From contig NC_134470.1 in assembly GCF_964194025.1 (NCBI RefSeq), positions 65,038,001 through 65,102,000 of the forward strand: DNA of 64,000 bases, in the 5' to 3' direction. Positions 1 to 64,000 of the stretch are shown piece after piece. Position numbers and translations under genes: made by a program. This stretch comes from Convolutriloba macropyga (taxonomy: Eukaryota). The notes under the pieces are model-generated. The model was not told the origin of the DNA and did not search any database. It worked only from the letters and a program-made list of their open reading frames with translations. Position 1 is the first letter of the stretch. The number at the start of each line of letters is the position of its first letter.

Positions 1-1120
1 TGAAAGTCATTTATTAGCGTAGGTCAAAAACACTCAAATGTGATTGACAAATATGTAGTTTTAAGAAATAAGTGTGATTGACAAAAACTCTTTTTTTGGT
101 CCTATAAACGCGCAAGTGTTGTAAAGAGTCATTATGCAATTTGTAAAAAACAAAGTTGCCATCATGATAACGGGAGCAAGAAACAATTGAACTTGCACCG
201 TTTGTTATTTCAAATATTCGGCTCGTGAGTTAAAAAAAAATTTTGAAACAGGTCAACGAGGAATTCAAAATAACTCATTTATGTATATGAAAAAGGAATT
301 AAACTTCTACTGACAGTGTATAAAAAGGCCTCCGAATCTATGAATGATTTAGAGATCCAAATCGAATAATTAGGTCTTTGGTCGCAGAAACACGATACCG
401 TTGTTGAGTTTCTGTGACACAAAAAGATGCCGTTTCAAAGAGGCTCGGCAGGACTGTTGAAAGATTTGTTCAAATAAGTTTCACCTATGAATCAGGCATT
501 GAGTTGACATTAGCTCCCACCACATCATAGCCGAAAGCATTTGGTTTGAGCGGAAGACTACAAAAGAAAAACAAAGAGCTCTACCAACTATTGTATTGAA
601 AATAATGACCTTCAAAAATTAATATCTCAGGTAAGAATGTTACAGATGTTTCCTTGCAATTTTGTTGGAAGAGCTTTTGTATTTATTGTTTGGGTTGCTT
701 TCCATTAATTCGGTCAAAAATGAAACTTAAATGATTTAATTGCTCAAAAACATATATAGTTCAAGGATAAAGACTAAATTTGTTACAAACAAAACAGTAC
801 AAGTCTTTAACAGAGAGAGAAAAATTATTTCCTGCTCTTGGGACCGAAAATGAATTTTCCTGGCAAAACCAACTAACTGCACTTCCCTTAATATTCTAGA
901 ACAAACTGATTAGAAAGATTGATTTGATAGAATAATATATATTCGCAAAACATATGGATGCTATTATCCGAAGTTTTTTCCCAATTTCAAAGCTAGAGTT
1001 AGATTTGTAATCCTGATTTTATCGCCAATCACCACGAAGATGAACTAGTATAACTGCTGCTATTTATCAAAATTCTGTTCTTTTGTGGAGGAGAAACTTT
1101 CTTTCTCAATATATCGCGGA

Positions 1121-1629
1121 GATATATCGCGGAGGTCAGAACTTAGAGTTTAAGTTAAATTTTCGATATATACAAAATTTTCTTACCTGATATTGGTGAA
1201 GTAAATTTATTTAAAGGCTACTAATTTGAACCGAATCGTTGCTTCAAATTAAATTTTTCATACCATAAGTTTATCAATGTACATAAACCAAAATTGTAAG
1301 CGATTAACTGGACCTTCCCAACATCAGTGATGACTATAAACCAACTCGATGATTCTCCCTGTAGATATCAATGACACGTTCTCAGGATAGGAAAACAATG
1401 TATAATGTGCAAAAAACTGCCCAAAAACTTGCCATATACGGCAAGGGGGAATATTTGGTCATATTTAGGGCGTAAATTAACCAATATCTTTTCATCTGTA
1501 TCATAACGTTCTGTAAATTTTCACACTGATAGCAACTATAAACACCTGTGAATCTTTGTACTTTAGTCCATTTAGAATTCAATTAATGAATTAATAAAAC
1601 TCTTGTTACTCGTGCTGGAGACCACAACA
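1121..1629 (+). mobile_element. LTR 1 of Ty3/Gypsy element (5' end truncated)
   Basis: Aligns along its length with 2566-3066 and 6849-7335. Has AATAAA and ends in CA, followed by PBS-like TAGTGTC. Lacks the initial TG and begins inside a 13-bp tandem duplication (ATATATCGCGGAG x2, 1109-1134). Confidence 0.85.
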
Positions 1630-2565
1630 ATAGTGTCCAGATCCCCGACCGATCGACGAATTTCGGATCTGCAGATTGCTGAATCCTGTACTGAGTGTAT
1701 TGTGGCAGAACGTTAAGCAGAGAAGAAGTAAAACAAACAGTATCTAATTGACAAGAAGCAGAAGTTTGGGAAGGACTCCATGTAGACTGTGGTTCCGTTA
1801 ACGAGCAAAGTAATATCTTAGTAATAGTAGGCACGGGATCAGACTGAATATAAGCCCTCCATGCGGGAAATAGAACCCCACAAACAGTGATGGTGTACTT
1901 GAATCAAGATTTGGGATAACAAAAACGTTAGTATCAGACAATGGTCCCGAGTTTGTATGCGGTGATCTAACACAGTGATAAGAATCAATGAGGATTAAAA
2001 TGATCGAGTCATCCATCTACCAAAAAAGAGCAAAGGGACTTGCCGAGCGAGCGATACAAACAGTGAAACGGGTACTCAAACCTGGTGCTTTCCTACAGTG
2101 GGCTCTGATGACTTACCGTAATAATTCCAAGAGCGGGGCAACACTCCTGTGGAACTTTTGCTAGGACGGGAAGTGAGAACTCAAGCAGTCACTGAGTTTG
2201 ATGTGTGTGTACCCGTTTTTTTCACACCAACGAGCATATGATCAACAGTTCAATGCACGCAAAGGAATGAACATTTAATTCATCCAGCCAGAGAATTCAA
2301 ACCAGACAGTGTTTGTCAGTGACAACCAAGTTGCACGGCTGGAACCTGATGACATCAAGACTGAGTCTACTGATAAGCAATATGCTGACTAACAATCTGA
2401 GAACACTAGGGACAATATAGTACAAAATACAATAACTCAGATGAAGAAACTTCAGTAACTGAAGAAGAACAATTTTCAGGGGACGAGAACTTCAATCAGA
2501 AATAAAAAGGCAGCCAGAAGGAATCAGAGAATCCGTTTCTACAAACTTGCCTAAAAAAGGAGGGT
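1630..2565 (+). pseudogene. Internally deleted Gypsy internal region (leader fused to decayed integrase, then PPT)
   Basis: 1630-1730 resembles the leader at 3067-3170. About 1735-2550 aligns with the integrase/3' region at ~5975-6835. Polypurine tract AAAAAAGGAGGG lies just before LTR 2. Confidence 0.8.
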
Positions 2566-3066
2566 CGACGTGATATCTCGCGAAGATCAGAAGATAGAGC
2601 TTAAATTAAAACTTCGACTGAAACAAAACTTGCTTACCTTATGTTGATGAAGTAATTTATTCAATGGCTGCTAATTTGAAGTGAATCGTTGCTTCAAATT
2701 TGTTCATACCACAAGTTTATCTTTATACATAAACCATAATATTGAGCGGTGAACTCGACCATCCCACCATCAGTGATGACCACAAACCAACTCCCTGTAG
2801 ATATCAATGACACGTTCTCAGGATAGCAAAACAATGTATAATGTGCTAAAAACTGCCCAAATACTTGCCATATACGGCAAGGGGGAATATCTGGTCATAA
2901 TTAGGGCGTAAATTAACCAATATCATTTTATCTATATCATAACGTTCTGTAAGTTTTCATACTCATAGCAACTATAAACACCTGTGATTTTTTGTAGTTT
3001 TACGCCATTTTGATATAAATTATTAAAATTATAAAACTTTTGTTACTCGCGCTCGCGACTACCACA
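2566..3066 (+). mobile_element. LTR 2 (shared central LTR)
   Basis: Preceded by a PPT, ends in CA, followed by PBS-like TTGTGTC; homologous to the other two LTRs. Confidence 0.85.
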
Positions 3067-6000
3067 ATTGTGTCTACCAACAGCCAACCGACAAATTTTA
3101 GTTTTGATGAGGGCTGAACCTTGCACTGCGTGTAATGTGGCTTTTGTGGCAAAATGTTGCGCAAAGAGGAAAGAAGATAAATTCAGCACCGCCTTTTAAT
3201 TTTGGACCTACAAGTAGTGAATCTTTTTCTTTTTATTTGCGGACAAGACGCTCGTCTGATACTTAGGAGCCTTATAAGACTAGTAGTTCAAAACTATATT
3301 TCTCTCATATAGAGAGTTATAACGGCAGAAAGGACTAAATTTCTGTCCGTTGTCCTAGGCGTTGGATAATTTGACGATGGTTTTCTAGAGCACCTAAGAG
3401 GAGAAGCACTCTATTGCATCTACCAGACACTAAAAAAGTGACCAATCCCAAAAAGGATTTGGTAAAAATAAAGTTTTTCCAAGGTTTGAGAGACGCTGAG
3501 GCAGAATTAGTATTATTATACAGCATCAAAGCTAAACCAACAATGACTGTTTCCAAAATGACAGAAAGCCTCCAATTCAGAAGTCCAATTGCTTTTGTAG
3601 GTTCTTGAACAGGTAATAAACTGTTTATGGTGAAAAAAGAAGTGGAATATAAATTCTAAAAGATCTTCAGGAAACCGAGTGAAGAACTGAGGGGTAGTAA
3701 AATCAGTGGTCATTTGTGTAAAAGATGTGGAGGGAAGCCGCGCAGTAGCAAACCGTGTCCAACTTTGAACAATAAAGCACCTGTGAAAAAAGGGGGCAGT
3801 TTGCAAAAATGTGAAAAAGTAAAACCCAGCCTAATTCAGATAATTCCGACCAGCACAACAATTTCTGCGAGGAAGAGGGTATGTTGTCTGGTCAAATATC
3901 TTCCAAAATGGACATGGAATGTCTTATGAAAACTTGTTCAACAAATCAGCGACATGGATTACATTACAAAAAAAGACCTGAAAAAAATGCAAGTTAAAAC
4001 CGGTGCTGATACCGTGATATCATCTTTCATGACTGACCTTGGAAAACCAGCGTTAGATGGGAAAATCGGAGATGTTGATGCCTCTGATGGTCATCAATTG
4101 TCGCTTCTGGTATCACCACAATGTGATATTGAATGAAACGGAAGTAATTATATGCAACAACAAGTTGCAGCTGTGCAATCCCAAATTGAATTTGGACAAA
4201 TTGAGAGAGACATATTACCCCATGGAGGCGTTAACACAGTGTGAGATGAAAAATTACTTGCTTTCAAAGGATACAAAGCGCACGTGAAACTCATAACTCA
4301 AACCGGGACTGCAGCCAATGTTCTGCAAGGCTAGAAACGTAATTATACGTATAGAGGACATGGTCAAGGAAAAACTTAAGACAATGGTGCGACAGGGCAT
4401 GGAGCCAGTGCGACCAAGTGGGGCCGCAATTGCATACCCCGTTGTTTAGCAGCTGTAGAAAAATAGAGTTCTAAAACTTGTGTGGACCTGAAAGTTCACT
4501 CTAACGGCAAAGTTATGGACGAAAATTATCCAACCCCAGACATGGAGACCACATTCGATAATCTCTATGGGGCCTCTCAATTTGGCAGAATTGACTTATC
4601 AGACGTAATTGATCAAATCAAATTGGACGAGGATTCAAAATAATTATGTATAATCTACATATTGCAAGGACTGTTTAAGATGTACAGGCTTCCTCAGGGC
4701 TTGAAGAATTCCTCATCAATCTTCCCAGATTAAATTTAGTGAACTCTCGGAGAAATCAATGGTTTAGTTGCTTTCAAGATGATGTACTGGTATAAAAAAA
4801 GACAAAAGATAATACGAGAAACGAATGCTTGTGGTCAAAAGTCGACTATGTGGGAAGACTTTTACCATCAAGGAAAAAAAATCAAACGCTAAACCAGCCT
4901 CAATTATTAGTTTTCTTGATTACTCATTCTCAAAGAAAGGTATATCACCCAATCCTAAACATGTTGAGAAAATCAAATTTGCAAAATCATCATCAAATAC
5001 GAAACAACTAGTCTTTTGTTGGCCTAACAAATTTTTACCAGATTTACCAGACTTTGCTACAAAAATGTTACATTTGAATGAAGTTCGAAAAGACGACTTC
5101 TGATGGGAAAAAATACAAAATGCTTTCGAAAAAATAAAAAATGAGTTTTGTGCTAACCCACTTGTTCAGCCTTACAGCTTGGCGAAAAATGCAACCATGA
5201 CAACAGACGCCTCTGAAAAGCAATAGGAGGGGTCCTCTCACAGGAAGGACATCCTGTGATCTATGTCACCAGGAAGTTGTCACAAGCGAAACAAATTTAC
5301 TCAAATTTTGAGCGAAAGGCACTTGCAATCGTTTTTGTGGTCGAAAGACTGAAACGTTTCTTGCTCGGAAGGTAATTCTCTCTACAAACTGAGCACAAAC
5401 TTCTCAAATATCTCTTTCTACCAGATGAGCATTTCCACAAAACAGCATCAGCAAAAATCACAAGATGGGCTGTAGCGCTGATGGGATTCGACTTCGAATT
5501 GATTTATACATCCAGAGAGCTGATCCCCTACGCTGATGCTTTGAGCAGACAAGATTTTGATGACGACGACAATGATCGTGTCTGCTTTGCTCTCGACAAT
5601 ATCAATTTTGTCGAATCCGACCTGATGATTCTGTCAGACATTGCAACTGAACTGGGATCGAATTAACACTTCCAAAATTTCATCAAAAAAATGAGCGAAA
5701 ACTGGAAACAGTGCTGAGAAGCAGAGAAAGGTTTCGGACAACAGAAAGGCGCATTAACTATCCAAAATGGAATCATCTTCCGAGGAGTTGTGACTTTCAT
5801 TCCACCCAAACTAAGACATTTGATGTTGGCAAAAGCTCAAGAGACACACCAAAGCAAAAATGCAACTGAAACAGCAGTCCGAATGCTAGCAAGGTAGTCC
5901 GGCATCAATCGAGATAGTGTTCGATTTGCTAGTACATGTAAGGAATGCCCAGAAAACAGGCTGAGCCTAGGAAACACAGTATCTACTTGGCCGGAAGCAG

Positions 6001-6848
6001 AAGTTTGTGAAAGACTCCATATGGACTGTGGTTACAATAAGAGCCAAAGTAACATCTTAGTAATGGTAGACGTGGGATCAGGTTGGATATAAATTTTTCC
6101 GGTGGTAATTAGAACCTCACAAACAGTGAAGGTGTTTTTGAGTCAAATCTTTGCAAGATTTGGGATACCAAAAACGTTGGTATCAGAGAATGGTCGCAAG
6201 TTTGTAAGCGGTGACACAAAACAGTGGTGTGAATCACTGCGGATTAAAAAGATGGAGTCACCCATCTACAATCCAAGAGCAAAGGGACTTACCGATTGAG
6301 CGGTAAGTACAGTGAAGCAATCTATTCAAGCCTGGAGTCAAAATCTGAATGTTTCTTTTGACGCTTTATTACAGCGGGCTCTGATGACACGTCAATATAC
6401 TTTCAGGAGCGGGGCAAAACTTTTGTGAAACTAGTGCTAGGAGGGAAAGTGTGACTTCCAGCAGTCACTGACTTTAATCTGTGTGGGCCAATCTTTTTCA
6501 AACCAAAGATCACATCATCAACAATCCCGCTTGACTTCATTATACGCAAAGGAATGAAATCTTCATTCATCCTGTCAGGGATATCAATCAAGACAGTGCA
6601 TGTTAGTGACAAACAAATTGCACTGCTGGAACCTGATGATATCAAGACTGATTCTACTGATCAGCAATCTACTGACTCAAAATCTGAGAACAGGAAGGAC
6701 AATATAAAAGTGGCATCAGCTAACTCCAATGAAGAGAAAATGAAAGAGAACAACCTTCAGGCCACGAGAAATTCAACCAGAACTAAAAACAGTCAGAAAA
6801 TTTGGGAAGAGGAATCGATTCCTACAAACTTGCTTGAAAAAGGAGGGA
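3067..6848 (+). pseudogene. Decayed Ty3/Gypsy gag-pol (Zn knuckle, protease, RT, RNase H, integrase)
   Basis: Frameshifted remnants in Gypsy order: Cys/His knuckle (~3710-3815), KTGADTV protease-like site (~3997), RT RLPQGLKNSSSIF and QDDVLV (~4685-4790), RNase H TTDASE..GGVLSQEGHPVIY (~5200-5270), integrase CKEC, RLHMD and FARFGIPKTLVSENG (5935-6195), PPT at 6836-6847. Confidence 0.92.
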
Positions 6849-7335
6849 TGATGGGATATATCGTGAAGATCAGAACTTAGAGTTTAAGTTAAAACTTCGA
6901 TAAAAACAAAACTCTCTTTCCTGATGTTGGTGAAGTAAATTTATTTGATGGCTACTAATTTGAACTGAATCGCTGCTTCAAATTTGTTCATGTTTCAATA
7001 TAAACCATAAATTTGAGCAATTAATTCGATTTTTCCACCATCACTGATGGCCTTAAAACAATTCGATGATCCTCCTTGCAGATATCAATGGCACGTTCTC
7101 AGGTTAGGAGAACAAGGTGTAAAGTGTACTAACACTTGCCATATACGGCAAGGGGAAAATTTATTCATACTTAAGGTGTAAAATAACCAATATCAGTATC
7201 TATATCAAGACGGTTCTTTAAATTTTGTTACTGATAGCAACTATAAATACCTGCAATTTTTCGTACTTTTAGGCCATTTTGAATTCAATTTTTAAAATAA
7301 TAAAATTCTTGTTACTCGTCCTCGAGACCATGACA
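6849..7335 (+). mobile_element. LTR 3 (3' LTR, TG...CA)
   Basis: Begins TG right after PPT GAAAAAGGAGGGA, contains AATAAA, ends CA. Confidence 0.9.
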
Positions 7336-8263
7336 GTAATCCTGAAGTTACCGTCAATCACCACGTAGATGAACTAGAATAAATGATGCTGTTTTTCTAA
7401 ATTCTGTACTTTTGCGGAGGAGACCTTTTGTTTTCTCAAAGATTTTTTAGTGTTGGACACGCTTGCAAGCGGGGAGCAGTTCACTTGGACCTTTCAATAT
7501 CGCTGAATCGAAACTTCGTAGTTCAGTCTGATCTCTGTTTCGAGATTCTAAATTTTGTCAATAATGCTTTTGACCTGTGAGATATTTCTTTTTGTATGTA
7601 GCTTTTGGCGTAGACAACGAAAAAAAGTTAACTAACTTGTTCTGCGGTGTCCTCAAATCTATTTTATTGTGATTTTTTGGTAAAGTTGTCGATGTGGCGA
7701 GGTCTTTTTGGGTCTTTGGAGATTTTTATATATTTTTTAAAATATTTTCTTGATAATTTTTCCTTTCTGGTACTGTACCCTCTAAAACTACAGTTTTGAG
7801 AAGGGTAAATTTCCAGTTCTCTGGCTGCTTGGTTTGCGTGATAGTGTGCTTGGTCATGTCTTTAGGATTTTTGATGTTCGACGTGCTTCCACCAATCCAT
7901 GGTCGGAAATTTTCTCTGAGGTACCTTCTTTTCAAAATGTTCTCTGACGCAGTCAAAATAATCAAACTATTCTTCCTCAGTCTTATTTATATCTGTGTAA
8001 AAAACAACTTCGTGTGGGTTTTGTTCAGGCTGACAGTAACAAATGACTTCAAACAGCATCAGTTTGTTTGAGCAAGCTCACGTGCATTTTTCTGAGTAGG
8101 GCAGCAAAGTATTTTGACTAAAACAATCAGTATTTCAATCTAAATTGGTCTGAGAAACTTACAAAATTACGGGTAGTCACAATATATTGTCTTAGTTGGA
8201 GATTTATCAAATTTCTCAGTAATCATCCAATATTAATATACAATATCTGAAAATTTAACGATT

Positions 8264-9258
8264 CCCAGGCTGAGGTCCCAGACCCAAATGAACGCCCAAG
8301 GGGGTGTCGAGCGTTCAAAATCACACGGTTTGGAAACACGGATGAACTCATGATAGTCTGGACATAGGAAACTTTGAACACACGATAGTCTTGACATAGG
8401 CAACTTTTCTGGACATAGGTAACTTTGAATGCACGATAGCCTGGACATAAGCAACTTTGAACGAACGAACGACTGAACATAGTGATCTTGGATGGCACAA
8501 GAGTTTTTTGAATGGAAACAAAAGAGCCATAAAGTGATGAGCCCATGTTTGACTAAACACTCGTGCCAGTGTGATCAATCAAAGGGTAGCTTTGTACCAA
8601 GAAAACATCAATTCATTTGAGTTGCAAAACGTTGAATTCAGAAAAAGTAGCATCCAACATTTTGCTTTGTTTTAGACAACTTCATACCTTGTGTTTTAGA
8701 CCCTTGCTGAAGTTGCAAAGCAAAATAAAGCTGTAATTACTGAGTGGCTGGCACCCCCTTCAGCAAATACCTTCATCGAGCATCTTTTATTAATTTAAAA
8801 GATGGCAAATGCTGGGCACTTCATCAAAACCATTACCCCTATGATATTTATACCTGAAATGAATACATTATAAAAACGTTGTGAACAACTTATGTAAAAA
8901 AATGGCAAAAATTCTGGACAAAACGCACGGAAGTCTAGACATACGCACCTTTTAACGCACGAAAGTCTGGACATAGTTGTTTTTAAACGCATGATAGTCT
9001 GGACAAGAAGGCACGAGTTTTCAAAATTTGAACGCACAAATTTTCGTTTGGAAAGCACAAAATTCTGGTCAAATGTGATTTTGAACGCATGAAAGCCATG
9101 ACGTAGGGACTTTTGAACGCCGGAAGAACTCACAAATACTTTTGAACTCATGAAAATCTGGACATAGGTACGTTCCGTTATGAGTTGTCTGGACATAGAC
9201 ATTTTTTGTCTGGGATGGTCTGAACATATGGATTTTCGGTCTGAGACCTCAACCTGGG
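8264..9258. mobile_element. Non-autonomous TIR DNA transposon, family A (CCC..GGG termini, CACTA/EnSpm-like)
   Basis: 21-bp TIR CCCAGGCTGAGGTCCCAGACC / GGTCTGAGACCTCAACCTGGG with 2 mismatches, 2-bp TSD TT, and internal reiterated TCTGGACATAG motifs. Confidence 0.8.
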
Positions 9259-9458
9259 TTGCAACAAATTAATTTTGTTTAAATGCACCTAATTTTGCTC
9301 ATGAAAATTATCCTGTAAAAATACATGAAACTTATGAATTAATTTTTTTTGCATGAGTTTGTAGTGGGGATGAAAGTTTGTTTGACGCAATAATTGATCA
9401 TTGCATGAAGAAACGGGTAAATATTCATTGTAACAAATTTAAGAATTTTAGTTTTTAC

Positions 9459-10062
9459 CATATAGTTTCTGATTTCATTTGTAAACAAAATTGTCAAAAT
9501 GTCGCAGCATAAAGGCATGATTAATATACAAAAGCATTGAATCGCAGCACTTTTCTTGGTATGTTTAATAATGATCATTCTTCTAGTTCAAGTTCAAGTT
9601 CCCACAGAAATAGAAATTTATCGTTATTATGCAAAATTTTTCAAGACAATGGCTATATCTTGCATTGTTTTACAAGAAAATTTTGCAAGATGATGCATCG
9701 TATTGAAAGATCTTCCACGATAACTATTCGATTTCGGCTCTGGGAAATGCTTTGCTGACAGCGAAATGCGTATTACTAAGAACTGTAAAGGCAGAAAGTT
9801 TGTTGTTTAGTTGTTGCTTTGTAGATAACCAGCTGTTTTTTACTTTGAATAAGGAATAGCAAAAAGCAGTCTGTCCAATTGTTTGAGATTGAATTGATTA
9901 TATCAATGATCTGATCGTGGTTAGAAACATCTGAAATAGTAAAGATTAACCTTATTATCAAAATTAACAAGTACAGTCAAAAAAAATTTTCTAAATTCTC
10001 ACCTACTCAAAAATAAGTGTTTCATTTAAAACACATCATCTTTTGTGGCCTGAACACTGTTC
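9459..10062 (-). repeat. Duplicated copy of the RGS gene 3' end (last ~11 codons plus 3' flank)
   Basis: Aligns with 11156-12007 apart from a ~270-bp insert in the latter. Encodes NSVQATKDDVF* versus NSVQATQDELF* in the gene. Confidence 0.85.
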
Positions 10063-10543
10063 AATAATTAATGACCATTAAATTTTTCTGTACTCCAATT
10101 GTGAGGCCAAATTCAGCATAAATTATCGAATTTGATGAAACTGCGTACCAAATTCAAATATTTTTTGTCATTGGAAGAATTTAGGCTGTAATCAACTTCT
10201 CTGTGATTTCCGGTCCTTCAATCCAAACGTCAGTCAGTGGGGTAAACAGCGGACGGTTTTTTTTGCTATATGCCTGCTACAATTGTGATACCGTGTCTTT
10301 TATGCGATATTTGTGCTTGATTGTTTAGATTTTCGAATGATTTTTGTCACGCTTAGCTTCTTAGTTTTTTCGCGATTGATTTTTCTCTCATATTCAGACT
10401 TGTAACCAATTGAACTCAAGCAGCGATTACGCACTAATAACATGACTTTTGTCCCCTCAATAGAACTAATGCCCCTATTTACCACCGGTGGAAGCAGGCT
10501 GCAATTTAATTGAGGGACCATCTGTCACAGTCATTCGAGAACA

Positions 10544-11072
10544 CCCGGGTCGAGGTGTCACCACTAAAAATTGCTGTAAGATGTAAGCTTGGCAGTGGAT
10601 TCGAGTGATAAGTGTGAGGTTTGCGCTTAAAGCGATGAATCCGGTAAAAAAAACTTTTAAGCGTTGAATTTTTTTCAGCGTTACCAGCGGAATGCGGTGA
10701 AAAAAATTCACAGCTTAAAATGCAAATCTTACTCAAATTTTTACTCAAACTTACCGCTAAATTCATCGCTTATCTTAAATTCACAGGAAGTATCATGGAA
10801 GTAAGTGACAGATGGCGCAGTGGAATAAGAATTTGTTGACATGCAGGAAGTGAGAGGTTCGAACCCGTGTACAGCAGTTTCTTTTTTGTAAGAAATCCTG
10901 TCAATGTGACAAAAAAATTGTCACCGCCAAAACCGCAAATCTTCACCGCCAAAAATTCACTGTTTTCAGCGCCTTCAAAGCTAAAAGATGAGGGCGCTTT
11001 GCGGTGAAAAAAAGTTTTTTCACCGCTATTCACCGCTAATCTTACATTTTTTTGACCAAAACTCGACCCGAG
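10544..11072. mobile_element. Non-autonomous TIR DNA transposon, family B
   Basis: Termini CCCGGGTCGAG / CTCGACCCGAG, 2-bp TSD CA, many GCGGTGAA/TTCACCGC motifs. Confidence 0.8.
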
Positions 11073-11970
11073 CAATTTGTCAGACAGCTGGCGGTTCTGT
11101 TCTTCGGTTTGTGTAATAAAAAGAGCTGCGATTTTAATTAGTTTTGATTTTTTTTCATATAGTTTCTGATTTCATTTATCTACAAAGTTGTCAAAACGTG
11201 GCTGAATAAACACATGATCAATCTACAAAACATTGAAGCGCATCACTTGGTATGCGTATCACTTTTTTTGGTATGGTTGATAATGATAATTTCTCTAGAT
11301 CAAGTTCCCGCAGAAATTTATCTGTGAAAAAATTGTTGCAGCCTTCTCGGGGATACGTTTGCTTTTACAGAAGTCCATAATAAACTTAAAATCCATCTTA
11401 AAACCACGAAAATCCGCGAAAACAAAAAACAAAGAAAAAAGGAGAATGAAGATCCTAGTACAGGAAGATCGGAAGGATATTATGCTTTTTTTGATGCGCT
11501 GCATTAATAATTTGGATATTATATTTCGAAATTTAATAATTTTGTTAATATAATTCAACATTTAATTATATTTTTTTCGAAGTTCAATTGTTATCTTACA
11601 AGATTCTTACAGACGGTGGCTATATCTTGCAAGATTTAACAAGAAAATTTTGCGAGATGATGCATCGTATTGAAAGATCTTCCACGATAACTATTCGATT
11701 TCGGCTCTGGGAAATGCGTATTACTAAGATTTGTAAAGGCAGAAAGTTGGTTGATTGGTTGTTGATTTGTAGATAAACAGTCGATTTTTATTTTGAATTA
11801 GGGATAACAAAAAACATTCTATCCAAATCTTTGATATTAAATTGATTATTTCACTGATCTGATCACGTTTAAAAAACCTGAAATAGCAAAGATTAAATTA
11901 TCAAAAATATTTATTACAGTCAATGAAAACTTTTTCTAAATTGTAATCTACTCAAAAATAAGTTTGTCAT

Positions 11971-13026
11971 TTAAAACAACTCATCTTGTGTGGCCTGAAC
12001 ACTGTTCTTGCTCGACTGAACGGCAGCTTGAAATCTGGGAAAAGAATCTCGTTCCATGAGTTTGAACACGTGATCCAGTGCTTTGTCAAAACACGTTCTA
12101 TTCGGCTTACGAATTATGCTATTGGCAATTTCAAGCTTGATTTTGATGTCAACGTTTAACTCCATTGGTGAATCTTCATTGAAATATAATCCATACATTT
12201 CTATGACTCGCTTCACAAAAGATTTTCCGCTGAGCTGTTTCAGTCTCTGACAATCAAGCCAAAATTTCAAATTTTCTGTTGAGCATTCACTTTCAAGGTG
12301 TTGTTGAAACTGTTTCAAGCCTTCACTGTGGTTAAGAGTTAAAAGCAACGATGAACTCCAGTCTTGACAGCTGTCAATCAAATTTCTATTCACACCTGCT
12401 GTCACGTTTTCGATTTGGTCAGAAAATGGTTTCACGCTTAAGCTTTTGCTTTTTCCAACTGATTTCTGCAAAGATTTGGTAACGTGAGAAAATCGAAGGA
12501 GAATTGATTCGTGGAACTTTGTCTTCGAAATGGGTTTAACTGGGGTCGAGAATTCGGGTTGCCGTTCGTCGCTCGATAACTGCTCGAATGGTTGCAAATC
12601 ATCACCACTGCTTTCATCTTCAGACGAATGTTCTGGTTTCGAATGGTCGCTTTCCACAGAATAACTGCTGTTACTTTTGCCGAAATCGATTCTGTTGTCG
12701 GGCATTGCAGAGTAATCGCGTACATTTTCCTGGCAGGTCGCTTCGTTGCCTTCTTTTAAGTCAGTTGTTCCTGGTTCTTCTGTAATTATTGATGTATCTT
12801 TGAAGTGAGACATTTGTTTGGTATCAAAATGAGAGTTAGAGTCGTCGGTAATGAGAGAAGCAGCCCACCTGGACCCAGCGAGTGCTGGCCTGGAATCGGA
12901 GATTGAGGTGTCAAAGGAAGCATCGATACTGGAGTCGGAAAGATCAAAGATACTACAGAATTCTTCGTTATCGAAAAGTGCCGACCATCGGCCAATGCCT
13001 TTGTTGTGCGCCATCATACGAGGCAT
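11971..13026 (-). CDS. Regulator of G-protein signalling (RGS-domain) protein, 351 aa, single ORF
   Basis: C-terminal RGS box motifs: GLKQFQQHLESECSTENLKFW, DSPMELNVD, CFDKALDHVFKLMERDSFPRF. The N-terminus is acidic and Ser-rich. Confidence 0.92.
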   Translation of the reverse strand: MPRMMAHNKGIGRWSALFDNEEFCSIFDLSDSSIDASFDTSISDSRPALAGSRWAASLITDDSNSHFDTKQMSHFKDTSIITEEPGTTDLKEGNEATCQENVRDYSAMPDNRIDFGKSNSSYSVESDHSKPEHSSEDESSGDDLQPFEQLSSDERQPEFSTPVKPISKTKFHESILLRFSHVTKSLQKSVGKSKSLSVKPFSDQIENVTAGVNRNLIDSCQDWSSSLLLTLNHSEGLKQFQQHLESECSTENLKFWLDCQRLKQLSGKSFVKRVIEMYGLYFNEDSPMELNVDIKIKLEIANSIIRKPNRTCFDKALDHVFKLMERDSFPRFQAAVQSSKNSVQATQDELF

Positions 13027-14672
13027 GTTCTCAGCTCAAAGTTTGTTCGAAACGCGAGAGTAAGATAAAAATCAATGATAAAAGAACGAACGAAAGATTT
13101 GTGAATTCAAGGTCAGACAAGATGTCTAATTTTTGACTAATCTGACTATAATCAGGAAACTAAACGCGTTTGAGCAAATACAAATTTGTCAATTGATTAG
13201 TGAAAATTTGATCAAATTTTGGTAAAATAATTGAGATTGTAGAATTTAATTACAAAATTGGTTCGTTTTCTGATCCCAGCAGGAAAATTCAGCGGGAATT
13301 CTGATAGCTTTGAGACGATCGAATTTGTGCAATTTAATTAATCGGCCAAGTTTTTGCAAGTTAGTGCGAAGTCTATTAATAATTACTGAGATTGGAAAAT
13401 GATTTTGAAAACAGGGAAATTTCGGAGTCATATTTAGCGTGTGCCTCTTCAATTTACGGATCATACTGAGTTAATTAGTTAATGAAGTTTACTAGTTAGT
13501 TGGGGTAAACGGAAGTTTTAAGGGCGTGCTGTGAAAGGAAATCAACAAATAAAAAGCGTCCACTCTATCGCAGCTATAAAACAGGACTCAAATTAATTTG
13601 AATGAATTGAATGCGTGAAGCACACGCTGGTATAATGTTCACATCAGGCAGACAAAGTTTCTTAGTTTCACGGTTTTTGATAATGAAGATGAGATTAAAA
13701 GAAATTAAGTGACACTGGGGTATGCACGTTTTGATGCAAAGTTTCTTCAATTTTTTGTATCGGTCACTTATATGATTTTAAAAAGTTTTTTTTCTGTTAG
13801 TCCAACTTTGCAGTAATGAAAAATTAGTTCACCTTTGTCAACCATTCATCAAAATATTCTATAAATTGCAGTTTTGTTAGTCAAAATGAGGATGAAAATT
13901 TTCCCTGCAGAAATAGTCACAGCTATTTTGAGGTTAATACTAAAGCACGTTAATAAATTTTGAACGGACGTTGAAATCTGCGGTAAAGTAAGAGTTGAAG
14001 CTGAAGAAAGGAGAATATAAAAGCCACAGTTCAATAGCAGCAATAAAATTGAATGAAATTCAAAATTTTTTCTTAAAATTAGTTACTAAGCAAACTTGGT
14101 ATGTGGATTGGAACAGCTCACACATTAGATCTTTTAAAAACGGGGAACGGATGTTGCTGCAGTCAATATTTCAGGGTCATGTCTGGAAAATATGAACAAT
14201 ATTTAATAGATGAAGATATCTTAAACACTCACATTATAGGGAGTATATGATTATTTGTGATAACGTTATTGAAACAATCATAAGGTCATATAGATACTTC
14301 ATATATGTATTAATCATTCAGGATTGGAAATGTACAGCAAAGTAACTATCTATAAATAAATAGATTAAATGTGTGAAAACATTTTACACCATTTTTTAAA
14401 ATATCCAAAAAGTTGTTGATTCCCTAATCGACTGTGACGATTGACATGATCTGTCGTTGAAAACATTTCCCTCTTCCCCCGATAGATTATTACCCTCTAC
14501 AGCATTCACAATTTCTTTTAAAAATCTGTAAAATGATATATTAGAATTGTAATTGCTGCTATGCTGCCACCTGTTTTTAGGCTATACAGTTCATAATCAG
14601 AGCGAAATCACGGCATGGGTTACTCCAAATAAGCTAAGAAGATCAAAATAATTTTGATCACCAGGATGAGGT

Positions 14673-14697
14673 GGGGGGGGGGGGGGGGGGGGGGGGG
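14673..14697 (+). repeat. G25 homopolymer
   Basis: 25 consecutive G. Confidence 0.9.
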
Positions 14698-14733
14698 TGG
14701 TTGCAGAAAGATTGTCATCGCGAGCAACCCTCG

Positions 14734-15111
14734 CTATACTTTTGAGATTTCAGAGTTTGTTTGATCGCTGCTTATTGTAAACCTAACGCTGTGCTGGATT
14801 TGGTTTCGGTGCTTCTGTTGTTCTCTTTCGTCCGATTCTGTAGTTTGTTGACTTCTTTGACTGTCAACAAAATCTTGACTATCAGCATCGTTTTCATGAG
14901 TAATAGTTTGTTGATTAGGTTCTGCTTGCTTTTCTACTGAAAGACCGGAGCTCGACTTTTTGGTCAAATGAATAGTTGAGTTTTCAAATTCTTTTTTCCT
15001 CTTTTTCTTCGATTGGCGCCAACTGAGGATACAAAAATACAATGCGGATGCAACGACTGTTGAAATGACAAAAGCAAGAATTAGTCCACCGATTAGTTTT
15101 TTGTTCACCAT
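14734..15111 (-). CDS. Orphan single-pass membrane protein, 125 aa
   Basis: ATG in ACAATGG context; hydrophobic segment LIGGLILAFVISTVVASALYFCIL followed by a basic cluster RQSKKKRKK; polar S/Q/E-rich tail. No family recognised. Confidence 0.65.
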   Translation of the reverse strand: MVNKKLIGGLILAFVISTVVASALYFCILSWRQSKKKRKKEFENSTIHLTKKSSSGLSVEKQAEPNQQTITHENDADSQDFVDSQRSQQTTESDEREQQKHRNQIQHSVRFTISSDQTNSEISKV

Positions 15112-15701
15112 TGTTGAGAAAAAAGAAGTTGTTTTTTGTGTGTTGTAATCAGATGACAGACGTGAAGAGAATTTAGCGGCTTAATAACGTGTGAAAACGT
15201 TTGTTGAAGAAGGAAGCTTTTTATGCTGATAAGATACAGTTAAACACACTAAATATGAGATGGAAAAATTACTTGGCAAAATTTGAGAAATTTTCCGACC
15301 TTTCCTTTAATGATCTTTTTATAGAAATATTTTGAATTAATAGTTGGGAGAAGTTGATGCTACAGGTTAAGGTATTTAGAGTAAAGTTTTGTTTAGAAAA
15401 CACATTAAGTTCAATAAATTCAGATACATCAATTTTTAGATTTATTCTGTTTACCCCTCTCCCCAGTGTTTTTTGTGCCCCGATTACAATGTATGCATTG
15501 TTATATAACACGTTACTATGTAAAAAAATAGCAGGTGTGCCAGGGGGCGTAAAAATTAAATGACCGCTAAGTTGCAGGGTGGGAGGAACAGAATAGTTTT
15601 TTTTACTGAAGCCGTAATATTTATCCATCACAATATCAGACTCTGACATAGATGTCAGTGACACAGAATATCCCATAGTCACATTTTTCCAGAGCAAGGT
15701 T

Positions 15702-16117
15702 TCATTGCGCACCTACTTTTCTCACTTTTCGTTCGAGACAGTATTTCCCAACCCTTGTCCAGATTTCTATTCCCAAGTTTGCAATTAGCTGCAGGAACTC
15801 TGCTGCTAGGAGGAGGCTCCCTCCGAGGAATAGTCCGAACAGACCCCCAACACCACTGGCGATGGAGAATAGCTCATATTTGGGGAGGAGGGTGGTGGAA
15901 GCTTCGGTGAAAGATCCGCCCATCCGAAGAGTCAGTTCAACCAGATTTCGTCTCATGTATTCGAATGTCATATTAGCCGATTCGAAAGACGTGTTCCGCT
16001 GATGTATCAAATTGCTGATTTTCTTGTATGAATCATAAGAGGGAAATTTCGTCCAGGTCTTCTCAAAGTTGTATTTAGTCCAGCTGCACTGTGGCTTGCA
16101 TTTCTGATTGCAGGATT
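15702..16117 (-). CDS. DEG/ENaC channel, coding exon 7 (thumb end, TM2, stop)
   Basis: Acceptor CTTCTTTTGCAG, phase 1. Encodes CNQKCKPQC..Y, FPS, RRNLVEL and TM2 SGVGGLFGLFLGGSLLLAAEF. AATAAA on the minus strand at 15441-15446. Confidence 0.9.
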
Positions 16118-19100
16118 CTGCAAAAGAAGCACAACGGTGCTCGTTAGAAAAAGTTAGGGTGCTCGTTGATACAAAACACATCAATATAACAGTTTGTTAT
16201 AATTCAGATAAAACTATAGAAATTAAAACTCTGGGAATTCATGCTGAGCTTGTTTTTACGATAACTTCTACAAAACGTTTGATTATAGTTACTCCTAAAG
16301 TTTTGAAATTGATATGACTGATTTTTTTTTGTCTCTATAACGTAATTTATCTTCCGTTTAATTCAAAAAAAAGCTTTGAGTACCGTAGTCAACAACTTGG
16401 AGTGTATTATGTTTTTACTTATAGTAGTCTTTATGTAAGCCGCTAAAGGCCACAAAAATTGATGGATAATAAAATTTCAGGTTTCGGAGACAATTTTCCA
16501 AAATTTAAGATGACAGTTTTGTGTTTTGCAATATATATTTTGATTTTTGGCGTTAGCATATTCAAAACAAAGTTATGATTTCTTAACTCCCTTCAATTTT
16601 CCTTCATTTTACTAGTAATGTTTTCCTTTACGTATTTTTTGCGAGTAAAAAAAGCTGTTTTTGTGAATTCCCAAATTCTTTTTTTTGTCTGAATTCTGTT
16701 ATTTGTTTGGCCTTGAAATCCAAAAAAATCGCTTGGCTCAAAATTTTGTTGTAGTATAACTGTTTATGCTAGTAGCACATGACTTTTGGGGACAAAGTTG
16801 CCATGTTATTTCGGTTATTTCGTGAGTAGACAAAATGTTCTCCGGTTAAAGTCTACCTTTTCTGATCGTGAAACCGGCTTGCAGCAGATTAGTCTGATGT
16901 TGCTTAAACTGGAGCTAGAAGTAGGGTTAAGCAGTGGTTTGTGTTCATTTAAACAAACAAATTTACAGAGACAATTAACTAATTAATCAGTAGCGTTTGT
17001 AATAGAAACAAATATAAACATGAAGATATTGATACCCAGACTCAGTGTTTCTGTTAGCTTCGAAATAATGTTGACAGAAATAAAAAGTAAAGTTATATCT
17101 GAAATTTTGTAGCCAACCCCGAAAGTTTGAGATATTTTTGCCAGAATTAACCGAATTTAAAACGAAATCAATTAAAATGTGAAAAATTAAAATATGGGGG
17201 AGAAATTGGAGCAATGTCTTACTCTCCCTTTTCCAAACTTTGTCAAGACTTTTCAAAAAAATTTTGCTAAAGAAATATTTTCATAATCCTTCAGGTCCAA
17301 TCCTATGAAAAGTTCTCTCGTGGCAGAGTGTTTATTAAAAAATATGGAAAAACTTTACTGGGAATTCCTACCACCATTGCTAATTTTTGAAATTAGTTCA
17401 GTTAAGGAAAAATTGACGCCGGGAAGGATGCCAGCTGCTTATCATATTGTTCTGTTCTCACTAATGGGGGATCTTTATACCCCTGACGAATATTTGTATT
17501 ACCCATACTATGATCATTCATAATTCCACATGAAACAAAAAAATTCTTAATCAGATATTAAGGTCTACGATTCTTAAGCCCTATGAGTGATGTTTATATA
17601 ATTAGAAAGAAAAATATATTTTCTTTGTATGATAAGTAAGAGCCGTATATGATCTTTAATGGGCTGTTAGAATTCATATTTTTAAATTCTGCTCTCTGAT
17701 GTTTTTTCTATATAGTTGGTGCTGCATTGTATCACCGATGCAACGCTATGTAGCGCTCGCAAAATGCTGCAAAAATTGTTAGAAATGACAGTTAACAGCA
17801 ATTGCGTTGTTGTGCAATAGTTAGAAAATTAGTATTTGTCTGTTGTTTTCAGCTATTTGGAATACAGGCATACTGCAAATAATCACATAAAGGAAAAAAA
17901 AACAAACAAAGTTGACGTGTCGATGTGCTGGCATCGATTTATTATAGAAAACAACATTATTCGTTCCTTTTTTTAAAAAAAATAAAATTGCTAAATTTCA
18001 TGAGACAAAAAAATTTTGCGAACTGCCTTATTTCGTTATACAAACTGTATTTCTATTTTGTTTACGTAAAAATTCCATAAATGACTAGGTATTAGTTGCC
18101 AGAAAACAATTTTTTTGGTATCAAGAAAATTTAGATTCTTATGATCCATCTTCTGCAAAGATTTCATCAAGGATATAATAATGTCCTATAAGATTCATTT
18201 AAACTATGTAATGTTTAGTATGATTATCAAAAAGCTTTTAGAGGATATTTTGCTAGTCATTGAGAAATAGAGGTTGAGAATTTTTTCAACAGGGAGCTAC
18301 TTTCACAACCATTTCAATCATTTGAGGCAATTGCTTTAAAATTAGCAAGTTTGGCTACATTATATTTATTTGTTTATATTTTTATTTGAAGATTGCAAAA
18401 TATTGATTAATTATATCATATGAAAAAATATTTAAAAAATTCTGTGTTAAATTTCGGTGCTTTTAGTTTTTATATCAGATAACAGAAAATCATTATAATT
18501 TCATATCAAGACGTTTTTCAATTATAATGGAAGCACTTATTTACGATTTCAATTTTTTTACATTGATCAAAAGCAGATGGGTAATGTTCCTTCAGCCTAA
18601 TCGTCTCTAGTTTTCTCTTATTTTCCCAAGACATGGGAATTTTGTGAACACAGAGAAAGCAACCATCAATTGAAACGGTGGAAATTGTTTAAAATTATCA
18701 TAAAATGAATAGTGTTCCAAATTATCTAACTCTCCATCTATTAATCTAATTTTTTTGTCAATTCTGTCTCAGTTGTCTTTAAGGATATTATTTGCCAAGA
18801 AATTTATGGGTTTCTTGCGTGCGTCCAGAGATTCAATGATTGGATTTGATGGCTGCTTGCTTTCAATGAGCAAGCTATCCGTCTTCATTCGAGTTGCGTG
18901 ATTAAAATTTTAGTCAAAATTCACTTAAGATAATGTCAAATTATAATGTCGAATGTCAGAACGCGTGTAGAGCTCTGATAATTGTTCGGTCAAGAAGTTA
19001 ACAACAAAAAAATGATATGTAAACTTTTCTTCAATAGTTTTGCGTGTATTAAAGGAAGATCGTTGAAAATTTTGCTGCTATAATCTTAAAACTTGGAATT

Positions 19101-19571
19101 CATTTTAAGACCGTTTTTATATTTCTTTTGAAAAATCTAATTGAAAGAAGATCAATGACATAATCTAAAGATTTCTTGTTTACGTAGGCACTTTTTTGAA
19201 TTGCTAAACAATTTTGAAGCCACCTGGATTGAAAAATCTAATGCGCTTAGAGGTTTGAGATAATCCTTTTGGTAATTTTGTTACTAGAAAAATGCCACTT
19301 TTGTGGCAGCGAAAAGAAGCCGCGACAGGTACAAACGTTTAAGAAATTTCATTTAAATTTACGCTTCCTTTGAACAGGACGCATGTATTTTGCTGTTGTT
19401 TCTCCATGGCCTGAACAATTGGAAACAAAGTTTAATATGACAGTTTTTGTTCAATGACATGATAAGCTTAGATAAAAAGCAAACAAATTTCACCAATAGT
19501 GTTATTGAAATGCTGAAAAATCCATGTGTTTTTATACATTTAGTTTTTTTTAAATTTTTTGAGCGTTGTGT

Positions 19572-19725
19572 NNNNNNNNNNNNNNNNNNNNNNNNNNNNN
19601 NNNNNNNNNNNNNNNNNNNNNNNNNNNNNNNNNNNNNNNNNNNNNNNNNNNNNNNNNNNNNNNNNNNNNNNNNNNNNNNNNNNNNNNNNNNNNNNNNNNN
19701 NNNNNNNNNNNNNNNNNNNNNNNNN
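19572..19725. other. Assembly gap
   Basis: Run of N. Confidence 1.
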
Positions 19726-20311
19726 AAAAAAATATTTTAAAAACATCACATTAATTAAAATTCCACCATTTATTTATATAATAGACTAGGGGTTTGAAAA
19801 ATTGTGCTTAATGGAAAATTTGTTTTGTGTAGGGCTGTATTTTATTATCTGTCGTTTAGAACTGATGCTCATTTCCTCTTTTTTTCTCACTTTGCCGTTC
19901 TTTTTTGTATCACAATATTATATCATTGGTTTACTTTGTCATAAATTTTGTAGAAATTATTTTGGTACGTTATTTTGCTTTATTTAATCCGCTTTTAGAT
20001 TTTGCCCCTGGCTAAAATTTGAGAATTTGAGTTTTTCCGGCACTTTACTCTTCCATTTTCTTATTTCATTGCCACTTCTATGTCTTACCAAAGTTTTCAA
20101 TGGTGCATCAAAAAGTTGATTTTTTTGCATTAAAATTTTAGTTTCTTATTGGAATTACTGGAATCAGTGTCCGTAGAAAATCAATTTTACTGGTTCACAT
20201 TGAGAACTACCAACATTGAAAAAAACTATCGATTTTATCATTTTTTATGTTGGAAATATCTGTTGTCAGCATTGGATACTTCTCACTCTTTCACTGGAGA
20301 TGATCTGTTTG

Positions 20312-20648
20312 ATGTCAGGACAATATACCCAATGCCATTATACCCAATGCATTTTGATATTTTTGTTCATTAATCCGACTACCTATTGGCAGTCGATATT
20401 ACATGTATGTTTTAACGTACTTAATGGCTGTGGCCATGCCTCAGCGGCCTGCGGGACTTGATATGAAAATATCACTACTAAACATGGGATTAGATAATCT
20501 ACTTGAGTATATTAACAAAATACATTTAATAGCGGCGGCTAATTTGTAGTCGGATTATTGAACGAAATTATTAAAGTTTATTGGGTATAATGGCCTTGGG
20601 TATAGTGGCATTGGGTATAATGACATTGGGTATAATGTCATGTAGCTT
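20312..20648. mobile_element. MITE with 15-bp subterminal repeats, Mutator-like
   Basis: TATACCCAATG repeats at left and inverted TTGGGTATA repeats at right; flanking 9-bp direct repeat ATCTGTTTG (20303-20311 and 20649-20657). Confidence 0.7.
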
Positions 20649-21331
20649 ATCTGTTTGTTGTCTTGTGAGATAAATCTCATTTGCTAAGTCTCAAAGTGCA
20701 GAGAATCACATCATGTGATAATTTCTGTACTCTTATTTGAAAAAAGTGAGCACATTCTGCCGTTGAGGAGTCGAGACAATTGTATACTCTTTGACCAATT
20801 GTGGCAATCATTCTAATCCTTTTTTCGTAATTATTGACTACCATACAAGTTTTTATGTGGTTCGCATGATATTTTAAATGATATTTCATAGTTTTTGTTT
20901 CAGAATTTTTTAAACAACTATAAATAATCCAACCGTTACGCTTTGAAGGTCACAGAAAAACGAAATCGGTTAGGTGGTTTGACGAGATAGTGACACTTTG
21001 CCAATATTACAGAGAAATGAATCTTCAAATGCTTGATAAGATTTCTTATTTAAGTCTTGCATGAACTTGCCAATTGCTAGAATTTGTTTCAAAATTAGGC
21101 ATTTAACCGAGTTCTTATCAAAACATGTCAAGATTTTGACCAGCATATCAAGTTTTGTCACAAGGAATAAGATATCTCAAGATAACGGCTCAAGACCTGC
21201 TAAGTAGGTTGTTTTTTATAGAGTGGCACAATTTTTTCACAATACTCATAACCTGCTTGAGAACAATTTATTATTATTATTATTCTTATACTCACCTGTC
21301 AAGTGTGTTGTTTCTTTTCAACGTACTATTA

Positions 21332-23100
21332 CCCGGGTCGAGGTGTCACCGCCATTGAACGCAAAAATATGTAAGATAAGTGGTGAATGCGGAAAATTTT
21401 GTAAGATAAGCGGTGAATGCGGTGAAATTACGTAAATCAGGCGGTGAATGCGGTGAAAAAGACCTTAATCGCCTGGTAGCGTTGAAATTATGTGAGAACA
21501 ACAGTGAATGCGGTGAAATTACATAAATTCACTGCTTAACTTAATGGTGAACTTACATAAGTTCACCGCTTAGAAAAAAGTTTTAAAATTGTACACAGCT
21601 GTGAAAAGACCAGCAGTGAAAGCGGTGAAATTACATGAAATCACCGCTTTCTTCAGTGGTGAAATTACACAGACTCACAGTTTGGAAAAAAAGTGTTAAA
21701 ATTGTGTTAAAACAGCTTTGAATACGGTGAAATTATATAAATTCACCGCTTAACTTAGTGGTGAGTTTACATAAATTCACCGCTTGGGAAAAAGTGTTAA
21801 AATTTTGTGAGAACAACAGTGAATGCGGTGAAATTACATGAACTCACCGCTTAACTTAATGGTGAACTTACATAAATTCACCGCTTAGAAAAAAGTGGTA
21901 AAATTGTACACGGCTGTGAAATGAACAGCAGTGAAAGCGGTGAAATTACATGGAATCACCGCTTTCTTCAGTGGTGAAATTACACAGACTCACAGTTTGG
22001 AAAAAAAGTGTTAAAATTGTGTCAAAACAGCTTTGAATGCGGTGAAATTATATAAATTCACCGCTTTAGACAATAGTGGTAAAATTGTGTGAGAACCGCA
22101 GTGAAAACGGTGAAATTACATAAATTCACCGCTTGTTTTAATGGTGAAACTACACAGACTCAGCGCTTGGAAGAAATTGTTAAAATTGTGTGAAAACAGC
22201 AGTGAATGCGGTGAAAATACAAATATTCAACGCTTGTTTTAGTGGTTAAATTACACAACCTCGCCGTTTGGAAAAAACTGTTATAATTGCACGAAAACAG
22301 CAGCGAATGCTGTGAAATTATGTATATTATTTATAAGTTTGTTTGTTACTTTCTTCAGCGCGATAACCCCCCGCCCTTGTTTGTGACCCCTTCGCGCAGC
22401 ACTATACCCCAGCCTTCTCTGTGACCCCTTTGTTGTGCATTTAGATGTTCATTTATATGTTTGCTTGTTTCTTTCTTCAGCGCGTTAACCCCCCGCCCTT
22501 GTTTGTGACCCCTTCGCGCAGCGCGATAACCCCCGCCCTTGTTTGTGACCCTTTCGCGCATTAGTCTTAGCTATTTAGGGTCTTTGTTTTTTTCTTTGGC
22601 GGCTATGTCAGGTGCGCTCCTTATGGAGCACAGTAATGCGCCGGCTCTTGTCATCAAAGAAGCTAAAAAGGCGCATGCAAAAGCTAAGACAAGTTTACTG
22701 CAGCAAAAATCTGAACGCAAAAAATCGGAAAAATATGTAAGATAAGCGGTGAAAAGTTTTTTTCACCGCAAATTTCTTACATAATTTTGCTGTGAAATGC
22801 GGTGAATGCGGTGAAACTATGTGAGATCACCGCTAGAGTAAGCGGTGATTTTACAAAAGTTCATCACAATTCACTGCTAAAATATGTAATTTCACCGCTT
22901 AATATTAGCGGTGAAATTACATATTTTAGCAGTGAATTGTGGTGAATTTTTGTAAGATCACCGCTTACTCTAGCGGCGATCTTACATAATTTCACCGAAT
23001 TCACTGCATTTCACCGCAAAATTATGTACAAAATTTCCGGTGAAAAAATAACTTTTCACCGCTTATCTTACATATTTTTCCAATTTTTTCTCGACTCGGG
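21332..23100. mobile_element. Non-autonomous TIR DNA transposon, family B, long copy
   Basis: Termini CCCGGGTCGAG / CTCGACTCGGG, TSD TA, tandem GCGGTGAA-N10-TTCACCGC units, and a ~355-bp palindrome at 22727-23081. Confidence 0.85.
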
Positions 23101-23170
23101 TAACATACGAGAATATTTCTATTATTTCCCTATCGACAAGATGTATCAAAGTTCATTTTACTGAGCTCAC

Positions 23171-23355
23171 TGTAAATCTGGGGCATGTCAAGAGGACACA
23201 TGATGATGTTGATGGTGCTGCAGAAGACTATTGGAGTGAAGTTGTAATTGTGTCCGTTGTCAGGTACACACCCACACAGTTCGTAGTTGAAATCAATCAG
23301 ACACTCACTCACACACAATGCATGCGAGTAGCCAGCATCGTAGTATCTCAGCTGC
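23171..23355 (-). CDS. DEG/ENaC channel, coding exon 6 (Cys-rich thumb)
   Basis: QLRYYDAGYSHALCVSECLIDFNYELCGC...FCST..IMC. AAG acceptor (phase 2) and GTGAGC donor (phase 1) join both neighbouring exons in frame. Confidence 0.85.
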
Positions 23356-23954
23356 CTTAAACGATAAGAGTTGCTGGTTAAATGACGCCAAAGAATGAAC
23401 CGTTTTCAACCTTGGCGATGTTTAACATTAATTGGACCTAGAACCCATGAGCTAAAGAAGAGATTATGTTTATAAAATTCTTATATATCAGTTGGGTACT
23501 TCACCCGGGGTTGACGTGTATAAGGTTGAAATTGGTGAAAAATGTAGAAAAGGTGGGGAATATGTCACCCGTTAGTGGAACAATTTTTAAGGGCGGAGAA
23601 AACTCATTCCTATGCGGAAAATTTCCTTAAGTGAAGATTTCCAAACCCTTCAAAAACTGCTTTGTGGCAGGTTTTCATTCGTAAATTGAGCTATAAAGAA
23701 TTTCTCCTTTAAACAGACTAAACTCAGCACGCCCCCTGCCTCGGTTCAACAGCACCACATGGACTAGTAACTATTAAACATGTCAGAATAGTATCTGTAA
23801 ATCGTTTCACTTCCGAATATCGAAAGGAGCAAAAACATGACATATTGTTGAACGTGCCCCCTACATTGATTTCCCAAGTGAGACATGGTTTAAAGCTCGA
23901 CCCAAAAAGATGGAAAAAAATTGATTACAATTGTTCGAAAACACAGACTGGCTG

Positions 23955-25074
23955 CCCCAATGATTGTGGAATTTTTATCGTGTAAGGTCTGACAAATTTC
24001 TGACAAAACCATCCTGCTAATAGCCTGTAAGGGGATGCATCTTCTTATCAGATCTGATAAGACGTTTATCAGATCTTATACGATAAAAAATCCTATTATA
24101 AGATCTTACACGATAAAAATTCCTCTTATAAGATCTTACACGATAAAAATTCCTCTTATAAGATCTTACACGATAAAAATTCCTCTTATAAGATCTTACA
24201 CGATAAAAATTCCTCTTATAAGATCTTACACGATAAAAATTCCTCTTATAAGATCTTACACGATAAAAATTCCTCTTATAAGATCTTACACGATAAAAAT
24301 TCCTCTTATAAGATCTTACACGATAAAAATTCCTCTTATAAGATCTTACACGATAAAAATTCCGTCTTATCAGATCTTACACGATAAAAATTTCCTCTTA
24401 TATAAATTCCTGAAGTATGGTATATGCTCCATATTGAAGACAATTCAGAGTTGCTCTCAAGCAGTAGCCTAAAAACTACAGCATGCAACACTTAAGTGTC
24501 AGAGCAACAAAGAGAAAAATATCTTATACTGTCTTTTAAGACTTATAAGATATTGTAAAAAAAGATTATTTGAGTGGCAGGGGCTTTGTCCGAAGCGGTG
24601 ATTATCAAACAAGGCTGAAGATTTTTTTTTCAAAAACCAAAACTGGACTGCTAAGTTTAGCCATAGTACCCAGTTAGGACTCACAATAAAACTGCCGCCA
24701 AAACAGAATCAACAAGCACTTTTGTGTTTCATAATTGGTTAGCTGACTGATTATTTTTTTACTTTCATAGGACCTTGACTACGTTATACGGTTATATTGA
24801 AATAATTAAATTATGTCATATCAGATCTTACACGATAAAAATTCCGTCTTATCAGATCTTACGCGATAAAAATTCTGATAAGAGGAATGTTTATCTTATA
24901 AGATGTCTTGTCAGATCTTATACGATAAAAATTTCTCTTACCAGAATTTTTATCGTGTAAGATCCGATAAGAGGAATTTTTATCGTGTCAGATCTGATTA
25001 TATCTTACACGATAAAAATTCTTAGTCAGCATCTTGTCAGATCTTACACGATAAAAGTTCCAGAATCACTGGGG
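23955..25074. mobile_element. Non-autonomous TIR DNA transposon, family C
   Basis: ~41-bp TIR CCCCA(A/G)TGATT(G/C)TGGAA..TTTATCGTGTAAG, 2-bp TSD TG, internal minisatellite, and a palindrome at 24821-24997. Confidence 0.85.
24071..24401 (+). repeat. 30-bp minisatellite (AGATCTTACACGATAAAAATTCCTCTTATA, ~11 units)
   Basis: Eight perfect units at 24101-24340 with variant units on either side. Confidence 0.95.
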
Positions 25075-28000
25075 TGGACACTTCCAGTTGAGGCCACTAC
25101 TCAAAAATGTACCTGTCCTTATAAGAAACAAATTTATTAGAGCTAAGAATTTTTTAGCAATTTTCTGTTTGTATTTGTACCTTGTTAAGTCCAACAATTT
25201 GATTTGCTCGAAGCGTAAAAATAGAAACGAAACAATGGGGAATGAAACAACAAATTTTTTTCTCTTATCTTTTTTGCATGTGTCATAAACTATAATGAGA
25301 GAGTCTGGAGCTTTCTCTGTACGGATCGTTATAATGAACGTCCGCTACTAAATCAGACTAAAAACGCAAATTTATAAATGCCCTTGACTTCTGGAATTTT
25401 AATCTTCCAAAAGTCTTTATTTCCATAACCTGTCAGAGAAAGATCAGATAATAATTCGAATATTAAACTTTTTTAAAACAAGCTGGGGAATACTGAGATG
25501 TCATTCTGTTTCATTGTCATCTTAGGCTAAAGATAAATTAGCCAAGGATACCTGAAATGTTTTCATGCTAAATTGAGTTCAATTGACTTCAAGCGCCGAA
25601 ATGAGAACACTTCCAGATGACACAAACAAATTACACTTGATGAAAATGTTCTTCACAATGATTGTTCCAACGAATTCTTTTGAAACACTTGTATAGCAGA
25701 AACACCAAATCTTGAAATTTTTGGTGATTTTGATTTTAATAGAAAAAATAATCTCGCAGAAAAGTAATCAAGTGGACCACCATCTCCAGAGGAAAACAAT
25801 CCAAAAATTTTAAATAAAGCGAAAACTTTTATGTTCAATTCCACTTATGTAAATTATGGAAAAAGTTTCTCCGATTGATTGATAAGGTAAATATATTTGT
25901 GCTCTCACATTATAAGAGTGGAAGTGAACTTGGTATTACAAAACTACAGACAAAAGCATAAAAAAATGCGGCTGCAAATGTTTTTTTTTGGTGGCTCAGT
26001 TTTTATCGAAATTATTACACAGTCTTAAAAATTTGGGGTTTAAGATCGCCTCGTTCAAAAATGCTATACCTATACCGTGATATTTACCTCAAGTGCCTTC
26101 AGACATCAAAATTGGTATATTTGAGCCTTGTAAAGTTTTTCTTGTAGAATTATATATTGTAGGATTAAAACGGAGATCTGATGAGACAAAAATACCAATT
26201 AGAAAATGGGTATCTGAAAAAATGCCAAAGTCTATGTCAGTTGAAGTTAATTGCAAATCAAAATAAAATTACACGACTTTGGTTGGCAACTAAACAGAAA
26301 GTTTTTTTTACAAAAAAGGTAAATTTATCGGAAAAAATGCAAATAGTAGAAAAAATTGCTAGATGAAATATAATTTTCTCACAGTTTGTGTACAAACTCA
26401 AAATCTCTCTGATATGATTTTTTGACCAAACAAGCGGATGAAATTTAGGAGATCAAACAAAAAAGTGTTCAGGAATAAGAAATGAAGAAAAATGGCCAAC
26501 AATTTTTTTAGGCGAAGCATGGTTGTAAAGATAAAAGATATATGGTTATAGAAGATAAAAAGATTAGTATCATCAGCAATAAAGAAAGCATCTAATAACC
26601 AATTAGAATAACTCGTTCACAGCTCAATTACCGCTATATAAAACTCTGCTTATGATTTTTCCCTCTTCGATTTTTTTTCTTTTTCCCATTGACTGTTTTT
26701 ATTGTTTTCTTGAGCAATAGTTGTTTAAAACCATTCTCGGCAAAAAAATAAAACTTAAAAAGCCTGGAGACCCCAAAACGCATAACCATGCGTATTCTGA
26801 AAAAAACCTCTAAATTATGTAATACTAAGCACATTTTTGACGGCCGAAGTGAAAACTTAAACTGAAATCTATGAAACTCACTCGAAGCTTATACTGATTT
26901 AAAATTCTGTTGGCTGATTACTGACAAAAACCTGTGTAATCTTCAATACGTTGTGGAAAAATATCAAGACAAAATTATGTAATACATATAGAAAAATATA
27001 GCTAAAATGTGAAATTCTTTTCATTTTCTTAAAATTACCCACCCTTTTGGACTCCAGCCAGAACAACTGATATCAAAATGCGATGACTATATTTTTATCC
27101 AATTGTTTCACGTGATAGCTACAGCAATAAAATCACCGAGAAAACGAACGCAAAAGGAACGAAGACTAAATGTTTTTTCTTGACAAAGTTTTGCTCAAGT
27201 TGCAATGCCTCCGCAATGTTCTAGGGAGACATTTGTTGCGCGCCAAAGTGTTTCTTTTCTTTTAAAATAAGAAACTGCCCCGCATACATTTAAGGGCTCA
27301 ATAAAAAAGCTTGAGCAATTAATCTGAGGCAATCTGGAGCTCACAATTGGCAAAAAGGATGCCATAAAAATCCAAAAATTGACAGAAAAAAAGACAAATC
27401 AAACTTCAATTTCCCATTTCCTTTAACAGAACCAAAAGAAAATCATTACTCATTGAAAAAGCTCACAAAGCTCCCAAGAATTACCAATAGCATTCAAGAA
27501 CAAGCGTCATATATCAATCCATTTTGGAAAAAAACGGCATGTTAAAAACTTAAGAAAATGCTTCAAAATTGCCTCAAGTAAACAAAAAGATAGCTCCTTC
27601 AGCAAAAAAAATTCAGACCTAATTTTTTCCTTTTCTCTCAAAATAATACAGGAACGAATACCTACATTGTTTTCCTCTCATTCTTTTCTCTGCCTGTAAC
27701 TTTTGTTCACAGTTTGACCTAAATACCGGTTTTCCAGCGTAACCTTATCTTTAGCATCCTGCTTCAAAATAAGTCGAACCGACTTCAAATAGCAACTGAC
27801 GATGGTTTTAGCTAATTCTTCATTTAAATAGCCGATAGACTTTTTGAATTGCGAAGACAGAGAAGAGGGGAAAATTAATAACAAAAAGGTTTTTGTTACC
27901 ACAAATCTCTCTAAGAAGAAGGTGGCTATTAAATATAACCATATTGATGGTCTTTGTTTGATTACAAATAGTTCTATAGAGGCGTTTACCAATTTTCGTG

Positions 28001-30599
28001 TTTTTGTGTTAGTTCATTGTTATTATTACTCGTGTTCCCTCTAATGTTCTCGTGACAATTGTCATGTCGTTTGAAGCGGATTGCAGCCACCCGACGCCTT
28101 CTGGAGTCTAGAAATCTCGTCGAGTTGGTACCATTCATTCCCCATCAGTTTTACCCTTATTATTTAACGCCCTCCCTCATCAACCACTCCGATACTATTT
28201 CTCCAAGCAAATTAATTTAAAATACGTTGTTAATTAAGCTAACATCAGCTTAACTGCGCCATTAAAGGACTCATTATGCCCCGCTCATCAATATAAACTT
28301 CCAGAGCAGCCAGCGGTCTCCTGGCGAAAATTTCCCCCGGTCGTCATCTCCGCTGTTGTACTTTTTTTTGACCTTGCAAAAAAAAATTGACCTTGCAAAT
28401 TTTTGTGGCATAGATTTGTAAGATAGCACCACCGCATACTATTTTGGGCAAATTGAGGTCATTTTAACATGGGTTTTTGCATGGGTATCTTCCAATGAGG
28501 GTTACATACAGCATTTTGGTGCAAGCTGCAGCCAATTATCTGCAGAACTGCAGAACTAAATAGCTGCAGTTTTTTTCGCTACCGATACGAGATTATTACT
28601 CAGCGTTTGAGACCATAGCGCAAATCATACTTCTGATACAAATGAGCTTGGTCTTGGTGTAAATGTGGTAGAATATGTAAATGTTGCAACCTCCAACCTT
28701 TTTGGGGTTTGGGAACTTTAGGCTAACCTGGGTGTTTGTCAATTTTGTCAATTTTGGCCAATATCTTTGCAGAGAGACACAAAAATGATACCATTGAAAA
28801 GCTCCCTAAAACTGAAACCATCCGTCGAACGATTTCCAATACTTTCCATTTCCGAAACTACAAAGCAGGCTCCAACTTTTTGAAATTAATTCACCATTCC
28901 GACTTCTTTGAAAATGTATATCTCCAAATTGCCTAACAAAAAATACTAAAAAACAGAATTGAATGAAAAACCTAGAATGCAAGGTTAAACTATAGGAAAT
29001 CTACAGTAAAACGGCAATTTGAAAAATTATATCAAGAGTGCAAAGCTAAAATATATCAAATCTTGATTAAGAAAAGCGTTAAATATTTAGTAAAACATTT
29101 TTTTAGTAAAATAATAAATTGGAAAATTTTAGTTCAAGTCAACTTGAGTTGATATATACCTATGAAAGGTTTCCTATGGCTACATCTGTCTCTGATTGTG
29201 ATCTGGTTTTTAGAGTAGATATATCAAGCAGTTTTGTGGACAGTTCCAACTAATTACTTTAACTGAACAAAAAATTAGCCCATTTGTACTTTGAATTGAA
29301 CTTTCTCTACTTAAAAATGATGTTTAGAATCAGCAGCTACCTAAAAACGGAACTATATAAACTTTTCACCTTTAATGGACTAATTGATTAAACAAATTTA
29401 GCATTTCAATTTGGGGAGAATTGCGAATTACTTAATTCTAACAAAGTTTTACAAAGTTAAGCCTCGTTCAGCTTTCTAATCATAACAAAAAGGCTCGGTA
29501 ATGTGCGTTCGCACAAAATGTTCTGACACCGCTAAACCGGATTTTTCGCATAAATGTCTACTAAATGTGGAACAGATAGAAAACCACCAAAAAATCAAGT
29601 ATTTTTGAAAAAATGGTGCATGAACAAAAAGATCGCCTCCAACGCAATTAATTCAGGGGAGTAACAAATGCCCCAGTAGATTATTGAGTATTGCCATTTT
29701 TTAAGAACGCGAGTCAGGACAAACAACAAAATCAAGCAACAACAACCGACATTAATTATATCCAAAACATTGTTCAATTTAGAAAAAAATAATGAAGCCG
29801 AAATAGCGCCAGATAAAACTGAAATCAAAGAAAACAGTTTCAATTAATTCCTTAGAAAAAATATGGGAGCAGTCCATTATAAGGCTCGTTAACAATTAGA
29901 CCAGAAAGAACAAAAACTTCAAAGTTAACAAGTTCGCTTATATTTTTAAAGTTATAGTTTTCAATGTAATGAAAATGATTGAATATCAACCGAAAAAATT
30001 CAGCATGTTTAGGATCACCTAAAACTTCATAAGAGGGCCTTAATATTTGTTTTTATTAATCTTTTTAGCGGTTACAAAAAGAACAACAAATAGTGACAAC
30101 AAACAGAAGTTCTGTTAGAACTTGTAAGAAAACGCTATCGAAGTCGTAAAGCCAAATTTTGGCCTTCAAAATATGTTAGATTGCACTTTTTTATTAACCA
30201 GATTATGCAATGTGACCTATCATCAATCAGACTAAGTATCAAGAAGGCAAAAAAGAGAAAAAGGCAAAATTGAGATATACTTTTGTTTTTTTTTTGGAAA
30301 AAATTACATTCAAAGTTATGAAAGCAATTAGCTACGAAATCAAATATCCAAATACGTTCATTTAGTCGTTCAAAGTCAGCCCTGAAGCCCTGTAATTATT
30401 CAGAATATGTCTTACATGTACAAAATTTTTATCAAATATAGATAAAAATCAAAAATTAATTCTTTTTTCTTTTGCGAAAAACTGGTTTCGTAGCCAGAAA
30501 AGTCATAACGACTTATTTAAAAAACATTAGAATTTGTACAAAATTTTGATCAAAACATCCCTTGTTGCAAATAATGTCAAATGTGATCTGTAAATAACA

Positions 30600-31757
30600 A
30601 GACTAGGTAACAAACAGAGAAAAAATGACAAAGTTGCGAAATTAGAAAAAAATTAAAGAGTTCAATTTAATTCTTCGAGAAAGTAGTGTCCAAGCCGTTA
30701 AAACCATAATCTATATCTCAAAAGAATTTGATATGTTCAGTTTTGCCTCAAAATGGGCGCCAATGATGCAAAATGTGAACTGTTAATATTGTGATAGTGT
30801 CAAAAAACGAAAAAAAATCTGAAAAATGGGCTAATGGGCTAAGGCCTAGCAACAAAAAAAAGAAAACTAGTAGTATCACAGCCAGAAAGCCCCCACTTTC
30901 ATATGAAACCCCCACAAAGATTAAATTTTAATTGATTTGAAAGAAAAAGCATCTTTTTTTTTGCTGACACTATGCAAGAGATTGACCAAATTAATAGAAA
31001 AGTAGTGGAAAATTCAATAAATCATTGTTTGTTCAAAACCCAAATGTTTTTAAAAGTCAAAGCCACCGTAAGTTTTCGAGTATAAGAGAAGATACATTAT
31101 TTTAGAGTAGTTTAGGAATGCAATTGAGAAACTGACCTATCACCAGTGAGCTTTGATTTGAGTTTTTCTGTTATTGAACAATCATAAAAAAGATCGAACT
31201 TTTTTCAAAAGACCGACTGATTAAAGTCCGAATTATCTTTGGATTGTAACAGTTCAAGAGTGGACGAAAACTAGCCGTGTCAGCACTTTTTGTGATTTGA
31301 GGACACTTAATTGTTTTGAATATTTTTTCTATAGATATAAATAATTTATGATTTATATCTAATGTAAAAAGTCTGAACTTTCAAATATTTAGCCAAAACT
31401 CTAACCAAAGAAATTAAATGAAAAATCAGCAATACTTTTTTTGAAAAAATGCAAATGCAATCAAGAACACAATTGTGGACAAGTTTAACATATCTTACTA
31501 AAATTGACAAAATTTTAGGCAAAAGTTCCATAAAATGTGAATGAAGTTAACGCAAATAATTCTAAAGTTCACAAATATTTTAACCTCGATAACTCGCTCG
31601 AGAAAACGAAATTCTAAAAAAAATGTAATTCCATATTCTTTTTAATGATACCAATCGCAACTCTCTACTATGAATATATCGATCCGCCAAAATTGTCTGA
31701 ACAAAAAAAGCCCATTTGAGTATATAGTTCCTCCCCCCCTCAAGAGGGGACGGAACA
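30600..31757 (-). mobile_element. Decayed copy of the TGTTCCGACCC-terminus repeat family (family D)
   Basis: 31580-31757 matches 45125-45306 and the reverse complement of 45849-46045. 30660-30725 matches the reverse complement of the internal subrepeat at ~46550-46620. Left boundary uncertain. Confidence 0.55.
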
Positions 31758-33267
31758 AAAAAAATTTTATTGATCAACTAATTCAGCTCTTTTTGTTTAT
31801 TTCTTTTGATAAATAGTAAAGCAACTGTTCGTCGATTTGGACTCAAAAATGTTCCTCAAGTAGACGTTATAGTTAGAAAAGAACTGACGGAAACCTTTTT
31901 ATCTTTTTTATTTGTTCATCTTCCTTTGTAGAATATTGAGATTCCAACAAGAAAATTTTGGAAAATATTTAGATTGAATTCAAATTTACTATTCAAAAAT
32001 TTGGGCAGCGTTGAAGCCTAAAGGAACGTAAAGATTAGCAATTCGGAGATAATTATTTCACAGACTATATATTTCTTGCTACATGCTTGCTATATAATGG
32101 ATGTTCATTTTTTACTGATTTTATTCTTCCCTAATACCCTCCTGACTCTTGAAAACGAAATGGTTTTGCAATAGGTCGGAACACTTTATTTGCGAATCAG
32201 AGATGGTGTCAGTCCCCCTTGTCCACGATATATCTCAACAGTGTTTTTGAGAAGTTAGGATTTTAGTTAGGATGATGTAATAGTGAAATTGGGCAATTGC
32301 TAGGCAAAACTAAGCTAACATCTGGTGATAATCAACTTCTTTAAAGGGTTGAAACTAAGAGATTTTTTCACAGTTAACAATATTTTTTCTTTTTCTCATA
32401 AAAATAAAAGACTGCCGTCGAATTACTTTGACAGGCGCAGGCGAGTGGTTGCCGTTGGTTGTAGTTAGCATAAGCACAGGGATGATATCTTCAGAGGTTG
32501 AGGATAGAAGCGGAGGGTTGTCAAAAAGTGTGGATGAAAAAAATAGAGGGAGGCTCCGGTCCATAATCGCCCCTTGAATCAAAACTATCTGCCGCATTCT
32601 TTCCTCAGCAGCTTTGGTGAATTGTATACATAGAGACTACTAAAACTTTAAGAAAGCTTCTCAGACTTTTTCCACCAGTTCCTCTCGTTTTTAAAGGCAG
32701 AAAACCGTTTCTCACATCTTCCGGTTAAGAAGGCAAAGACTGTCAAAAAAACTTTTTCACAAAAGAAAATATGCACTTTTGCAATAATTGTCCCAAAAAT
32801 CCTTTGAGAGCGTTTGAAAGAAATCGCTTGTTCCGTTGACAACAGAAAGTTTTAATTCAAGTTTCCTTTTTTTCGAAATTTTTTACTGGTATTAATGACT
32901 GGAAGGAGATAACACCAGCGTCCAGGCATTTGATTAGACTTTTTGCAGCCTTTTGAAATCAACTTCCAGAAATGGGCTTCTGAACAGACTCTTGAGTACC
33001 TTTATAACCAGGCCATTTCCAAGGAATTCAAGAATTTGTCCTTATATCAGACTAATTTGAGCTCTATTCAGACCCTTGTCCGCACATTGACAAGGTTGTT
33101 AAGCAGTGCTCCAAGGCCATGCAAATACTAGGGTTTAACTTGGTTCTGGGGTGATGAAATGTCAATTGATAGTTATTATTTTAGCCTCCACAGTATTTGA
33201 GCATAATCATACAGGCAGAACTCAACTGTTTTGATGACAATGATCCACGAAGGCAATCAGCACTTAC

Positions 33268-33484
33268 CCTCTTTTCCCCTCCTGTATACACCCATTGAAG
33301 TTTGTCTCATCAGAGAATGTGCGAGTGGACACTTGTACATCGAAGCTCTTCCCAGGAGCAATGTCGAAAGAGTAGCTCTTATCCCACGTGTTGAACACTG
33401 TCTTCTCTGGGTCATACAGAAATACCTGGATTGATGCCCCTCCTCCCACGTCATAGTAGCCAATCCCCTCGTCCATCATGAAGT
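33268..33484 (-). CDS. DEG/ENaC channel, coding exon 5 (palm/beta-ball)
   Basis: Acceptor TTTTCATCGCTTCAG, donor GTAAGT. DFMMDEG...ASIQVFLYDP...IAPGKSFDVQVS resembles ASIC DIQQDEY...GIKVQIH...VAPG. Confidence 0.88.
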
Positions 33485-33600
33485 CTGAAGCGATGAAAAG
33501 CAGTGAAATTTAAGTTACCGAATTTTTCCTGACCGGAAAAATGGTCTGCTATCTTAAGTACAACTGATTCGCTTGTCGATGTTCCAAGAATATACCGTAG

Positions 33601-33938
33601 CCCAAGCTGAGGTCCCAGACCGAAGGTCGATATGTCCAGACCGCAATGAAGTCAGTAGGGGGTGTTGTGCGTTCAAAATTACACGGTCTGGAAAGAAAAA
33701 TGAACGCTCAAAAGTCTGGACATAGGAACGCACAAGAAGTTGAATTTGGAGCGCACAATTTTTGGGGTTGGAAGGAACGAAAATCTGAACATATGCTCTT
33801 TTAAACGCGGGAAAAAAGCACGAATATTAGTGAACAGAGTTTTTGTCTGGAACACTCTGAACATTGATATTTTCCGGTCCGTGTAATGTTCTGGGACGGT
33901 CTGAACATACCAATTTTTGGCCGGGTCATCAGCCTGGG
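33601..33938. mobile_element. Family A TIR element, short copy
   Basis: CCCAAGCTGAGGTCCCAGACC ... TCAGCCTGGG with 2-bp TSD AG; internal similarity to 8264-9258. Confidence 0.8.
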
Positions 33939-35653
33939 AGAAGCTACAAGAACGGTACCGTACTATTGTGTTGTTACAAGACCTTGAATGGTAACTGCCC
34001 AAGTTTAGGCCTCAAATTATAATGCTCGAAAACGCTCGACCAAAAGTGGTATGAAAAGAAAACGCTCGACTTAAATACTTCATGGAAAGACTTTATCTTG
34101 ATTCAAGTTTTTGCTGACCGATAAGTCGTATAAGATCCTGCAAGGTAAACGTTATTGGCGAGAAATTTGTAGATTTAGCATTAAAAACCAAAGGGTTAAA
34201 CCACTGCTTCATGATCCCAAAAACAAGACACGAAATCCGGAAATTTAAGTCATATCCCAAACAGTTTTAAAAATATCAGAAATTGCGAAAAATGCAAAAG
34301 TTGCTAAGATGAGAAGAGAAGAAGAGAAAAACCGGATCTTCAGACGGTAGCTCAGACGGAATAAAAATGAAAACATATAAAACAATAATCCTATTCACCT
34401 ATATTATACAAAATTTGATGTATAACGTTTCAGCGCAGGGAAAACAAACTTATTCAAAAGTTTTAACAAGGAAAAAAATTATGACTATTGATAATAGTTT
34501 CTATTGATCTAAAACAAATTTAGATTATTGATTATGATACAAATGTTTTGAAAACGAGTTTGCTGAAATATAAGTTAAAATTGTCAGTAAAATTGTCTCA
34601 AGTGTACTGGGAGTCAAAGAAATTTCTCGCAAAAAATCTATCTGAAAGAATGTGAATTATGCAAGCATCTGCGAGGGTTAGTTTGGGTAAAAACGGAAAA
34701 GGTCCTTATTTTCACCATTTCTTGAGTTCAGAGTATGAAATCTTATGAGTTGAATGACCTCTGTTAGCAGTCTTATTATATATCCAATAATTAAAAATAT
34801 ATTACTAGGTTCATTGCTGACGTGATTCTTACTCAATCTAAACATGATTCTAAATGATAAACCAACAGTCCATTAATTAGGTTTAGCCTCCCCCTCATTT
34901 CCGTCAATCTCATTAATTGCTTTCTTCTTTTTTTCGGTCAACTGAAGCAATCTGTTCAACTCCCTTCTCATTTAGTGGGTGGCTCGTAAGAGAACCAAAG
35001 TTAATTGAGCCGATTGAAAGAGAGCCGATAAATTTATTAAATTTATTAGTTGATCAATTAGGATAAATTTGACAGCCATATAGTTTGACTTCTGAAAAGA
35101 GACTATCGAATTCTCAGCCAAAGATAAAAGAGCATTTCAGAAGAGAAATTTTGTTTTGTTCTAGTAGAAGAAACTGAAAGCGAATTGATAAATGGTTATC
35201 TTGAGAATATTGCAGGCCATGGCCACGCCTCAAAACCGGACATACGACCAATTAACACAATTAGGTATTTCTCTTGGTAATCATCTAACAATTCAGGGAA
35301 ATAATAGACAATTTTCTGCTTTCGGCTCTTTTTAAAGTTATTGTGTCTTCGATTCTCTTTAAACTCGGCTTTTTACAACGTCGTCTCTTCTACACGTAAT
35401 CCATTGGGTGAGTCGAAAAGAGTAAATTAATAGAAAAGTTCTCTCTCATTGGTGTGACATATTACTTGGTGACGTACAACAATGCCGACGTATACAAGTG
35501 CCGATTGTTAGAGTGCCGAAAATTTATTCAATACCAGTTAATTATCAATTAAATTTTAGTGAACATTAATTTCAAAGCAAACAGTATCATTATTTCGGTT
35601 GTGATAGAGTTGAATCAAGTCCCACGAACCTATGAAGCACAACCATAGTCCTC

Positions 35654-35972
35654 AATTATTGTTGTTTGCATTAAATTTATCTCACCCCAAATATCTTGTC
35701 CTTGCAAATAATGCTTAATCTTAATCCAAAGTCTCACCAATTCATTGCAATTGGATCAGTATTTTTGCGCTCGTTCAAGTTGAAGTGGTGTGATCGGTTT
35801 AAAAATTTCAGATCACTTCAATGAAAAATGTCTAAACCAATCAGTTCACTTCAACTGAAATGAGCGCGAAAATTCTGAACCAATTGCAATGAAGTCGTGA
35901 GATAATGGATTGTTTTTATTTATTAGGACAGGATATTCGGAGTGAGGTACATTTAATGCAAACAATAATATT
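35654..35972. repeat. Imperfect palindrome (foldback MITE-like), ~150-bp arms
   Basis: Left-arm motifs TTGTTTGCATTAAAT..CTCAC, TTCATTGCAATTGG and GCGCTC..AGTTGAAGTG recur as reverse complements in mirror order in the right arm. Confidence 0.8.
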
Positions 35973-36140
35973 AGTCATTCTGCAAGCCTAATACTCAATT
36001 TTTTTCTACTTATATTTGGATCTCCCAGCAAACCAATGAAAATATGGTTTCTACCGAAGAGAAACGACATATATAATCCTCCATATCTTAAAAACATTGG
36101 ATAAATGAAATTACGTCAATATAATATTGGGTGTACGGAC

Positions 36141-36285
36141 CAAGTAACAGGGTCAGTTTCTGCTGCGGGTGACTGATGGTTCTATCTGAAGGCGCAAACT
36201 CATGGCAGTACACGTTCTTAGTCCGTCTTAAGCTCCATTCTTTTTCGTTGACACAGTCTCGTCCCTTCCACTGACACATCAGAAC
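36141..36285 (-). CDS. DEG/ENaC channel, coding exon 4
   Basis: VLMCQWKGRDC...YCHEF...KLTLLL matches the family CxFxGxxC / CxxF / LxLxL pattern. Boundaries were inferred from phase (weak AAG acceptor and GTCCGT donor). Confidence 0.78.
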
Positions 36286-36578
36286 CTTTAACGTACCATC
36301 AATAGGGACTCTTTTTAGACCTGAATTGGTTCAAATATACCACAAGTAAATTTACTCGGAACAGTAGGTGAAATCTATTTTACAATTATATTCGAGTATG
36401 AGAGAGAGAGAATATTTCAAATCAGATTTCGACAAGCAACTATTGCCATATTAGGAAACTGAAAACGATGGGGGGCAAGCCACCCTAGACTTCAAACTGT
36501 GACAAATTTATCTATAAGCAGCATTCATCTATAACTGTTAGGTAGTTTTGGTTGAAGATTTACAGGGTATGATTTTAC

Positions 36579-36706
36579 CTGTTGTTGAAGGGGAGCTGTG
36601 ACCAGTAAGTACATGAGCTCAAGGTCAAATAAACCCATGATGTCATCCTCGACGTATTTAGGGTCGTAATGCTGCTCAACGGTAGCCGCAAGTGTCTCAC
36701 GGTATC
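36579..36706 (-). CDS. DEG/ENaC channel, coding exon 3 (finger region; absent from ORF track)
   Basis: TTTTCAG acceptor and CAG/GTAAAA donor; open frame RYRETLAATVEQHYDPKYVEDDIMGLFDLELMYLLVTAPLQQQ. Phases 1 and 0 fit exons 2 and 4. Confidence 0.78.
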
Positions 36707-39513
36707 CTGAAAACAGCCCTATAATTTGTTAATTGTACCTGCCAAACAGCTATAGCTTGTCTGCAGTTGAATATATAAAAATTGAAATGAAATAAATAAA
36801 AACTAAATTTTGAACTTTATATACTCTTTTCTTCGTTACTAAATTATGACACCTGAAATATAAGTCATCTTAAAACTGTTACTAATATGTTTAAAAATTT
36901 GATCACAAATATACAAACTACTTGGTTCAATTACTAGGAGGTTTTTCAAAAAGACAACAGAAAAAACAGGTTATGGTGATATTTTACTGCTTTCAAAATT
37001 CACAACTTGAATCAAGAAGGAGGAAAATAAGACGACTCGTGCGAGACTAAGCGTAGCACAAAATGCTGCAACATATATCTCAAGTTTGCCCAAATTTTTT
37101 TTGTTATGAAAGGAAAAGCTCTTTTGACAAAAAGTTTTGCACTGCTCAAATTGGAGCTCAAATTTTTTGGAGCAACGTTGGTAACAACTTTCTTTATTAT
37201 TTCGAACAGCGAGATGTCAGAAATGCAAACTTATATACAAAAAAAAACACTTCATTAGCTTTGATCGTAATTTTCATGTCTAGTACCGCTATCAGTAAAT
37301 CTTCGGTTTTTGGTTTTTTTCTTGTTTTTTGCTTAAAGCGGTTCACTATCATAATATTAATTCAGAGAGATTCTTGGGTACCTTGATAGAGTCAAATTTG
37401 GTTTTTTAATAAGTTTTTGCATATTTGCAAACAAAGCAAAAAAAAAACTGTTTGAACTTTTCTTTATCAAAAATGGCAAAAAGTTAAGCTTTTTACAATA
37501 TTAAAACTAGTACTGCTAACAAATTTTTTCCCCGCTCACTTGAGAATTTTACCATCTTAAAAATATTTAAAAAGTCTCGAGCTGAGTTTGGAAATTTATT
37601 CGAAATGAAAACTTTTATAATGTGTACACGAGTTATCAGTGCGATCAATTGAAATTGGCAAGATAACTAAATAAAAGGGTATTTATTTTCAAAGACGTCT
37701 CCGTACTACTTTACGAAAGCGAGACTCCCAATGAACACTTTTCACTGAAATTTTGTAATTTAATTTTTCCAAACAAAAAAGGAAGAGGGAAAATGTTAAG
37801 GGTTCAGATAGCTTGCATAAAAAAATACCTTCGTTTTGATTTTAATGGGTATAGCTACAATTATCGTGGGTCTATATAACCACATTGTGAAATATTCAGA
37901 GAAAAAATTTTGCCCCCAGACAAAAAGATCTTAGAGACTCATGAAAGAAGACATTTTTTAAGGAACTTATTGAAAAAATAAAAAGTAAATTTTAGTGGTC
38001 TTACTAATTCGTCAATTTGCCTACTCAGTTCCATAAGGGCTGACTATACAAATCTCACAAACCTCAAAATTGAGCGAAAACGATGTTAATTTTAACTACC
38101 AAAACATATTCGGCAGAAATTCTTGAACGTCTCAAAACCTTGTTGGACATTACTTGGAACGACAAAATTTTACGTTGTAAACTCCAAAATGTCTCTTCAT
38201 TACCCCCACTTTCTACACTAACCACACTTCTTCCATCGTTTTGTGTCATTTTTTTGTAGTAAAGGTTTAAAAAGTTCTCATATTAACCTCAAAGATCTAC
38301 AACAGTTTATATCAGTTAAATTTAATCCCAAGTTGAAGAAATGTTGCTATTTTTGAAGTAAGTTTTTTTTGTAACAAAACTTATACTGTCAATGATTACA
38401 AATTTTAAAAAGATAACATTAATATGGTTGCTATTAGGTCAAATGACCCCGTTTTCAAACGTCTCACTCACTAGAGGGGAATATTTCAAAGATAAATTCT
38501 TAAAATTTTACTAATTTACAATCGCGATCGCCACTCTGTACACTTAATTGACCATTATGTGCTCCCCAGCATTTGTCACCAATCTTACATTTTAGGGACA
38601 TTTTTGAGAGTAATTTGGATATCGGTTCGAAAAATTGTAAAATTGTTATTGAATGTCAGATCTTAGCATAACCTACTTACATTACAGTCCGTTGCTATGT
38701 ATATATTGGCACATTTAGTGATGTTGTACTCTACTTACCAAAATGGCTTTTAATTATCTTTTAAATGCCTTAATCCCGATATCGTTCGTTTTTTCCTTTC
38801 ATATCACATACGAGCAACTTTCTCATATCCCTTATATGGTAGCAAATGCACAAAGATAAAAGCGTAACGGAAATCTGTTTTTGAAACGAAGTCCATTTTG
38901 AAACCCATTAGGATTATAAAACAACATTTGCTTACAAAATTGCTTATAAGTCTACACAGCAACGGACAGTAATGTATTTGGACTCTGTAATCGACAAGAC
39001 GACAAAAGACATATTGAATGGACGTCACAGAGTTTTATTTCAACTGGATGACAATTGCATTCAGTCTTCTCAATGTTAATTCTGGCTCTACATCAGTTTT
39101 TTTTACTATTTTATCCATAATGTAGTGACAAGCATCCGTAATGACTAGAACTGACGAGAATTATGCAAGGAAAAACTATGAAAACAATTGAGAACCAATG
39201 TCCATAGCCATACCTTTCACTCGCTGTGTGATGTTAACCGGAAACAACGGGCCGGTTATCATGGCAAGGCCAGTTATCCCTAACTGTCAACTACGACTAA
39301 ATTACCTGCAAAAATTGAGGTTTTGCATGCATGATATTAAGCGTCCATTTGGTAAAGATTTTAGGTGACATCCATTTGAAACGTCATTCTGTCGAAACGC
39401 CTTCTGCTTTCTCAATAGTCTTGAATTGATCATTGTGGTCCCAATCAATTGATGCGCAGTATCAACAATGTTAACTGCTAGAAATAGCACATAGAACTAA
39501 AAAGAAAGAAACA

Positions 39514-39739
39514 CCCCGAGGCTAAGTGTCCAGTGGTAAAAACCGCTAAACCATTCTTAGAAAAATTTCAGTGAATTATGGTAAATTGGGGCGAATGCGG
39601 TCAATACCGTGAAAAGTATTTTTTCATCACTAAATTTACCAAATTCAACGCAAATATATGTAAAAATTTTTTGCGGAGAAATGATTTCTTGTATTATTGC
39701 AATTCTTACATTATTCCTCGCTATAATTTCGACTCAAGG
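39514..39739. mobile_element. Degenerate short copy of family B
   Basis: Starts CCCCGAGGCTAAGTGTC, ends TTCGACTCAAGG, with GAATGCGGT-type motifs inside. Confidence 0.5.
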
Positions 39740-39787
39740 TTATCAACTTAATGAGATGATCAAATTCAATGAGTGTAATTATCTAAC

Positions 39788-40079
39788 GTATAGCTGCAGC
39801 CCAGGCAGGATCCGTTATAGCGAGGAATTCACTGTATTGTTTTTCCAGCAGAGGGTACTTCATCTCCATCAGAGTTGTGTTCACACGCGCAACCTGACGC
39901 ACCTGTTCGTACAACTCGTTCAGGGTAAATTGAGTGAATTGCACATTCAGAAGTCCAGTATTACCCAAGGCCTCAAAGTATTCCACAAATTTGTAGAAGT
40001 TGCTGTTCAGGTTGCATGCAACAACGTTTGGAAACTCCATTTCGGATTTGCGATCATAGGAGAACTCCACAATTACAGG
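39788..40079 (-). CDS. DEG/ENaC channel, coding exon 2 (post-TM1)
   Basis: CTCTTTTCAG acceptor in phase 0. MEFPNVVACNLN is a variant of the FPAVTxCNxN family motif. Donor C/GTTAGA, phase 1. Confidence 0.88.
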
Positions 40080-43000
40080 CTGAAAAGAGGTCACGTGACA
40101 TTATAATTGTCAGTCCACATGATGGTTAGTTTTTGCTGGAAAAGAAGTTGAGCAACGCCTATATTATAGCCAAATGATGGCATTTTTGTCGTCGTTCTAT
40201 TCTCCAGTTCGAAGACAAGTTATAAATCGTTTCTGGAATAGCACTAGGGTAATTAAAAAGTTGAAAGAAAAAAGCTGAGCTCGTTGAGTATCCTCACCGT
40301 TTCTTCTATCTCGATATTTCCAACCAAATTGCGTACAATTTTTTCGTTCCACAAATATCTAATGATATGATTCCGATTATTTCCAAATATCTTTGATAGG
40401 GACCAATTTTCGGCTCAATACCATGATATTTTTAAAAAACTTTTTGAGGCAAACAATAGGGTTCATTTTTTCTTGAGTATTTTAATTCGTTCTTGAGTAT
40501 TTTAAAACGGAATTGTTCCAAAAAAATATTCGGAGCTTCAAGTTTTTGTTTTTAGATGCTGAATGAGAATCTTGGCCAGGTTCTTGAGTACTATTTTAGC
40601 AAACATGAATATTAAGTAAGAGCTCTCAATATCTGGTATTTTGAGCATTGAGGCACCCTAATCAACAGTCCACACCTCCACAGCCATTCTTTCATATACA
40701 AAACACAAGTAATTATTCCAGTAGAAAGAATACCAAGATCATACTCAAATAATAAAACAGCACTGAATCACAGTTTTTCTGGCTCTGATCATGTCATTTT
40801 TGCCATGCGAAGAGAAAAACGCAGTTCGAAAACATGGAACTACTAAAACTATCATGATAAGTGCAAAAACAGCCTGTGAAATTTTCTCTGCCAGCAACCG
40901 TCTGAAATCAGTCTGAAACTATTGGTGGCGTCAAAGCTTCTTGAATGGCTTCAGAGACTTTGGGAACCAGAAAGAAAAAATAAGCGGATATGGCATCTAA
41001 CTTATTGGGCTATTACATAAAAATAAACAATGCTTAGAAATACTTGAAAACAGAAAATATCATGGCAATCTGAAGTAGAAAATAACCATCTTCGATACAG
41101 AATAAAGCACAAAATATTATCAATTAATTGATTTTCTCTCGAGATTCGTTAATTCGAACTAGTTCTTAAAAAAAGTCTTTGATAATTAACTGTTTAAGTG
41201 TTGTTTTTTTTCTAAATTTTGTCCAATAATCGCTTAAAAGGCGCTATTTTTAACTTCATGTGTGCACAATCAAGTCATCACTAACAAAAACTTACTTACC
41301 AACTCACCAAAAAAACACTAAAAAAATACTTCTGAAAGTTTTTAAAAGCTTCATGATTTTCATTAACACAGAAAAGAACTCAAAAAACTCTTCGAAAACT
41401 GGAAAATTGAGGTAGAATACTATTAAACAAGAGTGGTAAGTTGTTTTACTACTGAAATAACATGAAATAACACAAATCAACTTTTCTCGAAAACTGTATT
41501 TTTTTGGTTTTTTATTCTAAATTTTGTTTTCAAGCAGTGTACCACAAAAGAAATACACTCATTAGGCTTTTCTTTGCCAAAATCTGTACTTCCTGATAGC
41601 CTTGAACATCTTTAGTAAGGCAAGCAGTGTTGCCAACAAGTTTTTTCGTGGTCAATCTAAGGTTGGTTTCCGAGTACAAACTTTACTCTAGTAGGTAATT
41701 AAAAACAGTATCCAAATTTCGTAAAACAATCTATGGAAAATACCACACGAAAAAAACATGGAGGCTCGGTTTCGTCAGTTCGCAGATATTGTTTCGTCTC
41801 CGATCATATTTTCAACTTATTTGACTACCAAATGAAGAGTTTAAATAAAACTTTCAATAATACAAATATTCTTCAAAAGTAATTGTTTAATAAATATTTT
41901 CTCTCAAGTGCACACAGCTGAATAAACTAAATGCTATCGGTTTGGACAGCCAACGATACCTGGTATTAATAAAATTGCAAAACGAAAAATGCAACAAAAA
42001 CAACAGAACAACAATTCCCGTCTAAATCAAAATCTGTTTCTTTGAAAATTACAATAACAAAGTGAAAATACATCAGTTAAAACGAAAACTAAAAAAAATC
42101 AACGTGTATTTCTCTTTCTTTATTGATACTGTGTAACATGTCAATTAGAATGAAAACAAAGAGAGGCAAACTCAAAAGCTTTTTCTTCTTTTAAAAGTCA
42201 CAAACAAAGTAAATGTAAATCATATAACACTTAGTTTAAAAAACTCAACTTGTTCTTCACTTCAAGGCAGATGTGACTTTTCCTTAATAATACTCTGCAA
42301 CAAGTCAAGAAGAACCAGAAAAAAGAGGCAAATTCAACCAAGACCTGTCAACTACAAAGACTAGAGTCTTATGTAAGTCTATCAGAACCGATGGGAGCTT
42401 TCGTTAGCAGCGAGAAAATGAATGAAGTATTTGCCACTTCGGAGAACCAATGATATTTCTCATTACTGAGAAAAGGACGCAAGATGAGCAACAAAATCAA
42501 TAAGCAAAAATAACTGTTAAATACGGCCAAATATCAAAATCTGATTTTTTACAAACTCTTAATAAAGAAGTCGAAACGGCAACAGAAAAGACCGGACATT
42601 TTTTTTATAATCTATCAAGTAAATTATCAGTTTTTTGGCATCAGGACAAAAACTTATATGTCTCTTGAAAACATGCGGCCTGTTTTTACTGAGACTAGAG
42701 AACAAATAGACAGAAAATGAAACAAGAGCACAATTTGGAAAAAAACGTTTGAATCTTTCAAAACAGTTTCAAAGAGAACTAAAAACCCACTAGTTCTCAA
42801 CTGAAAATATTAGATATGTTTTTTATACGTCCATGCCGGAGCAGATGAGGTCTCTAATTATTCAGTTTTCGCCTCAAGTCTACAATTGAAACTGAGAGAC
42901 ATCAAAAATCAAGTATTCAATTAAAGCTTGCGAGAAAACTTGTCGAAATCAAAGAAACATAAAACAATGTATTCATTGAAATCAGTAAATAAGATTAACT

Positions 43001-45029
43001 GCTCTTATCACAAGAGCAAATGGAAACCATCGATGATAATATTCTAAGACATCAATCACAAAAACGTCAAATAATTTTTTATGGAAATATTGCTAATTAG
43101 TCGAATCACAGAAGGTTTACAAAAACTCAATTAAAATGAGCCACATTACCGCTAAAAAACAAAACCTAGTAATAAGAAAAACTTTTGTCTCTGAATAGAT
43201 GACCTAAATTGTGTTTACATTAGAGAGCATGCTGCAAATTTTAAGAAAAGAGATTAAAAAACTACCGAAATTCAAAACTTTAAAGTACCAAAATTCCCAC
43301 TAAAATAAATAAGAAAAAAACTTTAATTTCCTGGGAGACCAATTGCAGGTCAAATTCGTGGAGAGAAAGTATTAAAACAACGAAATAACAACGCGTACAT
43401 AGAACTTGAATTCTACAAACAATATTACAAAACCACATTTTTGAAGCTTTTAAAAAAATAAGCCATCATTTGAACGAAATATTACTGTGTAGTTGCTGAG
43501 TCCTTGCTTCAAGTGGATCAAAACAAAAAAATTATAAAAAAGTTTACCACAAGCAAAGACAAAATTCCTCCGGTGCAACGAAAACTCATTGAAAATTATT
43601 GTTTGCTGCGCCAAATTTGGATGGGAGATATCATGATTAAGACTAAGATACAAGTTGTCAAGGAGAAAAACGGAAGGAAGCGGATTCCAAAGAAGTCGGC
43701 CAAACTTTTTAAAACAACGATGAAAAAGTCAAAAACAACGTTAGTAATCAACTGCATTCATGGAATACAATTGTTTTTGGAAGCCGCTGAGAACTGCCCT
43801 GATCCGGAATGTGTGACAGAACTGCGATTAAAGACAAATAGGGGCAAAACAAAAAATCCAAGACGTTTTGCAGGAAAACATTTTTGAAGCCGATAAAATT
43901 TTACACTATTCAAAGAACCAGTTAATTGTACACGTGCTTTCTCTCTCAGACGTCATGGGACCAGTTACTAAAATAATATTGGGACAATGTAACAGCGACA
44001 ACTTCCAAAAAAGCAAATGCCCAACAGTTGACAAAAAATTTATTTGGATCCCGTGGTATGGAAGAACTGAAGCCGTTAATCAGAAAGAATATCCTCTAGA
44101 AAGACTCTACTTTCACTAAAAAAACAATTGTGGTTTTTATTACTGAGACTGAACAACAGGTTCACAGATATTCAAAAAGAGTTGCAAAATTCAAAAATAA
44201 ACTCAAATTTTATTGAAACAATTAGATTCAAATACACAAGGGTCATTGGTTGTCAAATGAAAACATCATATAGGTTCAGGTATACAATTTATGGAAGCCA
44301 GTAGGATCTTTGTTTATCGAAACTCAGGTATGCGACTGCATAAAGGACAACAAATTAAGGCAAAACACTTACTGTTTTAATTTGAGAAAACAGATTGTTG
44401 AAAGCATAGAATCCACGAAGTTTTCTCGGAAGAAAAAATGTGTGATCATGGGATCTTATTTTATAAAAACCGACAATGCATAGAAATTGGAATTTTATTG
44501 AAAACGTTTCTGGCTAGTAAAACAAATAAAAAAGCAATAAATTTGCAAAAATAATTTTTAAAAAAGATAGCCTCGATGGAATCATAAAAACTTTGATTGT
44601 CAGGAACCACGATGCAACCAAAACTAGTGTGAATAATTCCAGGCATTGAATTTTGACGTCGAATCATTCCATTGGTAACTAAAACAGATCATTTGGCAAC
44701 TAAGTGTCAATAAATCAAACAAAATTGAAAGGTTCATGCTGCCTAATAATTATTTAAAGTTAGCAAAAACCAGAAAAAAATTTTATACGGAACACTCTTA
44801 AAAAGAATGATTTTTTGAGTTTATCGAAACGTCTGTCTGCAGTTTGAGGTTTTTACTTCCGGTAAATTCAAAAAAGCGTGGGCCGAATAAACCTTTGGGC
44901 CATCTTTGATGAAAAAGGGCTAATTTTGAAGAGAATCGTCAATTTCTAAGCTAAAATTGTCGGATCAAAAGAGTCATCAATCCTCGTCTTGGTCTTTAGA
45001 TAGAACAATAATCTTTAATGTTACCAAAA

Positions 45030-45306
45030 CAAATAAATTTTAGCAAAATGAACAAAAATTCAGCAAAAATTTTCTAAAATGTGAAAAAAACATCTGATAT
45101 TTTGCTAATGTTCACAAATCTTTGAACCTAGATAACTTCCTAGAAAAAACAAAAATCAAAAAATCTTCCATTTTCTATGCTGTAACGGCATTCTAATGAT
45201 ACCAATTAAAACTCTCTACAGTGAATATATAGATCGGCTAAATGTGACTGAACAAAAAAACGCTTTTGAGTATATAGTTCCTCTCCCACTGAAGTGGGTC
45301 GGAAGA
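45030..45306 (-). repeat. Terminal segment of family D, inverted relative to 45849-46130
   Basis: TGAACAAAAAAA..TTTGAGTATATAGTTCCTC..AAGTGGGTCGGAA is the reverse complement of 45851-45906, and similarity extends ~280 bp. Confidence 0.7.
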
Positions 45307-45848
45307 ATGATAGCGGAAAAAATTGGCAGTGTTAATTTAAATATTCCTTGACTGGGTATTACAACTCCGTTGTTCACCTACTGGTTAAGAACAATGTTTT
45401 TCCTCCTTTCCTAATTTTCCCAAAAATTAAATTACTCTTGTGATAAGTTAGTGTCCTTATTTCAGCTTATTTAAAAGTACCTACTATTAGAATTTAATTT
45501 TCTCACAAAGCCGGTACTCTAGCGCGCAAATTTGAACGCACGTTGTCCCATCGATTTCTTCAACATTGTCAAACCATAACACTGTGAAGTCTTCATTTAC
45601 ATTTTGTTTTGTCTGATGACTGACCCCACAATTTTTTGTTCGAAAGTTGAATCTCGAGTTTACACGATTTTACATGGCTTAACAACTATCCGATTTTTTA
45701 GAAATCGGATAGAGGTTAGGTTTGTGTTGTTTGTAAAAATTCGGTTCAAAAAACCGTCGTCAGTCGATGAGTAACTTGATGAACGCGAGACCAATTCTTC
45801 AATATATGTATCAAACATTTATTACAAACGGTTTTTTCTACAAATAAT

Positions 45849-48800
45849 TGTTCCGACCCACTTGTGGGGGAGGAACTACATACTCAAATAAGGTTTTTTT
45901 TGTTCAGTCAATTTTGGCCGATCGATTTATTCATCGTAGAGAAATGTGAGTGGTATCCTTAAAAACCTGTTCCAGCGTAGAATTCAAAATAAAAAAAGAT
46001 TTTTTATTTGACTTTCGTCTTTTTTTCGAGGAGTTATCGAGGATTGAAGTTTTGTGTGAACACGGGATATCTGGCATGATTTTGTTCACTTTTAGTTTAA
46101 TTTTTCTTCAAATTAGGATATTTTCTATAAAACTAGTATTTCAAATTTACATTTCATGCCACAAAATGAACGAATTGTGTGTTCCAAATAGACTGAAGGC
46201 GTTAAAACGACTAGTTCTGGTCTCATAGTGAAGTTCACTATCAAAAAATCGAATTCTGTTTTAGAGCTCTTTTTTTAGAAAACTTTTCATTTTTTTAATT
46301 CACCTAGAGACTAGTCACTTTTCATATTGAGGTTCCGTTAACGACAAATCTCATTTACAGTCAATTGAAGCCCAATGGACAAAAAAAATCGTTTTTAAGG
46401 AACTGTTGATGTTTTTTTGACTTCGACACTGAATTTTCGTAACTTTAAGCAAAAATTTGATTTTCTTTTTAAGAATTTACTAATTATTTGGAGTCCTACG
46501 GCATGAACTCATTGACTAAAAGTTAAATATGTTCAAAATATGTTCAAAAGTTTTCAGAGAAAAGCTTATGGTTTAAAGGGCTTCGATACTTTCTTCTCGC
46601 ACTTTTCCACTGAATTTTTGGTTTTTGCCTGTTTTTGTTGTTATTTTCATATTCATAAAACTTATTGTGATGTCTTATTGACTACCTATGAATGACAAAC
46701 ATCATTTTCCTCACATTAGGTTACATGTGAATGTGTTTATTGACTTCCATTGATAACTAGTGATTCTAATGGCTGTTAAGACTTTGAAAAAAATTTTCAA
46801 AATTTTCTTGAACATTAACCAATCTTAAACTTTTCGTGAACTGTTAGTCAGTCTCAGTGGTGACAGGACCCCTATTGTTTCGTCGATTTGTTTCTACTGC
46901 AACCAAAATGAATCTGGTTAGCGGTTTTAACTTCTAAATACTGGTTCTACGACTTCAATGACAAATTTCAATTTTTCTTTAGGTTTTTGGATATTTTCGT
47001 ATTATTGGTTACTTTTGACCTCTTACCACATTATCCAAATTTTAATGGCTCCGAATTGCTGTAAAAAAGTTCAGTGGATCACAGATGAAGTTTTCAGACA
47101 AAAGTTTATGTTTTACGTGGCTCCAGCACTTTCTTCTCGCATTTTAATACTGAATTTTTGGTTTTTGCCTGATTTTGTTGTTGTTTTCATAGTCATAAGT
47201 CTTTTTGAGATGCTTTATTGCTTAACTATGCATGACAAATATTTTTTTCCTTCCTCCCATCGGGTCATATCGGAGTGTATTTATTGACTTCCGTTGAAAG
47301 CTAATGAATTTAATGTCTGTTAAGTCCTTAAAAATAGTTCTTCATTTTTTTAAAAAACATTAACGCATCTTAATTCTATTTCGTGAATGTTAGTCAGTCT
47401 CAGTATTGAGGGGATCCCGTCTTTTCTACTGCATACAAATTAATCTGGTTTCCGGTTTTATCTTTTACCTGATAGTTTTGAGACTTCAATTTTCACATTT
47501 TTATAATTTTGTGATTATTTTTCTTATTTTTGGTTCCTTTTGATATTTTTTCAGATTATTCTAATACTGATAGTTACCATTGATTTAAAGAAAACTTTCA
47601 ATTGATCATAGATAAAATTTTCAGAGTAGAGCTTATGATTTAAATTGCTTCGACACTCTCTTCAGGCACTTTTCTACTCAATTTTTCGTTTTTGCCTATA
47701 TTTGTTGTTTTTTTCATAGTCAATGACGTGTTATAATTGTTTATTAATGAAATATGAATGGCAAACAACCTTGTCCTCCTATCAAGTTGAAAGCTATTGA
47801 TTTTTATGGCGTTGATACTACGAGTTTTCTCAAAAATTTCGTGGTTCTCTTGTGTTTTTTCAAAATGGATTATTTTTGGAGGTTATACTGATAAAAAAGA
47901 AGAAACCCATTGCTGTTTTAAAAAATTATGTGAAACTACAAAAATCTATATTACAAAGTTCACTTTTTAGTGCCTTCGACACCTTTCTCGCTCAATTTTT
48001 TTCTTGAATTGGCTGTTTTTCCTTTTTTTTTTTGTTTTTTAGGTAGCCGTAAATTGCTGACCGGTCGCATAAGGTTGTAATTGAAGAATGGTGTTACCCA
48101 AAGCACTCAATTTATAGCGAATAGTTTAAAAGTTTTCAATATAAAATTTCAATTTTTTTTTTCACACTTTTCATTTGTTGCTTTTCTTTTCGACATTTTG
48201 TAACTTATTTTCATCATTTAGAGGTCCCGTCCAATTTCTTGTATTTCAAAAAAAACATATCTACGTATTTGTTTTGTCACTAACGTTTTGTTTGTTGGAC
48301 AATATGCCTTTTTATAAACGTTTTTTGAGTGGTCACTCTTGTGTTTCTTTTTCTCTTCTTTCAACACAATCGCGTAATAGCAGATCCCAATGGTTTTCAA
48401 ATGTGGCCCAGGTAAACTTAGTTAATATCTCGGTGTAAATCCTTTAGCTGAAGTAGTAGGAATAACAATTGCATTAAAAGTACATCGTATTCAGATAATA
48501 GCTAATGATTTCATTTGTATCAATAATTTGTGTTTCCGCAAATCGCTTATAATTTTTTGAGCTTTTGTGCATCTTTAGTCCGTTTCTATGGCTTAGTCTA
48601 ACCAAAGACAAGTCTTTTTGGTTTTGTAATAACTTTTAGTAATTTGTCAAGGTTTATTTAGTTAAAAGCTAATGCCTCTTAAGACTTTTGAATTTTCTTG
48701 GTTTAAAAAATATTTAATAATTTTTGAATTTTGCCTCATTATTCGTTCTCTTTGTCGACTTGTTACCTAGTCTCAGTAAGAAAAATTTCCATCTGCTGTA

Positions 48801-49102
48801 TAGTTAAGAAAAAGTAATTATGTGTAGTTCAGGTTTTATCTGACTGCATTTTGACGTTGTTACTAGGTGCTTTTATATTTTGATATTTAGTTTTTGCCGT
48901 TAAACTTTTATTGCTAATTTTGTTGTTTGTTATTTTTTTCTCGTAGTCTCTTTAAAAGCAGATCTCGTTGGCCCTGTAATGAGGCATGGCATTATGTAAT
49001 TCATTTAGTGGTTAGATTGTGTAGCGATTGTTTAATTTTTTTGTTATATCGTCATTTGGTTGACAATTAAGTAAAGAATGTTGATAAGCTCGGGTCGGAA
49101 CA
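45849..49102. mobile_element. Putative 3.25-kb non-coding TIR element (family D) with ~530-bp internal subrepeats
   Basis: 11-bp inverted termini TGTTCCGACCC / GGGTCGGAACA; diverged subrepeats start at ~46548, ~47088 and ~47615. No clear TSD. Confidence 0.5.
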
Positions 49103-49163
49103 TCATGTGCGAAAGCACATTTACGAGCCTCCTTGTTTATTCTCGTTTTAATGGTGGCCCTAC

Positions 49164-49343
49164 CTTGACAAACATTATTTCGTAGAGGAGTCGTGACTGG
49201 AAGTAGAGACAGAACAAGACGAATGAGCAGAACAGAAGTTTCCAGATGTTGCGCTGGTTGTTGTTCCTGGTAGGGGTCACTAAGAAAGCAGCCCCTAACC
49301 CATGCATAGCAGATTCACGAGCCCACTCAACGAAAACCTCCAT
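49164..49343 (-). CDS. DEG/ENaC channel, coding exon 1 (HG motif, TM1)
   Basis: MEVFVEWARESAMHGL contains the conserved pre-TM1 HG motif; RNIWKLLFCSFVLFCLYFQ is TM1; donor AAG/GTAGGG in phase 0. The seven exons total 1563 nt = 520 aa + stop. Confidence 0.9.
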
Positions 49344-50409
49344 TCTCTGTTTTACAAAGTTAGCTTTAAAACAAAACTTTATCGAGATTGTTTGACAAAC
49401 TCTAGACTGGACATCACAATTTTCACAAGTAATTTTGCATTGAACAAACAATCTAATTGGCCCGCTTCCTAAAAATCAAGCTAGTTCTTTTTTTAATTCG
49501 AAAAAGTGAACAAGTTTAAATAATTAGTGAAGGATTGAATAATTGAAGACCCTAAAATTGTCTCCTGAAGAAAATTACACCTGCCTCCAAATTTGAAAGA
49601 CATATTCAAGCTAGGGTCGCTATAATAAAAGAAGCGCCATTTGTTAGGGAAAAAAATGTCAAAACTCGAAATAGAAAACTTGAGCGCCCCGCATAATCAT
49701 GTCACAAAGAGGAACATAGTCTTCCTTTTGTTCACAAATGGCGACTTTATGACGTCATATAATCTGAGTGGCACTGGTGTCTGTCAAAACTTGCCTGCTC
49801 AAAGGTTCTTAAATGATTTTCGAAAGGTCTTTTTTCCAAAAATGTCTTTTTTTCGATCTTTGTTTCAACGGGATAGTCAAAAATTAGTTCCTGAGGTCGA
49901 GGAATCATTAGGACGCAAGGTAAAAAACTGCATGTAATTGCGCAGGTGAAAGCGTTTTTCACCAAAGTGAATGCACGCAAATATGGGAGATCGATACATG
50001 CAAAGAGGTACAGGGAAATTGCTTGATAATAAATAGAATACACCGCATCCATCGCAACTGATATTTTTCAAAGAAAAAAGCTTGAATTCAATTTCAATAG
50101 CAAGCATTGGTATAGTTTAAAAAAACTCGCGAAGAATTTATTGTACTCTGTTATGGCTCCTGGTCGTTGACAACAGTGACAATACTTGGTCACATCTGTC
50201 CACTTACCGTTGTGCGCGACCAAAAAATTGATGCGTTAATCGTGGACAGCAGCAACGAGCATGCAATTCGTCACACGTAATCATGGATAGAAGTAACCAG
50301 CAGGTAATTTTTTGCATGTATTTAGCCTGCAACTTTCTGCTCCAAATTTCATAACAATTGCATCACATTCAATTAAGTCAGACATAACTAATCTGTGAAT
50401 CGTTAGAAC

Positions 50410-53400
50410 GGTAGCTGCAAAGCGAAATGCCATCTCAATAGACAGCTAGTACTAGCATTTCGTAAATCCGTCAACAATTCAGCATTTTATTAATTGCGTT
50501 CTAATTGACACCTCCGTAGTTCTTAGATACTCTAAACATGTACAACATTGATGCGTAGACATTTGACATCTGTGATGATGAGTGTTGACAAGAGTTACAA
50601 AAACAGTGCAATCATTGTTCACGATTCATCAAAAAAGGCATTATTGACAAGTGTGGCGGACAATTCTAAAATTGTCGTCAAAAATTGAGCTCAATTCGAT
50701 TAGTGTCACAAGTTTCCACCCATGTTTACAACCTTAATCTTAAAACCGGATCCTGGAGAATAGCAAAATTTTCGAGTACAATTACTCAAGCAAATTTTGT
50801 TTCTGCAACGTAAGGTTAAATCAATTGTTCAAAAATTAAACAGTGAACGTATTTCAGAAAACAATTCCTTATATATTTATAAAATACAAACCTAAATCAA
50901 CTAACGCCGGATGAAAATCTTTCGAATGAACGACTGGGGCGTAATTCAGAACAAGCGCAACTCGGAAATGTTTTATTGGTGCCCCACTAGGTTTTTAACC
51001 CTTACTTCAAGGTTGTCAGCCATATTCTTTACGCTGCGCTACAACGCCTTTGTGTTTTAACTTTTCAGTTCCTAAGGTGAAAATCACAATATTCAATCAA
51101 AATGAGTTCCACTGAAACTGTATCTGCTGTTGCGAGCACTGTCTTCTTTGTAAAAAAGAATATAATTTATGAAATAGCTGTGAATATACATTGAATTGTT
51201 TAAATTTAAACTAAGCAAAAAATTTTGTGCGCTTTTTCTCAGTAAAAAACAAAATAGTCAAAAAAGAAGTAAAACAATTAGCGTTCCAGCTTTCTGATAA
51301 ATTATAATTTGGATGATAAACAAATTTGCGATTTAATTCAGTTAGGATACAGACTTGGTATGTTTGTTAAAAGTTCAGGGTCATCGAAATTTCTAAGCGT
51401 CAAACAATTTCAGCCGAAAAATACCTAGAACAAAATAGATCTCTAACATTTTGTAGAATGATTGCTCTTTTTTGGTTAATAAGAATAGAAAGTTTTTTAG
51501 AACTGATTGGAGAATGAGAAGACTTGCAGTGATTTTCAAGTTAATATGATTTGAAATCATCTCTTTTTGCCTTCCAATGACCTTCATTAACACAAAGTTA
51601 AAAACTATTGATGCGGAAACATTTGATAATTTTATTTAGATGATGGTTGATTTTGATTTTTGATACGGAAAATAAACGTCCTATCTGAAAAATTTTTTTG
51701 TTAACGCAAACGCTCTTAACTTCATGAGAAATAGATATACAATTGGCTGGTTAACGTAGCTGCAACGCGAATTTTCTTCTTAATTGACAGTTAGCACTGC
51801 AATGGTCATTTCGTAAATCCGTCAACAACTAAGCAATTTATAAATTCCGTTTTATTTGACACCGCCGTAGTACTCAGATACTCTAAGCACGAGACTTTGT
51901 GATGACGAGTGCTGACAAAAATTACATAAACAGTGCAACCATGGTTCACGTTTATTCAAAAAAAGCATGATTGACAAGTTTGGGAAAAATTCCAAAATTG
52001 TCGTCAAAAATTGAGCTCTATTCAATTAGGGTCACAATTTTCAGCTCATGTTTACAACCTTAATCTTAAAACAGGATCGTAGAGAATAGTAATTTTTTTA
52101 GTACAATTACTCAAACAAAGTTTGTTTCTGCACCATAAGGTCAAATCAATTTTTCAAAGAGTAAATAATAAAAGTTTTATCGGAAAATAATTCCTTATAT
52201 ATTTATAAAATACAAACCTAAATCAACTAACGCCGGATGAAAATCTTTCGAATGAACGACTGGGGCGTAATTCAGAACAAGCGCAACTCGGAAATGTTTT
52301 ATTGGTGCCCCACTAGGTTTTTAACCCTTACTTCAAGGTTGTCAGCCATATTCTTTACGCTGCGCTACAACGCCTTTGTGTTTTAACTTTTCAGTTCCTA
52401 AGGTGAAAATCACAATATTCAATCAAAATTAGTTCCACTGAAACTGTATCTGCTGTTGCGAGCACTGTCTTCTTTGTAAAAAAGAATATAATTTATGAAA
52501 TAGCTGTGAATATACATTGAATTGTTTAAATTTAAACTAAGCAAAAAATTTTGTGCGCTTTTTCTCAGTAAAAAACAAAATAGTCAAAAAAGAAGTAAAA
52601 CAATTAGCGTTCCAGCTTTCTGATAAATTATAATTTGGATGATAAACAAATTTGCGATTTAATTCAGTTAGGATACAGACTTGGTATGTTTGTTAAAAGT
52701 TCAGGGTCATCGAAATTTCTAAGCGTCAAACAATTTCAGCCGAAAAATACCTAGAACAAAATAGATCTCTAACATTTTGTAGAATGATTGCTCGTTTTTG
52801 GTTAATAAGAATAGAAAGTTTTTTAGAACTGACTGGAGAATGAGAAGACTTGCAGTGATTTTCAAGTTAATATGATTTGAAATCATCTCTTTTTGCCTTC
52901 CAATGACCTTCATTAACACAAAGTTAAAAACTATTGATGCGGAAACATTTGATAATTTTATTTAGATGATGGTTGATTTTGATTTTTGATACGGAAAATA
53001 AACGTCCTATCTGGAAAAACTGTTTTCTAAATTAACACAAACGCTCTTAACTTCATGAGAATTAGATATATTATTCGCTGGTCAAAATAGCTGCAAAAAA
53101 ATTTTCTTTTCAATCGACAGTTAGCACTGCAATTGTAATTTCGTAAATCCGTCAACAACTAAGCATTTTATTAATTGCGTTTTATTTGACACCATCGTAG
53201 TTCTCTGATACTCTAAGCACGTACAACATTGACGCAGAGACATTTGTGACGTTGATTGTTGACAAGAGTTACAAAAACAGTGCAACCATGGTTCGCGATT
53301 AATCAAAAGAGGCATGATTGACAACTTTGGGGAAAATTCCAAAATTGTCGTCAAAAATTGAGCTCTATTCAATTACGGTCACAATTTTCAGCTCATGTTT

Positions 53401-56400
53401 ACAACTTTGATCTTAAAACAGGATCGTAGAGAATAGTAATTTTTTTAGTACAATTACTCAAACAAAGTTTGTTTCTGCACCATAAGGTCAAATCAATTTT
53501 TCAAAGAGTAAATAATAAAAGTTTTATCGGAAAATAATCCCTTACATATTCAAAAAATACAGACCTAAACCAACTAACGTGGGATGAAAATCTCTCGAAT
53601 GAACGACTGGGGCGTAATTCAGAACAAGCGCAACTCGGAAATGTTTTATTGGTGCCCCAATAGGTTTCGAACCCTTACTTCAAGGTTGGCAGCCATATTC
53701 TTTACACTGCGCTACAACGCCTTTGTGTTTTAACTTTTCAGTTCCTAAGGTGAAAATCACAATATTCAATCAAAATGAGTTCCACTGAAACTGTATCTGA
53801 TATTGCGAGCACTGTTTTTTCGTAAATATGAATATTTAAACATTTAGCGTTCCAGCTTTTTGATAGATTTTAGTTTGAATAATTTACGATTGTGCGACTT
53901 AATTCAGTTAGAATACATACTCGGTATGTCTGTTTAAAATTCTGAGTCATCGTAGTTTCTAAGCGTCAAACAACTTCAGAAAAATACTTAACATAAAATA
54001 GGTCTTCTCTAACATTTTGTAGTGATTGCTCTTTTTTGGTTGATAACAGTAGAAATTTTTTGGAACTGATTGGAGAATGAGATGACTTGCAGGGATTTTC
54101 GAATTAATCTGATTTGAAATCACCTCTTTTTGCTTTCTTATGACCTTCGTGAAAAAAGTATAAAAAGTATCGATGAGGAAACATTTTATTATTTACTTAG
54201 ATGATGGTAGGTTTTGATCTTTGAAACAGGAAAAAAGCGTCCTATCTGAAAATTTTTTTGTTAACGCACACGCTCTTAACTTCTTGAGAAATAGATATAC
54301 AATTCGCTGGTTAATGTAGATGCAATGCAAACTTTCTTCTCAATTGACAGTTAGCACTGCATTGGTCATTTCGTAAATCCGTCAACAACTAAGCAATTTA
54401 TAAATTCCGTTTTATTTGACACCACCGTAGTACTCAGATACTCTAAGCACGAGACTTTGTGATGACGAGTGCTGACAAAAATTACATAAACAGTGCAACC
54501 ATGGTTCACGTTTATTCAAAAAAAGCATGATTGACAAGTTTGGGAAAAATTCCAAAATTGTCGTCAAAAATTGAGCTCTATTCAATTAGGGTCACAACTT
54601 TCAGCTCATGTTTACAACCTTAATCTTAAAACAGGATCCTGGAGAATAGTAAAACTTTCGAGTACAATTACTCATGTAAAGTTTGTTCCTGCACCATAAG
54701 GTTAAATCAATTGTTCAAAGAGTAAACAATAAATGTTTTTCAGAAAACAATTGCCTTTATATTCAAAAAACACAAATCTAAACCAACTAACGTCGGATGA
54801 ATTGCTCTCGAATGAATGACTGGGGCGTAGTTCAGAACAGGCGCAACTGGGAAATGTTTTATGTTTGCTCCATTAGGTTTCGAACACTTAATTCAAGGTT
54901 ATCAGCCATATTCCTTACACTGTGCTACAACCTCTTTTTTTGTTTTAACTTTTCAGTTCTTAGTGTGAAAATCACAATATTCAATCAAAATGGGTTCCAC
55001 TGAGACTGTATCTGATATTGCGAGCACTGTCTTCTTTGTAAAAAAGAATATAATTTATGAAATAGCTGTGAATATACATTGAATTGTTTAAATTTAAACT
55101 AAGCAAAAAATTTTGTGCGCTTTTTCTCAGTAAAAAACAAAATAGTCAAAAAAGAAGTAAAACAATTAGCGTTCCAGCTTTCTGATAAATTATAATTTGG
55201 ATGATAAACAAATTTGCGATTTAATTCAGTTAGGATACAGACTTGGTATGTTTGTTAAAAGTTCAGGGTCATCGAAATTTCTAAGCGTCAAACAATTTCA
55301 GCCGAAAAATACCTAGAACAAAATAGATCTCTAACATTTTGTAGAATGATTGCTCTTTTTTGGTTAATAAGAATAGAAAGTTTTTTAGAACTGATTGGAG
55401 AATGAGAAGACTTGCAGTGATTTTCAAGTTAATATGATTTGAAATCATCTCTTTTTGCCTTCCAATGACCTTCATTAACACAAAGTTAAAAACTATTGAT
55501 GCGGAAACATTTGATAATTTTATTTAGATGATGGTTGATTTTGATTTTTGATACGGAAAATAAACGTCCTATCTGAAAAATTTTTTTGTGAACGCAAACG
55601 CTCTTAACTTCATGAGAAATAGATATACAATTGGCTGGTTAACGTAGCTGCAACGCGAATTTTCTTCTTAATTGACAGTTAGCACTGCAATGGTCATTTC
55701 GTAAATCCGTCAACAACTAAGCAATTTATAAATTCCGTTTTATTTGACACCGCCGTAGTACTCAGATACTCTAAGCACGAGACTTTGTGATGACGAGTGC
55801 TGACAAAAATTACATAAACAGTGCAACCATGGTTCACGTTTATTCAAAAAAAGCATGATTGACAAGTGTGGGGACTATTCCAAAATTGTTGTCAAAAATT
55901 GAGCTCTATTCAATTACGGTCACAATTTTCAGCTCATGTTTACAACCTTAATCATAAAACAGGATCCTGGAGAATAGTAAAACTTTCGAGTACAATTACT
56001 CATGTAAAGTTTGTTCCTGCACCATAAGGTTAAATCAATTGTTCAAAGAGTAAACAATAAATGTTTTTCAGAAAACAATTGCCTTTATATTCAAAAAACA
56101 CAAATCTAAACCAACTAACGTCGGATGAATTGCTCTCGAATGAATGACTGGGGCGTAGTTCAGAACAGGCGCAACTGGGAAATGTTTTATGTTTGCTCCA
56201 TTAGGTTTCGAACACTTAATTCAAGGTTATCAGCCATATTCCTTACACTGTGCTACAACCTCTTTTTTTGTTTTAACTTTTCAGTTCTTAGTGTGAAAAT
56301 CACAATATTCAATCAAAATGGGTTCCACTGAGACTGTATCTGATATTGCAAGCACTTTTTTTGTAAATATGAATATAGTTTATGAAAAAGCTTTGAAGTA

Positions 56401-59400
56401 TTTAATTTTAAACTCAGCAAAAAAATTTTGTAAGCTATTTCTCTGTAAAAACCCAAATTGTCAAAAAGAAGTAAAACGTTTAGCGTTCCAGCTTTTTGAT
56501 AGATTGTAATTTGGATAATGTACGATTGTGCGACTTAATTTAGTTAGAATACATACTCGGTATGTCTGTTTAAAATTCTGAGTCACCGTAGTTTCTAAGC
56601 GTCAAACAACTTCAGAAAATTTTTTAACATACAATAGGTCTTCTCTAACATTTTGTAGTGATTGCTCTTTTTTGGTTGATAACAGTAGAAATTTTTTGGA
56701 ACTGATTGGAGAATGAGATGACTTGCAGGGATTTTCGAATTAATCTGATTTGAAATCACCTCTTTTTGCTTTCTTATGACCTTCGTGAAAAAAGTATAAA
56801 AAGTGTCAATGAGGAAACATTTTATTATTTACTTAGATGATGGTAGGTTTTGATCTTTGAAACAGGAAAAAAGCGTCCTATCTGAAAATTTTTTTGTTAA
56901 CGCACACGCTCTTAACTTCTTGAGAAATAGATATACAATTCGCTGGTTAATGTAGATGCAATGCAAACTTTCTTCTCAATTGACAGTTAGCACTGCATTG
57001 GTCATTTCGTAAATCCGTCAACAACTAAGCAATTTATAAATTCCGTTTTATTTGACACCACCGTAGTACTCAGATACTCTAAGCACATACAACATTGATG
57101 GGGAGACATTTGTGATAATGAGCGCTCACAAGCGTTATATAAACAGTGCAACCATGGTTCACGATTATTCAAAAAAGGCATGATTGACAAGTGTGGGGAC
57201 TGTTCCAAAATTGTCGTCAAAAATTGAGCTCATTTCGATTACGGTAACAATTTTCAGTTCATGTGTACAACCTTAATCTTAAAACAGGAAAAAGGTAAGA
57301 GCGTTTACGTTAACAAAAAAACGTTTTTCAGATAGGACGCTTTTTTCCTTAATCTTAATCTTTGAAGTTGTAAACATCAAAGATGTTTACAACTTCAAAG
57401 TGATTGCTCACTTTTGGTTCATGACAGAAGAGTTTTTTTGGAAATGATTGGAGAATGAGATGACTCTCAAGGATTTTCAAATTAATCTGAGGTATACATT
57501 GAATTGTTCAATTTTAATCTTTGAAGTTGTAAACGTCTTTGAAGTTGCTTACAACCTTAATCTTAAAAAAACCTTACTCTTTGAAGTATACATTGAATTG
57601 CTTATTTTCAAACTCAGCAAAAAAAAATTTTGTAAGCTATTTCTCAGTAAAAAACCGAATTGTCAAAAAGGAAGTAAAACATTTAGCGTTGCAGCTTTTT
57701 GATAGATGGTAATTTGGATAATGTACGATTATGCGACTTAATTCAGTTAGAACACAGACTCGGTATGTCTGTTAAAAATTCTGAGTCACCGTAGTTTCTA
57801 AGCTTTAAACAACATCAGAAAAAATACTTTGAATGAAATAGGTTTTCTCTAACATTTTGTAGTGATTGCTCTTTTTTGGTTGAAAACAATAGAAACTTTT
57901 TTGGAACTGATTGGAGAATGAGATGACTTGCAGAAATTTTCAAATTAATCTGTTTTGGAATAACTTCTTTTTGCTTTCTTATGTCCTTCGTGAAAAAATT
58001 ATAAAAAATATCGAGGCGGAAACATTTGATAATTTACTTAGATGATGGTAGGTTTTGATTTTTGAAACAAGAAAAAAGCGTCCTATCTGAAAAACTTTTT
58101 TGTTAACGCAAACGCTCTTAACTTCATGAGAAATAGATATACAATTCGCTGGTTAACGTAGCTGCAATGCGAATTTTCTTCTCAATTGACAGTTAGCACT
58201 GCAATGGTCATTTCGTAAATCCGTCAACAACTAAGCAATTTATAAATTCCGTTTTATTTGACACCACCGTAGTACTCAGATACTCTAAGCACGAACATCA
58301 TTGATGCGGAGACATTTGTGATGACGAGTGCTGACAAAAGTTACATAAACAGTGCAACCATGGTTCACGTTTATTCAAAAAAAGCATGATTGACAAGTGT
58401 GGGGACTATTCCAAAATTGTCGTCAAAAATTGAGCTCTTTTCAATTACGGTCACAATTTTCAGCTCATGTTTACAACCTTAATCTTAAAACAGGATCGTA
58501 GAGAATAGTAAGTTTTTTTTAGCACAATTACTCAAACAAAGTTTGTTTCTGCACCATAAGGTTAAATCAATTTTTCAAAGAGTAAATAATAAATGTTTTA
58601 TCGGAAAATAATTCCTTATATATTCAAAAAATACAGACCTAAACCAACTAACGTGGGATGAAAATCTCTCAAATGAACGACTGGGGCGTAATTCAGAACA
58701 AGCGCAACTCGGAAATGTTTTATTGGTGCCCCAATAGGTTTCGAACCCTTACTTCAAGGTTGGCAGCCATATTCTTTACACTGCGCTACAACGCCTTTGT
58801 GTTTTAACTTTTCAGTTCCTAAGGTGAAAATCACAATATTCAATCAAAATGAGTTCCACTGAAACTGTATCTGATATTGCGAGCACTGTTTTTTCGTAAA
58901 TATGAATATAGTTTATGAAAAAGCTTTGAAGTATTTAATTTTAAACTAAAAAAATTTTGTAAGCTATTCTAAGTAAAAAGCCAAATTGTCAAAAAGAAGT
59001 AAAACATTTAGCGTTCCAGCTTTTTGATAGATTGTAATTTGGATAATTTACGATTGCGCGACTTAATTCAGTTAGAATACATACTCGGTATGTCTGTTTA
59101 AAATTCTGAGTCACCGTAGTTTATAAGCGTCAAACAACTTCAGAAAAATACTTAACATAAAATAGGTCTTCTCTAACATTTTGTAGTGATTGCTCTTTTT
59201 TGGTTGATAACAGTAGAAATTTTTTGGAACTGATTGGAGAATGAGATGACTTGCAAGGATTTTCAAATTAATCTGATTTGTAATCACCTCTGTTTGCTTT
59301 CTAATGATCTTCGTGAAAAAAAGTATAAAGAATATCAATGCAGAAACATTTGATAATTTTACTTAGATGATGGTTGGTTTTGAACTTTGATACAGGAAAA

Positions 59401-59488
59401 AAAACGTCCTATCTGAAAAACTTTTTTTCTAAGTTAACGCAAACGCTCTTAACTTCATGAGAATTAGATATACAATTCGCTAGTCAAA
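50410..59488. repeat. Tandem array of seven ~1.2-1.35-kb units
   Basis: Marker CGTAAATCCGTCAACAA recurs at 50461, 51812, 53142, 54372, 55700, 57008 and 58214; near-identical short ORFs repeat in the ORF track. Confidence 0.95.
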
Positions 59489-59523
59489 GTATTCTTATTG
59501 CTGTCCAGAGGAAAAATTTAAAA

Positions 59524-59542
59524 TATATATATATATATATAT
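59524..59542. repeat. (TA)n microsatellite
   Basis: About 9 TA units. Confidence 0.85.
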
Positions 59543-60704
59543 TTTGTTTTTTCAGTACTCGTGGCGGAGTGATCAACAATAATTGAAAGAAAAAATAATT
59601 ATATTAGAAATATAATTATTTTTTTGTATGTTCTGTTATTTCGCCCATCATGATGCAGGAGAATTTTTGCCCAGAATGCAGGATTCCCCGAGAATTCCCA
59701 ATAAACTTCGAACCCATTATGTTTTTCAAATCTACTGGTCACTGACAACCATTAAACCGTAGCTGTTGGTTGTGGGTCTCTTGTCCCACTTCGACCCATG
59801 CTGGTTTGTTCCAGTTGACACTTAGATCGTCTAGCCTAAGAACTGTGGTTGGTTGGGACAAACGGCAATTAGCTTCACAATACTCCATAAAGCACTGAGA
59901 AATTTAAAACAAGGTCTAAATTTAACGAAAATTTTGTTGACCTTAAAAAGCGCAATACTTTTAATTAAAATTTGTGAATCCGACGGAATTTTCCAACAAT
60001 TAGCAATCAGTGTGCTTGTTACAGTTTCAGAAACCTCCAAAAATACGAAGAAACTAAATTCATGTCGACATTATTTCTGAAATGCTTTTGACAGAATTTT
60101 TAACACAAAAGGTGGAGCTTCCTTTTGCTGGATTAGATGACGAATATTTTTCAAACACTTCTACTGTTGATACACGGGCGATGAACCGACCTACTTTTTA
60201 GGTCTTGCTTTGAAACGAAATTATAACTAACTCCGCAAAATGGATTCGGAAATTATTCAAAATGCAATAGTTCATAAGCGTTTTAAACGAAAACAACAAT
60301 TATTATTTTTAGTTATTTTCATCGTTTCATTATATTTTTTATATTTCAAACTGCGTCATTTTTCAAACTCTTAACTATGTTTCCGAAATTCACTCTTATG
60401 TTGAAAAATGAGCGTAACATTTGGGTGTTTGGGTGGTCCTGTTTTGTATTCTTGTTCGTCTCAATTAGCAATAAATTATGAGAGCTAGAAGAAGATTGAA
60501 ACTGCAAATTAATAGCAACAATGTTTTTCTAGTTGAAATGAGCTGCTCTCCCGTTTTTATTTTATTGCCTCTCAAAATCTTTTATTAGGTGACATAAAAA
60601 TGAATCTAGAATCCCCATTGAGTAAATTTGCATTGAAATGAAGCTTTTATTTAACAATATTAAATTATTTGTAATTTATTGTAACTAATGTTAAATTGAA
60701 TGTT

Positions 60705-62614
60705 GTTAACAATTGTCACAATTTAATAAGAAAGAAGAAGCAACTGAAGCTTTCAAGGAATTTTCACATTTAGGTTTTATGAGAACTGGATCAGAGAACA
60801 TGACCAACATTTTCAGAGCAAAGACAAAACAACAACCCGGGAAAAAAAGTAAAGCGTTTCTATAACAGTGCACTTTAACCTACAAATACGCACAGACTTA
60901 TACTTTGATCAGGAAAACTGGATTAAGATATTATTTATTTAATTTGAGACTTTTTGGTGCAAAGAGAAAGAATTTTTGTCGGAACTCTTTTTCAAAATTT
61001 GATCGTGGCAAGGAAACTTCCATCCAAACGTAATTTCAATAGCCAGTTTGTAGTAGTTGATAACAATACATATATCTGCAATACCCTATCACAACCAATA
61101 ATTACTATCGGGTGTAAGAGTTCATCCCACCTATCCCACCCCACTTAGAATAATACCAAATAATCACAAGCGTAGTTATCGAACGATAACCGTCCCCTCT
61201 TTAGATGTCCCGATATATCATTATTAGTGTGTGTGCGTGTGTTAGTGTCGAAGTGTGTAACTTTGTGTGTGTGCTCAATTTCTAATGAATAATTGGAGGT
61301 AATGTTGTTCCCGCTTAGCATTATAGCTTCCCTGCATCAGAAAAGTGATCGCGATATTGATGAAAATCGTTCCTTGTTTCAAGTTCTTCGTTTTTGGGAA
61401 TGAAACTCATTCTTTGTGAGATTCATTTTTTCAAGGAAAAAACTTTTACTTAGCAAAACTCACTTTTTCAAGATTTGATTTTTTTTGTAACAATATCAAA
61501 ATAAATGTTAATAATTGTCACATTTTTGTAAATAAGAAAAAATAGCTGAAGTGTTTCATTGAGTATTCATTTTTTAGTATTAACAAATTTGATTAAAAGA
61601 AATTGACCACACCATTTCAACCCAGAGACCAGAAGACGACCCAGGAACTCCAAATTAATGAACAAAAGGAATGTTCAGTGATTCTAGTACAAAGCACTTC
61701 AAGCTACAAATGAGCACAAACTTATACCTTGATCACAAAATTAACCTGTCCGGACAAATCAGTCCCAGACAAAATAGTCCCAGACAAAATAGTCCCAATA
61801 AAACAGACAGAACAGTCCCAGACAAAATAGTCCCAATAAAACAGACAAAACAGTCCCAGACAAAATAGTCCCAAATTAAATATTGAAACAATTGTAAATA
61901 TAATCTACAAACAATTAACAAACATAATCTATAAGTTAAGCTTCTGAATGCGTTGTTTTTAATTGATATGAATTAAGACTAAACCAAAAACCTGTTTATA
62001 AATACATTATTAGTCAGCAACTATGTTGTAATCAGCTTAATTTTAATTCAAAGAAATACAATCATGAATACCTTAAGGGGTTTCTTTCTTCATTGATGTG
62101 CACATATTTGACTCTATCTTTAATTCGGACTATTTTGTCTGGGACTGTTTTGTCTGCTTTCTTGGGAATATTTTGTCTGGGACTGTTTTGTCTGGGAATA
62201 TTTTGTCTGGGACTGTTTTGTCTGTTCACCAAATTAACACCTTCTGGATTAAGATACCAATTAAACGATTTGAAGCCTTGATTCTGCTATTAGAAAGAAT
62301 TTTTGCGGGATATTTTTAACTTGATTCAAAACAAATTGACTGATTTGCAAACACAATTTTCCCACATTTGATCATGGCTACGAAGTTCCAATCAAATTGT
62401 ATTTTCATTTGCCAGACTGTAGCAGGTGAGCGCCGTACCTGTATCCACATTACCCTAGCATTCCCATGCATTTCTATCAGTGACAAGATATTATCACACC
62501 TATCCTATCGCACTTAAGGTAACACCCTAAAATCACAAGTTTAAGTATCGAGTGATAACCGCCCCCTCTCTAGGTCTTCCGGTATATTACTAATAGTGTT
62601 TGTGTGTTTGAGAG
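60705..62614 (+). repeat. Two old diverged direct copies of a ~570-bp unit (60705-61270 and 61510-62614)
   Basis: Shared motifs in the same order: AATTGTCACA, CTTATAC.TTGATC, CTGGATTAAGATA, GAAAGAATTTTTG, AATCACAAG, GATAACCG.CCCCTCT and a TG-rich tail. Confidence 0.6.
61746..62230. mobile_element. MITE with inverted 15-bp subterminal repeats (AGTCCCAGACAAAAT)
   Basis: Repeat clusters in opposite orientation at the two ends; flanking direct repeat AAATTAAC (61738-61745 and 62231-62238). Confidence 0.75.
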
Positions 62615-62814
62615 NNNNNNNNNNNNNNNNNNNNNNNNNNNNNNNNNNNNNNNNNNNNNNNNNNNNNNNNNNNNNNNNNNNNNNNNNNNNNNNNNNNNNN
62701 NNNNNNNNNNNNNNNNNNNNNNNNNNNNNNNNNNNNNNNNNNNNNNNNNNNNNNNNNNNNNNNNNNNNNNNNNNNNNNNNNNNNNNNNNNNNNNNNNNNN
62801 NNNNNNNNNNNNNN
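62615..62814. other. Assembly gap
   Basis: 200 N. Confidence 1.
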
Positions 62815-62874
62815 ACTCTTTAGTTTCACTAGTTTTCTGAGCGGCATTTTTTTTGGTTTTAAATAGAAGTTTAA

Positions 62875-64000
62875 ATATAGTATTTTTGATCGGGTCAAGA
62901 AGTTGTTCAAATAAGTATTCTTAAAAATAGGTCTTTTTCATCGGGTCAAAAAGTTGTTGAAACCGAACCAAACTCAGTATGGAGTATCCCTTGTGTATAT
63001 AGAGTCTAAAACAAAAGAAATTATTGCTATAGCTTGTCTAGGAAAAAAGTTAGGCTGTCATACGGAAATTTGCGATTATTTCAAATAAGTAATTTTAAAA
63101 ATAGGTCTTTTTGATTAGGTCTTAAAGTTGTCCAAATTGAACCAAACTTGAGTATCCCCTTTTTATATAGAGTCTAAAGTAAAAGGAATTTTTGCTATAG
63201 CTGGCCTAGAAAGAAAGTTGGGTTTTCATACGGAAATTTGCTATTATTTCGAAGAAATTGCGATCATTGAATTTTAAAAATAGGTCTTTTTCATCGGGTC
63301 AAGGAGTTGTCCAAATCAAACTAAAATTGATATGGAGTATCCTCTATGTACCTAGTGTCTAAATCAAAAATAATTTTTGCTATATCTTGCCTAGGAAAAA
63401 AGTTGGGTTTTTATACGGAAATTTGCGAATTTCGCGAATAACGAATTTTAACTATAGTTATTTTTGATTGGGCCAAGAAGTTGTCCAAATTGAACCAAAC
63501 CTGGTATGGAGTATCCCCTGTGAATATTGAGTCTGAAACAAAAAGATTTTTTGCTATAGCTTGCCTAGGAAAAAAGTTAGTTTTTGATACGGAAATTTGC
63601 TATTATTTCAAATGAATAATTTTAAAAATAGGTCTTTTTTATCGGGTCAAGAAGTTGTTCAAATCGAACCAAACTCGGTATCGGGTATCACCAGTGTAAT
63701 TATAATGTAAAACAAAACGATTTTTTGGTATGGCTTGCCTAGGAAAAAAGTTAGTATTTCATACGGAACTTTTTGAATTTCTCGAAAAAGGAATTTTAAA
63801 AATAAGTCTTTTTCATCGGGTCAAGGAGTTGTCCAAATCGAACCAAACTTGGTATGGAGTATCCCCAGGGTAGGTGGAGCATAGGAAAGAAGGAATTTTT
63901 GATAAAGCTTGCCTAGGAAAAAAGTTAGTTTTTCATACGGAAATTTGCGAATTTCGCGATTAGCGAATTTTAAAAATAAGTCTTTTTCATCGGGTCAAGG
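62875..64000. repeat. 174-bp satellite DNA, ~6 diverged monomers running off the window
   Basis: Marker ATA(G/A)GTCTTTTT or a close variant at 62927, 63101, 63280, 63454, 63628, 63802 and 63976 (spacing 174, once 179). Confidence 0.93.

Follow-up and report, generated by a model that had tools for sequence, protein, structure and literature searches.

The window, a 64,000-nt stretch of the Convolutriloba macropyga genome, carries a DEG/ENaC channel gene on its minus strand. The ATG-bearing exon (49164-49346) begins with AGA ATG GAG right after a candidate 3' splice site AG (49348-49347) and opens with AGAATGGAG. From its ATG (49343-49341) it reads MEVFVEWARESAMHG and on into the first membrane helix, and it is followed by a donor GT (49163-49162). 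Further exons, recognised as open stretches on the same strand between 40100 and 15705, lie at 40100-39786, 36728-36528, 36330-36091, 33509-33267, 23405-23133 and 16196-15705. Of these, the last two have Pfam ASC matches: the final exon scores E = 1.6e-12 and 47.7 bits against PF00858 (cut-off 23.6), and the preceding exon E = 5e-5. The N-terminus carries the HG motif followed by a hydrophobic stretch, a layout shared by paralogues and database relatives; the relative P0001 has HF instead of HG. A second, neighbouring copy of the gene is referred to here as copy B and the one in this position as copy A.

All ten paralogous loci share the position of the ATG, which precedes the conserved HG motif by 9 to 11 residues, and five of six database hits (P0001-P0005) begin exactly at the methionine of the ATG exon (49343). 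A full library search with this exon returned those six hits, all weak, short and resembling ORF calls, which cannot reveal an upstream exon. A word search with the exon (61 aa) gave no candidate among the proteins of 34-107 aa that were eligible, and hence carries little weight. The supplementary files of the eLife paper on acoel ASICs do not include the channel protein. Nine of the ten paralogues have an AG no more than 14 nt ahead of the start ATG, compared with 48% for other ATGs at the same loci. In the channel gene the AG is 3 nt before the ATG and could serve as a cis or a spliced-leader acceptor; we treat it as a candidate acceptor only, because the polypyrimidine tract before it is poor (8/20).

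Upstream of the gene, 1,064 bp of unique DNA (49347-50410, minus strand) with 22 ATGs and a consensus donor GTAAGT (50207-50202) separate the ATG exon from a tandem array (50411-59510, minus strand). The array consists of seven head-to-tail units of 1.2-1.36 kb each, and the repeat families across 50.4-59.5 kb recur at a start-to-start spacing of 1206-1351 bp. In plus-strand coordinates the units occupy 50411-51752 (unit 1), 51753-53087 (unit 2), 53088-54315 (unit 3), 54316-55640 (unit 4), 55641-56950 (unit 5), 56951-58154 (unit 6) and 58155-59510 (unit 7). Each is composed of a segment X of about 895 bp, which holds the cassette described below, and a segment Y of about 467 bp. The units are 75-94% identical in pairwise comparison, with local blocks at 99-100%, and are mosaics that fall into two subfamilies (units 1, 2 and 4 versus units 3, 5, 6 and 7). 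Unit 6 is rearranged, lacks the cassette and contains a 41-nt palindrome (57360-57400), whose two strands each give a mir-30 match below threshold.

The cassette in the other six units reads ATG-GCT-GMY-AAC-CTT-GAA on the minus strand. In unit 1 (51000-51023) it is ATG GCT GAC AAC CTT GAA (51023-51006) followed by a GTAAGG donor (51005-51000). Unit 2 (52326-52349, GAC) likewise encodes MADNLE before GTAAGG, and units 3 (53673-53696, GCC) and 7 (58747-58770, GCC) encode MAANLE before the same donor. Units 4 (54886-54909, GAT) and 5 (56214-56237, GAT) encode MADNLE, with the donor destroyed to TTAAGT. A 22-nt motif has exactly six minus-strand occurrences (51006, 52332, 53679, 54892, 56220 and 58753), and shuffled sequences gave no match. 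The ATG is flanked by A (-3) and G (+4), and the phase-0 donor is the only GTRAG that a unit has on the strand of the gene. Upstream of the cassette, 147-317 nt are free of ATGs in the six cassette-bearing units, and a TATA-like motif occurs in only three of the seven units (1, 2 and 4). A sequence-only reading had described seven 1.3-kb units, a cassette in all but the sixth, GTAAGG in four and TTAAGT in two, and a phase-0 donor joined to a phase-0 acceptor in the frame MADNLE-R-. Repeat spacing, the motif count and direct reading bear out each of these points, the joined frame continuing as MADNLE-R-MEVF...

Several other identities for the unit were rejected. It is neither a tRNA nor another Rfam RNA, with no Rfam hit, has no ORF longer than 84 aa, and gives a fold z of +1.05, which speaks against a structured small RNA. 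It is not a spliced-leader (SL) RNA gene either: blastn against a genuine SL-5S unit gave chance matches only, and seven units at 75-94% identity contrast with 1,274 near-identical SL+GT sites.

Searched against the 1.18-Gb genome in full, the unit finds matches in the array itself and, beyond it, only in two same-strand pieces at distances of 64 and 82 kb. Together these pieces represent a single ancestral unit that lies upstream of copy B and is split by an 18-kb LTR element (935-bp ends 99.7% identical, TATAT target duplication). The unit is not a transposon or dispersed repeat: it is 5'-flanking DNA of the DEG/ENaC gene itself, present once upstream of copy B. Whether it occurred only at this locus, or was a dispersed repeat unrelated to the gene, had been a question of the sequence-only reading, and the genome matches answer it in favour of the former. 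In copy B the cassette is ATG GCT GCC GAT CTT GAA|GTACGG, so that ATG, frame and GT are all retained; an ATG lies at -64, and an AG acceptor again sits 3 nt before the ATG of the channel exon.

On either side of the array, both the proximal DNA and the distal flank (59511-61073, minus strand) are single-copy and common to A and B only; the distal flank is 92% identical to its counterpart in copy B, and searches of it found neither an ORF nor an RNA family. The best-conserved patch (49699-49798) lies outside the array, is identical to copy B at 100 of 100 positions and contains TGACGTCA. The ancestral layout places the unit at 1.06-2.4 kb from the ATG exon. A retrocopy in which the junction might be preserved was not found, the ATG exon matching at ≥98% only in copies A and B. 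Between the two copies, non-coding DNA diverges by about 9%, there are several large insertions, and homology stops sharply at A 16489 / B 66413; therefore copy B is without the last exon. Beyond A's distal flank, and before a 174-bp satellite and copy B, the scaffold has a 200-N gap (62615-62814). The comparison shows that one copy of the channel gene's upstream DNA became seven in an amplification that is young and confined to this locus.

In a first-order Markov simulation of the array unit, 27% of simulated units contained at least one ATG with an open frame and a phase-0 GTRAG by chance, and 3.3% did so when a strong Kozak context was required. The pairing of ATG and donor is suggestive, not significant, because of these rates, and its sixfold repetition adds no weight because the copies share one ancestor. 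The sequence-only reading had itself called a chance pair quite possible. Identity between A and B is 86-88% over the cassette windows versus about 90-96% in the flanks, where it reaches 100% in places; the comparison has no conservation peak at the cassette of the kind expected for a first-exon cluster under selection. The donor has been lost in two of the six cassettes. No comparable mini-exon was found in the 1.5-kb flanks of other paralogues or in the 10 kb upstream of the closest one. The same reading had thought MADNLE-like starts worth seeking in orthologues; the ten paralogues and five database relatives start at the methionine of the next exon (49343).

The genome of C. macropyga is rich in spliced-leader genes. 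A 24-nt pattern that combines the final 22 nt of the leader (31 nt in all) with GT occurs 1,274 times, mostly in arrays on C9. In four SL units that were sampled, the 31-nt leader is complete and followed by GT; the repeats measure 1.26 kb, and three of the four units also have a 5S rRNA gene. Elsewhere the leader is joined to varied sequences at more than 2,600 occurrences; it is absent from the window with up to 3 mismatches allowed. The same leader is trans-spliced to 30% of genes in S. roscoffensis, a related acoel (PMC9911081). Given the abundance of SL genes, the AG that precedes the start codon by 3 nt is at least as compatible with leader trans-splicing as with cis-splicing from the array, and trans-splicing is the most likely, putative source of a leader at the channel acceptor.

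The array can be compared with three known kinds of system. Variable-first-exon loci such as protocadherin alpha/gamma and UGT1A have large, diverged variable exons, each coding for an entire domain and with its own proven promoter, and these exons are spliced. They share with the array tandem modules upstream of shared exons, each with a possible start codon and a 5' donor that could be joined to one common acceptor, whereas the putative exon here would encode six near-identical residues and its promoter marks are inconsistent. The SL-5S arrays of the same genome (C9:23.1-23.7 Mb) likewise have a unit of about 1.26-1.3 kb and a short 5' segment followed by a GTAAG-type donor. They have no sequence similarity to the channel array, which lacks a 5S gene and comprises seven diverged copies at one gene, the SL-5S copies being near-identical and numbering more than 1,200. 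The third kind consists of macrosatellites specific to one locus and of tandemly duplicated 5' flanks, exemplified by the duplicated spacer promoters of rDNA intergenic spacers. Like the array, they consist of kilobase-sized units that arise from local unique DNA, lie upstream of a gene and are homogenised by unequal exchange, and their copy number varies between copies of the locus. The array differs in being small (seven units) and already in decay, with donor loss in two units and one unit rearranged, and any transcriptional role it has is putative.

Each unit could be a promoter with a short first exon, the donors of units 1, 2, 3 and 7 being cis-spliced to the acceptor at 49346. MADNLER or MAANLER would then be added to the channel N-terminus, and copy number would tune output. 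We regard this as somewhat unlikely. It would account for the A at -3 and G at +4, for an in-frame phase-0 GTAAGG that chance produces in only about 3% of units together with the start context, and for that donor being the sole gene-strand GTRAG per unit. The single-copy ancestor and paralogue B have the cassette as well, with the AG acceptor kept, and 147-317 ATG-free nt precede it in six A units. The ancestral distance of the unit to the ATG exon (1.06-2.4 kb) is a normal intron distance, the mean intron length in a related acoel being 2.5 kb (PMC9911081). Against this, conservation of the cassette does not rise above the neutral background, TATA-like motifs are confined to three of seven copies, copy B has the ATG at -64, two cassettes are already without a donor and one unit is without a cassette. 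Other paralogues have no similar mini-exon, the 10 kb upstream of the closest included, and the family start methionine sits in the next exon. A one-residue difference between cassettes offers no meaningful 'variable' diversity, and the abundant SL RNA genes provide the acceptor with another likely partner. The indirect evidence thus leans mildly against the cassettes as used first exons. The fullest version, in which seven working promoter/first-exon modules, four of them spliced to the shared acceptor, form a recently amplified 5' exon bank that drives the channel, strikes us as plainly unlikely; such a bank would be a copy-number-tuned precursor of variable-first-exon loci, with cis- and trans-splicing competing at the acceptor.

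The array may instead have been amplified as regulatory DNA that is not used as exons. Multiplied enhancers or promoters would raise or alter channel transcription, and transcripts starting in or beyond the array would lose it as an outron. In the ancestral arrangement the amplified piece was 1-2.4 kb ahead of the start, its orientation has been kept, and some blocks are near-identical, hence recently turned over. We nevertheless consider it rather improbable: the unit bears no regulatory mark, its A-B conservation is slightly below that of the non-amplified flanks, the best-conserved patch (49699-49798) is outside the array and unit 6 is rearranged. An assembly effect, with A and B as haplotypes scaffolded side by side (seven and one copies being allelic) or with a mis-assembled copy number, would fit the 200-N gap between A's distal flank and copy B. 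It would also fit an assembly of 1,176 Mb compared with a k-mer estimate of 867 Mb and a heterozygosity of 3.65% (PMC13650328). It is very improbable in view of the non-coding difference of about 9%, the several large insertions and the missing last exon of B, and HiFi reads can resolve units at 75-94% identity. The array itself remains real under either reading of A and B.

The explanation that we favour, with evenly balanced confidence, is an array that is neutral or affects dosage, translation from 49343 and an acceptor that receives a leader. A single-copy 1.36-kb 5' flank was amplified to seven copies after the gene duplication, and the array was built and reshuffled through unequal crossing-over and gene conversion. 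The single-copy ancestor already had the ATG-donor motif, and every copy inherited it. The cassette is most likely not the translation start of the channel, which would begin at the family-conserved ATG at 49343. The AG 3 nt upstream most likely receives a leader, the 31-nt spliced leader being the likeliest, and all DNA upstream of it, including the array, would be removed as an outron or be untranscribed flank. The array would then be neutral or at most modulate promoter or enhancer dosage. This explanation is consistent with a cassette that is under no excess constraint, its A-B identity being no better than that of the flanks. It sits less easily with the strong start context, the shared frame with the next exon and the sole gene-strand GTRAG per unit, and with the retention of ATG, frame and GT in copy B.

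If the cassettes are unused, which is the likelier case, the array is an ordinary local tandem duplication. In that case its main value is as a caution for the annotation of this genome, which is not yet annotated: short in-frame ATG-donor pairs upstream of trans-splice-type acceptors need RNA support before they are called first exons. If the cassettes are used, the locus would be a very young example of a first-exon bank in the making, with a promoter and exon 1 duplicated in tandem, and a natural test, in one acoel, of what decides whether an acceptor is joined to an upstream donor or to the spliced leader.

An array of seven head-to-tail units (50411-59510, minus strand) lies upstream of the channel gene. 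Comparison of repeat families in the window yielded start-to-start spacings of 1206-1351 bp that tile 50.4-59.5 kb, confirming the 1.3-kb tandem array proposed in the sequence-only reading; TRF missed it owing to its period limit of 500. Each unit consists of a segment X and a segment Y, the former being the site of a cassette with an ATG, codons for MADNLE or MAANLE and a splice donor. A 22-nt motif around the proposed start has six minus-strand matches in the window and none in shuffles, coinciding exactly with the six cassettes located previously. On the minus strand, the third codon is GAC in units 1 and 2 and GCC in units 3 and 7, all with a GTAAGG donor, and GAT in units 4 and 5, where GTAAGG is replaced by TTAAGT. 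Unit 6, in which a rearrangement surrounds a 41-nt palindrome (57360-57400), has no cassette. Reading the copies thus bore out the four GTAAGG and two TTAAGT variants and the cassette loss in the sixth unit. A sub-threshold mir-30 match in unit 6 appears on both strands because of the palindrome. Two subtypes make up the units in mosaic fashion, with identity reaching 100% in some blocks; this pattern is characteristic of recurrent unequal exchange and conversion.

Matches to the unit in the 1.18-Gb assembly are confined to this array and two same-strand pieces further along the same chromosome. Whether the unit is limited to this locus had been raised as a question, and apart from these pieces, which lie upstream of a second channel gene copy, it is. 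This second gene (copy B; the gene downstream of the array is copy A) was found by comparing the window with 80 kb of sequence lying to its right. Upstream of copy B, the unit is single-copy and split by an 18-kb insertion. With the insertion removed, the ancestral layout comprises a distal flank, X (~895 bp, with cassette), Y (~467 bp), 1.06 kb of proximal DNA and the ATG exon. The X-Y piece occurs seven times in copy A. Since it is single-copy at B, and both array flanks are single-copy and common to A and B only, the array is a local amplification of the channel gene’s own 5’ flank. We conclude that the upstream DNA underwent a young, locus-specific seven-fold amplification, and that the ATG-donor motif is older than this event and was carried along by it. 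A search of the unit detected no tRNA, Rfam family, ORF >84 aa or significant fold, which together with the locus-limited matches rules out a transposon, satellite family or RNA gene.

The gene downstream of the array encodes a DEG/ENaC channel. Its last two exons match Pfam ASC, and the exon at 49346-49164 encodes the HG motif and the first membrane helix. One of its introns carries a 30-nt minisatellite (24020-24376, minus strand) in which one open frame reads NFYRVRSYKR ~9 times and is probably non-coding. Two same-strand neighbors lie downstream: an open exon of 354 aa that includes an RGS domain (11974-13035, minus strand; PF00615, E = 6e-24) and a 148-aa open stretch (14737-15180, minus strand) that has a single membrane helix and whose sole Pfam match is below threshold. 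The protein encoded by the exons of copy B (C3:65104413-65152833) is 96-99% identical to that of copy A. Copy B is without the last exon, which encodes the second membrane helix, and homology stops sharply at 16489 in A and 66413 in B, adjoining minisatellite and satellite DNA. Either copy B is a duplicate that was truncated, or it stems from the assembly or from haplotypes. A satellite (3 kb, 174-bp period, ~80% identity between repeats; 62906-64000, on to C3:65103921) directly follows a 200-N scaffold gap at 62615-62814. The insertion upstream of copy B (C3:65152834-65170930) is an LTR element antisense to the channel gene, with a TATAT target-site duplication and 935-bp direct ends of 99.7% identity. 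It encodes gag, integrase and a 778-aa ORF with a match (E = 4e-43) to the viral fusion glycoprotein family Monjiviricetes_fusion of Pfam, and is a young env-bearing retroelement.

The position of the ATG, 9-11 residues ahead of the HG motif, is shared by ten paralogous loci in the genome and is also where five of six database hits begin, identifying ATG 49343 as the family start codon. A word search with the ATG exon (61 aa; eligible proteins 34-107 aa) returned no match. The 1.06-kb proximal region contains 22 ATGs, making a long unspliced 5’ UTR unlikely. Some 400 bp ahead of the ATG exon, a patch (49699-49798, minus strand) is identical between A and B at 100/100 positions against a background of ~90%. 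It holds the palindromic, CRE-like TGACGTCA and an AT-rich TATA-like run, and may be a proximal promoter or a regulatory element.

The acceptor could be served by a spliced leader (SL). Trans-splicing affects 30% of genes in S. roscoffensis, a related acoel with a published leader (PMC9911081). The same leader occurs in the C. macropyga assembly, where a 24-nt pattern (its last 22 nt plus GT) has 1,274 matches, mostly as arrays on chromosome 9. Large tandem arrays of SL RNA genes span C9:23.14-23.74 Mb. Four units in a 4.1-kb sample carry the full 31-nt leader and GT at ~1.26-kb spacing, and three of them an opposite-strand 5S rRNA gene (114-120 bits to Rfam RF00001). This is an acoel instance of the classic SL-5S linkage; spacing elsewhere is ~1.06 to 1.45 kb and more. 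The channel array bears no similarity to a genuine SL unit, ruling it out as an SL gene array, and the known leader was not found anywhere in the window. A leader 32-mer also occurs at >2,600 other places on all chromosomes, followed by varied sequences instead of GT; three of six copies sampled on chromosome 1 share an identical continuation. These copies look like retro-copied trans-spliced RNAs, perhaps from a retroelement with a trans-spliced transcript. No retrocopy of the channel gene able to preserve the exon junction was found in the genome. Trans-spliced genes usually carry an acceptor just a few bases upstream of the start codon, as established in nematodes. Among the channel paralogues, 9 of 10 loci (about 8 of them independent) have an AG within 14 nt of the conserved ATG, compared with 48% of other ATGs.

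Genuine use of one or more cassettes as a cis-spliced first exon is possible, though doubtful. The claimed reading frame is correct, as the donor is phase 0 and AG 49348-49347 is followed by AGA ATG GAG. The start context is strong and in frame with the next exon, and the cassette’s GTRAG is the sole one on the gene strand of the unit. An ATG, open frame and phase-0 GTRAG arise in 27% of simulated units, or 3.3% if strong context is required. Copy B retains ATG GCT GCC GAT CTT GAA|GTACGG and also keeps an AG three bases upstream of the start codon in its ATG exon. However, A-B identity is ~90% across the upstream regions and 86-88%, if anything below the flanks, in the cassette windows, so retention in B is the neutral prediction. 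The consensus GTAAGT at 50207-50202, in unique proximal DNA outside the array, indicates that candidate donors are not scarce. TATA-like motifs accompany only three of seven copies, an ATG precedes the copy B cassette by 64 nt, and no other paralogue has such a mini-exon (1.5-kb flanks covered, 10 kb for the closest). If used, the cassette would lengthen the protein by only seven residues, with variants differing by one.

Amplification of a regulatory module without exon use is a less probable explanation. A side-by-side placement of two haplotypes as A and B is improbable, even with the scaffold gap between them and an assembly 36% larger than the k-mer size estimate (PMC13650328). We infer, at roughly even odds, that the duplication forming the array is neutral or mildly regulatory, in which case translation of the channel would start at 49343, not in the cassette, and the 5’ end would be formed at AG 49347-8, most likely by a spliced leader.
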